Origin: Octopus bimaculoides
Lineage: Eukaryota
Reading direction: 5' to 3'
Assembly (NCBI RefSeq): GCF_001194135.2
Contig: NC_068981.1
Span: 166,955,549-167,019,548, forward strand
Length of the DNA: 64,000 nucleotides
Part shown: positions 1 to 64,000 of the stretch, one piece after another
How positions within the stretch are numbered: position 1 is the first letter of the stretch
How the letters are laid out: each line of letters opens with the position of its first letter
Made by a program: the position numbers and the translations under genes
Notes under the pieces: generated by a model
Told to the model about the DNA's origin: nothing
Databases searched by the model: none
What the model saw: the letters and a program-made list of their open reading frames with translations, nothing else

Positions 1-127
1 AGTGGTTGTGATGATGTGAATGTGAGGAAAATGCAATTTGTTTATTGTTAAAATATTTATTGTGTATATTTTTTTCTACATTCGAAAATATTTTATTTTT
101 AAAATGTGATGCATTTGTTTTTAATAG

Positions 128-472
128 GTGCAACTATCATTAACACCACAACAGACAGGAGAACTACGAATTGTGGGTATTGCTTATAATCTAGGTACTA
201 ATTCTCTTCAGTCATCAAACAGTACCAACAGTTTGATATTAAATGATGGGAATTTAACTGGAACAACAGTGACAACATCGACATCTGCCACAACTCCTGG
301 TACTGGACCGACGCGTGCAAATTACAGTAATTCTATCAATGTACGTGGGAAACAGCGTTTAGAAGTTCAGGGGCCTAGACTTAACAGCAACAAAGAAGAA
401 AGAGCAAGTAAAGTTTACGGACCAGATCGCAGGCTCGATCTGGTAATAAAGCAACAAATGCCAATCCTTAAG
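128..472 (+). CDS. TRAPPC8: TRAPPC8 internal exon (first in window; gene continues upstream): VQLSLTPQQTGELRIVGIAYNLGT...VRGKQRLEVQGPRLN...YGPDRRLDLVIKQQMPILK
   Basis: Acceptor taatAG at 126-127, donor AG|GTAATC at 473, 345 nt, phase 0/0. Motifs GEL.I.G..YNLGT, VRGKQ.LE.QGPRLN and YGPDRRLD match my recollection of vertebrate TRAPPC8. Confidence 0.95.
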
Positions 473-1083
473 GTAATCTTTCTTTGCTAAACAGGGTTAA
501 ATATTCTTTCACATGAAAACACAAAAAATTATAGACTAATATCAATTTGAAAAATATATTAGGACATTTTAGCATGATTATTAGCCAATAAATTTTATAA
601 ATTTAATGTATTTCTGTAATCAAACATTGCAAAAATTTGTTTTAAACACCTCAATCATGTTTTAAACANNNNNNNNNNNNNNNNNNNNNNNNNNNNNNNN
701 NNNNNNNNNNNNNNNNNNNNNNNNNNNNNNNNNNNNNNNNNNNNNNNNNNNNNNNNNNNNNNNNNNNNNNNNNNNNNNNNNNNNNNNNNNNNNNNNNNNN
801 NNNNNNNNNNNNNNNNNNNNNNNNNNNNNNNNNNNNNNNNNNNNNNNNNNNNNNNNNNNNNNNNNNNNNNNNNNNNNNNNNNNNNNNNNNNNNNNNNNNN
901 NNNNNNNNNNNNNNNNNNNNNNNNNNNNNNNNNNNNNNNNNNNNNNNNNNNNNNNNNNNNNNNNNNNNNNNNNNNNNNNNNNNNNNNNNNNNNNNNNNNN
1001 NNNNNNNNNNNNNNNNNNNNNNNNNNNNNNNNNNNNNNNNNNNNNNNNNNNNNNNNNNCATATATATACATACATATATTTAT

Positions 1084-1377
1084 AGTAGAAGCACATGGCC
1101 TAGTAGTTAGAGCAGCAGACTTGCGGTTGAGGGATCAAGGGTTCGAATCTCAGGCTGGGCAATATTTGTGTTTATGAGTGAAACACCTAAGCTCCACATG
1201 GCTCTGGCAAAAGGTAATGGTGAACTTCTGACTCTTTCGCCACAACTTTTTCTCACTCTTTCCTCTGCATCTAGTAGCTCACATGTGACGGACCAGTGTC
1301 CCATCCAAGTGGGGAATTTATACGCCAATGAAACTGGGAAACCAGCCTATATGAGCCAGGCATGGCTTCAGAAGGAA

Positions 1378-1380
<3 letters not shown>
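1084..1380 (+). mobile_element. tRNA-derived SINE (family D)
   Basis: Pol III A box TGGCCTAGTAG 1096-1106 and B box GGTTCGAATC 1140-1149. Ends in a (CA)n/(TA)n tail. Confidence 0.75.
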
Positions 1381-1444
<64 letters not shown>

Positions 1445-1730
1445 NNNNNNNNNNNNNNNNNNNNNNNNNNNNNNNNNNNNNNNNNNNNNNNNNNNNNNNN
1501 NNNNNNNNNNNNNNNNNNNNNNNNNNNNNNNNNNNNNNNNNNNNNNNNNNNNNNNNNNNNNNNNNNNNNNNNNNNNNNNNNNNNNNNNTACACATATATA
1601 TATACATATATATACATGCGTATATATACTTATATATATATATATATATGCATATATATACATGCATATATATACTTATATATATATATATACACACACA
1701 CATACATACATACATACATATATATATATA
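1380..1730. repeat. Compound (CA)n/(TA)n microsatellite spanning N-gap 1445-1589
   Basis: Direct reading. Confidence 0.95.
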
Positions 1731-2060
1731 TAGCATAATTTGAATATATTCATTAGAATATATGCCAAGTTGAATCAGAATATTTTAGAATCAATTAGAA
1801 TGTTTTGCTTAAAGAAATAAACAAACATTAAATAATATTCTTTATAATAAATGTTTACAAACATTAATTTTTATTGTAATTATTTTCAAAATATAATAGA
1901 GAGAAAGTGATCAAGATTTGATGAAGAGGTTAAGAGTTTCGTAACAAAATAGCATATATAGATGTATCTGTTTGATTTAATTTTTATAAAACTTACATCT
2001 ATCAATGTATACTTTGACACAGATTAATAATTTTTTTTCTTCTGGTATTTATCCTTATAG

Positions 2061-2467
2061 GTTGAATTAGATAAAATTCCAGAAACCCTTTTGTGTGGAG
2101 AAGTCCAAAGTATCACTCTGAAGTTCTGTAATGATGGAACAATTCCATTGAAAAATCTCAAAATAGCATCCAATACACCTAGTTTCTTGGCTCTTGGCAC
2201 TGATGTGGATCTTGTTGATTCTGTACCATTTTCTAGTATATATCAAACACAAGAGGAAGATATATGTGGAGAAATACCTGGCAATGATCCAAAAGAGGTT
2301 GCAATGAATGGCATTATTGTAATTGATATACCCATTCCAAATGGAATATTAAAACCAAATTTTACAATGACTGTTCCTATGTGGGTACGGGGTAATGATG
2401 TTGCTGGGGTGCATACTATCAACTTTCTCTTCTATTATGAGCCTGTTGAACAAGATACTAAAATAAA
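2061..2467 (+). CDS. TRAPPC8: TRAPPC8 exon: VELDKIPETLLCGEVQ...PMWVRGNDVAGVHTINFLFYYEPVEQDTKI
   Basis: ccttatAG acceptor 2059-2060, AA|GTGAGT donor 2468 (phase 2). LLCGE and PMW.RG....GVH.INFLFYYE are TRAPPC8 motifs. Confidence 0.95.
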
Positions 2468-2773
2468 GTGAGTTATTCTTTCTATTTTTTCATTTTTCCC
2501 TTTACATTGTTTTATGTAAGTATTTGATATCCATTGATAGTCTTTTTTTTATTTAGAGAAGAAACTTAATGTTGTTATCATCATTGAGTTCAAATACTAC
2601 TGAATAAGACTTTGCCTGTCATTTTTCTGGAAGGGATAAAATATGTACTTGACAAATACTGGGATCAATGTTTAATCAGCCATAATCCAAATAGCTGACC
2701 TTTACTTGTATTAAAAATTATTTTCATTAAAAACCACTCATTCTAAATGTGCTTTTTGTATTGTTTTATTCAG

Positions 2774-2924
2774 ATACAGAGTATTACGTTATTCAGCTGT
2801 GATAAATACAGTGGAATCATTGAGTGTGCAAGCAACAATTCAAAGGAGTAGAGCATGTGTACAAAAATGTTCAGAGGATAGAGATGAGTGCTTCATAACT
2901 TGTGAACTTGAAAATTTGAATTCT
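2774..2924 (+). CDS. TRAPPC8: TRAPPC8 exon: (K)YRVLRYSAVINTVESLSVQATIQRSRAC...CELENLNS
   Basis: ttattCAG acceptor 2771-2773, TCT|GTAAGT donor 2925, 151 nt, fits phase 2 to 0. Similar to human HRILRHTAII...SLNVRATV. Confidence 0.92.
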
Positions 2925-4424
2925 GTAAGTGTTTTCTATTTTATTCTTAAATGAGAGGAAAGCCTAATTGATAAAATAGTTTCAATATCTTAAGATTGTT
3001 AATCCCTTTCTGTTTTTCCATGATATGATGTGGTAAAAATCAAAAGCACTAAAGCCAAAATTATTGTGTATATTTGAGATTGTATATTATTGTGTGAGAA
3101 ACAGCTGCTCAGACTGTAATAGCTACACTGACCTGTAGCAACATGATGGAACAAAGTTAAGTCAAAAGGTGGCTATGTAATTTTAGTTATGATCACCAGC
3201 AAACAAACAGGTTACTACAAGAATAAAGCTTAACTAAAATTACGTACAATAATTATTACCTCACTACAATCAATTTGGAGGTGAACAAGGATGATATTAA
3301 TGAATATTTTGAAAATAGAATCCTGTTTTGGTTAAGCAGCACAGTGACATCTATACTCTTGGCTTGGTTATAATGTGCCATTCTGTGGGATTGGACTCTA
3401 AATGACATAATTTTGAAGTTAATTTCTTAACCAAAGAGCCATCCTGCAGCTAATTGAGAACATTTCAGCCAGATCAACACTCCAAGCTATTGATAAATGC
3501 TGGAATACAAATCTTATTGATTTTTATCTCTCCTCTGCTTTATTACCAGATAAACTAGGCAAGATTAACCATATTTACTGATCCAGAATACAATATAAGA
3601 CTAGAAGTAGATGAACTCTGAAATTTGAGACATTACTTTTTATTGGATTCTCAAGTAAAAAAGTAGTAGTCTATCGCAATATCTAAAGATGAAGTGGATA
3701 GTGTGTATAGAATTGACTGTAGGAAAGTAGATATAATGGATTTATCTCAACAGAAATTGAACATGAGATATAGAATTGATTGGCATGACAGTTACAACAT
3801 CTATATTAGCTACTATTCATAATATTAGACCAAGACTATTTATGGACTGAAGTTTTGTAAACAGTGAGTAATCGTTACTGAGATAAAAGAACAGACATTG
3901 AAATGCTACTACAAAACGTTGTTGAATCTGGTTAGGTAGGATACTATAAGCATTCACATGGTCAGTTAGGTAGTATGTACTGAGTTGGCATACAATGACT
4001 AGTATAGCTACAAGAGTCAAGAAATGCTCTTGGAAAAAACAGTTATAGAGGCATCAAATGGATGGCTCAAATTATAAACATAGTATAGAGGTATAACACA
4101 GCTAACTAGGAAGAGAAATGAAGGCTGAAGTGTGTAAGTAAACCAGTTTTGCATATTAGGTGTTCTTTAGGATGTGATATGGCTTATCTAGCAGCAGTAG
4201 TATCCAAGATGTGGAAGGAGTATTCCATTGCAGGTCTCATTTGAGCTTTGCAGTTTTATCAGCCACTTGTCAGAGCTTTAAGTATTTTCTGGCTCTGAAG
4301 AAGAGGAATTGTCTTTAGAATGAAGTTTTTACTATGTTATGTATGTGGGACTGTTTGCAAAGATCTGCTGGAATAGATTTGAAGAAAGCTACATTTGGAA
4401 TTTTCATTTATATTTCATTTATAG

Positions 4425-4527
4425 GGCCAAACAAAAGCACCTCACTTAAAAACAATCCAAATAAAGCAGATGTCATGTGCCAGTACAAATTGGTCTATTA
4501 ACTACCTCAGTACTCCAAAGAATACAG
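4425..4527 (+). CDS. TRAPPC8: TRAPPC8 exon: GQTKAPHLKTIQIKQMSCASTNWSINYLSTPKNT(E), with non-canonical GC donor
   Basis: tttatAG acceptor 4423-4424, CAG|GCAAGA donor 4528, 103 nt. Supplies the phase 0 to 1 change the next exon needs. IKQMSCASTNW resembles human IVQVSSSSKHW. Confidence 0.82.
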
Positions 4528-5118
4528 GCAAGATATTTTTTAATTATATAATCAAAATATTTTTGTATGATTTTTGCATGAACGCTAAATTTCTAGAAAA
4601 GGAACTGCAAGAGAAAAAGGACTAACAACTACATCTTGCAATAGATTTCTTTATCAATTTCCATCTATCACTCTCTTAATCTATCTCTTTCTCTTTTACA
4701 TTCTTTTCTCCCCCTTTCTTTCCTTCCTTCCTTCCTTCTGGGATTTACTTGATTTACACAGATTATATGTGGAATTAACTGTTGTAAATTAAGAATGTCA
4801 AATATTGTTTCCAAAGATGGTGTGTTTATGACTGGTTAGTCATAAATGTTATAGACAATATTTTGATAACGAAAGGTTTGTGATTCCTACAAGTAAAACT
4901 GAGTTGGGATTACACTCTTCAAATAAGAATTTAATCAAAACTGCTAATACTTCTTAGCATTGGTATCTCACTCGTAACTAAGAAGATGCCTACAGATATG
5001 TTATGAAAATAATATTGGTGGCACAAAAGCCTTTGAATATAATTCATCTAAGTTAAATACCATGGTTTTCAAAAATAAATAAAATATTTAACTAAAATTT
5101 CAATTTCTTGATTTTCAG

Positions 5119-5193
5119 AATTACTCATTCATAATCGTGAAACATTGCAAATGTGTTTGAAAGCTATAGGAAAAAGAGCAACCTGTTGTGAAG
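5119..5193 (+). CDS. TRAPPC8: TRAPPC8 exon: LLIHNRETLQMCLKAIGKRATCCE
   Basis: ttttCAG acceptor 5116-5118, G|GTATCT donor 5194, 75 nt, phase 1/1. RE...CLKAI resembles human REKGKFCFKAI. Confidence 0.88.
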
Positions 5194-5265
5194 GTATCTA
5201 TTTCTTCTTAAATCTACTTTATGTATTTCTTCATTTAAGTTTTCTAAAAGATGCAAGCAATCTAA

Positions 5266-5486
5266 CCCTTTAGCATTCAGATTACTCTGATAAATGTAAT
5301 GCTTATTGATTCACATTGTTTTGAATTAATCATGCATTATCTTGTAGCTTTGAGACTTCAGTGATGTGATAGATTATTTTTAGAATGACATTGTAAGGTA
5401 GGTGTGAGAGCCCAAATCTGACTGGTTTGAACATAAGGCGAAGTAGAATATTTGGGCCGGATGTGGCCTGTTGAAATGCTAAAGGG
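5266..5486 (+). mobile_element. piggyBac-type MITE (CCCTTTAGCATT TIR), intronic in TRAPPC8
   Basis: CTAA|CCCTTTAGCATT ... AATGCTAAAGGG|TTAA. Related copies at 24241-24447 and 40131-40336. Confidence 0.8.
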
Positions 5487-5695
5487 TTAAGTGTCTAAAT
5501 ATCTGAGATGAGTTGTCAATAAGATTGTAATCTCCCAGACTGTAGAAAAGCATTTTTAAAAAAAGTTTATATTTACACTTCAAATAGCTTGAACTTCCAA
5601 TTGTCATCAATTCTTATTCTTGGATATGTACATAGTGTCAGGTTGAATTCAAACTATGTGCATTTATTTCTAATGGTGTTGTGTATGTGTGTATG

Positions 5696-5698
<3 letters not shown>

Positions 5699-5771
<73 letters not shown>
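5699..5771. repeat. (CA)n microsatellite
   Basis: Direct reading. Confidence 0.98.
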
Positions 5772-5912
5772 ATTCAGTTTCTGTCTGCTAAATTCTACTC
5801 ATCAGGCTTAGGTCAGCCTGAGGCTATAGTTGAAGACACTTGCCCAAGTACCACACAGTGGGAGTGATTATAAAACTGTGTTTGGGAAGTAAACTTGTTA
5901 ACCACACAGCCA
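5772..5912 (-). mobile_element. SINE family C fragment
   Basis: Shares gaggctatagtagaagacacttgcccaag with copies at 8910-9285, 26745-27062, 35482-35620 and 61570-61685. Confidence 0.7.
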
Positions 5913-5989
5913 CCCCTATCTATCTACCTACTTGTGTACCTACCCCCCCTCACACACAAACACATGGCTATTTTGTAGAACATTGAAAT

Positions 5990-6200
5990 ATTAGTCTCAA
6001 TTTTTGGCTTGAGGCCAGCAATTTGGGGGAGGAAGTAAGTTGGTTACATTGACCCCAGTGCTCAACTGGTACTTATTTTATCAACCCCCAAAAGAATGAA
6101 AGGCAGAGTTGACCTTGATGGAATTTGAACTCAGAACAAAGATGGGTGAAATTCTAAGCATTTTGCCTGGTATGTCACCAATTCTGCCAGCTTGCCCCTT
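5990..6200 (+). mobile_element. SINE family B
   Basis: Core gaccccagt..aactggtacttattttatc.acccc.aaag.atgaaaggcaaagt.gacct..g.ggaatttgaactcag, repeated at about 19275 (-), 37700, 43850, 49478 and 57570. Confidence 0.75.
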
Positions 6201-6727
6201 TCAGAACACTGAAATAGTGATCACTATCAATTGGTGTCATTGGCCTGATAATTCTATCTCCTGTTGGATCGTCAAGAGATTAATGTCTCATCATGGGTCG
6301 TTATAGTGTGTCAGTTGTTGCTTGTAGATTACATATTATTGAAGATGTTCACATTCTTTCCATCTGGCAGCAAAGTTTAGCAGAATTTGATGGTTTATTT
6401 TGAAAGTTTTACTGAAATGCACCAAATTTCATTCAAATTTTTGACTGTCTTGTTATCACCCTACTTCTTAGCAAATGTGAATTTCATTTGCATTGTTTGG
6501 AGAAATCTTGAAGTTCTGTAGTACATCCTTTGCTGCACAAGCTTGCAGTTTATTTTCATACTCAACAAATGCTATATGACATTATCAACCATGCACAATA
6601 TGAATCTCTTCAAAAATGAGAAATTGAGCGAGCAACATAGACAACACCATTTCTGTAGTTTGTTCAGGAAAATTAGTTAAGAACAGAATTTGGTTAGGGG
6701 GTTACCCTAGAATGGTATTTGGTCTGC

Positions 6728-7040
6728 TATCATCATCATCATCGTTTAACGTCCGCTTTCCATGCTAGCATGGGTTGGACGATTTGACTGAGGACTGGTG
6801 AACCAGATGGCCACACCAGGCTCCAATCTGATTTGGCAGATTTTCTACAGCTGGATGCCCTTCCTAATGCCAACCACTGCGAGAGTGTAGTGGGTGCTTT
6901 TACGTGCCACCTGCACAGGAGCCAGTCCAGTGGCACTGGCAATGATCTCGCTTGAATGACTTTTCACATGCCACCGGCGCAAGTGTCAGGAACGCGACGC
7001 TGCGGCACAAGTGCCAAGAAGGCGACGCTGGTAACGATCA
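6728..7040 (-). mobile_element. SINE family A (RTE-tailed, (GAT)n end)
   Basis: gtggttggcattaggaagggcatccagctgtagaaa core, short internal tandem repeats and a gatgatgat tail. Many copies in the window. Confidence 0.8.
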
Positions 7041-7216
7041 CGCTATATTTGTAGCATTTTGAAATGGCTGTTGTATAAAATTGTTAGTTAAATGGCTCTT
7101 AATAGCGTTCATAAAAACTAGAGTAGCAACAGTTTTTGAGAAATCTTGCAAATAAAATACCAATTCTGTGACATTTTCCATTAAAGTTGATTGTATTATA
7201 TTTCTGTCTTTTGTAG

Positions 7217-7275
7217 GTGAATCAGAAAAGTCTCGTAAGGTGTATTTTAGCAATACCCATTTTAATGAAACAAAA
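7217..7275 (+). CDS. TRAPPC8: TRAPPC8 exon: (G)ESEKSRKVYFSNTHFNETK
   Basis: cttttgtAG acceptor 7215-7216, AAA|GTAAGT donor 7276, 59 nt, phase 1 to 0. Confidence 0.85.
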
Positions 7276-8645
7276 GTAAGTTAGAAACTGGAATAGTTTC
7301 ATTCCTCTTTACATTTTCCTCCTTGAAAGTAATTTGAAATATTAAGTTCAATTTTACATTCTCAGCAAAATTAATTTTGAAAATTGAAAATTTACTTATG
7401 GCTGGATACCTTCACACTGTTGTAAAAACTTGTTAGATGAGTTGTTACTAGCAAACCATCTAAATCCAATTGCTAGGTCTTTTGTCTCATACATTGATGA
7501 AGATATACTCATTCATCAGCATTCTAGAATAGAACTGATATTTTTGCTTTGTATAAGTTGCACTTCATATATAACAGATTGTGGCCTATATGTCGGTAAT
7601 CATGGCTAATAACTAGTACTTATAAAATGTTGTTTGTATTTTGTTCAGGACTTAATATAAAATAATATTTACTGTATACTTTATATATGAAGAAAAAAGA
7701 GAAATAGAAAGGTCTTTTAAAAATTTGACTTACTATATGAAACTAAGGTAGTGGAGTATAAAAAACAATATAAGCCAGATGTCTTTGATTTGTACAAACT
7801 ATATGTGAAATTAATTGAGATTTGTTGGAAATTATGATTTGAAATTTTGTTTGCAAAGTTGGGTTTATAAATGATTAGTACAAAAGAATGTTACAGAACA
7901 CTGAAATATGTTATCATGGATGTTTAAAGCTGAAAGGGAAAAAAAAATGATTGAAGTATTTGGTGGGTGGTAGAGTAACAGTGAAGGAGACATGAAGTAG
8001 TAAAATTAGATTGCAGTACGTTGGGCCTCAAACAAGAGTTTATGGAGAATCAACATGAGTGATGACATAGTTGTACAGTAGACCTGTTCATTCCATGCCA
8101 GGCTGGGGAAGGGGAAAGGACACTAAAATAACATATTTATAAAGTAACATCAGATTAAAATGTATCTAAACATTAATATTTGGAAGTTAAAAAAAAAAAG
8201 ATTGTGCCTATTTTACCTGACAAACCGTAGAAAAGGTTTAGTAAAATAATTGCTCTTCTAAGGTTATTATAAATATTGTGATTAATGCCATCATGTATGG
8301 AAAATGCAAATTACATATGTCATTTGATAAATTTAATTCTTTAAATTAGCACATATAATCTCAGAAAAGCATTAGATTGTCATTTTGGAAAAGAAAAATC
8401 TATGCTGTTTCTTATTGTTGGAGACTGAATAAAATATTTTATAAGTTGGATGATGATGATGATGATGATGATGAATCTTCTAGTTGATTTACTTATTTGT
8501 GAACCACTTTTTTTAACTTTGCAAAACTACAGCCACAGATTTTACTTTTGTAGCTTCATGGAAAGTAAATTGTTGCTTAAGTAATCTGTCCACTTCCCAT
8601 AATTTTTATACTTTATGTTTTCTAACTTTTATTTTTCTATTCTAG

Positions 8646-8819
8646 ATTAAAAGTTCCAAGACACCTTGCTCGGATTTTTATTACAAATGCACACAGAACT
8701 GTGATCAGCAGTCAGCTTTAGCATCCAGTTATTCACCTAATACTAATAATAAGCATTCCAAATTCAGTGACCTTGATACTGCCATTGAAGTGAATTTAAC
8801 ATTAATTATCTTATGGCAG
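8646..8819 (+). CDS. TRAPPC8: TRAPPC8 exon: IKSSKTPCSDFYYK...IEVNLTLIILWQ
   Basis: ttctAG acceptor 8644-8645, CAG|GTAACT donor 8820, 174 nt. PCSDFYY and EVNLTLIILW match human PCADFFY and EVDLNIVILW. Confidence 0.93.
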
Positions 8820-8909
8820 GTAACTACTGTTTAACTAGTTTCAGCCTGTGAACTGTTGTTACTTCGTTATTTCATAAATTAATCTGAATTTTCTTCTTAG
8901 TACCTATCT

Positions 8910-9285
8910 TGTACTCATTTCAGTCATTAGACTGCAGCCATGCTGAAGCAGTGCCTTAAAAAATCTTAGTCAAATTGACCTTTCTTTAAAAAAAAAAAAG
9001 CCCGGTACTTAGTGGTTCAGTAAAAAGGCCAATAAACTAAGTCACAGGGATGTAAACACACCATTACCGGTTGTCAAGCAGTGATGGGGACAAATACAGA
9101 CACACACGTACACACATATATATATATATATAATCAGTTTCTTTCAATTTCTGTCTACCAAATCAACTCACAAAGCTTTGATCAACCTGAGGCTATAGTA
9201 GAAGACACTTACCTATGGTATCACACAATAGGTCTATACTGGAACTATGTGATTGGGAAGCAAACTTCTTACCATACAATCATGC
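8910..9285 (-). mobile_element. SINE family C, near full length
   Basis: Reverse complement matches the 26745-27062 copy and ends in the cagcatggctgcagtc...actgaaa tail. Confidence 0.75.
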
Positions 9286-9492
9286 CTGCACCTATATTTA
9301 TGAAAAGAAATCCTGAAAAATTTTCCTATGTGGTATAAAATTCATATCCATTTATAAAATAGTTTGAGAATTTTCTAAAAATTAGTTATTGTAAATGTTG
9401 AGATTTATTATTAGAATAGAATAGTTTGAGTGAAGCATTGTGTGATGTTAGATTAGATGAACACTTGATAAGGCTGAAACATTGTAAAATGA

Positions 9493-9618
9493 AATACAAA
9501 ATGAAATACAAAATGAACTACAAAAGTGAAAACAGAACAACAGTTGAAATAGAATGTAAAACTCCAACTGTTGTTCTATCTTCACTTTTGTAGTTCATTT
9601 TGTATTTCGTTTTGTGTT
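9493..9618. repeat. Inverted repeat / hairpin, 54-bp arms (9493-9546, 9565-9618), 18-nt loop
   Basis: Arms align with 4 mismatches by eye. Confidence 0.9.
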
Positions 9619-10025
9619 GTTTTGGCCTGATGAAATTTTATGTAATATAATCTTTGTACAATCTATTTCAATATCTATGCCATCTAAATGCATATACAAA
9701 GAACTGGGTTATATATAGTGTCCCTCTGAATGTTACTCCTGTCTGTTAACTTTGCATTTCATTCTTCCTGGATTGGTAAAATAAAATGTCTGTTAAGAAC
9801 AGGAATTATATAATCAACTATATTCCTCTCTCCAATAGGTATAGTCTTGTATTGTACATGGGACATTGAAAGAGTTTTCTAATGCATGCTAAGCATGTGA
9901 ATTGGCCTTTCTTCAGTGCCATTTGTTATTTTAAATGCTTTTTATATGTATTGGTAATTGTTTCATTGTTTCTGAATGTATATGAATTAGCTATTTTAAT
10001 TGTATGTTTTGTTCCTTTCTCATAG

Positions 10026-10130
10026 GCTTTAGTGGTACAAGATTCAGGTGAGACAGTTACACTGGTTGGACAACATCATGTAACCTTTACAAAGCTTAAC
10101 AAGTCTGCAACATCTTATCCTATAACTAAA
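10026..10130 (+). CDS. TRAPPC8: TRAPPC8 exon: ALVVQDSGETVTLVGQHHVTFTKLNKSATSYPITK
   Basis: ctcatAG acceptor 10024-10025, AAA|GTTAGT donor 10131, 105 nt. A.VV.DS....L.GQHHV motif. Confidence 0.93.
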
Positions 10131-10982
10131 GTTAGTAAAATTAAAAATATTCTTTATTCAAATGTTTTACATTTTTTTAAATGTTGTTCTTGAATGTGAA
10201 ATGAAAGCCTTTGGCTCTTGATGACACTTATATTATTCTTTTTACCTTTGCTACATAAATTAATATAAATTGGATCAGCCAATGAGAGAACATTTACATT
10301 GTTACTTGACCTGCAGACAAATCTCCTGCAAAGCACACTGTCTTAAAAAAAAATGTCACATTGGATAATGTAATCCAAGATACTCTATCAGTAGTAACTC
10401 AAAACTGGATAACAATGGGTGTTACACTTAGATTTTTTAAGGGACACACACACACACACATACAAACTTTGAGCAAAGCCTGTTCTAAAGATAAGTGACA
10501 AGAATTTACAAGCATAAATCATGCCACTTGCGTTTTCGTGAATTAGTGGCTTATAAAACAGAAAAAAAAAATTGGCCAATCCCATTTTGTGAATTTCTTT
10601 CAATTATATTTGTTTGTTAGTCTCTATGAACAAGAACCGTGTCAACTTCTTTAGTCAGAGAGAGCCTACAAAGGCCATTAGATGTAAATTGCCATCCTCC
10701 TCTGATTAATTAATTAAAAAGAAATTTGGCATCCTCTTCTGTTGTAACCATAATAATTGTTTCATCTGTAATCTGGTTTCAATTTACTTAGTCTCTAATA
10801 ACTCACGATACCTCTTGAATTAGTTAACACAAGCAGTGCTTCTGTTTTTTTAAAATTTTTTGCAAGTTAAATTTTTGTTTGTTTTAAGTATGTATTGTAA
10901 AGTATACAAAAATTAATCTGAACTAGAAATAATATAATCCTCATTAGTGGATATTCTTAAGACAGTAATAAATCTCTTTTGA

Positions 10983-11200
10983 CATCATCATCATTTAGCA
11001 TCTGCTTTCCATGCTTGCATGGGTTTGACTGAAGCTGGAAGGCTGCACCAGGTTCCGATCTGATTTGACATGATTTCTAAAGCTGGATGCCCTTCCTAAT
11101 GCCAACCACCCCCAGAGTGTAATAGGTGCTTTTTACATGCCACTGGTACAGGTTCCAGTCACGTGACACTGGCATCATCTATGGCTACAATTTCACTTGG
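10983..11200 (-). mobile_element. SINE family A
   Basis: catcatcatcattta...gctggatgcccttcctaatgccaaccac, same family as 6728-7040. Confidence 0.75.
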
Positions 11201-11287
11201 CTTCCAAAGGAAATAGATTGCTGTGTTTAAATAAGAAATTTAATTCTATAATTTAATCCTGTAAAATAGAATATCATTTTAGATTTA

Positions 11288-12839
11288 TCTATACTATATA
11301 TAAAACAGAGATGTGTGTGTAATCGCTTTTCACGTGAAATCGACTTCACCAAATGCTTCCATACTTGTAATGCATGAATAATTTGACCTCGGATAAATCT
11401 TAGGCTCTTCATTTGATTTTTTTAATCAAAAATAAATAATATTGCTTTATATTTAAGATTCACTTCTTTAAAAAGGTTCCTCAATGTCAACTTCCGGTAT
11501 TGACATAACAACCGCAAAAAGCTTCACTTTCTATTTTGTGTGTTCGTGTGTATGAGAGAGAGGGAGAGAGAGAGAGTAAATAAATACTACATACACACCG
11601 CTCTCTCACTCTGTCTCACACATACACACACGCACACACACACACACACACACCTTGACTCACTCACACTCTGTCTCTTACAAACACACACATACATAAA
11701 TGTATACAAACATATTTACAAAGACACACGTGTGTATGCGCGCGTGCGTGTTTGTAAGAGACAGTGTGAGTGAGTCAAGGGCTGTGTTATCATATGCATA
11801 CATCCAAAGATGTATGTATNNNNNNNNNNNNNNNNNNNNNNNNNNNNNNNNNNNNNNNNNNNNNNNNNNNNNNNNNNNNNNNNNNNNNNNNNNNNNNNNN
11901 NNNNNNNNNNNNNNNNNNNNNNNNNNNNNNNNNNNNNNNNNNNNNNNNNNNNNNNNNNNNNNNNNNNNNNNNNNNNNNNNNNNNNNNNNNNNNNNNNNNN
12001 NNNNNNNNNNNNNNNNNNNNNNNNNNNNNNNNNNNNNNNNNNNNNNNNNNNNNNNNNNNNNNNNNNNNNNNNNNNNNNNNNNNNNNNNNNNNNNNNNNNN
12101 NNNNNNNNNNNNNNNNNNNNNNNNNNNNNNNNNNNNNNNNNNNNNNNNNNNNNNNNNNNNNNNNNNNNNNNNNNNNNNNNNNNNNNNNNNNNNNNNNNNN
12201 NNNNNNNNNNNNNNNNNNNNNNNNNNNNNNNNNNNNNNNNNNNNNNNNNNNNNNNNNNNNNNNNNNNNNNNNNNNNNNNNNNNNNNNNNNNNNNNNNNNN
12301 NNNNNNNNNNNNNNNNNNNNNNNNNNNNNNNNNNNNNNNNNNNNNNNNNNNNNNNNNNNNNNNNNNNNNNNNNNNNNNNNNNNNNNNNNNNNNNNNNNNN
12401 NNNNNNNNNNNNNNNNNNNNNNNNNNNNNNNNNNNNNNNNNNNNNNNNNNNNNNNNNNNNNNNNNNNNNNNNNNNNNNNNNNNNNNNNNNNNNNNNNNNN
12501 NNNNNNNNNNNNNNNNNNNCACCTGCACGAAGGCCAGTCAGGTGGTACTGACAACGGCCACGCTCGAAATGGTGTATTTTATGTGCCACCCGCACAAGAG
12601 CCAGTCCAGGGGCACTGGCAACGATCCCCATTTTAATTTTCGTAAAAGTTTCCAAGTACCAATGAGGCTTTTTGGCACATCTTCAATTTTCCCCATTCCT
12701 GAGAGGCACCCAGCCATCATTCATCTGAGAGTCCATCTACAGAATGTCCTCAAATTTCTATACAGCATATTTTGCCTTTTTTTCTTCAAGTATATAAGCA
12801 ACAATTTCATTCCCGAGCAACGCCGGGTGCCTCTGCTAG
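11288..12839 (+). mobile_element. Non-autonomous Helitron with RepHel remnant (spans N-gap 11820-12519; SINE A fragment at 12520-12627 inside)
   Basis: 5' end A|TCTATACTATATATAAAA at 11288. 3' hairpin CCCGAGCAACGCCGGG 12812-12827, then CTAG|T ending at 12839. Inserted between A and T with no TSD. 12655-12763 encodes STNEAFWHIFNFP / IPERHPAIIHLRVHLQN (1-nt frameshift), like the Helitron S.NEA.WRIF.F.IHER.P.V..L.VHL motif. Confidence 0.85.
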
Positions 12840-12919
12840 TAATTCATAAAATTTGGCTCTTTTAAATTACATTTGTAAAACCATAAATTTACTCTTTTTT
12901 CCTTCTTTTTTGATTCCAG

Positions 12920-13065
12920 CAGCAGCCTGATGTGGGTCCTTTGAAATTCATAAAAGACATTGAAAATATTCCTGTACCTAAACCTAGCCTTGAAGTTAGC
13001 ACACATTTGGTTCACTACAATTTCTCACATGAATCTAATATTAAACACCAATTTAAGAAAAAATG
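12920..13065 (+). CDS. TRAPPC8: TRAPPC8 exon: QQPDVGPLKFIKDIENIPVPKPSLEVSTHLVHYNFSHESNIKHQFKKK(C)
   Basis: Pyrimidine tract plus CAG at 12917-12919 (tandem CAGCAGCAG), TG|GTAAGA donor 13066 (phase 2). LKF...EN....PS.E...H.F pattern. Confidence 0.9.
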
Positions 13066-13444
13066 GTAAGATAGTTTTATAAGACATATTGTTGAACCCT
13101 GCCACTTACATTGTCTCTATAAAAGCTGTAAGTTTATTTAAATGTTAGCAAGTCTGTCTTGGTATGGAATTATCGAGATTTTTTTTCTTGATTAAATCTT
13201 TACAAAATGATTCAGTTTACTGTTTAAGTTGGATAATTAAACTTAAATGTAGTTGCTAAATTTGATTTAACCATTTAATACAATGACAAAATTTATGATT
13301 TAGTAAAATTAAACTGTATTGTTTCAGAAAGTCATGACTGTTATAAAATACATTGTGATTATATATTGTCCTAGTACATAGGAATGACCATACATCATTT
13401 TATATAATCTTCCTTCAATAAATTTATTTTTGCATTATTTGTAG

Positions 13445-13534
13445 TCTATGTCTGCTGCCAGTAAGAATGATTTTATGCAACTGTTCAAGAGTTCCAGTAC
13501 ATGTTCTCATTGATACAGGAAAATCACCAGAAAG
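13445..13534 (+). CDS. TRAPPC8: TRAPPC8 exon: LCLLPVRMILCNCSRVPVHVLIDTGKSPE(R)
   Basis: tttgtAG acceptor 13443-13444, AG|GTTAGT donor 13535, 90 nt, phase 2/2. Matches human LCLVPVTLLLSNCSKADVDVIVD. Confidence 0.93.
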
Positions 13535-14352
13535 GTTAGTACTGTTAGTCATTCATAATGTTTAATTTTCTTCTTTGTAGAACAGGATAGAAGTATTAGT
13601 CTAAATATATTTTGTGGTTGCATTCCACCCATCTTCTTTTGATACTCCATTAACTTCAAGTGTTATTGTTTCTTAAGAATGCCTCAAAATTTTTCCAGTA
13701 GGTTTTCATTTGGAACCTGACAAAGGATTTTGTACATTTTGCCATCAGAATATTAGATTTATTTTGAACTACATAGCTTTCTTTCGTATTAATATTATCC
13801 TTTGTCAAGATTCTGATATTTTGCGCCTGCATTTCTTCAACCCTGTATGTTTGTCTTCAACAAAATTTTTTCTGTTAATTCCTACTCTGAGATGTTTTTG
13901 TATTCGTCGTATGGATTAAAAAGAAAAACATTTCTATTGAACTTTAAAATAGGTAAATTAACATCCATATATTTAAACAATTAATGCTACTATTGTTTAT
14001 TAAGAGTAACCTTTGTTCTATCTATTATCTTTCATGTTAGTTTTCCACTTAGTGCAATGTTTAAAAGAAGCTTACCTGTATTAAGCATTTTTGCTAATAC
14101 GCTAGTCTATGTTGATAAGGGTTAAGTATTTGGTAACCAATTGTTGTTTGAAATATGAATAGATTAAGAAAAACAAATTTTGTTTCTGATTTAATTTTTG
14201 TTACTTATATAATTGACATATGTAAACGGAATAATTGACATAGTTTTTTAAAAACTACTGATGCATTAAGAGTATTTTTTGATGCTATGGTTTACTATAA
14301 AATAAACCTTTAGATGCTTTATACTACCTCACAATGGACAGAAAGAGAGGGA

Positions 14353-14399
14353 TCAGTTGAATCAGTTTCAGTCTTTACTGAGATGTCATCAGCAACTGA
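14353..14399 (-). ncRNA. Degenerate compact type-I hammerhead ribozyme motif (antisense in last TRAPPC8 intron)
   Basis: Minus strand reads TCAGTTG-CTGATGA-catctcagtaaagact-GAAA-CTGATT-CAACTGA. Core boxes are intact and helix I is a perfect 7 bp; helices II and III are eroded. Confidence 0.55.
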
Positions 14400-16251
14400 C
14401 TATCTTTAACTGTTTGTAGTGACATTGTATTTATAGCCATTATTATTAAGGATTTTATTTTACTGGGTATACTGATTTGCATAAATGTTGCCTTTCTTGG
14501 CAGTGAGTTTAATTAATAAATTAGATATTAGTTTAATTAATTTACATGCAAAATGTTGGTTGAAATCTGTAGGTTTATTCTGAAGCATATCATAGTATCA
14601 TTCTTGCAGTTATATTAATACTATATCAATTGACTCAAACACATCTTACTCAAATTTTTCAGTTAATTTCATTATCAAAATGTTTGTAAAACCTTAGTGT
14701 TTCTCTTTCCCCAAGTAGGAAGAAATTGATTGCTTATAAAGCAAAATAGATCTTCCTTGTGAGAAGTTTAAAATTTTAGTTTTAATTAATGCTATATGGA
14801 ATTCAACAAACTATTTTACCATTTTCAATGATATTTTATTTCAATTTCAACAACCAAAAAAAATTATCTTCACTCTATCCCCTTATTCTTCTATACTTTC
14901 ATATGCATATTCCTGTTGGCATTGTTACTCCAAATTTCAGAATTTCCTTTTTTTTTTTTTTTATTATTGAAATGTCAAGATTAACACTGGTTATAGGGCT
15001 TTTTTTTCTTATTTTTTAAACTGTGTATCGAAGTCCCTAAATGATTTAAAGATTATAATCATTTGCATTTTGTGTGGATCCTAATGAGAAAGGCAGAGAT
15101 AAAGAGAAAACGGGATACAGAATATATTTTGGATTTTATTTATTTAAAAAAAGAATATCTGATGGAATACAGATTCATGTTATTCCACATGCTATTTTAT
15201 TTGGCTTTTCACAACTACTTTGCTTTCTTTCACTAGTTTTGATCTGTTTCTGACATTTCATTGCTTTAGTTCTGACCACTAGTTTTTGCTTTACATTTTA
15301 TTGGGATGGAATATATTGGGATATTTTAGCATGGATTTATTTTTTATACAGCTACATTTTATCTTCCAAATCACTGCTTTTTTTTTACTGTTTTGGTTCT
15401 TATCTCACATCTCAAAAAATTTTCTTTGCTGATACTATATATTGCCACATTTTATAGTTAATGCAGCTATTGGGAATGGTTTATAAATCCAGCCTCACAA
15501 ATATTAAAATTATTCATTTTATCTGCATATGAGGCATTAGTATTTATAGTTTATATGTTCATAATATGTAAGAAAGAACAAAAATAATTTCACTTACCTC
15601 CTTAAGAAGAATAGATAATAACTTTTAGTCTAAGAGAACATTGTTCTTGATTTAACTTATATAAATAAGGCATATATGATATTTACTTGAATATAAGGTA
15701 ATGTCAAATACAATGACTTCCACAGCTAAAAATTAATTTGTTTTATCCTTTTTTATATTGTATGACTTTAAGTTAAAATTTTACACAATAAGCAATGTCT
15801 CTTTTTCACATCCTTAGTTGTTTATAAAGGTATATACTCATGATTTTTTTACTTTCCTAGCATATATTGGTAATGTAACTTACTCATTTTAAATTGTCAT
15901 CTTTTAAACAATGGTATATAACTACACACCATTCTATGCTAACAGAATTAACAATTGTCATTCAATTGTGTATGCATCCAGTATTCCATAGCTGTAGGCA
16001 GTGATCTGTAGACTTAATTTAAATAGATATCTCAGGATTACTGCCTTTAGTATAGTTTTCATAGGTTTATTGCGTTAGTTATTTTAAATGGGTATAATGA
16101 CCCCCCCATTCCATTTTGCTCCTGATTTCATAAATTTTTCTTGGTATGCACAAATACAATAGTTATTTTGCTAGAGTGGGTGGTGATTAGAAACATTTAG
16201 CTTGCTTTTAGATGAGGGGATAAAACACAAATAGAGGTGAGGTGAGGAGAG

Positions 16252-16596
16252 GTTAGCTACATTAAGTGGTTTTTAGCTAAGTTAATATGCAACATCTAGT
16301 TCAGAAGTGCAGAAACCATTATAGTAGCAGTAAAATAGACATTGCTGATGAGGAAAGAAATTGTGATTAAAATTCGCCTTGAGTGTTCTTAGACCAAACT
16401 GGATGTTGTAAAGTTTAGTTCATAAAAGATATTGGGGTTTGTCTCACATAGTTTTTACAACAATGAAAAGCTGAGACAGCTGATCTAAATTTTCCAAATT
16501 AAGTTTTTATTAAATAACATAAAACCAGTTAGCTACATTGAGTGGTTTTTAACTAAGTTAATATGCAACATCTAGTTCAAAAGTGCAGAAACCATT
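16252..16596 (+). repeat. 69-bp direct repeat pair (16252-16320, 16528-16596) around a 207-bp spacer
   Basis: 3 mismatches, all transitions. Confidence 0.9.
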
Positions 16597-17690
16597 CAAA
16601 AGCTCAATATGTAATAGAAATTATCTAAAGCATAAAGAAAATCTTGTTTATTATAAACTTCACTTTAATTTTTTATATCCTCTATAGATAGTAACTCATA
16701 ACTAAACATGCGAACTAAGAATTGGAGCAGTGAGGGTTAAAAGAAAAAGTCACTTAAATGCCTATTAGCATTTTCTGTATTATAGACTAGAATTAGTTGC
16801 TGCTGTTGTTGTTGATAGCCTAAGTTAGCTGTGTTTAAGACATACAGCATAGAGATGGCTGATCTAATGTGGTAATAGTGTTGAATTTTGTCTGCTCATG
16901 GTTTTAACCATAGCCATCCTGTCTTTTTGGTGAGGATGTTGTCCTTAGCTTTGAGGATTTAAATTATATAGTACTCATTTGAAAGTCTAGGAAATATTGG
17001 CTGGTACACTAAGTGTGTAATTACATATAGATATTTTCTCATTGTAATTATTTAACATAGCATAAATGATGGCCTCTGGCATATCAAGAACAACTTTCAG
17101 TTGTTCTCAGTAATAAGATAGTTATATACATATATAATTATTTTATACACATGCACACATATACTACTATTACTGTTACTACTGCTAACTAATAACTAAG
17201 TGTAAAAGGGGGACTAAGGCTAATGGAGAAAATATATCTTTTATCTAATTCATCTGAATTATTTAAAAAAGAAAAATTAAAATAGACTTCTAATGTATAC
17301 ATACATAAGGTATGAAATGCTTGGAAATATTTTTACAATTTGAGAAGAAATAATTAACTGCCAAGACAATAGATTTTTAGCTTCAACTTTTTAATTTTTG
17401 TCTTAAATATATTTTATTCCTTGAAAAGTTTTTTATTCAAACAAAATCTAAACACTAAAAATGTTAATTCAGTAAGTTATGTTATTTCATTTTATTAATA
17501 TTTAATTTTTAATATAAATGGTAAATATTTTGAATTGTTACATTTACTTTGTTCATATTGTGTTTTGTACATAGATAACTTGTAATTTTCTTAGTTATAA
17601 AGATTTTCTCGGTAATAAGTCTAGATAAATGAAAATTGTTTCTCAAAATAAAAATAAAAAACACCTTCCAATTTTTACTATTATTTTTAG

Positions 17691-18027
17691 GCTGAGCAGT
17701 AGTGGTGACCAGGTTTATATCTCAGCAGAAACTACTTCATCTGGAATAGGGACACCTGCACCATGTGTTGGATTACCATCATATTTATCTTTGTACCAGC
17801 AAAGTCAGAGCAATGCTTTTGTATGGTGTGGTCATTCGCTGATTGATTTACATATAGGACCCCAGCACTCACAAACTGTTACCCTTACTGCATGCTTTTC
17901 CAAGCCTGGAGTCTATAATATTAATCAGCTCTCAGTATTTGTCACCTACACAACTGATTCCTCAGAGATGATCCTGCAGAAACAGAGTGCTCCCAGTCTT
18001 GTTGTTATAAGTGATATTTCTTCATGA
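17691..18027 (+). CDS. TRAPPC8: TRAPPC8 terminal coding exon: LSSSGDQ...AFVWCGHS...LTACFSKPGVYNINQLSV...APSLVVISDISS*
   Basis: tttttAG acceptor 17689-17690, stop TGA 18025-18027 followed by a second TGA. F.W.G and L.ACF...GVYN are TRAPPC8 C-terminal motifs. Confidence 0.95.
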
Positions 18028-18699
18028 TGATCCACATTTTTCATAATGGAGAAGAAGACTAAAAATTTTTTTTCTTTTCCAGTTCATAAATTTAGCAACT
18101 TAATTTTTTTTCCCCCCCTGAATGACGGTACTTAGCCTAACTAACCTTGGTGATTACTTTGACACCAAAATGACACTATTTCTGATTTTCCAAAAGTGCT
18201 AATATGAACAGTCTCCATTAATTGAAATCAAAGACACACAGAAGCTCACACAAACTTACACACACAAAGTAGCACTTCAAAATATTGGTTTGTTGTGTGC
18301 ACATGAATGGAAACTTAAGATGACTGATTGATGAGAGATTTTATTAGATGAATGGATTGTCTCAAGGGACCTGATTACTATATAAAAAGCAGAAAAGAAA
18401 ATGGCAACTTTGTAATTGTGAAATATTTTGATTGTATTTACTATTCTGGTAAAGGAGCTTATTAAAGTTTTACTTTGCCTTTTCACTGACCTTTAAGTAT
18501 ATTTCATTATTTATAATTTTTTTTAATTGACCTTCAAATCTTTGTTGCATTAGATTTCTATTTATTTTTTCCTCAAATTTAGCTTGTACTTGCAGATTTT
18601 GGGGGTTTCAGAAGAATTAATTGAGCAACAAATCTGGTGTGTATAAAATCTGGTTTCAATTCCAAAATGATAAGATTGTAAAACATAATTTTTTTTCTA

Positions 18700-18705
18700 A
18701 ATAAA
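18700..18705 (+). terminator. Candidate TRAPPC8 polyadenylation signal AATAAA (alternative ATTAAA at 18461-18466)
   Basis: Hexamer about 670 nt after the stop, followed by T-rich sequence. No transcript evidence. Confidence 0.35.
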
Positions 18706-19234
18706 GCATTCATATTGTTAAATCTCCCATTAAGTATCTATGGAGATATATACAAACAATTTCTTAAAATATAAAAAAGATGCTTTTCTAAATTCATTTC
18801 TTTAAGTTTTCACTTTCTTAGTGTTTACTTGTTATTCATTTAAATATCTTGAATCAAAACAATTGAGTTCTTAAGAAATTAATATTGACTCTCAATTGAA
18901 ACCAGTGTGACCAAAAAGAACATATTTGCTGGCATATAATGAGTACCAGAGTTAAAGACATACCAACATCTTTAGAGTTGTGATTTAAGAGGAAAATGTA
19001 TTGTCCAAGTTCACCCAAACATTTTTCATGACCTGCTCTATAAAAGGTTTTCAGAATACATAAAAAAACAGCAAACAAATATATGCCAGCAACTATGTAT
19101 TGAGGAGCCTGAATGCAAAATAGAGAGCATGTTATTGATCTCATTTTATTTTTTGCCATGGAAAGTAGTTACTATGCAAATGTTTGATCAGCATTCTTGA
19201 TGTGAACATCTCATTTTTTTTTTTTTCTTCTGGC

Positions 19235-19274
<40 letters not shown>

Positions 19275-19278
<4 letters not shown>

Positions 19279-19485
19279 AGCAGAGAACTAGCAAAATCAT
19301 TAGTGTGTTGGAAAAATGCTCTGCTGCATTGCTTCCATCTCTTTATTTTCTGAGCTCAAATTCTGTTGAGTTTAACTTTGCCTTTCATCCTTTCAGAAGT
19401 CAATAATGTAAGTACCAGTCGAGCACCGGAATCAATGTAATCAACTAGCTCACTCCTCTTTAAATTGCTAGCCTTGTGCTAAAAT
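19275..19485 (-). mobile_element. SINE family B next to a (TTA)n run (about 19238-19277)
   Basis: Reverse complement of the family B core. Confidence 0.65.
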
Positions 19486-20476
19486 TCAAAACAATTATTA
19501 TTATTGTTATTATTATTTGTTTAAGGAAAGCATCATGTCCTAAGTGTTAGGTCTTGTTGCATGTGGACCCAATTGTAGAGATTGCAGGGTAATTTTTGGG
19601 AGATTTCACTCCTACACTGAGCTGAACAGGCAATTAAGTAGAATTTCTCTTACTATATAAAATGCATGTTCTAAAAAAAATAAAATGTTTTATATTAAAT
19701 ATATAAGTGATAGAAAGAATTTAAAAAAAAAAGGAAAATTAAAAGGTGCTCAAATAAGTTGTCTATGATTTATTTTGCCCTTCAGTAGGATCATGAGCTA
19801 GATTCTTTACAGATATTAAAATCCAGTGCCCTACCCACCCTGCCACCTATATTTCTGCTCTCAGGAGGTCTTCCCTACAGATTTTTCTGTAATTCTCATG
19901 ATAAATTATTTAAAAGAAATTTTTTCCACTCCAATTTTCTCTGCCTCTTTCAGTGCATGAAAGGAATAGATGGTTAGGGTTTTATACATGATACCACCCT
20001 TTAGTATTGAGCAAACAAAATATCTTGCCTAGGGATCTACCAGATACTGTTATATTTTAACAAGGAAACAAATCTGACAAAGGTATGCTTGTGTGGACTA
20101 CAACTCCTCATGACATTATCTCCCCTGTGTTATTCCATTCTTTATTATACATACACGTGTACATGCACACACAATTATTATCATTGAGCTGTAAAGCCAC
20201 ATAAGTGACTCAAGGACATAGTTTTGTGCATGACACTCATCGAATTTATGTGAATTTAAGGCCATACATGAAATAGAAATCAATAAGCAAATTAGAACGT
20301 ATATTCCTTTATCATTTAATTCTGTTTTGCCATATTGAATTTTTTTTCCTAATATGTACCACCAAACATATATATCTCTTTTGAAACAGTGGATCTCGAA
20401 GCACATAAAGCTATAAATATGTAAATATTAGATAGAAAAAAATTGAAGGTGGCCCATATCAACATACACACACACG

Positions 20477-20690
20477 ATGGGGTGCTGAACAGTTCCTGGC
20501 ATTACGTAAAAGAAAATACAGGAGGATCAGTTAATTATGATTTTTACTGAAAGTAATCCCCTCTCAGATTCACACACTTATTGCAGTGGTCCTTCAGTTT
20601 TTCTAAGCCCTGTAAAAGAGCTTGAAAGGTTGGGCCTCCAAGCAGGCCTTTTGTGACACCCTTAAAGCCAGGAACTTTTCAGCACCCCAT
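20477..20690. mobile_element. Tc1/mariner-type MITE
   Basis: 24-bp TIRs ATGGGGTGCTGAACAGTTCCTGGC (20477-20500) and GCCAGGAACTTTTCAGCACCCCAT (20667-20690), 1 mismatch. Confidence 0.75.
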
Positions 20691-21110
20691 TTTATATGGT
20701 CATTAAAATTAATGTGCATAAAATATTTTCAAAAGAAAAATATTTCAATCCTTTGTGTGCGTGTATATGTGTGTACATGCATACATACCTTTTTCTACTT
20801 TATTTGTCATTTGGTAAAACAGTGAATTTTGTTTCTCTTAATATCATGTTTATTCTAAAATTTATCTATGCAGTTGATTTACTATTTCCTTATTTTGAGT
20901 TTAATTTTTTTTTTTGAAGAAACCAATTTTTCTTTCTGTACTTGAACATTATTCAATATCTATGGATGATCAATATACTATAAACATCCACTGTAAATTG
21001 TAATATCAATAACTTCTGTTCACCACTATGTATAATTTATTAACATTGTAGGCTTTAATTTTTGAAGTAGTACGTCTTGGAATCTGTTGGGAAACACTTG
21101 AATTAAGAAG

Positions 21111-21205
21111 GCAAATGTGAGATGGAAAATGGGCTGGTGAATATGTGTATACGTATAGCAAATGTGAGATGGAAAAATGGGTTGGTGAATATGTGTATAC
21201 GTATA
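21111..21205 (+). repeat. Tandem duplication, two units of 47/48 bp
   Basis: gcaaatgtgagatggaaaa(a)tggg(c/t)tggtgaatatgtgtatacgtata twice. Confidence 0.9.
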
Positions 21206-24200
21206 TAATATGCACACACAGAGAGCTAAAGTTGGCAGTCAATCCCTCCTGTCCATCATACATTGCTTCCAGTGTAAGTTAGGATGCTTTTGCACCTCTC
21301 TGATTATTTAACCCTCATACTAACACTCATTTGTGTCAGTATATCTGATATATAGATCTGCACATGTGGGTTTAGAGGTTTACTTCTCAATCCCACTGCA
21401 CAGCATCATGGGTGAATGTTTTTTTACTATAACTCTCTGCCAACTAATGCCTTGTGAGGGAATTTATATCAAAACAGAAGTGTGTGTGTATGCTATGGCT
21501 ACAAATGGTGACCTCACTGTTTGTAGCTGGGCTTCAACTGGTGATGTTTGTCAGCGTTTCTTGTTAACAAACTGCCCACTAGCTCTGTGTGTTTGAAATT
21601 CTTTCAAAAGAAAAATCTTTTCATATTTGAAAAACAGCTAAGGGTTAGCAACAAGAAGAGCATCCAGCTGAAAATATCTTGCCTCAATATAACTCCAGTC
21701 TAAGCCATGCTAGCATGGAAAAACAAACATTAGAGGAACATACATTCATACATATGAACTAAAAAAAAAAGCAACTTTTTAGTGTAGAAATATAGTTACT
21801 AATAAAATTCAGATATCTAGAAAAGCTGTATTAATTTATTAAAATACTATACTGCTGTGATGGGATAGTCTCTTCGTTTTGTTGACCACCTTTTGTTTTT
21901 ATATATATTTTATTAGCACCTAAACACATGTGAGTTAGTATTATCTTTTACTTCTAACATTGCAATATTATTTTTTTCAAAAATGAAAATGAGAAATAAA
22001 TACATAAAAATGATTATTTGGGAAAAAAGTGATTTGTTTATAAATGGGATTTATTTACCTTCCAATTATAACTTTCATTATAGAAATATTCTGGATAATA
22101 CAAATTTGCTGTCTTCTTTAATGGAAAAAAAAGTCTCTAAGAAAAATATATTTTTCTTTAATTAAATTTACTTGTTCATGTGGTGGTCTTGAATGAACAA
22201 CAAATGTATAATATAAATATAGTTATAAATGAAGAATAATCAAATTTTCAAAAAAAATTGTTTGAATGACATTCTAGTTTGTCATTTTGTTTTTGTGAAG
22301 TATTGATCTCCCATGGAAAGATTGAAAATAAAGTGTTATTTCTATTTACTAAAACCCTCATCCTTTCGCTATCATTCAAAGAATTATGTTTTATTTATTT
22401 CTCTATTTTATTTATTTTTATATTACCGGGGTTATACAAATCTATGTAGAGTTCAGTGAACTTGACCATGGACACAGAAACGTTTTGCTGAGCTCATGGT
22501 CATCTAATACTCTAACAATTTGACCTTTTAACAAATTCACTTCTCGTATCACTCACTCTCTCAGTCTCTATGTACTTCTGTTTTCCATTTCACATTACTA
22601 TCAACACTATTACATAATGCAGAAGCTACTGTACATTAGTCAATCATCTAGAAATGGCAGCCAAATTCACTCAAATATAGTAAAACAGTAGAATCTGAGA
22701 AAACTAGTGATGTTCAAATATATCCTATTTTTTAAAAATATAAACATGGACACTATGCCCCTAATATATGAAGGTACAAAATGGTTATGGTTAGAATACC
22801 TTTGATCATATATTGATTTAATTGTAGCATACCTGAGGCTAAGCAACAACAACAATCACCTATCTGCCACCATTCAAATTCAGTATTATCTACACTAAAT
22901 TTCACCCAGTCATCATCTGAACCTCATTATCTGGTAAAGTCTCAGAAGGCTACAAGATTTTCCCAACTCCATTGATGAAGAAATGTTTAAGAATCCTTCA
23001 ACATTCCCATCTTCCTATTGTTTAGGAAGGTTTAGAACTCCTACAGCATACATAATTGCCAACTCCTGCTTTCATGGAAGGTTTAAGATAGGAAGATTTA
23101 AGATGGCTACAATATTCTCCAGTCTCATCTGACATCTCACTCACATCACACCACCTCACAAAATATTTTTTTTTTCCATGCAACACTAGCCACTAAGCCT
23201 GCTTCTTTCCCAGAGTGGCAGTCCTCTACAATTCCCATCATGCCCATGTTTTTCTTCTGATGTTTTAGCAAGTTGAAATACAAGCTGTCAATTTTACTAA
23301 TCTCTAAGAACCTGCAAAAGTCTGGGACACTGCTACATTCTCCCTGAAATAAATACATCCACTATACAATGATGAATCTTGCATTAGTTTCAGTGAGTAT
23401 TCCAGTTGTTCTGTAAATGAAACTATTTGTTGAATTAAAAACGAATGTGGTTGAGTATTCCACAGACAGTTATACCCTTAACATAATCCTTAGGAAGAAT
23501 CAGTGTGTCATATATGACAAGGTTGGCTCTTTGAATCTCAGATTTACTGTATGACAGGTTTTCATACTGTTTCTATTTAACCAATGTTAGTCACAAGGCT
23601 TGAAGAGCAGGTAAGTTCAACCAGGGGTTATAATAGAAGCACTTGCCCAAGATGTGATGCAGTAGTCACCATATTTTTGTTGATGCAACATTATGAACTT
23701 TAATTAAGCTCTTTTCTAAAATGACTAAAAAATTATATTGGAGGCAAAGAACCCCTATAAACCAACAGAACAAGAAATTCTGCCATTTCTTTGTCTTTCT
23801 GTCCTCNNNNNNNNNNACAGAACAAGAAATTCTGCCATTTCTTTGTCTTTCTGTCCTCGCCACCCTTTTTCTTAGGAGGGATGATAAAGTTAGTGGAAAG
23901 GGACCAGAGAAAAGATGAAAACACTCTTAACTGATGCCAACACACACCATTACCAGTTTCTGTGGGTCCCTGATTTTTACATCTCTTTACAATAAATAAA
24001 GAAAAATGTTTCTGAAATACTTAAAAAAAAAAAAAAAACTATCAGTATGCTGGTTGTAAAACCTTGCTTGCTCTTTCTTTCCCTCTCTCTTTGTTTTTGA
24101 TTACCAGCAAAAGAATGAGTCCTCAGTACATGAAACTTATGTTTCACACTGTTTTAGCTAAGTTTTGTGCCATATGCTGTCTTTTAGACATCATGCAAAT

Positions 24201-24240
24201 TAAGTTCTGGTAAAACATTGATTGGTTTGATTCTCATGAA

Positions 24241-24447
24241 CCCTTTAGCATTCACATTATTCTGTCAAAAGTCATGCTTATTTATTCAGGTTTAAATTAA
24301 TCATTATTTTGTAGCTTTGAGATTTTGATGCAGTGATCACATATTTTTTAGAGTGACATTGTAGAGTAGGTATAAGAGGCCAGATCTGGTAAGTTTGAAT
24401 GCAAGACAATAGTTTGAACAGATATGGCCAGTTTGAATGCTAAAAGG
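24241..24447 (+). mobile_element. piggyBac-type MITE (older copy)
   Basis: CCCTTTAGCATT...AATGCTAAAAGG, body homologous to 5266-5486, flanks eroded to TGAA/TAAA. Confidence 0.7.
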
Positions 24448-24459
24448 TAAAAGATCAAT

Positions 24460-25220
24460 CTGGTGGTGGGTTGTACCTTAGCAGGATCTATCAGTAATTT
24501 TATGTGATTTATTGTGTGGTGGAGTATACAGCGGATTTCTGATATGAGTAGGGAAAAACCAACAATTTGAATAGCTTGAGAATATTGGAAGTTTTCTGAA
24601 AGAGTTGGTTCTCTGTGACAGCAGAGATAAGATCTTGGCTCTTCTGTTAAGTGATCATGTTGCCTGTTTCAGAATTTGGAATTATTCAGTTAAGCATCAT
24701 TCACAGTCCCTGCTCTCTCAATCCATTATATTGCAGGCAATTCCATAATTTTTTGGGTATATTGTGCTAAAGAAGTAAAATTCACTCTTTCATCTTGGAT
24801 GAGTGTAAATGATGGTTGTATCTGATCTTGAAGCTGCTTGCAATAAGTTCTGGGTGTTATTTTTGCTATATATACCTCTACTCAGAGAGGCAAGATTTTT
24901 CAAGTGGACAATTTTGGAGTTTTCTGTAATTAAAAGCTGGCTATTGGGGGTGGGATTGGCTTGATGCGTGTTTGGGTAGGGTGTGAGATCTGGGAAGTCC
25001 GACTGTCCAGACAAAAGGTTGCTTTCATTTATTGGGGTTGAAAAGTTTTTAATATTTGCATGTATTGTTGGTAAATGAATTAATTGAGATAAGACTTTCC
25101 TATCTATGCTGGTGTAGGGAAGTATCCAATCATATAGGACTTTTTTTAAATTCAAGGTACTCTCAACAAATGTCCCTACACTAGAGCCCCAAACTAGATA
25201 AAGATGGAAGTTTATCAATG
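24460..25220 (-). mobile_element. Highly decayed Penelope-like element, N-terminal/RT-start region
   Basis: Broken frames give NLLQAASRSDTTII, IMD*E..C..CLTE and an NPP-like stretch, resembling PLE L..L.....IIIK.ADKG..VIMD..Y...C...L and ..KIHK..PGRPI. Similarity is weak. Confidence 0.35.
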
Positions 25221-25239
25221 TCCAACATGAACAACTATA

Positions 25240-25735
25240 CCAAAAATGAATTCAGAAAAGAACTGGTCTGAATAGTTAAGGAATACAGTTTGAGCATCAG
25301 CATTAAAACCAACCTAAGAATAATTAGTTTTTAAACATGACACTAAATCTGTTTATCCAGGATAAAATAATTTTGGATTCACTATACCTTAAAAAAATAC
25401 ATGATAATCATTATTGGAAGAATTTATTAATGTGCAACTACCACAGACTCTTCAACACTAATAATGTAAAAGTTAGATAGTGTTGTCAAGGCAGCATTGA
25501 TTCCCAGATTTCATACCACAAGCTAAGACACACACCTAACCAGCCAACACTCTAACAAAATAGGGTATGATGCAGTCTTCCACTGAATGATTTTAAACAA
25601 AGAATCAATCCACCGGCAGATTATATTCAACTTCACATCACCGGAAAATCCTCATATGATATAAAACTCTGAGTAAAGAGATAGTAAAGTCATCAGCAGT
25701 TTCCTAATGAATTAAAAAATTATCAAAAATATTTG
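25240..25735 (+). mobile_element. Highly decayed Penelope-like element, RT thumb/C-terminal linker
   Basis: FRKELV..KEYSLSISIKTNLRIISF (cf. PLE F...GL.I.I..N.K.V.FLDVTL.L) and HRQII-FN (cf. R.R.IIWFNPP). Confidence 0.45.
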
Positions 25736-25739
25736 TCTT

Positions 25740-25960
25740 TTTTGATTGTCTTTCTTTATCTTTCATTTTATCACTTTTTTCCTCTTATTTCTCACTCATA
25801 CACTCTTTCTTTTCCATTTCTATATATTTCTTTTCACTTTCTCTATTTTTCTCTCTTTCTGCCTTTCTTTTTATCTTTTGTCTTTTTCTTTTAACTTTTC
25901 TTTCTCTCTTCCCTTTATCTACCTTTTTTTCTCTTCTTCACTCTTTTTCTATTTTGTAAG
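25740..25960. repeat. Polypyrimidine low-complexity (T/C) tract
   Basis: Direct reading. Confidence 0.9.
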
Positions 25961-26744
25961 CCTCCAGTAGGAAGAGCAGTACCTATGATTTTTCTCAGGG
26001 TCTTGGAGGGAGAGAAGTGGTGGTGGTGGGGAGCAAGAAAATAAGGAGTGATCTGGTTTGAATGCTTTCAACCGAGTAGGATCCTTAAAGGCACCCAAGG
26101 TGGTGGTGCTTTATGAAACAACATATTTCCTTTATCTCAGAAACATTTCACAAAGAGGAATATATCAGTTTGTAAAGAAGAGGAACCTACTTGCTAGGAC
26201 TTTTCTGAGTTATTTTCTCTCTCTCCCTCTCTTTTGCTCCTCCCCTTCAACAACCAAATATACCTATACTCATGTACACACACACACACACACGCACACT
26301 ACTTACATGAAATATTAGTTACACTTGCTCGAGACCTGATTTAGAAAAATACATTAACATCAGCTCACATTTCTACTTTACGTCACAACAACCTCCTTTC
26401 CTCTCTATGCCTGCCTGTGTGTGAGTGTCAGTCTGTGTGTGTGTTTGTGTGTACTGTTATGTGTTTCTTGCTGTGTGCGTGTATTTGTTTACTTTTCTTA
26501 CGTATGTATTTAAGTATGAATGTGTATAATTGCATGCTTCTTTCTTGTTATGCTTTGTGTATGTGTGTGTCTGTGCATGCAGGCTAGCTTGTGTATGTAT
26601 ATGCTTGTTTATCGGTTTTTGTGTATATTTGTACCTACTTTCATTTATATATGTATCAATGTATGTAAATTTTCGTATGGGGTGGGGCAGGGTATGTGGG
26701 ATAAATAATGCACACGGTCATCTACTCTATCAGAATTGAAACAA

Positions 26745-27062
26745 TAAAATCAAACCTTAAGCAAGTGTCTTCTATAGCCTCGGGCTGACCAAAGCCATGG
26801 GAGTGTATTTGGTAGATTGAAACTGAAAGAAGGCTGTCATATATGTATGTGTGTGTGTGTGTGTTTGTTTGTCCACACACCAATAGACAATTGTTGGTGT
26901 GTTTATATCCCCATAACCTAGTGCTTTGGCAAAAGAGTCCAATAGAACATGTACTAGATTTTCAAAAGAGGGACCTGGGATCGATTTGTTCAACTAAAAC
27001 CCTTCAAGGCAGTGCCCCCAAAATGGCTACAGTCAGAAAACTGAAACAAGTAAGATAAAAGA
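26745..27062 (+). mobile_element. SINE family C
   Basis: gcaagtgtcttctatagcctcgggctgaccaaagcc... internal (TG)n ... ggcagtgccccaaaatggctacagtc..actgaaacaagtaaga tail. Confidence 0.8.
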
Positions 27063-27094
27063 CATACCTAGATATACACACACACACACATACA

Positions 27095-27210
27095 ATCAAA
27101 ATAAAGGAAAGGATATCAAGTAATGATGCAGTATGATCATTTCAAGTGGCTCGTACTGCATAACTACTAGATATCCTGTTGCTTATTTTGATTTTATTCA
27201 CCTTACTTTG
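27095..27210. repeat. Short palindromic relative of the 35123-35390 hammerhead element (ribozyme core deleted)
   Basis: Same outer arm start (atcaaaataa) and same downstream tail (ttattttgatttta.tcacctta.tttga). Lacks CTGAAGA and helix II. Confidence 0.7.
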
Positions 27211-27491
27211 AGCTAAGCAGATAATACCGGACTGACTTGGAGTTTAAAACATCAGTACCGAATTCAAAAGAATCTCAATTACTTCATGTATATATATATA
27301 TACACATGCATATATGTATATATATATATATACACATGCAAATATATATATATATATGTACATATATATATATATACATATGTATATATATNNNNNNNNN
27401 NNNNNNNNNNNNNNNNNNNNNNNNNNNNNNNNNNNNNNNNNNNNNNNNNNNNNNNNNNNNNNNNNNNNNNNNNNNNNNNNNNNNNNNNNNN

Positions 27492-27624
27492 TTCACCAGA
27501 GAAGGAAAAACAATTGAGTGTTAAGACGAGCTCAGCTAGGCAGAGGAGTGTATTAGTGCTGGGTTCAGGTACAGAACTACGGTCTAAGAAGTGTTTAAGT
27601 GCTAGTAGACCGTCATTGTGAGGT
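27492..27624 (-). mobile_element. Penelope-like element RT, continuation beyond the piggyBac insertion
   Basis: Encodes PHNDGLLALKHFLDRSSVPEPSTNTLLCLAELVLTLNCFSFSGE, the PLE RT segment after motif A. Runs into N-gap 27392-27491. Confidence 0.85.
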
Positions 27625-27628
27625 TTAA

Positions 27629-28995
27629 CCCTTTCGTTGCTAACCCGGCTGTAGCTGGCCGAAAATTTTTTTGGTTCATAAGACTAACCCGGCCGTAGCC
27701 GGCCGAGCATACCCATTGTTATTTAAATGTATATTTGAACCCAAATTTCGTTAGTACATTCGTTCAAACACCTGATTTCACTTTGCAAACAGTTGAGTTA
27801 TTGTCTCTGACATTATTTGGCGTGATATTTGAACTCAGTGAATTTTGGAAGATTTTTTTCCACATTTTTTGCGGCGTTAATTTTTTTCAACTTTGAAGAT
27901 GGAGAGGAGTTTCATGCTATCAAGCAGTGATTCCGAATTTGAAGGTTTTTCAACAGAAGATATGGAGATATCGAAGAAAAGAATGAATGAGCTACAAAAG
28001 CACGTGGTGAACGATAATNNNNNNNNNNNNNNNNNNNNNNNNNNNNNNNNNNNNNNNNNNNNNNNNNNNNNNNNNNNNNNNNNNNNNNNNNNNNNNNNNN
28101 NNNNNNNNNNNNNNNNNNNNNNNNNNNNNNNNNNNNNNNNNNNNNNNNNNNNNNNNNNNNNNNNNNNNNNNNNNNNNNNNNNNNNNNNNNNNNNNNNNNN
28201 NNNNNNNNNNNNNNNNNNNNNNNNNNNNNNNNNNNNNNNNNNNNNNNNNNNNNNNNNNNNNNNNNNNNNNNNNNNNNNNNNNNNNNNNNNNNNNNNNNNN
28301 NNNNNNNNNNNNNNNNNNNNNNNNNNNNNNNNNNNNNNNNNNNNNNNNNNNNNNNNNNNNNNNNNNNNNNNNNNNNNNNNNNNNNNNNNNNNNNNNNNNN
28401 NNNNNNNNNNNNNNNNNNNNNNNNNNNNNNNNNNNNNNNNNNNNNNNNNNNNNNNNNNNNNNNNNNNNNNNNNNNNNNNNNNNNNNNNNNNNNNNNNNNN
28501 NNNNNNNNNNNNNNNNNNNNNNNNNNNNNNNNNNNNNNNNNNNNNNNNNNNNNNNNNNNNNNNNNNNNNNNNNNNNNNNNNNNNNNNNNNNNNNNNNNNN
28601 NNNNNNNNNNNNNNNNNNNNNNNNNNNNNNNNNNNNNNNNNNNNNNNNNNNNNNNNNNNNNNNNNNNNNNNNNNNNNNNNNNNNNNNNNNNNNNNNNNNN
28701 NNNNNNNNNNNNNNNNNNNNNNNNNNNNNNNNNNNNNNNNNNNNNNNNNNNNNNNNNNNNNNNNNNNNNNNNNNNNACCCCCCATCCAGTACGTGGAGAA
28801 CTTAGAGACAAAAATTATGCAATAGAATTGATTAAGAACCCTTTCTTTAATTATGTTCCAAATATCACATTAATATGTTGATAAATAAAAAAGTTACAGG
28901 TGTTTAATGAGACTAGTCTAAATTCATGATTATTTTAGAATTTAATTGAAACTCATGAGGGGTGTATTTTGGCCAGAAATATAGTAACGAAAGGG
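27629..28995 (+). mobile_element. piggyBac-family DNA transposon (central part hidden by N-gap 28019-28776)
   Basis: TTAA|CCCTTTCGTTGCTA left end and TAGTAACGAAAGGG|TGAA right end (13/14 inverted match). 22-bp subterminal direct repeats at 27641-27662 and 27685-27706. ORF from ATG 27899 has an acidic MLSSSDSEFEGFSTEDMEI N-terminus. Confidence 0.8.
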
Positions 28996-29945
28996 TGAAA
29001 AGGAGTTTGGATTCACCAGGTGGAAAAGAGAATGCGTTGAAGAGGTGTAGTGCATGGTTAGTGTCTTTTATATGTGAAGGTAGAGCAGAGATGAGAAGGG
29101 AATAAAAGTTTGTCGAGGCAGGAAGATAAAAGTTCTGTGGGGCAGTTGCAAGCAGAGACAATAGGGCAGCCGGGATTATCTTATTTATGTATTTTATGGA
29201 CGAAATAGATCATGGAAGTTCAGGGTGTGGTGACAATGAGGTTGGTGGCAGTGAACCAGAAGAGATCAGTTGATGTACAGTGGTTGAAACATTCCTCTTG
29301 TAATGGTTGGTAAGATCATTTGGTATCTTCATGTAGTATCTGGGGTCGTTGAGTTGGCGGAAGGCTTCTCTTCTGCAAAAGTCGGCTCACCAAACAACAA
29401 CAGGCCCTTTGTTGGCTGGCTTGATAATAATGTCTCTACATTGGCGGAGCTTCCGGAGGGCGTCTAGTTCCGATGGGAGAAGGTTCGAAATCCTTGGTTT
29501 TCTATCAAAATTGAAAGCACTGAGGTCAAAACGGCATTTATTAATGAATATATCTACCGAACGGTGTAACCTTGGGTTTGGTGTCCAGCTGGAGAGACAT
29601 TTTTTGAGTGTAGTAAAGTCATCCTCAGTTGGAGAAATTGGGCTTCTGTTGTAGAAAAATGCCCTGAATTGGATCTGACAGAGGAAACTTTCTGTATCGG
29701 CGCATGTGTCAAATTCATTGGATGTGTTTTTGAGAGGGATGAAATTAAAACCTCTGCTAAGTAAAGCTTGTTCGGAATGAGTGAGAGGTAAATCACTCAG
29801 GATGGTATAGACAGTGGGGGTGTTGAAGAGGCAGGAGAAGTGGCATGGTGGGGGATGAATGAGTGAATTTTGCATGTCTTTTGTGCAGTAAGGAAGTCGT
29901 ACAGTTTGCTATTGAGGTGGCGTGTCTGAAGTAGTATAACCTGAA
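28996..29945 (-). mobile_element. Penelope-like element (PLE) ORF remnant, N-terminal domain and RT start
   Basis: LSDLPLTHSEQALLSRGFNFIP...SNLLPSELDALRKLRQCRDIIIKPANKGPVVVW, then KIHK*DNPGCPIVSACNCPTELLSS and LPSHIKDTNHALHLFN..KLLF in shifted frames. These are diagnostic PLE RT motifs, with several stops and frameshifts. Confidence 0.9.
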
Positions 29946-29949
29946 GTTG

Positions 29950-29963
29950 TATGTGTGCGTGTG

Positions 29964-30002
<39 letters not shown>

Positions 30003-30051
30003 ATGTATATATATGTGTGTATGTATGTATATGCATATCTATCTATCTATC

Positions 30052-30084
<33 letters not shown>

Positions 30085-30160
30085 GTATGTATTATGTATA
30101 TATATGTGTGTGTATGTATGTATATGCATGTCTATCTATCTATATATATATATATTTTAT
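29950..30160. repeat. Compound (TA)n/(TG)n/(TCTA)n microsatellite
   Basis: Direct reading. Confidence 0.95.
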
Positions 30161-30314
30161 ATGTATTTATTTTCTCTGAGTTAATAATTAACTCGGACAA
30201 AATAAATTGGTTAATAGATACCAGGGTAGCAAAGATCACAAAATGACTGTGGTGTAACTCCTGTTTATTAGGTAGAAACTCCTTGTTATTTTGGGTACTT
30301 GAGTAAATATATAT

Positions 30315-30562
30315 ATTTAGTAAATGGAGTAAAACACATATGTTAAATGAATTCTTTTATTTCCAACATATGTTTCGAAGATTACAAATTATACCTTCCA
30401 TAGGAATAGGTGATGTTGATAAGGATGTAATCTTCTCTTCAGGAGATTACATCCTTATCAACATCACCTATTCCTATGGAAGGTATAATTTGTAATCTTC
30501 GAAACATATGTTGGAAATAAAAGAATTCATTTAACATACGTGTTTTACTCCATTTACTAAAT
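30315..30562. repeat. Near-perfect inverted repeat: 119-bp arms (30315-30433, 30444-30562), 10-nt loop; PLE pseudo-LTR with inverted partial copy
   Basis: 1 mismatch (30338/30539). Lies upstream of the PLE ORF on its strand. Confidence 0.95.
30360..30443 (-). ncRNA. Type-I hammerhead ribozyme motif in the PLE pLTR
   Basis: Minus strand: CTGAAGA (30442-30436), GAAGATTAC...GTAATCTTC (9-bp helix II, 59 nt in total), GAAAC (30376-30372), ATAT, GTT, then GGAAATAAA. The helix I 5' strand is cut off by the inversion junction. Confidence 0.75.
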
Positions 30563-30599
30563 TTATATATATATGTATGTATGTACTTTAATTTAATCT

Positions 30600-31925
30600 A
30601 GTTTCAGCTCATGAGATGTGGCCATGCTGGGGCACCGCCATTTGGTGCTGTTACATAATTTTACTTCACTAATTCTTTTTAGAAATTGACGTTTGGTGCA
30701 TGAGGGAGTTTGATGCTGCTGCCCTCATTTGCACTTCCTGCTGTGAAGGTGGTCCATCTGGGACACTTGACAGTAAGAGATCTAGCTTCGTTTCAAAGAC
30801 AATTACATCCCCCCCATGGAGGTCTCTCTGGTCATTTGGGAGGATATTGAAGAGCTGTGGGCCTTTAAAGTCCAGGCTGTTACAATATCTTGTCCTATAT
30901 CTTGTCTCAAAATTTGTGACAAGTTACTCTAGGATCTTCCAGGTGTATATTATGGCATATCTTTCCCACCTAAGCTCTAAGGAATAGAGTCTCAATCTCT
31001 TGAGTCTTTCCCAGTTGCGTATATGTTTTATAGAGGCTGTCTTCATCATGCAGCTTCATTGGATTGCCTCAAGTTCTTCAGTTTTCTTGGAAGTTTTCCA
31101 GTTGCAAGGAAGCTCTGAAAGAGGGACTGCAGTGGTCTTGCTAGGACTCGCTTACATACTTTTAGAAGGATTGCTGGGAATCCATCAGTGCCAGTAGCTG
31201 AGTTTGGGTTCATTTCATCTATAGCCCTTATCATATCATCTTCCTTTATATTGATGTAATCAATTATCACTGCCTCTATTTTTATATCTGCAGTGGTGAA
31301 AAAGTCAGTTGGATTGCTGATTTGCAAGTGCTCTATGGGTGGAATGACAACACTTTTGAATTACTCATTTAGTATTTCACTAATCCTCTTTGGGTTTCTT
31401 GTGAGTGTACCATATTTTTTGAGGAATGGCCTTACCTTGCACTGAGGCGGTTTCTTTGGTAAATTTTTAGAAGGCTCTGGGGTTAGAGTTTATATTGTCT
31501 ATAGCCCAGGCTTCTTTGCCTGCTCTTTCTTTTTCATGGGAGAGTTGCAAATTTTTTCAGTCTCCAGCAGTTGTGTTTTCAGGCAGGATTTTTCACTACT
31601 TTTAGTTTGTTTGTTTAGGTGATTTGAAATTTTTGTTCTTGTGTACAGTGGCCTTTCTCTCTGGGACACATTTGTAGCATATGGCTTGCATTACAGACAT
31701 GAATTGTTGAAGTTTCATGTCGATGTCCAGTGAGGAGAGACATTTAGGCTAATTTTGTTTGAGAATCTCTTTCTCAATTTGTTTTCAGTTTGCCTTATGG
31801 AAGTTCAAACTGGAAAGATTCTGGGAGTTTCTTGTAGGCTGCATGTCCATGGTTTTCTTTGGTCTGTACATGGTCAGCTCTACCATGTTGTGATCTGATG
31901 AGAGGGCAGTCTTTCTGCTAGCACC
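30600..31925 (-). mobile_element. CR1/L2-like LINE, 5'-truncated and internally deleted (RT core missing)
   Basis: SDHNMVEL (end of the APE endonuclease), then PNSATGTDGFPAILLKVCKRVLARPLQSLFQSFLATGKLPRKL, fused at about 31075 to LEAIQ...WERLKRLRLYSLE.RWERYAIIYTWKILE...RAAASNSLMHQ. 3' tail ggcggtgccccagcatggccacatc. Confidence 0.85.
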
Positions 31926-32250
31926 TTGATAATATTTTCACATTTGATTCCCAATTGTAATAATTTTTATATTTTACGCCTAATTATTTCTTTGTATAAT
32001 AATGTTCACTTCTTAGTATATACTGCTATCATTATTTTATCACAGTCATAATCTCTCTCTTTTAAGCAAACATCACGGTAGTCCAACAACAGAGGGGAGG
32101 CAATTTATCAAGTTTTACCTTCCCCTCAAAGCAACATAGAGATTACAATTTAGCAGCTCATCTGTAAGTTTTGCAGTGTATGTGTGTGAGAGGGAGTGGT
32201 GGAGAAATAACGTTGCAAACAATGAATAAAATAAACATAAAATTATAATA

Positions 32251-32868
32251 GTGGAAGGAATCCTGGGTAGAGGGAGACCCAGGAAGACATGGGATGAGGT
32301 GGTGAAGCATGACTGTCGAATGTTGGGCCTCACAGAGGCTATGACAAAAGACCGAGACCGAGGGAGGTATGCTGTGACTGAGAAGACCCAGCAAATATAG
32401 TGAGTCCACAGCTGTAACCTACACCAATGTCGTATAACCAACCCACCTTGGATCGTAAGACGACATGTCATGCTTGAGGAGACCTATTGAGTCAAATACA
32501 TCAACAGCAATATCAAAATGAAATCAAATGGAAATTGTAGTTGTGACCGCCGTGCTGGTAGCACGTAAAAAGCACCATCTGAACATGGCTGATGCCAGTG
32601 CCGCTTTGACTGGCTTCCGTGCCAGTGGCATGTAAAAAGCACCATCCAATCATGGTTGATGCCAGCTCCTCTGGCCTCTGTGCCATTGGCATGTAAAAAG
32701 CACCCACTACACTCTCGGAGTGGTTGGTAATAGGAAGGACATCCAGCTGTAGAAACACTGCCAGATCAGATTGGGGCCTGGTGCAGCCTCCTAGCTTCCC
32801 AGACCCCAGTCGAACCATCCAACCCATGTCAGCATGGAAAACAGACGTTAAATGATGATGATGATGAT
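32251..32868 (+). mobile_element. RTE-clade LINE 3' end whose 3' UTR is the SINE family A body
   Basis: 32251-32400 encodes VEGILGRGRPRKTWDEVVKHDCRMLGLTEAMTKDRDRGRYAV* (GRPRKTW motif). Continues into the family A core and (GAT)n tail. Confidence 0.8.
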
Positions 32869-32898
32869 GAATATCCCAACTGTTGAAAATTTGTATCT

Positions 32899-32984
32899 TG
32901 CAACTGAAGAAGGCGCTGTATTTAAAATTGATGTAATACTTCCTTGTTCGATTAAATGGAGCTGCCTGAAACAGCCGTATTGCA
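32899..32984 (+). ncRNA. Complete type-I hammerhead ribozyme (Penelope-associated type)
   Basis: Helix I TGCAA (32899-32903)/TTGCA (32980-32984). CTGAAGA 32904-32910. Helix II AGGC/GCCT plus extension, 57 nt. GAAA 32968-32971. Helix III AC/GT with AGCC loop. GTA cleavage triplet 32977-32979. Confidence 0.85.
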
Positions 32985-33017
32985 TTAATACCTCCTTGAC
33001 ATTCTTGTTACTTGCTT

Positions 33018-33118
33018 TATATATATATATATATATGTATATATATACACACACACACACGCGTGCACACACACACACACACACACATATACATATATAT
33101 ATGTACACATATATATAT

Positions 33119-33158
<40 letters not shown>
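33018..33158. repeat. (TA)n/(CA)n microsatellite running into N-gap 33159-33552
   Basis: Direct reading. Confidence 0.95.
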
Positions 33159-33866
33159 NNNNNNNNNNNNNNNNNNNNNNNNNNNNNNNNNNNNNNNNNN
33201 NNNNNNNNNNNNNNNNNNNNNNNNNNNNNNNNNNNNNNNNNNNNNNNNNNNNNNNNNNNNNNNNNNNNNNNNNNNNNNNNNNNNNNNNNNNNNNNNNNNN
33301 NNNNNNNNNNNNNNNNNNNNNNNNNNNNNNNNNNNNNNNNNNNNNNNNNNNNNNNNNNNNNNNNNNNNNNNNNNNNNNNNNNNNNNNNNNNNNNNNNNNN
33401 NNNNNNNNNNNNNNNNNNNNNNNNNNNNNNNNNNNNNNNNNNNNNNNNNNNNNNNNNNNNNNNNNNNNNNNNNNNNNNNNNNNNNNNNNNNNNNNNNNNN
33501 NNNNNNNNNNNNNNNNNNNNNNNNNNNNNNNNNNNNNNNNNNNNNNNNNNNNATCTGGTAAAGTACAGAGCAAGAAAATTTTTACTTAAAATATAGCAAC
33601 TAAAGATAAAATTTCAAATAAAATATTTAGATTTAGAAAATATTAGCTTTTGTTAAAACTAAAAATTTTATTACAAGTTATTACTTGTATTTGTTATTAT
33701 TTGTTGCTTCTATTAAAAATAAAAGGTATCTCAATTAAATTATTTTTGGGACTTTAAAAAAATTAATTTTTCTAATTATTAATTAATAATTAGAAATTTG
33801 AAAATAGGTTATAAAAAATAATAGTAATACATAATTATGAGGTCATCAAGTATGAAATTTGTAGAA

Positions 33867-34235
33867 TTAGGTACTGCAATAGCCTAGGGTTCAGAGGACC
33901 ACAGCTCTCCAAAACAATTGAGAAACTTACACGATATACAGGTGGAAGTTTTTAAAAAGAAACTGGACACTCTCCTACCCACAATACCAGATGAACCAAT
34001 GGCTCAACATGAGGCACAGTTGAGGGCAGCAGAGTCAAATTCCCTCATACACTAGATGGGCCATCAACAGTTTTGATGGGATCACATCAGTCGGAGAAGA
34101 GGAACCATGGAAGGATTGTAGAGAGGATACAAATATAGAGAGTGAAAAAATCATGGTAGCACTCCAGCATGAACACAGTCACCTGGCTGAAAAACATAAA
34201 GGAATAAAAGAAAAAGCATAAAAGAATATGTATAA
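33867..34235 (+). mobile_element. 5'-truncated CR1/L2-like LINE 3' end with 19-bp TSD
   Basis: RYCNSLGFRGPQL...KKKLDTLLPTIPDEP...RAAESNSLIH, same family as 30600-31925. TSD AAGTATGAAATTTGTAGAA at 33848-33866 and 34236-34254. Confidence 0.85.
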
Positions 34236-34257
34236 AAGTATGAAATTTGTAGAAAAG

Positions 34258-35105
34258 AAAAAGTTTGCTGTTTTATAGATACAAGAAATAGTTTAATTCA
34301 TCAAAGAATGCATCCATACTTTTGCCATTTCAGCGGTAGCTTGTCCAGCCTGAAACTATAAAAGCCTGGCAATCTAGAGTCAATAAAATTTTGGAAGGCC
34401 TGTTTTACAGCATCGTTGGAATTAAATTTTTTTTCCAATCAAAAAATTATCCAAATTCTGGAAGATGTGGTAGTCAGTGGGGACAAGATCAGGTGAGTTT
34501 GGTGGATGATGGAGAACTTCCAACTCCAACTTCTGTAGTTTCACCAATGTCATTTTTGCAATGTGTGGTCTGGTGTTGCCTTGCAGTAAAATAGGAATGG
34601 ATTTGTTGACTAATCTAGGCTATTTTTTTGTAAGTTTCTGCATTATTTGGTCCAGTTGGCTGTAGTATACTTCAGCTATGATTGATGAGCCAGATTTAAT
34701 GAAATCATAGTGGATCACACCTGCACCAGACCACCAAACACATACCATCAGCTTCTTTTGATGAATTTTGCTTTTTGGACTGTGTTTTGGTGGCTCAGCT
34801 TTGTCCCGCCATTGTGCTGAACGTTTACATTTCTTGTATTGGATCCATTTCTCATCACATGTTACAATTCGATTAAAAGATGATTCATTTTTGTGATGAG
34901 AAAGTAGCATAATGCAGGTTTCCAAACGTTACTGTTTCCGATTTTCATTGAGTCCATGTGGAACCCACTTATCCAACTTTTTCACTCTACCAATTTGAAC
35001 TAGGTGAGTCAATATTGTTTGCTGGCTAACACCAAACAACGATGATAATTCATGGACACTTTGAGATAGATCTGACTTGATGGTGGCTTTCAGCTTGTCA
35101 TTATC
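34258..35105 (-). mobile_element. mariner transposase remnant (5'-truncated)
   Basis: KKLDKWVPH, RIVTCDEKW, KKLMVCVWW and HPPNSPDLVPTDYH motifs, with stops and frameshifts. Confidence 0.9.
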
Positions 35106-35122
35106 CACCTATACATATATAT

Positions 35123-35376
35123 ATCAAAATAAACAACAAAGATATCCAGAGGTAATGCAGTGCGATCGTTTCACGTGACTCCATTTAATTGAACAATGTA
35201 AACATTACATCAAATATAAAATGTAGAGCAAAATTTCTAAATTTCTACGTCTTTGTGCAGCTGAAGATTGCTCTACATTTTATATTTGATTTAATGTTTA
35301 CATTATTCAATTAAATGGAGTTGCATGAAACGATCGTACTGCATTACCTCTGGATATCATTGTTGCTTATTTTGAT
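35123..35376. repeat. Inverted repeat: 109-bp arms (35123-35231, 35268-35376), 36-nt loop
   Basis: 8 mismatches by eye. Confidence 0.93.
35256..35343 (+). ncRNA. Type-I hammerhead ribozyme motif, same family as 32899-32984
   Basis: Helix I TGCAG (35256-35260)/CTGCA (35339-35343). CTGAAGA 35261-35267. 59-nt helix II with a T-T mismatch at its base. GAAAC 35327-35331, palindromic GATC loop, GTA 35336-35338. Confidence 0.8.
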
Positions 35377-35481
35377 TTTAATCACCTTATTTTGAAACTG
35401 TATGTATAATACCATACTAAATTCTGGTGCCTAAACTTAAGTACCATATTCACCTGATTCTATATATATATGTATATACAA

Positions 35482-35620
35482 TGGGCTTCTTTCAGTTTCT
35501 GTCTTCCTAATCCACTCACAAGGCTTTTGTTGGCCTGAGGCTATTGTAGAAACCACTTCCCCAAGGTGCCACACAGTAGTACTGAACTCAGAACCATGTG
35601 GTTGGGAAGCAAGCTTCTTT
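35482..35620 (-). mobile_element. SINE family C fragment
   Basis: Homologous to 26745-26830. Confidence 0.7.
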
Positions 35621-35819
35621 ATTTCATAAAATTGGCTATAAAAGCCTTACACAGATGGGAAAAACAAGGACAGACAAACATAGAGGATGAAGAAGTTGCT
35701 TTACCATGAATGAAAATGTTGCGGATGATAATATAAAAATGTCATGTGGTTAAAAATTATTTTTTTAAAATTTCAAATTTAAGCAGTTGATAATCATTTT
35801 TAATTGCAAATTTTGCAAT

Positions 35820-36935
35820 GTATACAATCGAAAGAAAGGCATCCAACTGCCAGGTTCGAACCCTTACTTTTCCCTCTGGCCCCACTTACCTGGTTCCAGT
35901 CACACGCAGCAAGTTCACTACTGGCTTCCATCTTTTCGTGAACATATCCTGTGACAGGTATCTCTTCTCCAACCTGATCTTACTATCGAGGTGGTAACTA
36001 AAAAAGTTAACCAGCCCTTGACTGGAGACAAAGATACCAGTTACTATCCCTCTTACTCACATCTTCCATACTGTTTCTTTCAGTATGGCTACTACGCAGA
36101 AAAAATCCTTCCTTTCACTGTTAAGGGAAGGAGGTGGCACAATCTTGATAATAGACTCAGCTGATAGCTGTACCCGTCCCGTCACTGACAACAGTTTTTC
36201 GACAAAAGCTATCAGCCTTGATAATTCCGGAAACTCCATGAAGGCATGCAAGACAGTTTCTCTGTCCCACCCGCACCTCGGGCATGTTGGCGAGACGGAA
36301 CTTCTGTGCCTTGACAGATTGTCTTGAACACACAAAGTCGAACAGGAGCACTGCTAAGCCAGGGATTTCTGGTAATTATCCAGACATCCTAGCCTGAAAG
36401 TTCTCCTGAGCAGGTTGATCAACTGATTTCCATCGCAGCCCAGGGCTACCCCCAAAACATCATCTGACATAAATTCCAATAACCCCTATATTAATCCGCA
36501 GTAGAACTCCTGTTGCCAGTATTACCCACCTGAGAGAGTAGCTGGAGTGCTTGACGACACTCCAATTGCCAATACCCCAGCCTAGGTCTTCGTTTGATCC
36601 ATGGACCAATGTCCCTTAAGGATGTCAACTGTGGAAAATAGAACCTTACATGTAGTGACCACAGCTGCTCCCCATCCAGGTAAAGCCAGAGGTGCCTCAA
36701 CCTCAACGCGAATTTTCGCATCTTCAGCCAAAGCATTCCTAGCCCACCCTTTAGCCAAGGAAAGGTAACTACCTTGGTATGGATATGTGATATAAATGAA
36801 TAGTGTATCTGAAGTCTGTGAAGGATAACTGTCACAGAAGACACTGGAAGAAGTTTCTAGATTTTGGGCCTTACAAGTCAGATTGCATTCCAATTTAACA
36901 TCACCAAATGGTCCTTGTATCCATTTGGGGGAGTT
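35820..36935 (-). mobile_element. L1/Tx1-clade LINE ORF2 3' part (zf-RVT region), 5'-truncated
   Basis: PWLKGGLGMLWLKMRKFALRLRHLW and CPRCGWDRETVLHAF (CCHC-type zf-RVT). Stops and a frameshift are present. Confidence 0.85.
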
Positions 36936-37922
36936 TATTCTATTGACTAGACATTCAACTCCACTTTACCATTTCCTTTCTCTCACATATAAGATAATGG
37001 CATGCCCATCCCCTTTGATTAGAGAAATTTAATACATGTATCAATGTCAAAATTAGGAATGGGGTATATCTGAGTGTGAAAAAAATGAGAAGAGAATAAA
37101 ATATATTATTGCATTTTAGGGTTTAAATTATTATAATTGAGATTGCATTGTGTTCAAGTAACAATAGTCTATGTAAAAATAAACTCTTTGCTATTAAGTC
37201 ATGATCATGAAGGATGCAATATTTCAATTTTAATGTAACAATGCAGAATATTCTATAAGAACATCTTTACTGTAATGAGCTTCTAGTCATTTGGTTTAAG
37301 GCTTGAGATATGTGAGTCTTCACTGGAGCTTGTGTGGGGAACTAGATTACTGTATTAAAAGATTGTTGGTTTCATTAAGAAGCTCAGCTGTAATTCATAC
37401 AGTTCCTTAAAAAATTATTTTATTATTGACTGAATATTCTTCCTAATAACAAATTATTGTATGATAACACATGGCTGTTATACTTCTACTTCAGCTAATA
37501 ATTTCTTTAACTGGAATAATTTTCTGTGCCTATGGATACAATTAAATGGTGGTAGCTAGGTTTAAACCTATGATATAAGCAAAGTATCCAGCAGAGTCCC
37601 TGATGTTATCATCTTTTCTATCTTTCATAATTACTTGGTAAATATTTCAGTAATTCACTGTTTCATGTAGAGAGTAAATTTGAAAGGTAGCACATAACAT
37701 CAAAAATTTGTTGGAAGGGAATAGTCAATTATATTAACCACTAGCATTTGGCTAGTACTTATTTTATAAACTCCTGGTAGAGGAAAGACAAAGTCAACCT
37801 CAGCTTTATTTGAACTTAGAAAGTAAGAGGATGTAGCTGAATGCTAAAAGTAATTTTTTGGTGATGGTCTTACAAGTCTTCCAATCCACCATCCTTAGTT
37901 CAATGATAATAATATAAGTTCA

Positions 37923-37960
<38 letters not shown>

Positions 37961-37964
37961 TAAA

Positions 37965-38240
37965 ACCAAGGTGCTACATAAAAGCATTGATGTAGGTGAG
38001 TGCTGGTGCCATGTAAAAAGCATTGGTGCTAGTTCCACATAAAAAGCACTGGTGATAGTGCCACATAAAAGGCATCCAGTAACTCTGTGGAGTAGTTGAC
38101 GTTAGGAAGGTCATCCAGCTGTAGAAACTAAGCCAAAACAGACTATAGCCTGGTGCAACTTGTGACCTTACCAGTTCCTGTCAAACCATCCAATCCATGC
38201 CAGCATGGATAATGGACATTAAATGATGATGATGATGACA
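37965..38240 (+). mobile_element. SINE family A
   Basis: Internal ggtgc.acataaaaagcac repeats, family A core and (GAT)n tail. Confidence 0.75.
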
Positions 38241-38439
38241 ATAATGGTCATATACACACACATGCCCAGTACATGTTGTAAGGACACTGGCATCTAGAAG
38301 AGCATCCATTGGCATCCAGAAGAGTATCCAGTCATAGAAACCATACCAAAGCAGACATTGGAACATGATTGAGTCCTTCATCCCATTGGGTCCTCTCGAA
38401 CCATCCAACCCATGCCAACATGAAGGTGATACATATATA

Positions 38440-39302
38440 CAGTGTGTTTGGGCTAAATTTGATAATTTTTTATGTCCCATTTTTTCAGGAACAGCTTGAT
38501 ATATTGGTGAACAGTCAATGCCATAGGAGTGCATAAAGATTAAAGTTGTAGCTGAGAAAGAGTTAGTTGACATGCAGGGCTGGAACATTGGAAAAGATTT
38601 AACTGTATCATGATGATTTGCACAGTGTATGAAAATGCCGGCATCAGAATTGCTGCCGAGTACTCTGTGAACACTGTAAAGGCTGTATGACATGGCATGG
38701 ACATCATGAAAACCAAGTTTCCCAAGACTGTGATGGTCTTTGGTTGGGTCTCCAGTGAAGGTGACATCATGCTATCCCACATCTTTGAACAGAGCCTTAG
38801 GCTCAATTCAAATGGCTATGTGGAGCTGCTGGAGACTGCCCAAACTCTGACTGGAGGGGATTGCTGCTAGAAGGGCATGTGTGACAGCAGGATTTGGTTC
38901 CTTACCATACCTCAGGAAAGTATCAGAAGTAGCTGCTGGAGAATTTCTACGACTTCACCAGCTCCAATTTCTAGCCTTCAAATTCCCTAGATTATAATCC
39001 CATGGATGACTACATGTAGGGCATAGTTGAGAAAGACATCAACCACTCTTTCTGAAACATCAAGCTCAAGCAGGTAGCCAAGATTAAGGTGTTTGAACAC
39101 AGTGAGGAATGCACATGCCAGATTCCGGAACCATCTTGAGACTGAGATGGAAGCTGAGGGAGACTACTTTGAGTAAACTGTTATTGCCACAACATAATTT
39201 AGCCGATATTTTTTGATTTTTAAAAGTACTTTTATTTTTGAATGAGATATTGTATTTTCTTTTCCTTTGATACTGACTGTCAAATTTAGCCCAAATACTC
39301 TG
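38440..39302 (+). mobile_element. Internally deleted Tc1/mariner-superfamily transposon (maT/DD37D-like)
   Basis: TA|CAGTGTGTTTGGGCTAAATTTGA (38440-38462) and TCAAATTTAGCCCAAATACTCTG (39280-39302) TIRs. KFPKTVMVFGWVSSEG, QQDLVPYHT and PSNSLDYNPMDDY.*GIVE motifs. Confidence 0.85.
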
Positions 39303-40130
39303 TGTGTGTGTGAGTATGTGTTATGTATGTACACATACACATACATTATTAGCATACCATTAACAATATAATTTACCCCTATTTTGCAAAAAAATTGTAG
39401 GTGGTTAATACACTTTTTTCTGCAAAATAGGGGTAGTTTATCCTGTTCAGGCTATATTATTAGCATTATTCTGCATTTCAATGCTTCTAAAAGCAAACTT
39501 CGTTTGTTTGTTTACATTTATCATAATATAATTTAATTTTTTTTTCACATTGATTTGATTTTGATGAGTTTATTCTGTTGTTGGGTTAGTAAAAGAATAG
39601 TAACTTGTTCATCAGTAAGAATGGCAAGCTTGTCTAGTTACTTCCAACACTTTTGCTGTACCTTTCTTGGTATAGTTACTTTTGCTTAGCCCCAGCTTAT
39701 CTCTGATTAAGTAGACCTATGGTCAAAGGCAGTCCATCCATGAGCATTTGTCCTTTCCCCCAGACACAGTGTTTTCAGAACCACATTATCTCATGTGCTT
39801 TTCTTTTCTAAGACAGTAGGGTATGATTTGAGGGAGTTTTTGCTGACATTTCAAGTAGATCAAGTAGCCACGTAAAGGGTTATTTCATTGGCTTGTTACT
39901 GTCATAGTAATCATGTAGCCAGTAAATTTACTTTAAGCACAAATATGGCATTGGTATACACTGACACCTGATCAGATTCACCAATTAACAGTTGGATTTT
40001 AAAAATTCTTTATGAACTCTGTACACAAAAAGATACTTCATCAGCAGAAATTAAGTAGAAAGAGAAGTTAGTTATAAAACTACCACAGTTGGGATTCATG
40101 AATAGTTCATCCTCTCTTCTACTCCTTTAA

Positions 40131-40336
40131 CCCTTTAGCATTTAAACCAGCCACACCCAGCCCAAATATCTTATTGTTTTATATTCAGACTAGCCAAATC
40201 TGGCCTCTCACACATGTACAATGTCTTTGTAAAAATAAATAATCACATCATTGAAATCTCAAAGCTTAGAAATTTCAAAGATTGAGGTAATTCCAATTAG
40301 AATTACATTTGACAAAGTAATCTGAATGCTATAGGG
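40131..40336 (-). mobile_element. piggyBac-type MITE with TTAA target duplication
   Basis: TTAA (40127-40130)|CCCTTTAGCATT...AATGCTATAGGG|TTAA (40337-40340). Confidence 0.85.
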
Positions 40337-41260
40337 TTAAACTTATACCTACTTACCTACCTACACAATCTTCTCATACCTCCACAAAATATACATGCAT
40401 ATGCATATGGGATCACAGTCATGTCTTGCACTTTTAACAAGACAACTGCACAATTAACCACAAACCTACATCGACTTCTTTGAAATTTGGCTTCAAACAA
40501 GTAGACAAAATGGAGCTGTCACCAAATCTGTCTCCATTCTAACAGAGGTACTATAGATCAAATACTGCTGACCATCACACTCAAACAACAAAAACATAAT
40601 GTATGTGTGAGTGTGTGTGTTACTGTCTCTTATCTTGACATCATGTGAAAACTGTAATGTAGGCAGTGTTTTTTGTTTCCAATTTTCCATGAAAACATAT
40701 CTGGTCATCAAAGAATATTACTTTACTTGGAAACAGGTAAGGGCTGGTAATAGGAAGGGCATCCAACTGTAGAAAATCTACCTAAAAAATTTGGACAAAC
40801 CCATGAGCATAGATAAGCAGATGTTAAACAATGATGATGGTGGCGGTGGTGATGGTGGNNNNNNNNNNNNNNNNNNNNNNNNNNNNNNNNNNNNNNNNNN
40901 NNNNNNNNNNNNNNNNNNNNNNNNNNNNNNNNNNNNNNNNNNNGCGATGATGATGATAATGATGGCAGTGGCAGTGATGGTTATGGTGATGATGATGCTG
41001 TCAGATTATTCCACATTTAGTATATTCCAAATTTGAGCCCATATTCTGACATTCTTGCTGGTCTATGAGAATTTTCTAAGAGATTAATACTTAAAATTAT
41101 CCAATTCAAAAAATTTCCCTAGAATATTATTTTGTTTCCCTTTTAAGAAATTTAAGAAATAGAGTAACCAAAATTTGTGTTCTGTTTTCTTTTTTTATCC
41201 TACATATGTTTTTTAACCAAGAAGAGCAAATAACTAAAAAATGATAGAGGGGAGGAAAGG

Positions 41261-41263
<3 letters not shown>

Positions 41264-41309
<46 letters not shown>
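41264..41309. repeat. (GA)n microsatellite
   Basis: Direct reading. Confidence 0.98.
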
Positions 41310-41313
<4 letters not shown>

Positions 41314-42194
41314 TGGTTTCTGTCAGTTTGAAAGACAGCAGTAAAATTAATTCCCATAGTCACTTAGAAAACAGGATAACCCTGTATGTGTGTAAGTATG
41401 TATGTATGCATATGTGTATCTAAACATGTACATAAGGATGTATGCATATAAGTAACTTAAGTATGTACATATGTAAATTAAATGGGGATGCAGCCACAAA
41501 GGAGATATGAAAGAGAATCTACAGTAATTAAAAGATTGGAATCAAATCAATGTCTCATTGCTGATGTTATAGTGTGCCTGTGAGGGTCTCTTCCCAATGC
41601 CCACCTGCATCCTCTCTGCTCCATCAGCCATTTCCCCAAACACCTACCACCTCTCTATCAACTGACAACAGAGTAAGTACATACAACTTCCATTTCCCAT
41701 TATCTTACCTACTTCTTGTGCCTTCTGTCACCTGCATTGTTCTCCTTTATTAATGCCTCATTTATCTGCTATCATTGTCAATACCCTTACATACCTATCA
41801 CAAACCCTGCTCCTGAGCCTCTCTTATATTTCACTCCATCATTTGCCTCAGTCATCTCTACGCTGCCCACCTAGTCCAAACCTCTGTATCATCCCAATTA
41901 TTTTCATCTCCCCAATCTCACTGAAGGGCATGTTCTGACACATCTTCACCACCCTCTCTCTCATTATTGCTCATTTTATCTTACCCACTCTCTTTATCTT
42001 ACTCTGTAACCTACCCTCCTTTTCTTTTTGAACTGGAGTATTCATTATCTACTTTACAGCAGGACACCTACCCCTGTCCCTCTATACCATTAATCTTTCA
42101 TCAACTGGCACAAAGCCAACCTTCTCACTGTCAACTCTCTCACTCCTGTTCCCCCCTCCCAACTGAAGGGGATTTTGTCTTGCAAGTTATTCAG

Positions 42195-42456
42195 TGACCC
42201 TGTCAGTGCCAGTGCCATATAAAAAGTACTGGTACAGGTGCCACACAAAAGGCACTAGTGCTGGTGCCATGTAAAAAGCACCCAGTATACTCTGTAAAGT
42301 GGTTGGTGTTAGGAAAGGTATCCAGCTGTAGAAACCATGACAAAACAGACAATGGAGCCTAGTATGGCCCTTAGCCTTACCAGCTCCTATCAAACTGTCC
42401 AACCTATGCTAGCATGGAAAATGGACATTAAATGATGATGGTGATGATGATGATGA
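42195..42456 (+). mobile_element. SINE family A
   Basis: Family A core and (GAT)n tail. Confidence 0.75.
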
Positions 42457-43398
42457 AGCAGATTTCTTCCAAGAATACCAAACATGTAAATGAATGTTAA
42501 TATTATTTTCATACAAAAGGGTGGAGAAAGATGAGTGTACCAGTAGAGCACTTGACTAATGACACAAAGGATTTTAATTTTCTATTTTATTCCATTTGGG
42601 TTAATTTTGCTTTTCATTCACCATAGTCAATAAAATAAATTCATTTAGTATACTTCCCTCAAGTAAAAAATAGTTTTCATCTCAGTCAATGAATGTATTT
42701 AATGCCTTTCTGGGTAAGTTGTAACTGTTTACTATATTTCTGTCTTTACAGGGACATCGAATGTTTTGCTGGGTTTAAAAAGCATTTTTTGAGAAACTGA
42801 GTCATAAAAAAATTATTGAAGATATTTGTAAAACATGTAAGAATTTTTAATTTGTCCACTTTAGAATGAGTTATAATTTAGAATAATATCAGTATTATAC
42901 TTTAACAAAAGAATGGATGGGACGTTTGAAAATTTGTATGAATATGAAGTGTAGTGATTCATTTTTCAGTTCATTATCTGTTATTATTAAAAGCTTGTTT
43001 TGGACGCAAATGTCCAAAGAAAAATAACAGAGCAGTGCTGGAGAGTTCTCTTTAGAATAATTGTAGTATGAGTGTTACGAGTGAAGCAATGATATTTCAG
43101 TGAAAGAGATGAATGTGCTAGAGTTAGTGTAGACAGTTCTTTTTACAGTTCATCATTTTGACAGTTGTAATGGTGAAGACCTTGCCAAATACAAGAATTT
43201 GCCTTCCTTTAAGCTTCTTTGCTCACATCACTAAGCTCCTGACTTTCACACTGTCTGTCTGCCATTGTAAATCTGGTCACTTTTAATATGCTCCAGCAAA
43301 AATCTGATTGGATGGATATTTAGTGAAATCATCTCTTGAAAGTTCAAAAGTTGTTTGCATATAATTTTATTGGTCAAATTATTGCACATGTTATTATT

Positions 43399-43785
43399 CT
43401 GCACTATATTCAGAATCACTTAAGTATACACTTGTATTCATGTATACAGCTGTACAGATTATCTCTCCTGGTACCTACAATGCTTACTTCTGGCCTTGCA
43501 TAATAACTACCTTTTAATGTATACTTTTTGTGTGTTCATTAAAAACCACATTAGTGTTCTCACATTCATTGACTACCATTTTCTGCTGACATATTCTATA
43601 GAAAATGGTAGTTAATGAATGTGAGAACACTAATGTAGTTTTTAATGAGCACACAAAAAGTATACATTAAAAGGTAGTTATTATGCAAGGCCAGAAGCAA
43701 GCATTGTAGGTACCAGGAGAGATAATCTGTACAGCTGTATACATGAATACAAGTGTATACTTAAGTGATTCTGAATATAGTGCAG
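43399..43785. repeat. Long inverted repeat: 186-bp arms (43399-43584, 43600-43785), 15-nt loop
   Basis: 4 mismatches, all transitions. Confidence 0.95.
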
Positions 43786-43849
43786 TACCAAACTGCATAC
43801 ATATTCAAGTATATCTGAATAATTGCTTCAAATTTTAGCACAAGGCCAG

Positions 43850-44040
43850 CAATGTTATGAGGAGGGACATAGTCAATTACATCAACTTTAGTGCTTGACT
43901 AGTATCTTATTTTATTAACCCCAGAGGTATGAAAGGCAAAGTTGACCCCCAGTGGAATTTGAACTCAGTGCATAATGAGTCAGAAGAAATACTGCTGGGT
44001 ATTTTGTCTGATTCTCTAATAACTCTGCTTGCTTGGTACC
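43850..44040 (+). mobile_element. SINE family B
   Basis: Family B core. Confidence 0.7.
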
Positions 44041-47000
44041 TTAGTACATCTGAATAATGAAGTATTGGATAGTGTGTACATATGAGTGTAATATCCAAAT
44101 GATTTTGAATATGGTGTAGTATCTAATATTCGAGTGTGTCAAAATATGGTGCAGTTGCCAATTTGTATTTTAAGGCGCTGAGAAAAAAAAATTCTAAATT
44201 CTCAATCCATGGTATAACAAGATTTCTGGCAATATGTGTAAAGTTTGGCAGATGCCTTGAAGGAAGTGCAGAGTTATGTGTCTTGTGCTCTGGTTGTGAG
44301 CAATTGCTGTGGATAAAGCAAGTATGACAACCTTCAAAAGACATGCTATGTAGACAATAACCCAAACAGGGTCATACAGAGAGGAAAGGATAAATGGTTG
44401 GCAGAAAGAATGCAGAAAGCATAGTTTGTTTCCCTTACTGAAAATGTTACAAGAATATGGCAAATGATCTAGTCAAGTAAGCTGCATGATGAGTTCCATA
44501 GCAGAAGGAAAGTAAAACAGTACAGTGTGAGCTGTTGCTAGACGCAACATCAAACAAATAATATTAGAATTATGACTTATAGTTGACACAGGTCTAGAAA
44601 CAATCACTGAAGGTATTGAATGTACACATGCTAGTGTGTTGCAACATCACTTAAGCAAAAAAAATATATATATATATAAATAAATAAAATAGAAATTGCA
44701 GGAAACATTGAATACCCTGGGAAAATGAAAAACATACAGGTAAAGAAAACCAACGAAAAGCGAAAAAACAATGTGTGAATGTATGATGGATGATGTGTAA
44801 ACAAAAGAAGAGAATAAGATACCATGAAAATGTGTATCTATCTGAATTGAATGCTAGCTGCATATGACTGCAAATTGTGAATGAGTCATTATACAAAAAG
44901 TGGACTGCAGGAATTTGCAAGTTTTATATACATGCTACTATGAGGTTAAGATGAAGTTTACAGGGTGAAAACTATTGTCAATATGAAATGCAAAAAACAG
45001 CTGTTGTTTTGCATTTGAAGTATGCAGGTGACAGTGAATAAAAAAATGTACAAAAAAGGAATGTGAGGACAAGTTAACATTTGTATTGGTGTATGTAGAG
45101 AAGAGTATTTATGTTCATGACAAAAGTAAAGCAGGTACAATGCAAAAACAAAGCAAAATCTTAAATTGCAAAACAAAATGACATGCAATGTAAACAAATG
45201 AAAGAAATGGGAATATTTGATGCTAGGCATAGCAGTTACAAAAGAGAACCAAGTATAAGCAGTAAAAAATATTGCAAGAAATAACAGTGTACTATCTGGG
45301 GTGGTTTTGTTGTTTCTTTTTTTGCTTGGTAAAATAAGTCTTTTTTTTTTACAATGAAAAATTTCATTTTAGTTAAAAGCACTTGCAGGTAAAAGTTTTA
45401 CAGGTAGTTTATAGAGTCAGTTGCTTTTTTTTCTTTTGTGTTTTCATCCTTTATCTTCTTTGTTATGCTTGCTTCATAACATCTAGCAAAAGGTTTCTGT
45501 GTGAAAGATATCAGGGGACATATTTTCCAGATACTGGATGTCATAAAACATTGGATGTCACAAACTTTGTGTTGTGTACTTACAGGGATGTAAAGCAACT
45601 GCACAACTGCTTTTCAGGGAAGGTTATCAGTTTAGACATTTTATATGTTGTCAGCAGCACATTTTTTCTACATCAAGATCATGTGTTGGAAACAGGGCTG
45701 CATAGTTTATTTCATGGGTGTCACCAACTTAACAAATCAAATGGAAGGAATGTTTGGAAAGTTGGATGAATGATTAGAATAGCGATTCATTTTTGATTCA
45801 TTACTTGTTTTATTATTAAAAACTTGTATTGGACGTGATGGTCCAAAGAAAACTGACAGAGTAATGTCAGAAAGTTCTATTTATAGTAGTAGTAGTAGTA
45901 GTAGTAGTAGTATGTGTGTTAAAAGAGAAGTAAAAATATTCCTGTGCATGTGACGAGTGTGCTAGTGTCAGGGTAAACAATTCCTTTTACAATTCAGCAT
46001 TTTGATAGTCACAATGGTGGAGACCCTGTCAAACACATGAATTTACCTGCCTTTACACTTCACTGCTCACAGTTCGAAAGATGTTTACGTTTGATTTTAT
46101 AGGCCAGATTGTAGCTGGTATCGTTACTCAATCTGCTCAAACTCTTGTTGTTTACAAAGAATTTATCTGATTGAAAACAACAGATCTGGTATTTGAACCA
46201 ACATATAGACCTGTTACATTACATTGCATCACAATACTATTTGATAATAATAGATACACTCTATTAATTTCCTACTCTTCATTTTTGCATGGCTTATGGT
46301 TCTAAGAAGTGTGATATAATCAATCTGACAATACACAGTTCTTAAATGTTATTTGCAAATAGTTTAAAATCTGTCAAAGCAGGAAAAGAATATGAACTGC
46401 TGAATGTACAGGTGTGATAAAGACTGAGCAATATAAATGACTGAAAGGATGGCATTTCTCTTGGATAGAGTTACTTACATATAAAGTTTCATTTTTCTCT
46501 AAGAAATTAGTATTTGAAATCAGTGTTTCAAATTGAGGAAACACTTTTCTCTTTAGATATAAAAAAATATCGACATTGATTTTGCATTTAGTAAAGTTTA
46601 CAAATATATAAAAAATTCAATAAAAGCATTTTATATCTATGTGATTTGCTAAAGAAACATATACATCCTGTAACCAGTTTTGGTATCTGTTGCAGACTCT
46701 TGATCATAAATGCTTTATTCTCTTCTTTGCCTATGTATTGTAATTTGGTGTTGTTTCGTGTTCAAAATAAAATTAAATTGATTGAATTTAATTAAATTGT
46801 ATCATACTTAATGGAAATTATGAGACATTACATTATTAGACAAATCAGCTTCTGCAATAAACTACTTAAAAAGTGCAGTGTATTTCTAGATATATCAATT
46901 GAGTAGATACATTTCAAACAAAAAGTTTATACTGCCTCTAAAATATTTTGAACTTCAGTCCTCACAAAAGCAAAAAACAGGTTTTATGAAAATGGATATC

Positions 47001-47159
47001 TATGCTGTAAGGCATCAAGCATGAATTACACCAGAAATTGCCTAATTTATCTGGAAAGATGCATTTGAAGACAGAAGGATTGCTAAAGTGCTATAAACCA
47101 GTGTTGAAGAGAGAACTGAGGACAATGAAGAATGTGCGGTGGCCCAGCATATCCTCTAT

Positions 47160-47444
47160 CAGTGGCAGACTGGGTCTAAAAATATCGGTTGCCAGGAGAC
47201 TAAGGGGGTCCACCCGCAACAACAATGCTATCATTTAATTTTTTTTTTTTTGTTAAAAGTATTCTTTTCAACTGTCTCCAAACACAGCCAGGCTGAAATA
47301 ATTAATGCATTCTTCCAAGAGTGAATAAAAGATTCTCAAACTTGAGGGGATGGTCTCCTTAAATACTAACATGGGCCCCCATATATGGATTCTAATGGTG
47401 CAGGGGCCCACTTGTTATTAGGAAAGCTGGCAACTCCACCACTG
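47160..47444. mobile_element. Possible hAT-type MITE
   Basis: CAGTGG...CCACTG termini with 8-bp flanks tcctctat/tcccccat (6/8 identical). Confidence 0.4.
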
Positions 47445-47559
47445 TCCCCCATATTAAACTTATCTTCAATAAAGAAAAATCCCAAACTATGTATAATTTG
47501 TTAAAATAAATAGTTGGTACTCACCAATTAACTTTCACTCCCCTTTGTTGCATCAAAGA

Positions 47560-49070
47560 GAGAGATTCATTTTGATCAGTGACACTGAACATATTCTGAA
47601 GCATTGAATAAAGTATTTCACACACTTTTTTATAACCCACCCACAATAGATGAAAATGTAGATTGTTATAGAAGACATTCTACAACACCGTGTATTGCAG
47701 AAAGAGGAAATGGATAGAAATTCTAACATACAGAATATCAGCTGAATAGAAATCCGAACATAGAGAATATCAAAATTACCATTAAACAGATCAACCCAAG
47801 AAAGACTCCAGAAATTGATGGTATACCAGCTGAAGTTATTAAGAATAGTTGGGTGTGTAATCGATGATCTTGTGACTTTATAAATTGTCAATGTATAGAA
47901 TGATTCACCAGTTCCACAAAATTTCAGAAATGCAATATTGATTTTATTGTTCAAGGGAAAGGTATCTAGTCATAAGCTATAGTAACTTTCATGGTATTTC
48001 CTGATTTGTAACTGGTGGGAAAATTTTTGCTTGATTTTTAATGAAGTTTGCAGACATAAGTGGCATCATTTCCCCCAGAGTCACAGTGGGAATTCATATC
48101 TAGTAGAGACATTACAGACATGAACTACAAAAGGAGACAGTTACAGAAGAATTGCATTGGAACTCTCTCTTTATTAAATTTTTGTTGAACAGAAATCGAG
48201 AGCAGAAATACACTGTGGAGAGTCCTGAAAAAGTTTTTTTTTGTGTGTGTAAGGTGAGGTACCTATGTCAGTTGATGGATTTGTCCAACTTCATACTGGT
48301 ATAAGGACCTACTTCATTGGTAAAAGTGTTCTGTCAGAACCAATCTTTGTGGACAATGGTACAAGTAAGGGGATATATGCATACCAACTTAATTTTCCAC
48401 ATGCTTTGTAGTTGTTGTTGCCAATGCATTTTTGGACCGATTTAGGTATCTTTGTATACTACCATAATTGAACAAGTAAGCTGTTAATCTGAATTATTTC
48501 AAACTTAAATCAGTGACCTTTGTAGCTTTAATTTCTGATTTGTTGTTTGCAGTTGACTGTGACCTAATGAGTCACTCAGAGTAAGATAATCAAAAAATAA
48601 TGAGCATCTTCTACAGTGTTTCTACTGCTTTAGGGCTTACAATAAACCTTAAGAAAACTAAGGAAAGACTTATACCTGCTTAAGGTGAGCTGTATGGAGA
48701 ACCAAATATACTTGTTCAAGGGACCAGATTTTTTTCTGTTCTTTGGAAGCTCTGTCTCAAGACATTTTTTGTGCATCTCAGCAGCTCTGTCTCTAAAGAT
48801 AGATTCCTAGATTATCAGATCGACTTGAAGATTAAAGTTTCCACTAGTTTTTGAATCCATGGTGCTTGCATTATCACATTCCTGCTATATTCATCTGCAA
48901 CATGGATCTCATGTTAAAGTCCTTGGAAGTTTCCACCAGAAGTGTTTAAGGCATATAAACATCAGTTGGAAATCTTTACAACTAACACTGAAGTGCTGGA
49001 AAGGGTGAGCTGTCTTAGTATGTCGCATATCCAGAGACCAGCATAAAATGTTTATGTACACACAGTTCTA
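47560..49070 (+). mobile_element. Decayed RTE-clade LINE RT region
   Basis: IKITIKQINPRKTPEIDGIPAEVIK, PQNFRNAILILLFKGK, NFHGISL, PESQ.EF and TNTEVLER motifs in broken frames. Confidence 0.7.
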
Positions 49071-49477
49071 TTAGATCTACCTGAGCACTGCTGTCACTTA
49101 TGTTCAAAGGTGTGCTCATTTACTGCTGAGTCTAAAGTCTATTTAGGGTGAATGCATTAGTGTGGAGCTGCTGTTGATAAAGTTCTTGATAAAGTTCTCC
49201 AGGCTACATTTGTCATAGAAAATTTAAAACAGTTGGGACTATGTATTTATTTAGGGCTGATATCAGAAAAGCTAATATATCTGATATAAACTAATGACTG
49301 CAATTAAAAAGTGGTTAGACTTGAAGGTAAGTTGATAGCCATTATTGTAAGAGTAAAATTGATGTACATTTCATATGCTAGTAAATACAGTAATTCAAAA
49401 CTCTAGATTGAACTATCAAGAATGAATGTTTTACATCTTGTATTTACATTCAGACATTGTAGAGAAAGATCTCATTA

Positions 49478-49640
49478 ATATTGGTTTTAAATTTTGGCAC
49501 AAGACCAGCAATTCTGATGAGTGAGTAAGTTTATTACATTGGCCCCAGTGCACAATTGGTACTTATTTTATCGATTCCAAAAGTATGAAAGGCAAAGTCA
49601 ACCTCAGTGGAATCTGAATTCAGAACATAAAGATGGACAC
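49478..49640 (+). mobile_element. SINE family B
   Basis: Family B core. Confidence 0.7.
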
Positions 49641-51169
49641 ATTCTCATTACACATATTTTTAAGTGTTAACAACTTAAAAAGTAATTTCACAGCAGGATG
49701 ATTTATTATATAGGCTACATATTAAATCCTGACTTCATTGTTAAACAGATGTTTGTGCTAACGTAGAATTCACTCTCCTTATTACATATCACTTTCAACT
49801 GGATGTTAGTAACAAGAACTATAATGTACTTATTGTTACTCTGACTGTAACTCCTCTTTCTCCATTCTTCTAAGTTCATCTACTGTCCATACTTTAATAT
49901 TAATCAGCACTAGTTTGGCTAATTTCTTGTGCCTCAACAAGTCAGTTATTTTAGTATCTTTAGTCACTTCTGATCTAAGACAGCTAAGAAGATGAGGAAA
50001 CCATTCACATAAATGTCTCCCCATATCATGCAAATGCAGTCCAGGCCCAATAATCCACATGACTTGTATATAATTGCACAACAGTTGCACTAGCGGAGAA
50101 CACTGTCCTCAACAAAAGGTGGAAACTACCCACATCACCACCTGACTGACACCTGCCCATTGTTGCAATGCATGCACAACATCCACTGAAAGAGTAAAAA
50201 ATTCTTTTTACTTCCCACAACCTGCAAACTTTCTTATATCCCAAATTACAACTGATCAGTGTAGTCCCTTGCCAAGAAAGTCTCTACAAACATGGCAATT
50301 TTCAACCAAAATGTCCCTGTAAGCATTATACCTGCAGTTTTGTTTTCAACTCCATACTACGTAAGCACAGAAATACTTCTTCCAAATTCTTCTTAACTCC
50401 TGACTGTCCCATTATTGTATGTGCCTGTTTGCTATATGCATAAGCTTCTGCAGTCACAATCCAATAAGGGAGCATCTATGCAGTTGTTTGACCAAGTAGA
50501 GATATCAGCCAAATCTCACTCAAACCACACCCAAGAAAAAGAACCCATTAGATAATGTGGCCTTCAGTATACTGAACTTGAAAAAGAAAAAGAAAAAGAT
50601 GAATGGTCAAGACAGGAATGACTTTCATCATAGGTCAGCAACAAATTCTGTGGTCACTTTATATCTTAAAATTAACTGCTGTAATACTCTCTGCATCAAA
50701 ATCAATGTTGTACTCATGAGCTGGCTACCATTTGTACCAAACTTTCTGTCTTTTTCTTTCAAGGAAGTGTAACCCACCAATAAGAAGAATGACACCTCTG
50801 ACCCTGCCTACTACTTGTTGGTTTCTTTCATTGTCAATATCTCAAAAAAAAAAAAAAAAAAAAAATGTTGTATGCAACAGAAGCAATATTTCATTAAAAT
50901 AGCTATCTGTGTATCATCACAGATGGTTATTTTAATGCAATTCTACATCTGTTGCATGTAACAGTTTTCTATTCTGCTAGGTAGCTGTTCACAACACAAG
51001 TGACTCGTTATTTGCTGTTTTCCCATATTGATGGCAGCAAATTTCATTTAAGCATGTTATTAAGCATGCTGTTGACAACTCTTACTAAGACAGAAATGTG
51101 CATCTAGCATTCTCACCAGTTGCTACCACCTGATTTTTATCTGCTTCTCATATATATATATCTCTTCTA

Positions 51170-51485
51170 GCACTCCATCGGATATGATGACAAGGGTTTC
51201 AGTGATCCAATCAATGAAACAGCCTGCTCATTAAATTAACGTGCAAGTGGCTGAGCACTCCACAGACATGTATATCCTTAATGTAGTTCTCAGGGAGATT
51301 CAGTGTGACAAGGCTGGCCCTTTGAAATACAGGTACTACTCATTTTTTCATTTTTGCCAACTGAATGGACTGGAGCAACATGAAATAAAGTGTCTTGCTC
51401 AAGGACACAATGCGTCACTGAGAATAGAACACATGACCTTATGATCATGAGGCGAATACTCTAACCACTAAGCTGTGTGCCTTCA
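51170..51485 (+). mobile_element. SINE-like repeat (family E), related copy at about 23440-23560
   Basis: Shared gtgg.tgag.a.tccacagac...ccttaa..ta...ct.agg.aga.tcagtgtg...tgacaagg.tggc.ctttgaa. Confidence 0.6.
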
Positions 51486-52214
51486 CTGCTTCTGATATAT
51501 ATTTTGTTTTTAACCACAGTACATCCATAAGAGATATCTCTGGATGAATACTGCTGTAAATTTGCCTTTTCTGATGTATTTTATATTAAGTATGATACAC
51601 AGATGGCTATTAAAATTAAAATATTTGCAAATAGCCATTTATTTTACCACTTTGAGATTTCTTTCCTTCTATCAGTACAACTCTTGTTTTGACAAATCTA
51701 CTACATACCTGCCTTTCTATATCACACACATGTGGTTTCTCATAATTTTGAACTTTGGTGAAAGAGATATTATTGCACCTAATATCTGCAAAATGTTTGA
51801 CAGCATCTAGTATGAGAACTTCTTAGCCCGGCTAAATTTCCTACCCAAAACATTCTTGCTAGACTGTTTCAATGTAGCATGTATCAACTAGTCAACATCC
51901 TATCAACTCTGATGCACCAAACATTTTACTTATACCTCATGCATTCTTCATCCTCTACATTTTTTGACTTGCTGGTTAATTCTAACCAAATACTTCAATA
52001 CAAATGATATCTTCTTCCACTGTTCTGCAAACAGACATGCAACATACACACTCCATATAAATTTTCACTACTTTGGACATGTCTGGTGATAAATTTAAGA
52101 TAATCTTATTTCTACCAACAATCCACGACACAAAAATGACATGCATAAAGGAATCATTCAATCACTAGTCATGAACAGTCATCATCGTCACTATCAGCCA
52201 GTTAGGTAACTTGC

Positions 52215-52600
52215 TTGAACCAATGCAACTCTTCCATGCGAGATGTCATGATTTTGCATTGCAGTCTTCATATCCTCAGTCTAATATCTAGTGTTTTCCA
52301 CAAGTTGATCGATATATGCTCTTCTTGGTCTGATGATACCTATATGTCCATGCATGGTTTTCCAGATGATATCACTGGATATTTCATCCTTGCTTCTCCA
52401 GCAGTGTGATGAACTATTCACTACTAAAACCTTTACATTCCCTGGAAATGTTTTGGCTTACAACATCTGATGACCTTTCATGGTAGGTTCACATTTATAA
52501 CAAAGCCAAAATTGCTTTCCAAAGATTAGACTCTTTCTCAGAGTCTGAAAGTACTCTAAATACTGTTCCCTTTAATTCTTGCTGTGGGAGTTGCAGAAAT
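52215..52600 (-). mobile_element. Decayed RTE-type LINE 3' coding end
   Basis: HCWRSKDEISSDIIW..HG....RPRRAYIDQL..T...EDMKTAMQNHD, like the RTE-X C-terminal HC.RS..E..S..+.W.P.HG....GRP...YIDQL. Confidence 0.6.
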
Positions 52601-53699
52601 TTGATTGTGTGCAAGTTTTGTCTTTTTATGCAAAATATGTGCCCATTTACACAAGCAAACACCTACAATTAAATATAAAATCTAATTCCATCTCGAAAAC
52701 CTTGTGTGCACACATTTTTTCCTTTGTACATGAATTGTAAAACGTATGTGTGTATACAAAAGAATGCAGTTCAGAAGGAACATTGTCCCTGAACTGCTTA
52801 TTCTCTACAAGGCTCAAGAGCACCCTACCATTGGAGTTGTGTTTACATATTTGGATGGATGCAATTGTTGCCTGCACAAACATTTTATAATGCATCCAAT
52901 TAAAAAACAAGGCTGACTAATTAATCTTCATTTAGCAACATGTATTATTACAACAACAATTTCTGTTCCTCCAAAATATCAAGTTGCCTACCAAAGTAAA
53001 TTCAGTCAACCCATCACTCATCATTTCCACTGTATCTCAGTTTCCAAACTTGATATTAAACACTTACTCTAGTACTTTCTCAGAAATACGACCATCTAGA
53101 ATTCTCACTCCCAATCCATTGCCTCCTTAGAGACATCAGTTTAGAATCAATTGCATCAACCTCACTTGTATTTGAGGACAAGTAAATGCTTTGAACACTG
53201 ACTCTTCACATTGGTTAAGACAAAATCACATATACTTTGATCCTAGTTTTAAAATATTTTGAAAGCAATTCTGTATGATGTTTTTAGTTTGTTTTTAAAA
53301 TTTTACATCATAAAACTGTAGAGGAAATTAAAGCAAGGTTGGCTAAGCAAAGGACACTTTTCATAGTCTTTTACTTTGAATGAACCTTTCTATAGTTTCT
53401 TTAAAATATTTTGTTGTTAAATTTACATAAACTAGGTATGATTCCTATTAAAGTATGAGTGGAACAAAATATCAAAAAGAAATTCTGTCTCAAACAAGTA
53501 ATTTTCAATTTTCTAATTCAAAGTATGAAACAGATACCAAACAAATCCTTGCGCACATAGCTGCTTATAAAAAAACAACATACTTTTGAATCAAAACACT
53601 AACAAGACTACTGTTATATTAAATTACAATGAAAATTATTACTACTTTTTAAGACCATTTTTCTCTTATTAAGATCTTTTTCACCGCATCTCTATCTAA

Positions 53700-56600
53700 A
53701 GCAATTGTTTAATTGGAAAATACTAATCCCGTACAAAACAGAGCCATGTAGTTGACGACAACAATCGGTAGATTCTTATCAAATTGCACACTAACTACAT
53801 TCATATGTTCGTATTGTTTTAGTTTATTGTAATTATTTTCTCTTTTTATAAAGTATATACATATCAACTCGTAAAGATTGTACTAACCTACTATGTCTAA
53901 CGGAAAGTAGAAACTATATTATTATTCTAAAACATTCGGTGAGTGTTTTTTTGTCCTTAAGGGAGGTAATATTTATTTGTTATTTTTACTAAGGAGTTAT
54001 TTCTCTTGCAGCTATGGCAGTCTCCTTCCGACGAAATAAAATTGTTGAAAAACTATTCGATGGAAAATAGAAGATCCACTTAGCGATAAACTGTTAATAA
54101 ATAGTTTATTTTAGTAATAAATACTCAGAGGAAAATAACAATAATATATCTCACGAAGTATTTCCATTACGAATCGATATTATTAAAAGTTGGGAAGATT
54201 TCGTAGTTCAGTGTCAATTCCTGAATTTAGATACAACCAAGCAGAACAGCTCCTTGTTCAGGAAAGTCAATATGGCTTCTACCAGCACCGTTGAAGGTAA
54301 GCATTTCAACTTTAATTCTTTTTCTCTTTCGTAAATTCTTGTTTTCCTTACATATAGTACATAAAAACTAGTTTATTTTATTTCATTTATTATTATTACA
54401 TATGTTTCCAAAGCTGGCATATAACTCTCTTATTGTTGTCGTATTGTTTGTAGGCGCCATTTTCTCTATTATTTCAACTTGTATATTTCTCTCTTATCAT
54501 CATCATCTTCCCCTTTACCGTATTGAAAATTACATTTTATTTACCAGTTTTTAGTTTTAATTCTTTCTATATAGTAAATACTTAATAAAACAGACGTAAT
54601 TTTTTTCTGTTTTCACCCTCACAATCTTTTAAACATGGCTTTTACTCAGTACAAGCTCTTCAGGAACATTTTCTCCGAAAGGAACGTTTAAAAAATTCCT
54701 AATTGACAAAAGGGTAATCGTGTCTGTTACCCATTTCTTTTTAAACTACGTACTTAGCTCTTTATGATGTTTGTTTATTGAGTGACTAACACTAGTTCAA
54801 TGTTTCACATGTTGCATTTAACAAAACACTATGCTCCGAGGTTTTACAATTTTTTTTTTTAACCTAATTGCTCATTATTGATTTTCGTATGACCAGTCTT
54901 CTAGTACATCTGTCATTTACAGAAGGCGACATTTCACCGTCGACAGTCCATCCTTAATTATTTTCCTCATCTAGAAGACTTTCCGAACGTTGTTCTTCCT
55001 ATGCAGTATTGTGGGTGACGATATTATGGGAAAAAATTGTAATTTCAATCTATTTGGTCGTTGTTATTTTCCCTCGTTTCTCTGTATCTTGTATGTAAAT
55101 CAATGACCAACGTTCATGTATTCTTTTTTTTTTCCACCCCTCATTAATAGAAAATTGAGATATTTTAATATTCTCTGACTTAAACATCGGCAGTCCTTTT
55201 TTTTGCCCGGGAGAAGAGATACATGTCAAATTTCCTTGTTTTATTTGTTTAGTATCCTGAAACCCATTGTTACATACCTTTGTTACTATGTTTTTATTAA
55301 ACTCTATCCATCCATCCATCTATCTATACTCTTAGTTGTTCCTAATAGTTGTCAGTGATATAATGGTTTTAGTACCCTTTTCTTTTAGGATTACTTTACC
55401 AAGACATTTCTCTGAATTCTATTGTTTTTATCTATTTTCATGCAACAACTCATTCTCTCTCTCACACACAAGCTTTTTGGGAAATATCTACTCCGCTCCA
55501 AATGGCCTCGGCTGCCTTGATAAAACAACGTTGCTGAAAACATTAACATTTCTGTTGTCTGCCTACAAATCATCTCTTTCACAACAGTCACTGTTTTCTA
55601 GAATGTTTCAGCTTGGGTCCACTTACTTAGGGAACTTAATATTTTTACTTCACTCTCAGGAATGCATTAAACACACTAGCCTGGAAATTTCTGAAATAGG
55701 GGGGAAAACAGCAGAAAAATAAAAGCAAACCACACACAAAACAAAGTATTACTCACACACACGCACATCTCTGTGTGTGTGTGTGTGTTTGACTTTTTAT
55801 TCGTAACAGTGAAATGATCAGAATAAAATTTGTGCAAATTCGGAAATTGATAATGGCTCACATGATTTAGATAGGTTGTCAATACAAAATATTAATCTAA
55901 CTTGGTCTTAGCTTCACAAATTTAAAAGTGTAACTCCGAAGAGAACTGGAAATGTAAAACATTTAAATATTTTCAATATTCTCCTATAGCCTTGAAATAA
56001 CTTTCAAGTATTTTAGAAACAATTCTTAAGAACGGCTAATTCAGTGTAGTGTTTGTGTGTTTATACACATACGTATCTCCGTACACAAACACTTCCTTCT
56101 TTGTAAAATAATTTTAGTATCTTTTTAAAGTACGTAAGAATTTTTTTAAATGCGATTATCATTTCTATATTACCTACTTTGATTTTAGTTTTCGTTCTGT
56201 ATTTTAATTTTTGTATTGACATTTGCGTATTTTTCTAGTAATTTCGAAATAACAAGCTTTCTCAGAATTTCGATACACCGAATATTTAACCACCTTGAAA
56301 TTATTAAAAAAAATAAGTATTTAAAAAAAATTCTGTCTGTTTCCAAATGGAGGATGTCTTGTTTATAAACATCGCTTAGTGACCTTCATTTATTTCCCAG
56401 TTCATCATTGTCTAATGATTTGATTAAATAAATGTTCTCTAGATCATTCGCTGTATTTCATTTATATTAAAAAGAGAAGAAAAAGAACGAATTGTGAATA
56501 AACGGCTAAACAAAATTGCTGTTTCAAATAGGAATGCTTTTCTCCAGTTCAAAATTTGGTTCGTTTAAGTGATTATTCTGCTTTTTATTACATATTTTCG

Positions 56601-57300
56601 ATTATTGAAATTTACTGATAAAAAGAAAAAGACAAAACACGTCAGAGAATTATAGTCTCCGTTGTAAAATTTCTGTTTGAGGTTCAACTCTTATACGTAG
56701 TTATCGTTTAGTTATTCCTTCTCGTGATATTTTAAATCACTTATTTTGTAAACTAACTTGTTTCTGTTTTTTTTTTAATTTTTATTTATATACAATTAAC
56801 CTTGGGAGAGGCATTATGCTGGTAATAAACACACGCACTGGTTCAGTCCTTTATTAATTTATTTATATATTTATCCTTCTAATTAACGGGAAGTGTCGTT
56901 AGAGTTCTTTACTTGCCTGGAACAAGTCAATTCTTACGTTACTTAACTTTAAAATACAGTATTACTTAATGGCTTATATATTAATTTTCATTGTTCAATT
57001 ATATCTCAATTCATTGGAGATTTCTTCACCCTCACTGACCCTCAAAGTTTTGTTTACGTCTTTTATAAATAAGTAGCATTCTTTGTAGTTTCACCTTGGA
57101 TAAAGTCTTATTTCAGAATTAGAAACCACTTTCAGTTGTTATATTAGTGCTAACAAAAAGGTTACAAAATGACTTGCTTTGTAGTTGCAAAAAGTAACAA
57201 TACGTTTGTCAACATTAGATTACAACATCCGAAGTTGGTTTACATCAAATGGCTAGGCTCTCGTGACAGTGTTTCAAACTTCAGTAGTGGAACGATAGGT
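53700..57300. promoter_or_regulatory. CpG-retaining promoter / first-exon region
   Basis: Manual count: 9 CpG in 54001-54300 versus 2 CpG in 15001-16000 (TRAPPC8 intron). Few TEs. Limits are approximate. Confidence 0.6.
54272..54296 (+). CDS. Probable first coding segment (MASTSTVE, phase 1) of an unidentified gene; exon predicted at 54012-54296
   Basis: AATATGG start context and strong donor AAG|GTAAGC at 54297. Upstream 73-nt intron 53939-54011 (CG|GTGAGT, TACTAAG branch 53987-53993, ttctcttgCAG). No downstream exon recognised. Confidence 0.45.
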
Positions 57301-57569
57301 TGTAGTGATCACTTATGATTTAGCCAAAAGTGTCTTGGATCTATGTACTGTGTTCTGGCTCTGTTGCTGAAGCAACAGAATAATTTGTACTTAAATTGTT
57401 TCTGTCTGAATTACAAACATGTCATTTCGTAATTTTAGCTGATCTACTTGTTTATTGATACTACCATCTTCTAAGTTCATTTCATTCATTTTCTGAACCA
57501 ATGCTTCATTAAATCAAAAGTTCATTTCTCCAGATAACCTTGAAAGGATTCAGTTTGTAGAGATATATT

Positions 57570-57785
57570 GATTTCAAATTTTGGCACGAGGCCAGCAATT
57601 TCGAGGAAGGGGATAAGTTGAGTACATTGACCCCAGTATTCAGTTGGTATATATTTTATTGACCTCAAAAGGATGAAAGGCAAAACCGACCTTGCTAGAA
57701 TTTGAACTCAGAATATAAAGACAGACGAAATGGTGCTAAGCATTTTGCTCAGCATGCTAACGATTCTGCTAGTTTGCTGCCTTAT
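57570..57785 (+). mobile_element. SINE family B
   Basis: Family B core. Confidence 0.75.
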
Positions 57786-60339
57786 ACTGCAGTGGTTTTC
57801 TTTTTTAGTAATTTGGTGGGACTTTATCACAGTAAGCTTCATTTCCATACCATTATCTTCAAATCTGTTATAATTGATTGAAATTAGTGATATCATGAGA
57901 CTTTATGTGTAGATGTTTTTTGCAAGTCCACTAGTAGATTGTAGATGACATGGTGCAGGGAAAGGTAACTGATACTTTCTAGATATTCTTTTCTTTTTGC
58001 TAAATGCAGATTGCTGCTAAAAAACCTTCCAGATTCACCATTCTTGATGAATATTTCAGCAGCAAATGCAGTGTGCCCTTGTCCAAACCATGATGGTAGT
58101 TGAAAAGCAATGGTATTATCATTAGCTACATTAAGGCAATTACCACTTGTCTAACTTCCAGCATCACATTAATAGCCATGTAAAATTTGAGAGTTTTGCT
58201 TTGCCTCATCCTTGCATAATCTGTCACTCAAAAAAGCTAAGGGAATACTTTTCTTTACTAAAAAGTTTGGTTGATACAGTTAATACCAAATTTGAATGCA
58301 GAATTGGTGCAAAACTTTTCTAACCATTTAGAATAAAAAGAAAACATCAGTTAAAAGATTATTTTGTTAGGTAATCAGTTGGAATAACTTATAATACAAA
58401 AGCGTATCTGTATTGATCTCAGATCATCAGCTAACTGTTAGCAATTTCCTTCTATTTGTTTTGTTGTTAAACACTGCTATAACCTAAATATGTTTAATAA
58501 TAAAGCCAACAGATGTCAGAATGTAAGATTGTACTCTAATAAGTGTAAATGTGATCTACTTTTTAAAAATGTATTCATTGACCTGAGAAGCGACTGTTCA
58601 TATATTGCTTTTCATCAGTCTTGGTTATGTAAACTACAAACTGGTGGTCCATCCACCATTGACCATGAATGCTAAATGATGTTGTTTGTGTGTGTATGCA
58701 CACACACATGCTTACATGATAGATTCATTGCATTTATTCAACATCTGAGAGCTTTCTTTCTCTCTATCAAACTAACATTTAGCAAAGTTTGAAAGTTTTT
58801 TTTGAAGTGAAAAAGAAAACCCTGTTGTAATACATCAGTTTGAGACTAGTTGTAATGACTGATACACAATTCCCTTGATAAACCACCTCGACATTTCCTT
58901 AAATGTATTTATCTGTTTTGTTTCTCATGCTGTGGGCTGACAAGCATTGTGTCTTGCCCTATCTTAAAGCAACCTGTAAGTGGTTGGTTGACTTGTTAGA
59001 AAAATCAGCCAAGTCTATTATATCTTGAACAAGGAATACATTGGATAGTTTCTGGTATTCAAATAGACATGATGTTCACAACTGTATTACCTTCAATCAC
59101 AAGTATGCTCAATCATGGATAAGTTGAGACTAAACAACAAAGAAAGGACATGGATGAACATAATCCTACACATCCATGGTCTGGAATGGAATGCCTTTGC
59201 TCATAAGTTTACTCAATAAGATTTGATCTAGATTTAAATAAATAAAAGAAGTTGATTGTTCAGCTCTACTCAAGATTGAATTGTCCAATGTGTCTGACAA
59301 AGGAGAATTAGCTGCTATTTTATAGCAAGTCAGATGACCCACCTTGTATATATATGAACTAATGTTATTCTGTCACTACAACTGGTGTGAGTAAATTTTA
59401 CAATCCATAGCTTGGGTTGAATTAATGTGGAAAAAATAAGCTAAAATAGTTGGGTACCTGTTTTTGGAAAATCTGTGGTGTATTTGTATGTACATGTTTG
59501 ATTAAATTCTAAACTAAAACTCTCTTAGTTTTGTAAAATTTTATGCAATTGTAAATTTTTTTGGTTGTTGGTATAGTTTGTCTTTTTTATTGTAGATACA
59601 TACATCTTCAAATAATGCTTTGACTAGAAGAATGTGAAAAATGAGTTTTTTTATGAGGAAGACATTGCATTGTAGAATAATCCCTCTTATTTTACCTCAA
59701 TGGACTTACAGCCAAGTGAATTTATAGAAGCGTTGTGAGAATTTAGAACTACATAGAATGAGAAAATTTTGCAGATTTATTAGATGGAAATTCTGAAACC
59801 TTGGGAGACAATTCTGTTGCATTAAAACATAAATATTGATGACAGCTACAGAAAGAAGCATTTCAAATGATGAGTGAAGGCTTAACATACAGCTTAAAGA
59901 TGCTGTGTGGAAGGGAATATAGTTTTCAAGATGATTTAGTGAAGAAAATTCTAGACTGACACAGTACTTTAAACTTACTAAAAAAAGAGCTGAAGGAAAT
60001 GTCCACTAATGGCATTAAAAGTATCAGTAGTGAAAGGAGTTTGGTAAAGATTATAATGTAGTTCTGTTCAAATTGTTTAGCTTCCACATAAGAAAGCAAA
60101 ACACCAGATATACAGTTTGTATCTGATGATCTGGTCATTCTTTGTATCATTGGTGAATGGAAAACTTCTTGAGTGGCTGTGAGATTCCATCTGCAAAGTT
60201 CTGAAGTTGTTAATAAAACTTTGCTAAAAAATGTTGTTTACCAATGAATTTACCTTTCAAAGTATAACGAGGCCCAGGTTGCAAGAGTTGCCCGAGTGTG
60301 TTATTTTGAGTGTAGCCCTAGTTGAACTCTTGTATGATA

Positions 60340-60800
60340 AGTGGTTGATGTTAAGAAGGATATACTGCTGTAGAAACCATGCCAAAGCAGACATTGGGAC
60401 TTGATGCAGTCCTCAGGCTCGTCTATTCATGTTGAACTGCTTGACCCATTAGACTGCAGCCATTTGGGGCAATTCTTTGAAGAACTTTAGGCAAATAAGT
60501 TGACCACCAGTACTTATTCTTTAAAGCCTGGTACTTGTTCTATCAGTTTCTTTTGCTGAACCACTAAGTTATAGGTATGTAATCACACTAACACTGGTTG
60601 TCAAGTGGTGGTGGGGGACAGATTTATATATTATATCATCTAATGTCCATCTTGGATGGTTTGACAGGAGCTGGTAAGCCAGAGAACTATGCGAAGCTCC
60701 CCTGTCTGCTTTGGCATGGTTTTACAGCTGGATACCCTACCTAATACCAACCACTGTACAGAGTGGACTTGGTGCTTTTCACATGGCACCGATGAGGTGC
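60340..60800. mobile_element. Nested SINE fragments (A +, C -, A -)
   Basis: Family cores recognisable in both orientations. Confidence 0.55.
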
Positions 60801-60819
60801 CATGTGAAAAGTAATTTGC

Positions 60820-61555
60820 AACACAAAAATCTTACTTGGGCAAAGACCTTTAGCCTGGGATGCTGGTATTTCGCCTTTCCCTACCCACTGTCTTTCGTCC
60901 TTGACATTTTTATAGAGAACCCATTTCTCATCACCAGTCATGATTCGGTCCAAAAACGGTTCTTTTGTGAGATGTGACAGCAAAGGAGGGCACACATTCA
61001 GTCTCTGTATGCGATTTGACTCGGGAAGTTTGTGAGGAACTCATTGACTCAATTTACTGACTTTTCCGATGGCACAAGCAGGTGTTGACTGGTTGAATGA
61101 CCAAATCCAAGCTTCTCTGATAGTTATGATAGGATTTTGTTCCACCAGGGTTTGCAGGACATCCTCGTAGTACTCTACAGATCTTCCAGGATGGGGCTCA
61201 TTTTCTAGGCTGTAGTTTCCGGCTCGGAATTTCTGGAACCACCATTGACACTGGTTTATGCTTATTGTCCAATCCCTATATGCTGCATTAATATTCCTCA
61301 CACTTTCCGTTGCGTTGTTGCCTTTATTGAACTCAAAGCAAATTATGTCAAATATGCTCCTTTGTCACTTCCATTATAGCTTTGAAAAAATAACTTAAGA
61401 TCAAATTGCACTCTTCAAAACTTGCACTAAGTATAACAAGGTAAAATTACTACCTGTTTTTATAGCAAGTTGATGCAAGTAATTTATCCCGTACCCCTCC
61501 AACTTTTAGTTCATGCAATTGAAAAACACCCACATTATTTATGGGATGACCCAAT
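60820..61555 (-). mobile_element. mariner transposase remnant with 5' TIR, 3'-truncated
   Basis: CQWWFQKFRAGNYSLENEPHPGR and EPFLDRIMTGDEKWVLYKN. Terminal attgggtcatcccataaataatg at about 61555. Confidence 0.85.
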
Positions 61556-63109
61556 CTTATGAGTTTCTTGCAGTTTCTTCCTATCAAATCCTCTCACAAG
61601 GCTTTGGTTGGCCCAAGGCTCTATTAGAAGATACTTGCCCTACATGCCATGCAGAAGGACTGGACCCAGAACCATGTGACTGAGAGAAATAAAACCATAA
61701 AATACAAAAAGGAAATTTAGTAAATGTGTAAAATGTTAGATCAGTATAAGACCCTGGGCAGTTATTGTATTCCCTACTGATGAATTTTTGGTTAAAAAAA
61801 TTGTATTTGGTATTATTGTTTTAGGTCAAAACTCAACCAGAAAGAACATTGAACAGTGTCTACTTTCTCTAGGCAACCTCTACTCAAAACAATTCGTTAG
61901 GATCTGGGTTTGAAGAAATAGTTGTAAAGATTAGGACAAATTTCATGAGATTGTTTATTAGTCTGAATTTCTATGAAAAAATATCTAAACAATTGTTTTA
62001 GACTTTTAAATTTTAATGGCAAATGCTCATCACTAAATGATAATTGTTATTGATTCTAAGGAAAATATGTTCTAAAAATAAAGCCATATCTCTGAGGTAG
62101 TTCTGAAAAGCATACAAGCACCCCCATCAATACTTGGATATTCTAAATACTTGATAATAATATGCATTTACTGGAAATGGTGAAAATATCTTTTCACATA
62201 CCATAAAGAAGAATAATAAAACACAGAATTAATAAAAAAATAAAAAACTGAACAAAATGCTAACATTGTAGAAAGTAGTCTTACAATAATAATATGAGGA
62301 GCAAAATGATGAATACATTTTTGCTCCACAGAAAGTTACACTGAACAGTGAGGTCATTCCAACCTGCTTGAGATAGCAACTAAATCTCTCTTGAATTATA
62401 CTTACTATAAGGAGAAGACACATTAGACAATGTAGTACTACAAACTTTTAAAAATGACAGAAATCAGGGTTCACTTAGTGCTAAACAACAATGACAGCTG
62501 GCCAATATATAGAAGTATAATTTTGAATGTAATTAGGGAATCAACTCTACCTTACCTCTCTTGGCTTTGTGCCTGATTAAAAGGAGGAAATATATTGAAT
62601 GCTTTTTTTTTTGTTGCAAAAAACTTGTTTTGCTAAGGATAAATTGTTTTTTTATCTGCTTAGTCAAATGACCATTAGAAAATAATTTTTGAGTTAATTA
62701 GTAAAATATATATTTTTATATTTGAATTTATAAAATAATTTTTTATTGTTTGGTTATTATATTTGTCTTAGAACAACTTTTGTTTTCTATTTTATTTGAT
62801 AATGATTTATCTTTATTTGATTTATGTTAATGTAGTAAACAGGAAAGTAATTAGCAAATGGAAAAACAACATGGGGTAGAGAAGACTTTTTGGTCTTGTT
62901 GGAAACAAAAGTGTTGGTGCCACAATGAATGCATCCATTTACACTCTGTAAAGTAAATTGATAGAAAAGGCGCTCAACCATAGAAACCATGTCAAAATTG
63001 GAATATACATGCAAGATAGAGATCTGTGATGACCATCTAATTCATAGCCAGTATGGGAAGCAGGTGTAAAATGATGATGACGACGACAAAGTTTTGTCTT
63101 CTGTATATT

Positions 63110-64000
63110 TCTAATTTTAATATGTATTTCATAAATCTTAGCTCCCACACTGGCATCGATCAATGAGATTATTTATGTCTCATGGATAAAAACTTATTGG
63201 CTTTGATGCTAAGAAATCTTTGAAAGCTGATTCCACCTCTGGTTTGGACCTAAAAGTTTTATCACTTAAAAACGTATTTAAATGCTTAAAAAACTGGTAG
63301 TCAGTGGGTGAAAGATCAGGAGAATATAGAGGATGTGGTAAAGTCTTGTATCCCAAGTCTGTGAGTTTCTGCAGTGTCATTCTTGCAACATGTGACTTTG
63401 CATTATCGTGGGGCAGAATTGGGCCATGCTGATTCACCATTACAGGTTTTATTTTTTAAAAGTGAGCATGCATTTCAGCTAATTGCAATAAAACTCTGCT
63501 GTAATGGACAACACCAATTGCTGTAATGGACAACACCAGACAGTTCCCATAATCTTTTGCTAATGCAACTTTGGCTTTGGGAAATGTTCAGGGGGACTCA
63601 TCAATCAACCTATTGAAATGATTGTTTATGGTTATCATAAAGGATCCACTTTTCATCGCAAGTGACTATTCGGTCAAGAATAGGATCATTGGTGTTTTGC
63701 AGAAAGAGCATCAAGCACACTTCAAAACATGGAACTTTATTTTCATTGAGCTCATGTGATACCCATTTATCAAGCTTTTTCATCTTACCAATCTTCTGCA
63801 GATTGCGTGAGACCGTTGCAATACCGATACCAAGTACCTGAGACATTTCTCCGACACTTTGACGTGGGTTTTGTTCAATAATTGCTTTCAATTGTTCATT
63901 GTCAAGACTGCATGACCGTCCTCTACCATCTTTATCGTCAAGGCTCTCATCACCACTTTGAAATTCCTGAAACCACCTTCGTACTGTGCAATCACTTGTG
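63110..64000 (-). mobile_element. mariner transposase remnant, runs off the window end; 20-bp tandem duplication at 63497-63538
   Basis: KKLDKWVSHEL, DRIVTCDEKWILYDN, HDNAKSH and HPLYSPDLSPTDY motifs. Confidence 0.92.

What the first reader, a model, noticed from the sequence alone, without database searches (positions are those of the whole stretch)
27095..35390. A family of ORF-less, microsatellite-flanked hammerhead units (retrozyme-like) clustered with Penelope remnants, with covarying helices
Seen in the sequence: the hammerheads at 32899-32984 and 35256-35343 are diverged members of one family, sharing attaaatggag.tgc.tGAAAC and gta.tgcatta..acctc. Their differences preserve pairing. 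The helix I closing pair is A-U in one copy (TGCAA/TTGCA) and G-C in the other (TGCAG/CTGCA). The second helix II pair is G-C versus U-A (AGGC/GCCT versus TTGC/GCAT). Neither unit has an adjacent ORF and both abut (TA)n runs. A third relative with the core deleted lies at 27095. An unrelated hammerhead at about 30400 has a helix II of similar size (59 nt versus 57 and 59). Established: Penelope-like elements carry minimal type-I hammerheads with a 2-bp helix III and a palindromic loop that cleave as dimers, and non-autonomous hammerhead retroelements (retrozymes) exist. Inference: this is a non-autonomous, PLE-mobilised ribozyme family with an unusually long helix II that may favour simple repeats. 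I do not know of a description of it in cephalopods but cannot search.
Basis: partly seen in the sequence, partly recalled or inferred. Interest (0 to 1): 0.85.

Follow-up and report, generated by a model that had tools for sequence, protein, structure and literature searches.

The report
Penelope-type hammerhead stubs in TA repeats
Four short, gene-less DNA insertions sitting in TA-repeat tracts carry real hammerhead-ribozyme motifs and look like leftover tail ends of Penelope-like jumping genes, a known kind of genomic debris whose only unusual feature is an extra-long ribozyme arm.

Summary
The hammerhead (HHR) motifs are real. 32899-32984(+) and 35255-35344(+) are two about 74%-identical copies of one family. 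27090-27285 is a core-deleted relative. 30363-30444(-) is an unrelated motif. A structural descriptor finds them and nothing else convincing in 64 kb (shuffles: 0.01 per window, and 0 of 300 for the I1 type). No Rfam hammerhead model reports them, even at E<=10.

The units show three signatures of Penelope-like-element (PLE) integration: 3' ends on (TA/CA)n tracts, an inverted truncated partner, and two alternative 3' termini differing by an optional tail of about 90 nt. Helix III is a dimer-type 8-nt palindrome.

Best reading: PLE-made insertions of a 3'-terminal hammerhead-plus-trailer module, now dead relics. They are not retrozymes in the strict sense, because there are no tandem copies.

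The two compensatory pairs are confirmed, but with two sequences they carry no statistical weight. Only one PLE remnant is present; the other neighbours are LINE, SINE, mariner and piggyBac-like elements.

The 57-59-nt helix II differs from the 12-15 nt in six PLE hammerheads sampled from related loci. Genome-wide copies could not be reached. No unit spans an assembly gap.

The parts
35123..35467 (+). I2 composite. Inverted 5'-truncated copy (35123-35231), 36-nt centre holding the helix I 5' strand and CUGAAG (35232-35267), sense copy (35268-35376), and an optional tail of about 90 nt (35377-35467). Flanked by (TA)n at 35110-35123 and 35461-35480.
35255..35344 (+). Hammerhead motif of I2: GUGCAG/CUGCAU helix I, CUGAAGA, 59-nt helix II (U.U at 10.1/11.1), GAAAC-GAUC-GUA (ACGAUCGU is an 8-nt palindrome). 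Predicted cleavage after A35338.
32875..33015 (+). U32899 unit: leader, hammerhead and a trailer of about 30 nt ending ...TTGTTACTTGCTTT directly on (TA)n/(CA)n 33018-33157. No inverted partner on its 5' side. The 5' limit is uncertain, because a SINE with a (GAT)n tail lies immediately upstream.
32899..32984 (+). Hammerhead motif of U32899: UGCAA/UUGCA helix I, CUGAAGA, 57-nt helix II (A-U at 10.1/11.1), GAAAC-AGCC-GUA. Predicted cleavage after A32979.
27090..27285 (+). I11: I2-family composite lacking the centre (no CUGANGA). Arms 27090-27136 and 27151-27197, then the shared tail 27198-27285. Flanked by (CA)n 27072-27093 and (TA)n 27285-27391.
30304..30573 (.). I1 foldback, unrelated in sequence to I2: 133-nt arms, 97% complementary, 4-nt centre, TA-rich flanks.
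30363..30444 (-). Hammerhead motif of I1: CUGAAGA at the foldback apex, G10.1-C11.1 plus a 10-bp helix II around a 39-nt loop (59 nt in total), GAAAC-AUAU-GUU (ACAUAUGU palindrome), helix I of only 2 bp, then a trailer of about 50 nt to (TA)n.
28996..29940 (-). PLE remnant, 5' part (N-terminal DUF8422-type region with the ...KPANKG... motif, early RT). Degenerate, with stops and frameshifts.
27492..27628 (-). Continuation of the same PLE RT after the piggyBac-like insertion. Runs into gap 27392-27491. No endonuclease or 3' end anywhere in the window.
29959..30154 (.). (TA)n/(TG)n tract between the PLE 5' end and I1. Similar tracts lie at 27285-27391 and 33018-33157. These are the apparent insertion targets.

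Best explanation
The four units are products of Penelope-like-element (PLE) retrotransposition into (TA)n/(CA)n microsatellites. Each is the 3'-terminal module of a PLE-type RNA: a type-I hammerhead followed by a 30-50-nt trailer.

Proposed mechanism:
1. A PLE GIY-YIG endonuclease nicks the microsatellite.
2. The PLE reverse transcriptase starts at one of two internal sites near the RNA 3' end. This gives copies that end either at ...TTATTTTGAT or about 90 nt further on (the 'tail').
3. It copies through the hammerhead.
4. Synthesis aborts or switches template just upstream, leaving a severely 5'-truncated copy, usually joined head-to-head to a second, inverted truncated copy. That join makes the foldback.

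The hammerhead is of the PLE minimal/dimeric kind. It has a complete CUGANGA/GAAA core, an open helix I, and a 2-bp helix III plus tetraloop that together form an 8-nt palindrome able to pair between two ribozymes. Its helix II is expanded to a 57-59-nt imperfect hairpin. Any ribozyme role belongs to the RNA of active source elements. The copies here are dead relics, and in the composites the hammerhead fold cannot compete with the foldback.

Shown: motifs, family relations, foldbacks, shared termini and tail, microsatellite association, absence of ORFs and of tandem copies.

Inferred: the PLE machinery as the agent, the order of events at integration, and catalytic competence.

I lean towards truncated by-products of autonomous or longer PLEs rather than a dedicated short family, but this window cannot decide that.
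For: - Motif reality: descriptor hits versus shuffles. Core 13/13 conserved between copies that are 61% identical at positions outside the core and stems. Helix II segments fold closed on their own (z -2.0, -2.9, -3.8).
- PLE-type helix III palindromes ACGAUCGU, ACAUAUGU and ACAGCCGU, as in PLE hammerheads of related loci (ACAGCUGU and ACGU) and as described in PMC4209133.
- Shared unit terminus in U32899 and in both inverted arms, with a shared tail only on the sense arms of I2 and I11. An optional tail arising from two RT start sites is described as unique to PLEs (PMC11167929).
- (TA)n association: 4.3% background, all four 3' ends. (TA)n is a known preferred PLE target, and an adjacent inverted 5'-truncated copy is a known PLE feature (PMC8557442).
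- Reference case L002: a PLE ORF (YRDDG, CxxC, GIY-YIG-like), then about 100 nt, hammerhead, 40-nt trailer and (TA)n, with an inverted partner of about 270 nt carrying an extra 65-nt tail at one end only.
- A PLE is present in the window and its family occurs in other read sets. PLEs are abundant in octopus genomes (PMC13282606, PMC8967140).
Against: - No sequence link to any autonomous PLE was obtained. The window's own PLE lacks its 3' end, and its relatives carry compact min-hammerheads (helix II 12-15 nt, no loop III), so it is probably not the parent.
- No Rfam hammerhead model reports the motifs.
- 10.1/11.1 is U.U or A-U in the I2 family, and helix I of I1 is 2 bp, so catalytic competence is doubtful.
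- The tail is about 90 nt, against the 30-40 bp described.
- I2 and I11 share the whole composite layout, which could mean the foldback was inherited from a dedicated master element rather than made at each insertion.
- Foldbacks without any hammerhead also occur in the window (43399-43785).
- Only 3+1 copies were available.
Confidence: 0.62

Rival explanations
1. A dedicated non-autonomous, PLE-parasitic ribozyme element. A short master RNA consists of little more than the long-helix-II hammerhead, trailer and tail, and is perhaps itself a hairpin. It is transcribed, possibly self-cleaved or circularised, and copied by PLE RT in trans.
For: - All copies lack ORFs.
- I2 and I11 share the same composite layout, including the tail.
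- There are three family copies within 8.3 kb.
- Two unrelated families share the same odd helix II size of 57-59 nt.
- Non-autonomous PLE derivatives sharing only the 3' end with autonomous elements are known (PMC8557442), and animal retrozymes are argued to derive from PLE pLTRs (bioRxiv 10.64898/2026.07.22.740005).
- An active axolotl retrozyme hammerhead has a U.U at the base of helix II and a 2-bp helix III with tetraloop (PMC7229834).
Against: - No tandem head-to-tail copies exist. TRF finds only microsatellites and a SINE-internal 67-nt repeat.
- There is only one complete hammerhead per locus, so no monomer can be excised.
- The foldback outcompetes the hammerhead fold, -150.9 versus -63.5 kcal/mol.
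- The apparent common 5' limit of U32899 and I2 only reflects where I2's sense copy stops.
- Solitary truncated PLE hammerheads are the commonly reported state (PMC4209133).
Confidence: 0.2
2. Foldback MITEs or other DNA-transposon derivatives that insert at TA, in which the hammerhead-like strings are fortuitous or irrelevant.
For: - I1 is a near-perfect 270-bp palindrome in TA-rich flanks.
- A comparable foldback without any hammerhead lies at 43399-43785.
- Mariner and piggyBac-like elements are present nearby.
- Rfam reported no hammerhead family.
Against: - In I2 and I11, conserved element sequence (the tail) continues about 90 nt beyond the right arm, so the inverted repeat is not terminal.
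- U32899 is a single arm ending at the same terminus.
- Two unrelated families each carry a complete core, a palindromic helix III and a closing helix II, at frequencies of 0.01 or less per window in shuffles.
- The core is more conserved than the rest.
Confidence: 0.1
3. Chance motifs, or hairpin loci of another kind (small-RNA/miRNA-like hairpins, microsatellite-driven palindromes).
For: - Sub-threshold Rfam hits to miRNA hairpin families over I1 and the microsatellites.
- The sequence is AT-rich and repeat-rich.
- My descriptors were tuned after seeing the hits.
Against: - The miRNA hits are far below gathering score (69.6 versus 142 bits) and occur on both strands, as expected for any long hairpin.
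- Shuffle controls.
- Family conservation pattern.
- Matching PLE insertion signatures.
Confidence: 0.05

Closest known systems
Minimal/dimeric hammerheads of Penelope-like elements (Cervera & de la Pena 2014, PMC4209133)
   Same: Type-I topology, full CUGANGA/GAAA core, very short helix III whose 15.2-16.2 pair and loop form a palindrome, and no loop-loop tertiary motifs. Mostly found as solitary motifs, or as pairs on opposite strands 100-700 bp apart, and interpreted as truncated PLEs.
   Different: Helix II is a 57-59-nt hairpin instead of 6-8 bp with a small loop (12-15 nt in six PLE hammerheads sampled here). 10.1/11.1 is not G-C in the I2 family. No Rfam hammerhead model reports them.
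PLE insertion architecture: (TA)n targets, adjacent inverted 5'-truncated copy, optional 'tail' (Craig et al. 2021, PMC8557442; PMC11167929)
   Same: All three signatures are present. The L002 PLE shows the same layout.
   Different: No ORF and no pLTR-ORF-pLTR unit. The inverted partners abut with only 4-36 nt between them. The tail is about 90 nt rather than 30-40 bp. The parent PLE is not identified.
Animal non-LTR retrozymes (Cervera & de la Pena 2020, PMC7229834; bioRxiv 10.64898/2026.07.22.740005)
   Same: ORF-less, AT-rich, type-I hammerhead, strongly self-paired sequence, proposed dependence on PLEs. The axolotl HHR_Amex2 likewise has U.U at the base of helix II and a 2-bp helix III with tetraloop.
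   Different: Retrozymes are defined by 150-450-bp head-to-tail tandem repeats, each with a hammerhead, giving circular RNAs. Here there are no tandem copies and only one complete hammerhead per locus.
'HHR_half_core' cases in Naiad PLE 3'-UTRs (Craig et al. 2021, Methods)
   Same: The CUGANGA and GAAA halves lie far apart (35-50 nt) near the 3' end of PLEs that prefer (TA)n.
   Different: Those did not fit any stem/loop descriptor. Here helices I, II and III can all be drawn and helix II closes on its own.
Foldback/palindromic MITEs
   Same: Short, ORF-less, long inverted arms, TA-rich flanks.
   Different: The inverted repeat is not terminal in I2 and I11. A single-arm copy (U32899) shares the same terminus. 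The arms carry a conserved ribozyme core.

Membership tests
Hammerhead ribozyme, type I | Conserved core C3-U4-G5-A6-N7-G8-A9 ... G12-A13-A14, A15.1-U16.1, H17 | tested here: met
   Present in 32899-32984(+), 35255-35344(+) and 30363-30444(-). Deleted in 27090-27197.
Hammerhead ribozyme, type I | Three helices closing on the core (I, II, III) | tested here: inconclusive
   I2 and U32899 have helix I of 5-6 bp, a proximal helix II of 3-4 bp plus a distal hairpin, and a helix III of 2 bp. I1 has a 10-bp helix II but a helix I of only 2 bp.
Hammerhead ribozyme, type I | G10.1-C11.1 pair at the base of helix II | tested here: not met
   U.U in I2 and A-U in U32899. Met only in I1. U.U has a precedent in axolotl HHR_Amex2 (PMC7229834).
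Hammerhead ribozyme, type I | Match to a curated Rfam hammerhead model | tested here: not met
   No match of any family at gathering score, and no hammerhead family among the 62 matches at E<=10 over 26500-36000.
Hammerhead ribozyme, type I | Site-specific self-cleavage | not testable with these tools
   Needs in vitro transcription of monomer and dimer constructs.
PLE minimal/dimeric hammerhead | Very short helix III with palindromic 15.2-16.2 and loop 3, allowing dimer formation | tested here: met
   ACGAUCGU (I2) and ACAUAUGU (I1) are perfect 8-nt palindromes. ACAGCCGU (U32899) has 6 of 8 positions palindromic.
PLE minimal/dimeric hammerhead | Compact helix II (about 6-8 bp, small loop) | tested here: not met
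   57, 59 and 59 nt here, against 12-15 nt in six hammerheads of PLE loci L002, L026 and L027.
PLE minimal/dimeric hammerhead | Located in the pLTR or 3' end of a PLE with RT and GIY-YIG | not testable with these tools
   No cephalopod full-length PLE could be fetched. The only PLE in the window lacks its 3' end.
PLE-mediated insertion | Insertion into (TA)n or related microsatellites | tested here: met
   All four 3' ends, and 6 of 8 ends, lie within 10 nt of a tract. Background is 4.3%.
PLE-mediated insertion | Adjacent inverted 5'-truncated copy | tested here: met
   I2, I11 and I1. Not U32899.
PLE-mediated insertion | Optional tail: two alternative 3' termini | tested here: met
   Three copies end at ...TTATTTTGAT, and two continue through a shared tail of about 90 nt. 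The L002 PLE shows the same with a 65-nt tail.
Non-LTR retrozyme | Head-to-tail tandem repeats of 150-450 bp, each with a hammerhead | tested here: not met
   TRF and the direct-repeat search find only microsatellites, a 67-nt SINE-internal repeat and dispersed copies 2.4-8.2 kb apart.
Non-LTR retrozyme | Expression as small circular RNAs | not testable with these tools
   No transcriptome data available.
MITE (TIR DNA transposon derivative) | Inverted repeats at both element termini, flanked by a target-site duplication | tested here: not met
   For I2 and I11 the conserved sequence extends about 90 nt beyond the right arm. For I1 the test is inconclusive, because TA-rich flanks hide any TA duplication.

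The most novel reading that the evidence does not exclude
There may be a distinct class of PLE-dependent mini-elements in cephalopods made of little more than an extended-helix-II hammerhead plus an RT-recognition trailer and tail. They would integrate as hairpin (head-to-head) dimers into (TA)n. On this reading, the convergent 57-59-nt helix II in two unrelated families is functional, for example as a binding platform for the PLE protein or as a switch between the ribozyme fold and the foldback.
Probability: 0.18. Interest if true: 0.6.

Novelty: new member of a known kind. Interest (0 to 1): 0.35.

Why it matters
If the reading is right, this locus is a compact, readable example of how Penelope-like elements litter a cephalopod genome with ribozyme-bearing stubs. 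It shows all three PLE integration signatures at single-copy resolution.

It also shows that standard tools can miss a class of PLE hammerheads with a long helix II: Rfam's hammerhead models did not report these three. Counts of genomic hammerheads, and annotation of PLE ends in octopus repeat libraries, may therefore be incomplete.

The long perfect hairpins would form double-stranded RNA if transcribed. It is not a new kind of system.

Tried and rejected
- Rfam at gathering and at E<=10 reported no hammerhead. The only sub-threshold hits were miRNA families over hairpins and microsatellites, on both strands, and I rejected them as artefacts.
- An exact-pattern scan of metagenome contigs with TAAATGGAGNTGCNTGAAAC gave 23 hits. 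None had flanking homology or an upstream CUGANGA, so they are chance matches.
- Exact-protein look-ups of window ORFs, meant to find other assemblies of the locus, found nothing.
- A protein search with spurious ORFs translated across the units, meant to reach repeat copies in read assemblies, gave no hits.
- A host-gene (TRAPPC8-like) search for cephalopod orthologous loci returned only relatives of about 42% identity, so there was no presence/absence test and no gap closure.
- The resemblance between the I1 trailer and the L002 PLE trailer is marginal (shuffle p=0.045), so I did not use it.
- RNAalifold on the two copies recovered helix I but not helix II. Two sequences are too few.
- The idea that U32899 and I2 share a fixed 5' end was dropped, because the alignment limit only reflects where I2's sense copy stops.
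- Relaxed-descriptor hits at 5655-5805(-) and 60789-60816(+) were judged to be chance.

Full report
**What is there**

The region 27.0-35.5 kb is a mosaic of transposable-element debris. Four short ORF-less units stand out within it. Three belong to one family:
- I2 at 35123-35467.
- U32899 at about 32875-33015.
- I11 at 27090-27285.

U32899 (32899-33013) is 73.5% identical to I2 (35256-35368). I11 (27151-27211) is 87% identical to I2 (35334-35395).

The fourth unit, I1 at 30304-30573, is unrelated in sequence. An exhaustive search with a covariance model built from the I2/U32899 pair scores it at only 10.7 bits. That search also finds no further family members anywhere in the 64 kb.

**Assembly gaps**

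None of the units spans a gap.
- **Gap 28019-28776** lies inside a piggyBac-like insertion (about 27629-28995). The insertion has TTAA at 27625-27628 and terminal inverted repeats CCCTTTCGTT… and …AACGAAAGGG. The PLE fragments on either side of it lie about 30 nt apart, in the same order and orientation, in an independent 80%-identical copy from a public read assembly (L001). The scaffold is therefore consistent across this gap.
- **Gap 27392-27491** separates a (TA)n tract from a PLE cut in mid-RT. Continuity cannot be verified, and the PLE 3' half is missing.
- **Gap 33159-33552** begins 145 nt after U32899, within its microsatellite. What follows that tract is unknown.

**Are the hammerheads real?**

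Rfam reported no match at gathering score for the whole window. No hammerhead family is among the 62 matches at E≤10 for 26500-36000.

A structural descriptor does find them. It requires helix I, CUGANGA, helix II with an insert of up to 90 nt, GAAA, a 2-3-bp helix III with a 4-6-nt loop, and H17.
- It hits exactly 32904-32979 and 35261-35338 on both strands of the window. Dinucleotide shuffles give 0.01 hits per window.
- On the minus strand of I1 there is CUGAAGA, then G10.1-C11.1 opening a perfect 10-bp helix II, then GAAAC-AUAU-GUU. Its helix I is only 2 bp. Nothing of this type appears in 300 shuffles, even when helix I is not required.

The descriptors were tuned after seeing the hits, and shuffling removes natural hairpin richness, so these figures are generous.

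Independent support comes from the conservation pattern between the two diverged copies. Identity is 13/13 at core positions, 34/42 in stems and 22/36 elsewhere (Fisher p≈0.01).

Each helix II segment folds on its own into a closed, elongated hairpin more stable than shuffles (z = -2.0, -2.9 and -3.8).

I2, I1 and I11 are foldbacks, with arms of 109, 133 and 47 nt that are 93, 97 and 81% complementary.

In I2 and I1 the CUGAAGA box sits in the short asymmetric centre, and the arms begin at the first base of helix II. Only one arm therefore carries a complete ribozyme.

A multiple alignment of all arms shows a defined unit terminus, …TTGTTGCTTATTTTGAT. U32899 and both inverted arms stop there, directly on (TA)n or (TG)n. 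The sense arms of I2 and I11 continue through a shared tail of about 90 nt before reaching (TA)n.

All four 3' ends, and six of eight ends overall, lie within 10 nt of a (TA/CA/TG)≥6 tract. That holds for only 4.3% of the window.

**Comparison with PLE biology**

Each of these features is documented for Penelope-like elements:
- Preference for (TA)n.
- Heavy 5' truncation.
- An adjacent inverted 5'-truncated copy.
- An optional extension at one end only (PMC8557442).

The optional tail has been traced to two alternative internal start sites of the PLE reverse transcriptase. [quoted passage not shown]

Cervera & de la Peña (PMC4209133) reported that most PLE hammerheads occur as solitary motifs, or as pairs on opposite strands, and interpreted them as truncated PLEs. 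They also noted that positions 15.2-16.2 and loop 3 are palindromic, which favours dimeric ribozymes. Here helix III plus its loop reads ACGAUCGU (I2), ACAUAUGU (I1) and ACAGCCGU (U32899).

A reference case fetched here (L002) shows the same layout. A PLE ORF with YRDDG, a CxxC linker and a GIY-YIG-like C-terminus (no Pfam hit) is followed by about 100 nt, a hammerhead, a 40-nt trailer and (TA)n. On the other side sits an inverted partner truncated to about 270 nt, carrying an extra 65-nt tail before its own (TA)n.

**Context**

tblastn with full-length PLE proteins finds a single PLE in the window, on the minus strand. It covers 29815→28985 and 27629→27492, which is only the N-terminal region and early RT, with no endonuclease or 3' end.

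Its relatives with complete C-termini carry compact min-hammerheads just downstream of the ORF or on inverted partners. Their helix II is 12-15 nt and helix III is ACGU without a loop (L002, L026, L027). This PLE is therefore probably not the parent of the units.

The other neighbours are not Penelope:
- 30620-31900(-) is an internally deleted LINE. No PLE similarity was found, and LINE-type motifs are visible by eye.
- 33860-34060(+) is a LINE 3' end.
- 34290-35110(-) is a mariner remnant (Pfam Transposase_1).
- 32540-32870 is a SINE-like element with a (GAT)n tail.

**Retrozyme or not**

Animal retrozymes are defined by head-to-tail tandem repeats of 150-450 bp, each with a type-I hammerhead, which yield circular RNAs (PMC7229834).

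TRF and a direct-repeat search find only microsatellites, a 67-nt SINE-internal repeat and the dispersed copies. Each locus has one complete hammerhead.

If the whole I2 composite is transcribed, the foldback (-150.9 kcal/mol) excludes any structure containing the hammerhead helices (-63.5 kcal/mol). For the isolated motifs the hammerhead fold lies only 3-5 kcal/mol above the minimum free energy.

The strict retrozyme reading is therefore not supported. A dedicated short non-autonomous PLE parasite remains possible. I2 and I11 share the whole composite layout, and non-autonomous PLE derivatives sharing only the 3' end with autonomous elements are known (PMC8557442).

**MITE or chance**

A foldback with 186-nt arms at 43399-43785 has no hammerhead core and no (TA)n flanks. 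Foldbacks alone are therefore not diagnostic.

In I2 and I11, however, the inverted repeat is not terminal, because conserved sequence continues about 90 nt beyond it. U32899 is a single arm with the same terminus. Two unrelated families also carry a full core, a palindromic helix III and a closing helix II. A DNA-transposon or chance origin is unlikely, though it is not excluded for I1.

**What is unusual**

Helix II is 57, 59 and 59 nt in two unrelated families, against 12-15 nt in the six PLE hammerheads I sampled.

Craig et al. noted "HHR_half_core" cases, with core halves 35-50 nt apart, in Naiad 3'-UTRs that fitted no stem/loop descriptor (PMC8557442). Widely spaced cores near PLE ends have therefore been seen before.

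Octopus repeat papers list abundant PLEs but do not mention hammerheads (PMC13282606, PMC8967140; a search for "hammerhead ribozyme" with "octopus" found no description).

**Limits**

I could not reach cephalopod genome data. The protein collection lacks the orthologue of the host gene, exact look-ups failed, and the metagenome hits were chance.

The decisive tests remain undone: the genome-wide 5'-end distribution, R-scape covariation, and a match to a catalogued PLE terminus.

**Verdict**

The "retrozyme-like non-autonomous family with covarying helices" part is not demonstrated. I file this as a new member of a known kind (dispersed PLE hammerhead stubs) with an atypically long helix II. 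Interest is moderate to low.

Noticed in passing
window 27625-28999: A piggyBac-like element is inserted at TTAA inside the PLE reverse-transcriptase region (terminal inverted repeats CCCTTTCGTTGCTAAC... and ...GTAACGAAAGGG). It contains gap 28019-28776 and an N-terminal ORF fragment (MKMERSFMLSSSDSEFEGF...).
   Followed up: partly
window 43399-43785: A near-perfect foldback (186-nt arms, 98% complementary, 15-nt centre) with termini CTGCACTATATTCAG.... It has no hammerhead core and no (TA)n flanks, and is probably a MITE-like element of a different class.
   Followed up: partly
window 9493-9618: A smaller foldback (54-nt arms, 93% complementary, 18-nt centre) in A-rich sequence. No hammerhead core.
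   Followed up: no
window 128-490, 2091-2471, 17629-18027 (+): Exon-like ORFs of a host gene. Their distant homologues (about 42% identity) carry Pfam PF24542, PF24544, PF24545 and PF24546, which I take to be TRAPPC8-type domains (from memory, not checked). No close orthologue is in the protein collection.
   Followed up: partly
window 32540-32870; also 6729-6978, 10983-11151, 38066-38238, 42265-42450, 60652-60788: A SINE-like repeat with 2.4 internal 67-nt subrepeats and a (GAT)6 tail, present in at least six copies in the window (73-79% identity).
   Followed up: partly
window 30620-31900 (-) and 33860-34060 (+): An internally deleted LINE (RT N-terminal motif ...SATGTDGFPAILLK... joined to the ORF2 C-terminus ...AAASNSLMHQ) and a second LINE 3' end. 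The first abuts the TA-rich tract next to I1. Neither is Penelope.
   Followed up: partly
window 34290-35110 (-) and 63244-63792: Mariner transposase remnants (Pfam Transposase_1, E=1.6e-23 for 34620-34925). The first ends on the (TA)n that holds I2.
   Followed up: partly
window 5655-5805 (-) and 60789-60816 (+): Weak hits of a very relaxed hammerhead descriptor. The first spans a (TG)n tract as a 128-nt 'helix II'. The second has a CCGAUGA core and a 1-bp helix III. Both are probably chance.
   Followed up: no
L002 12561-12588 (+) and 9015-9042 (-): The PLE closest to the window's remnant (P0007 type) carries, on both inverted copies, a min-hammerhead-like motif with a variant core CCGACGA (C instead of U4) and GAAACGUC.
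   Followed up: no
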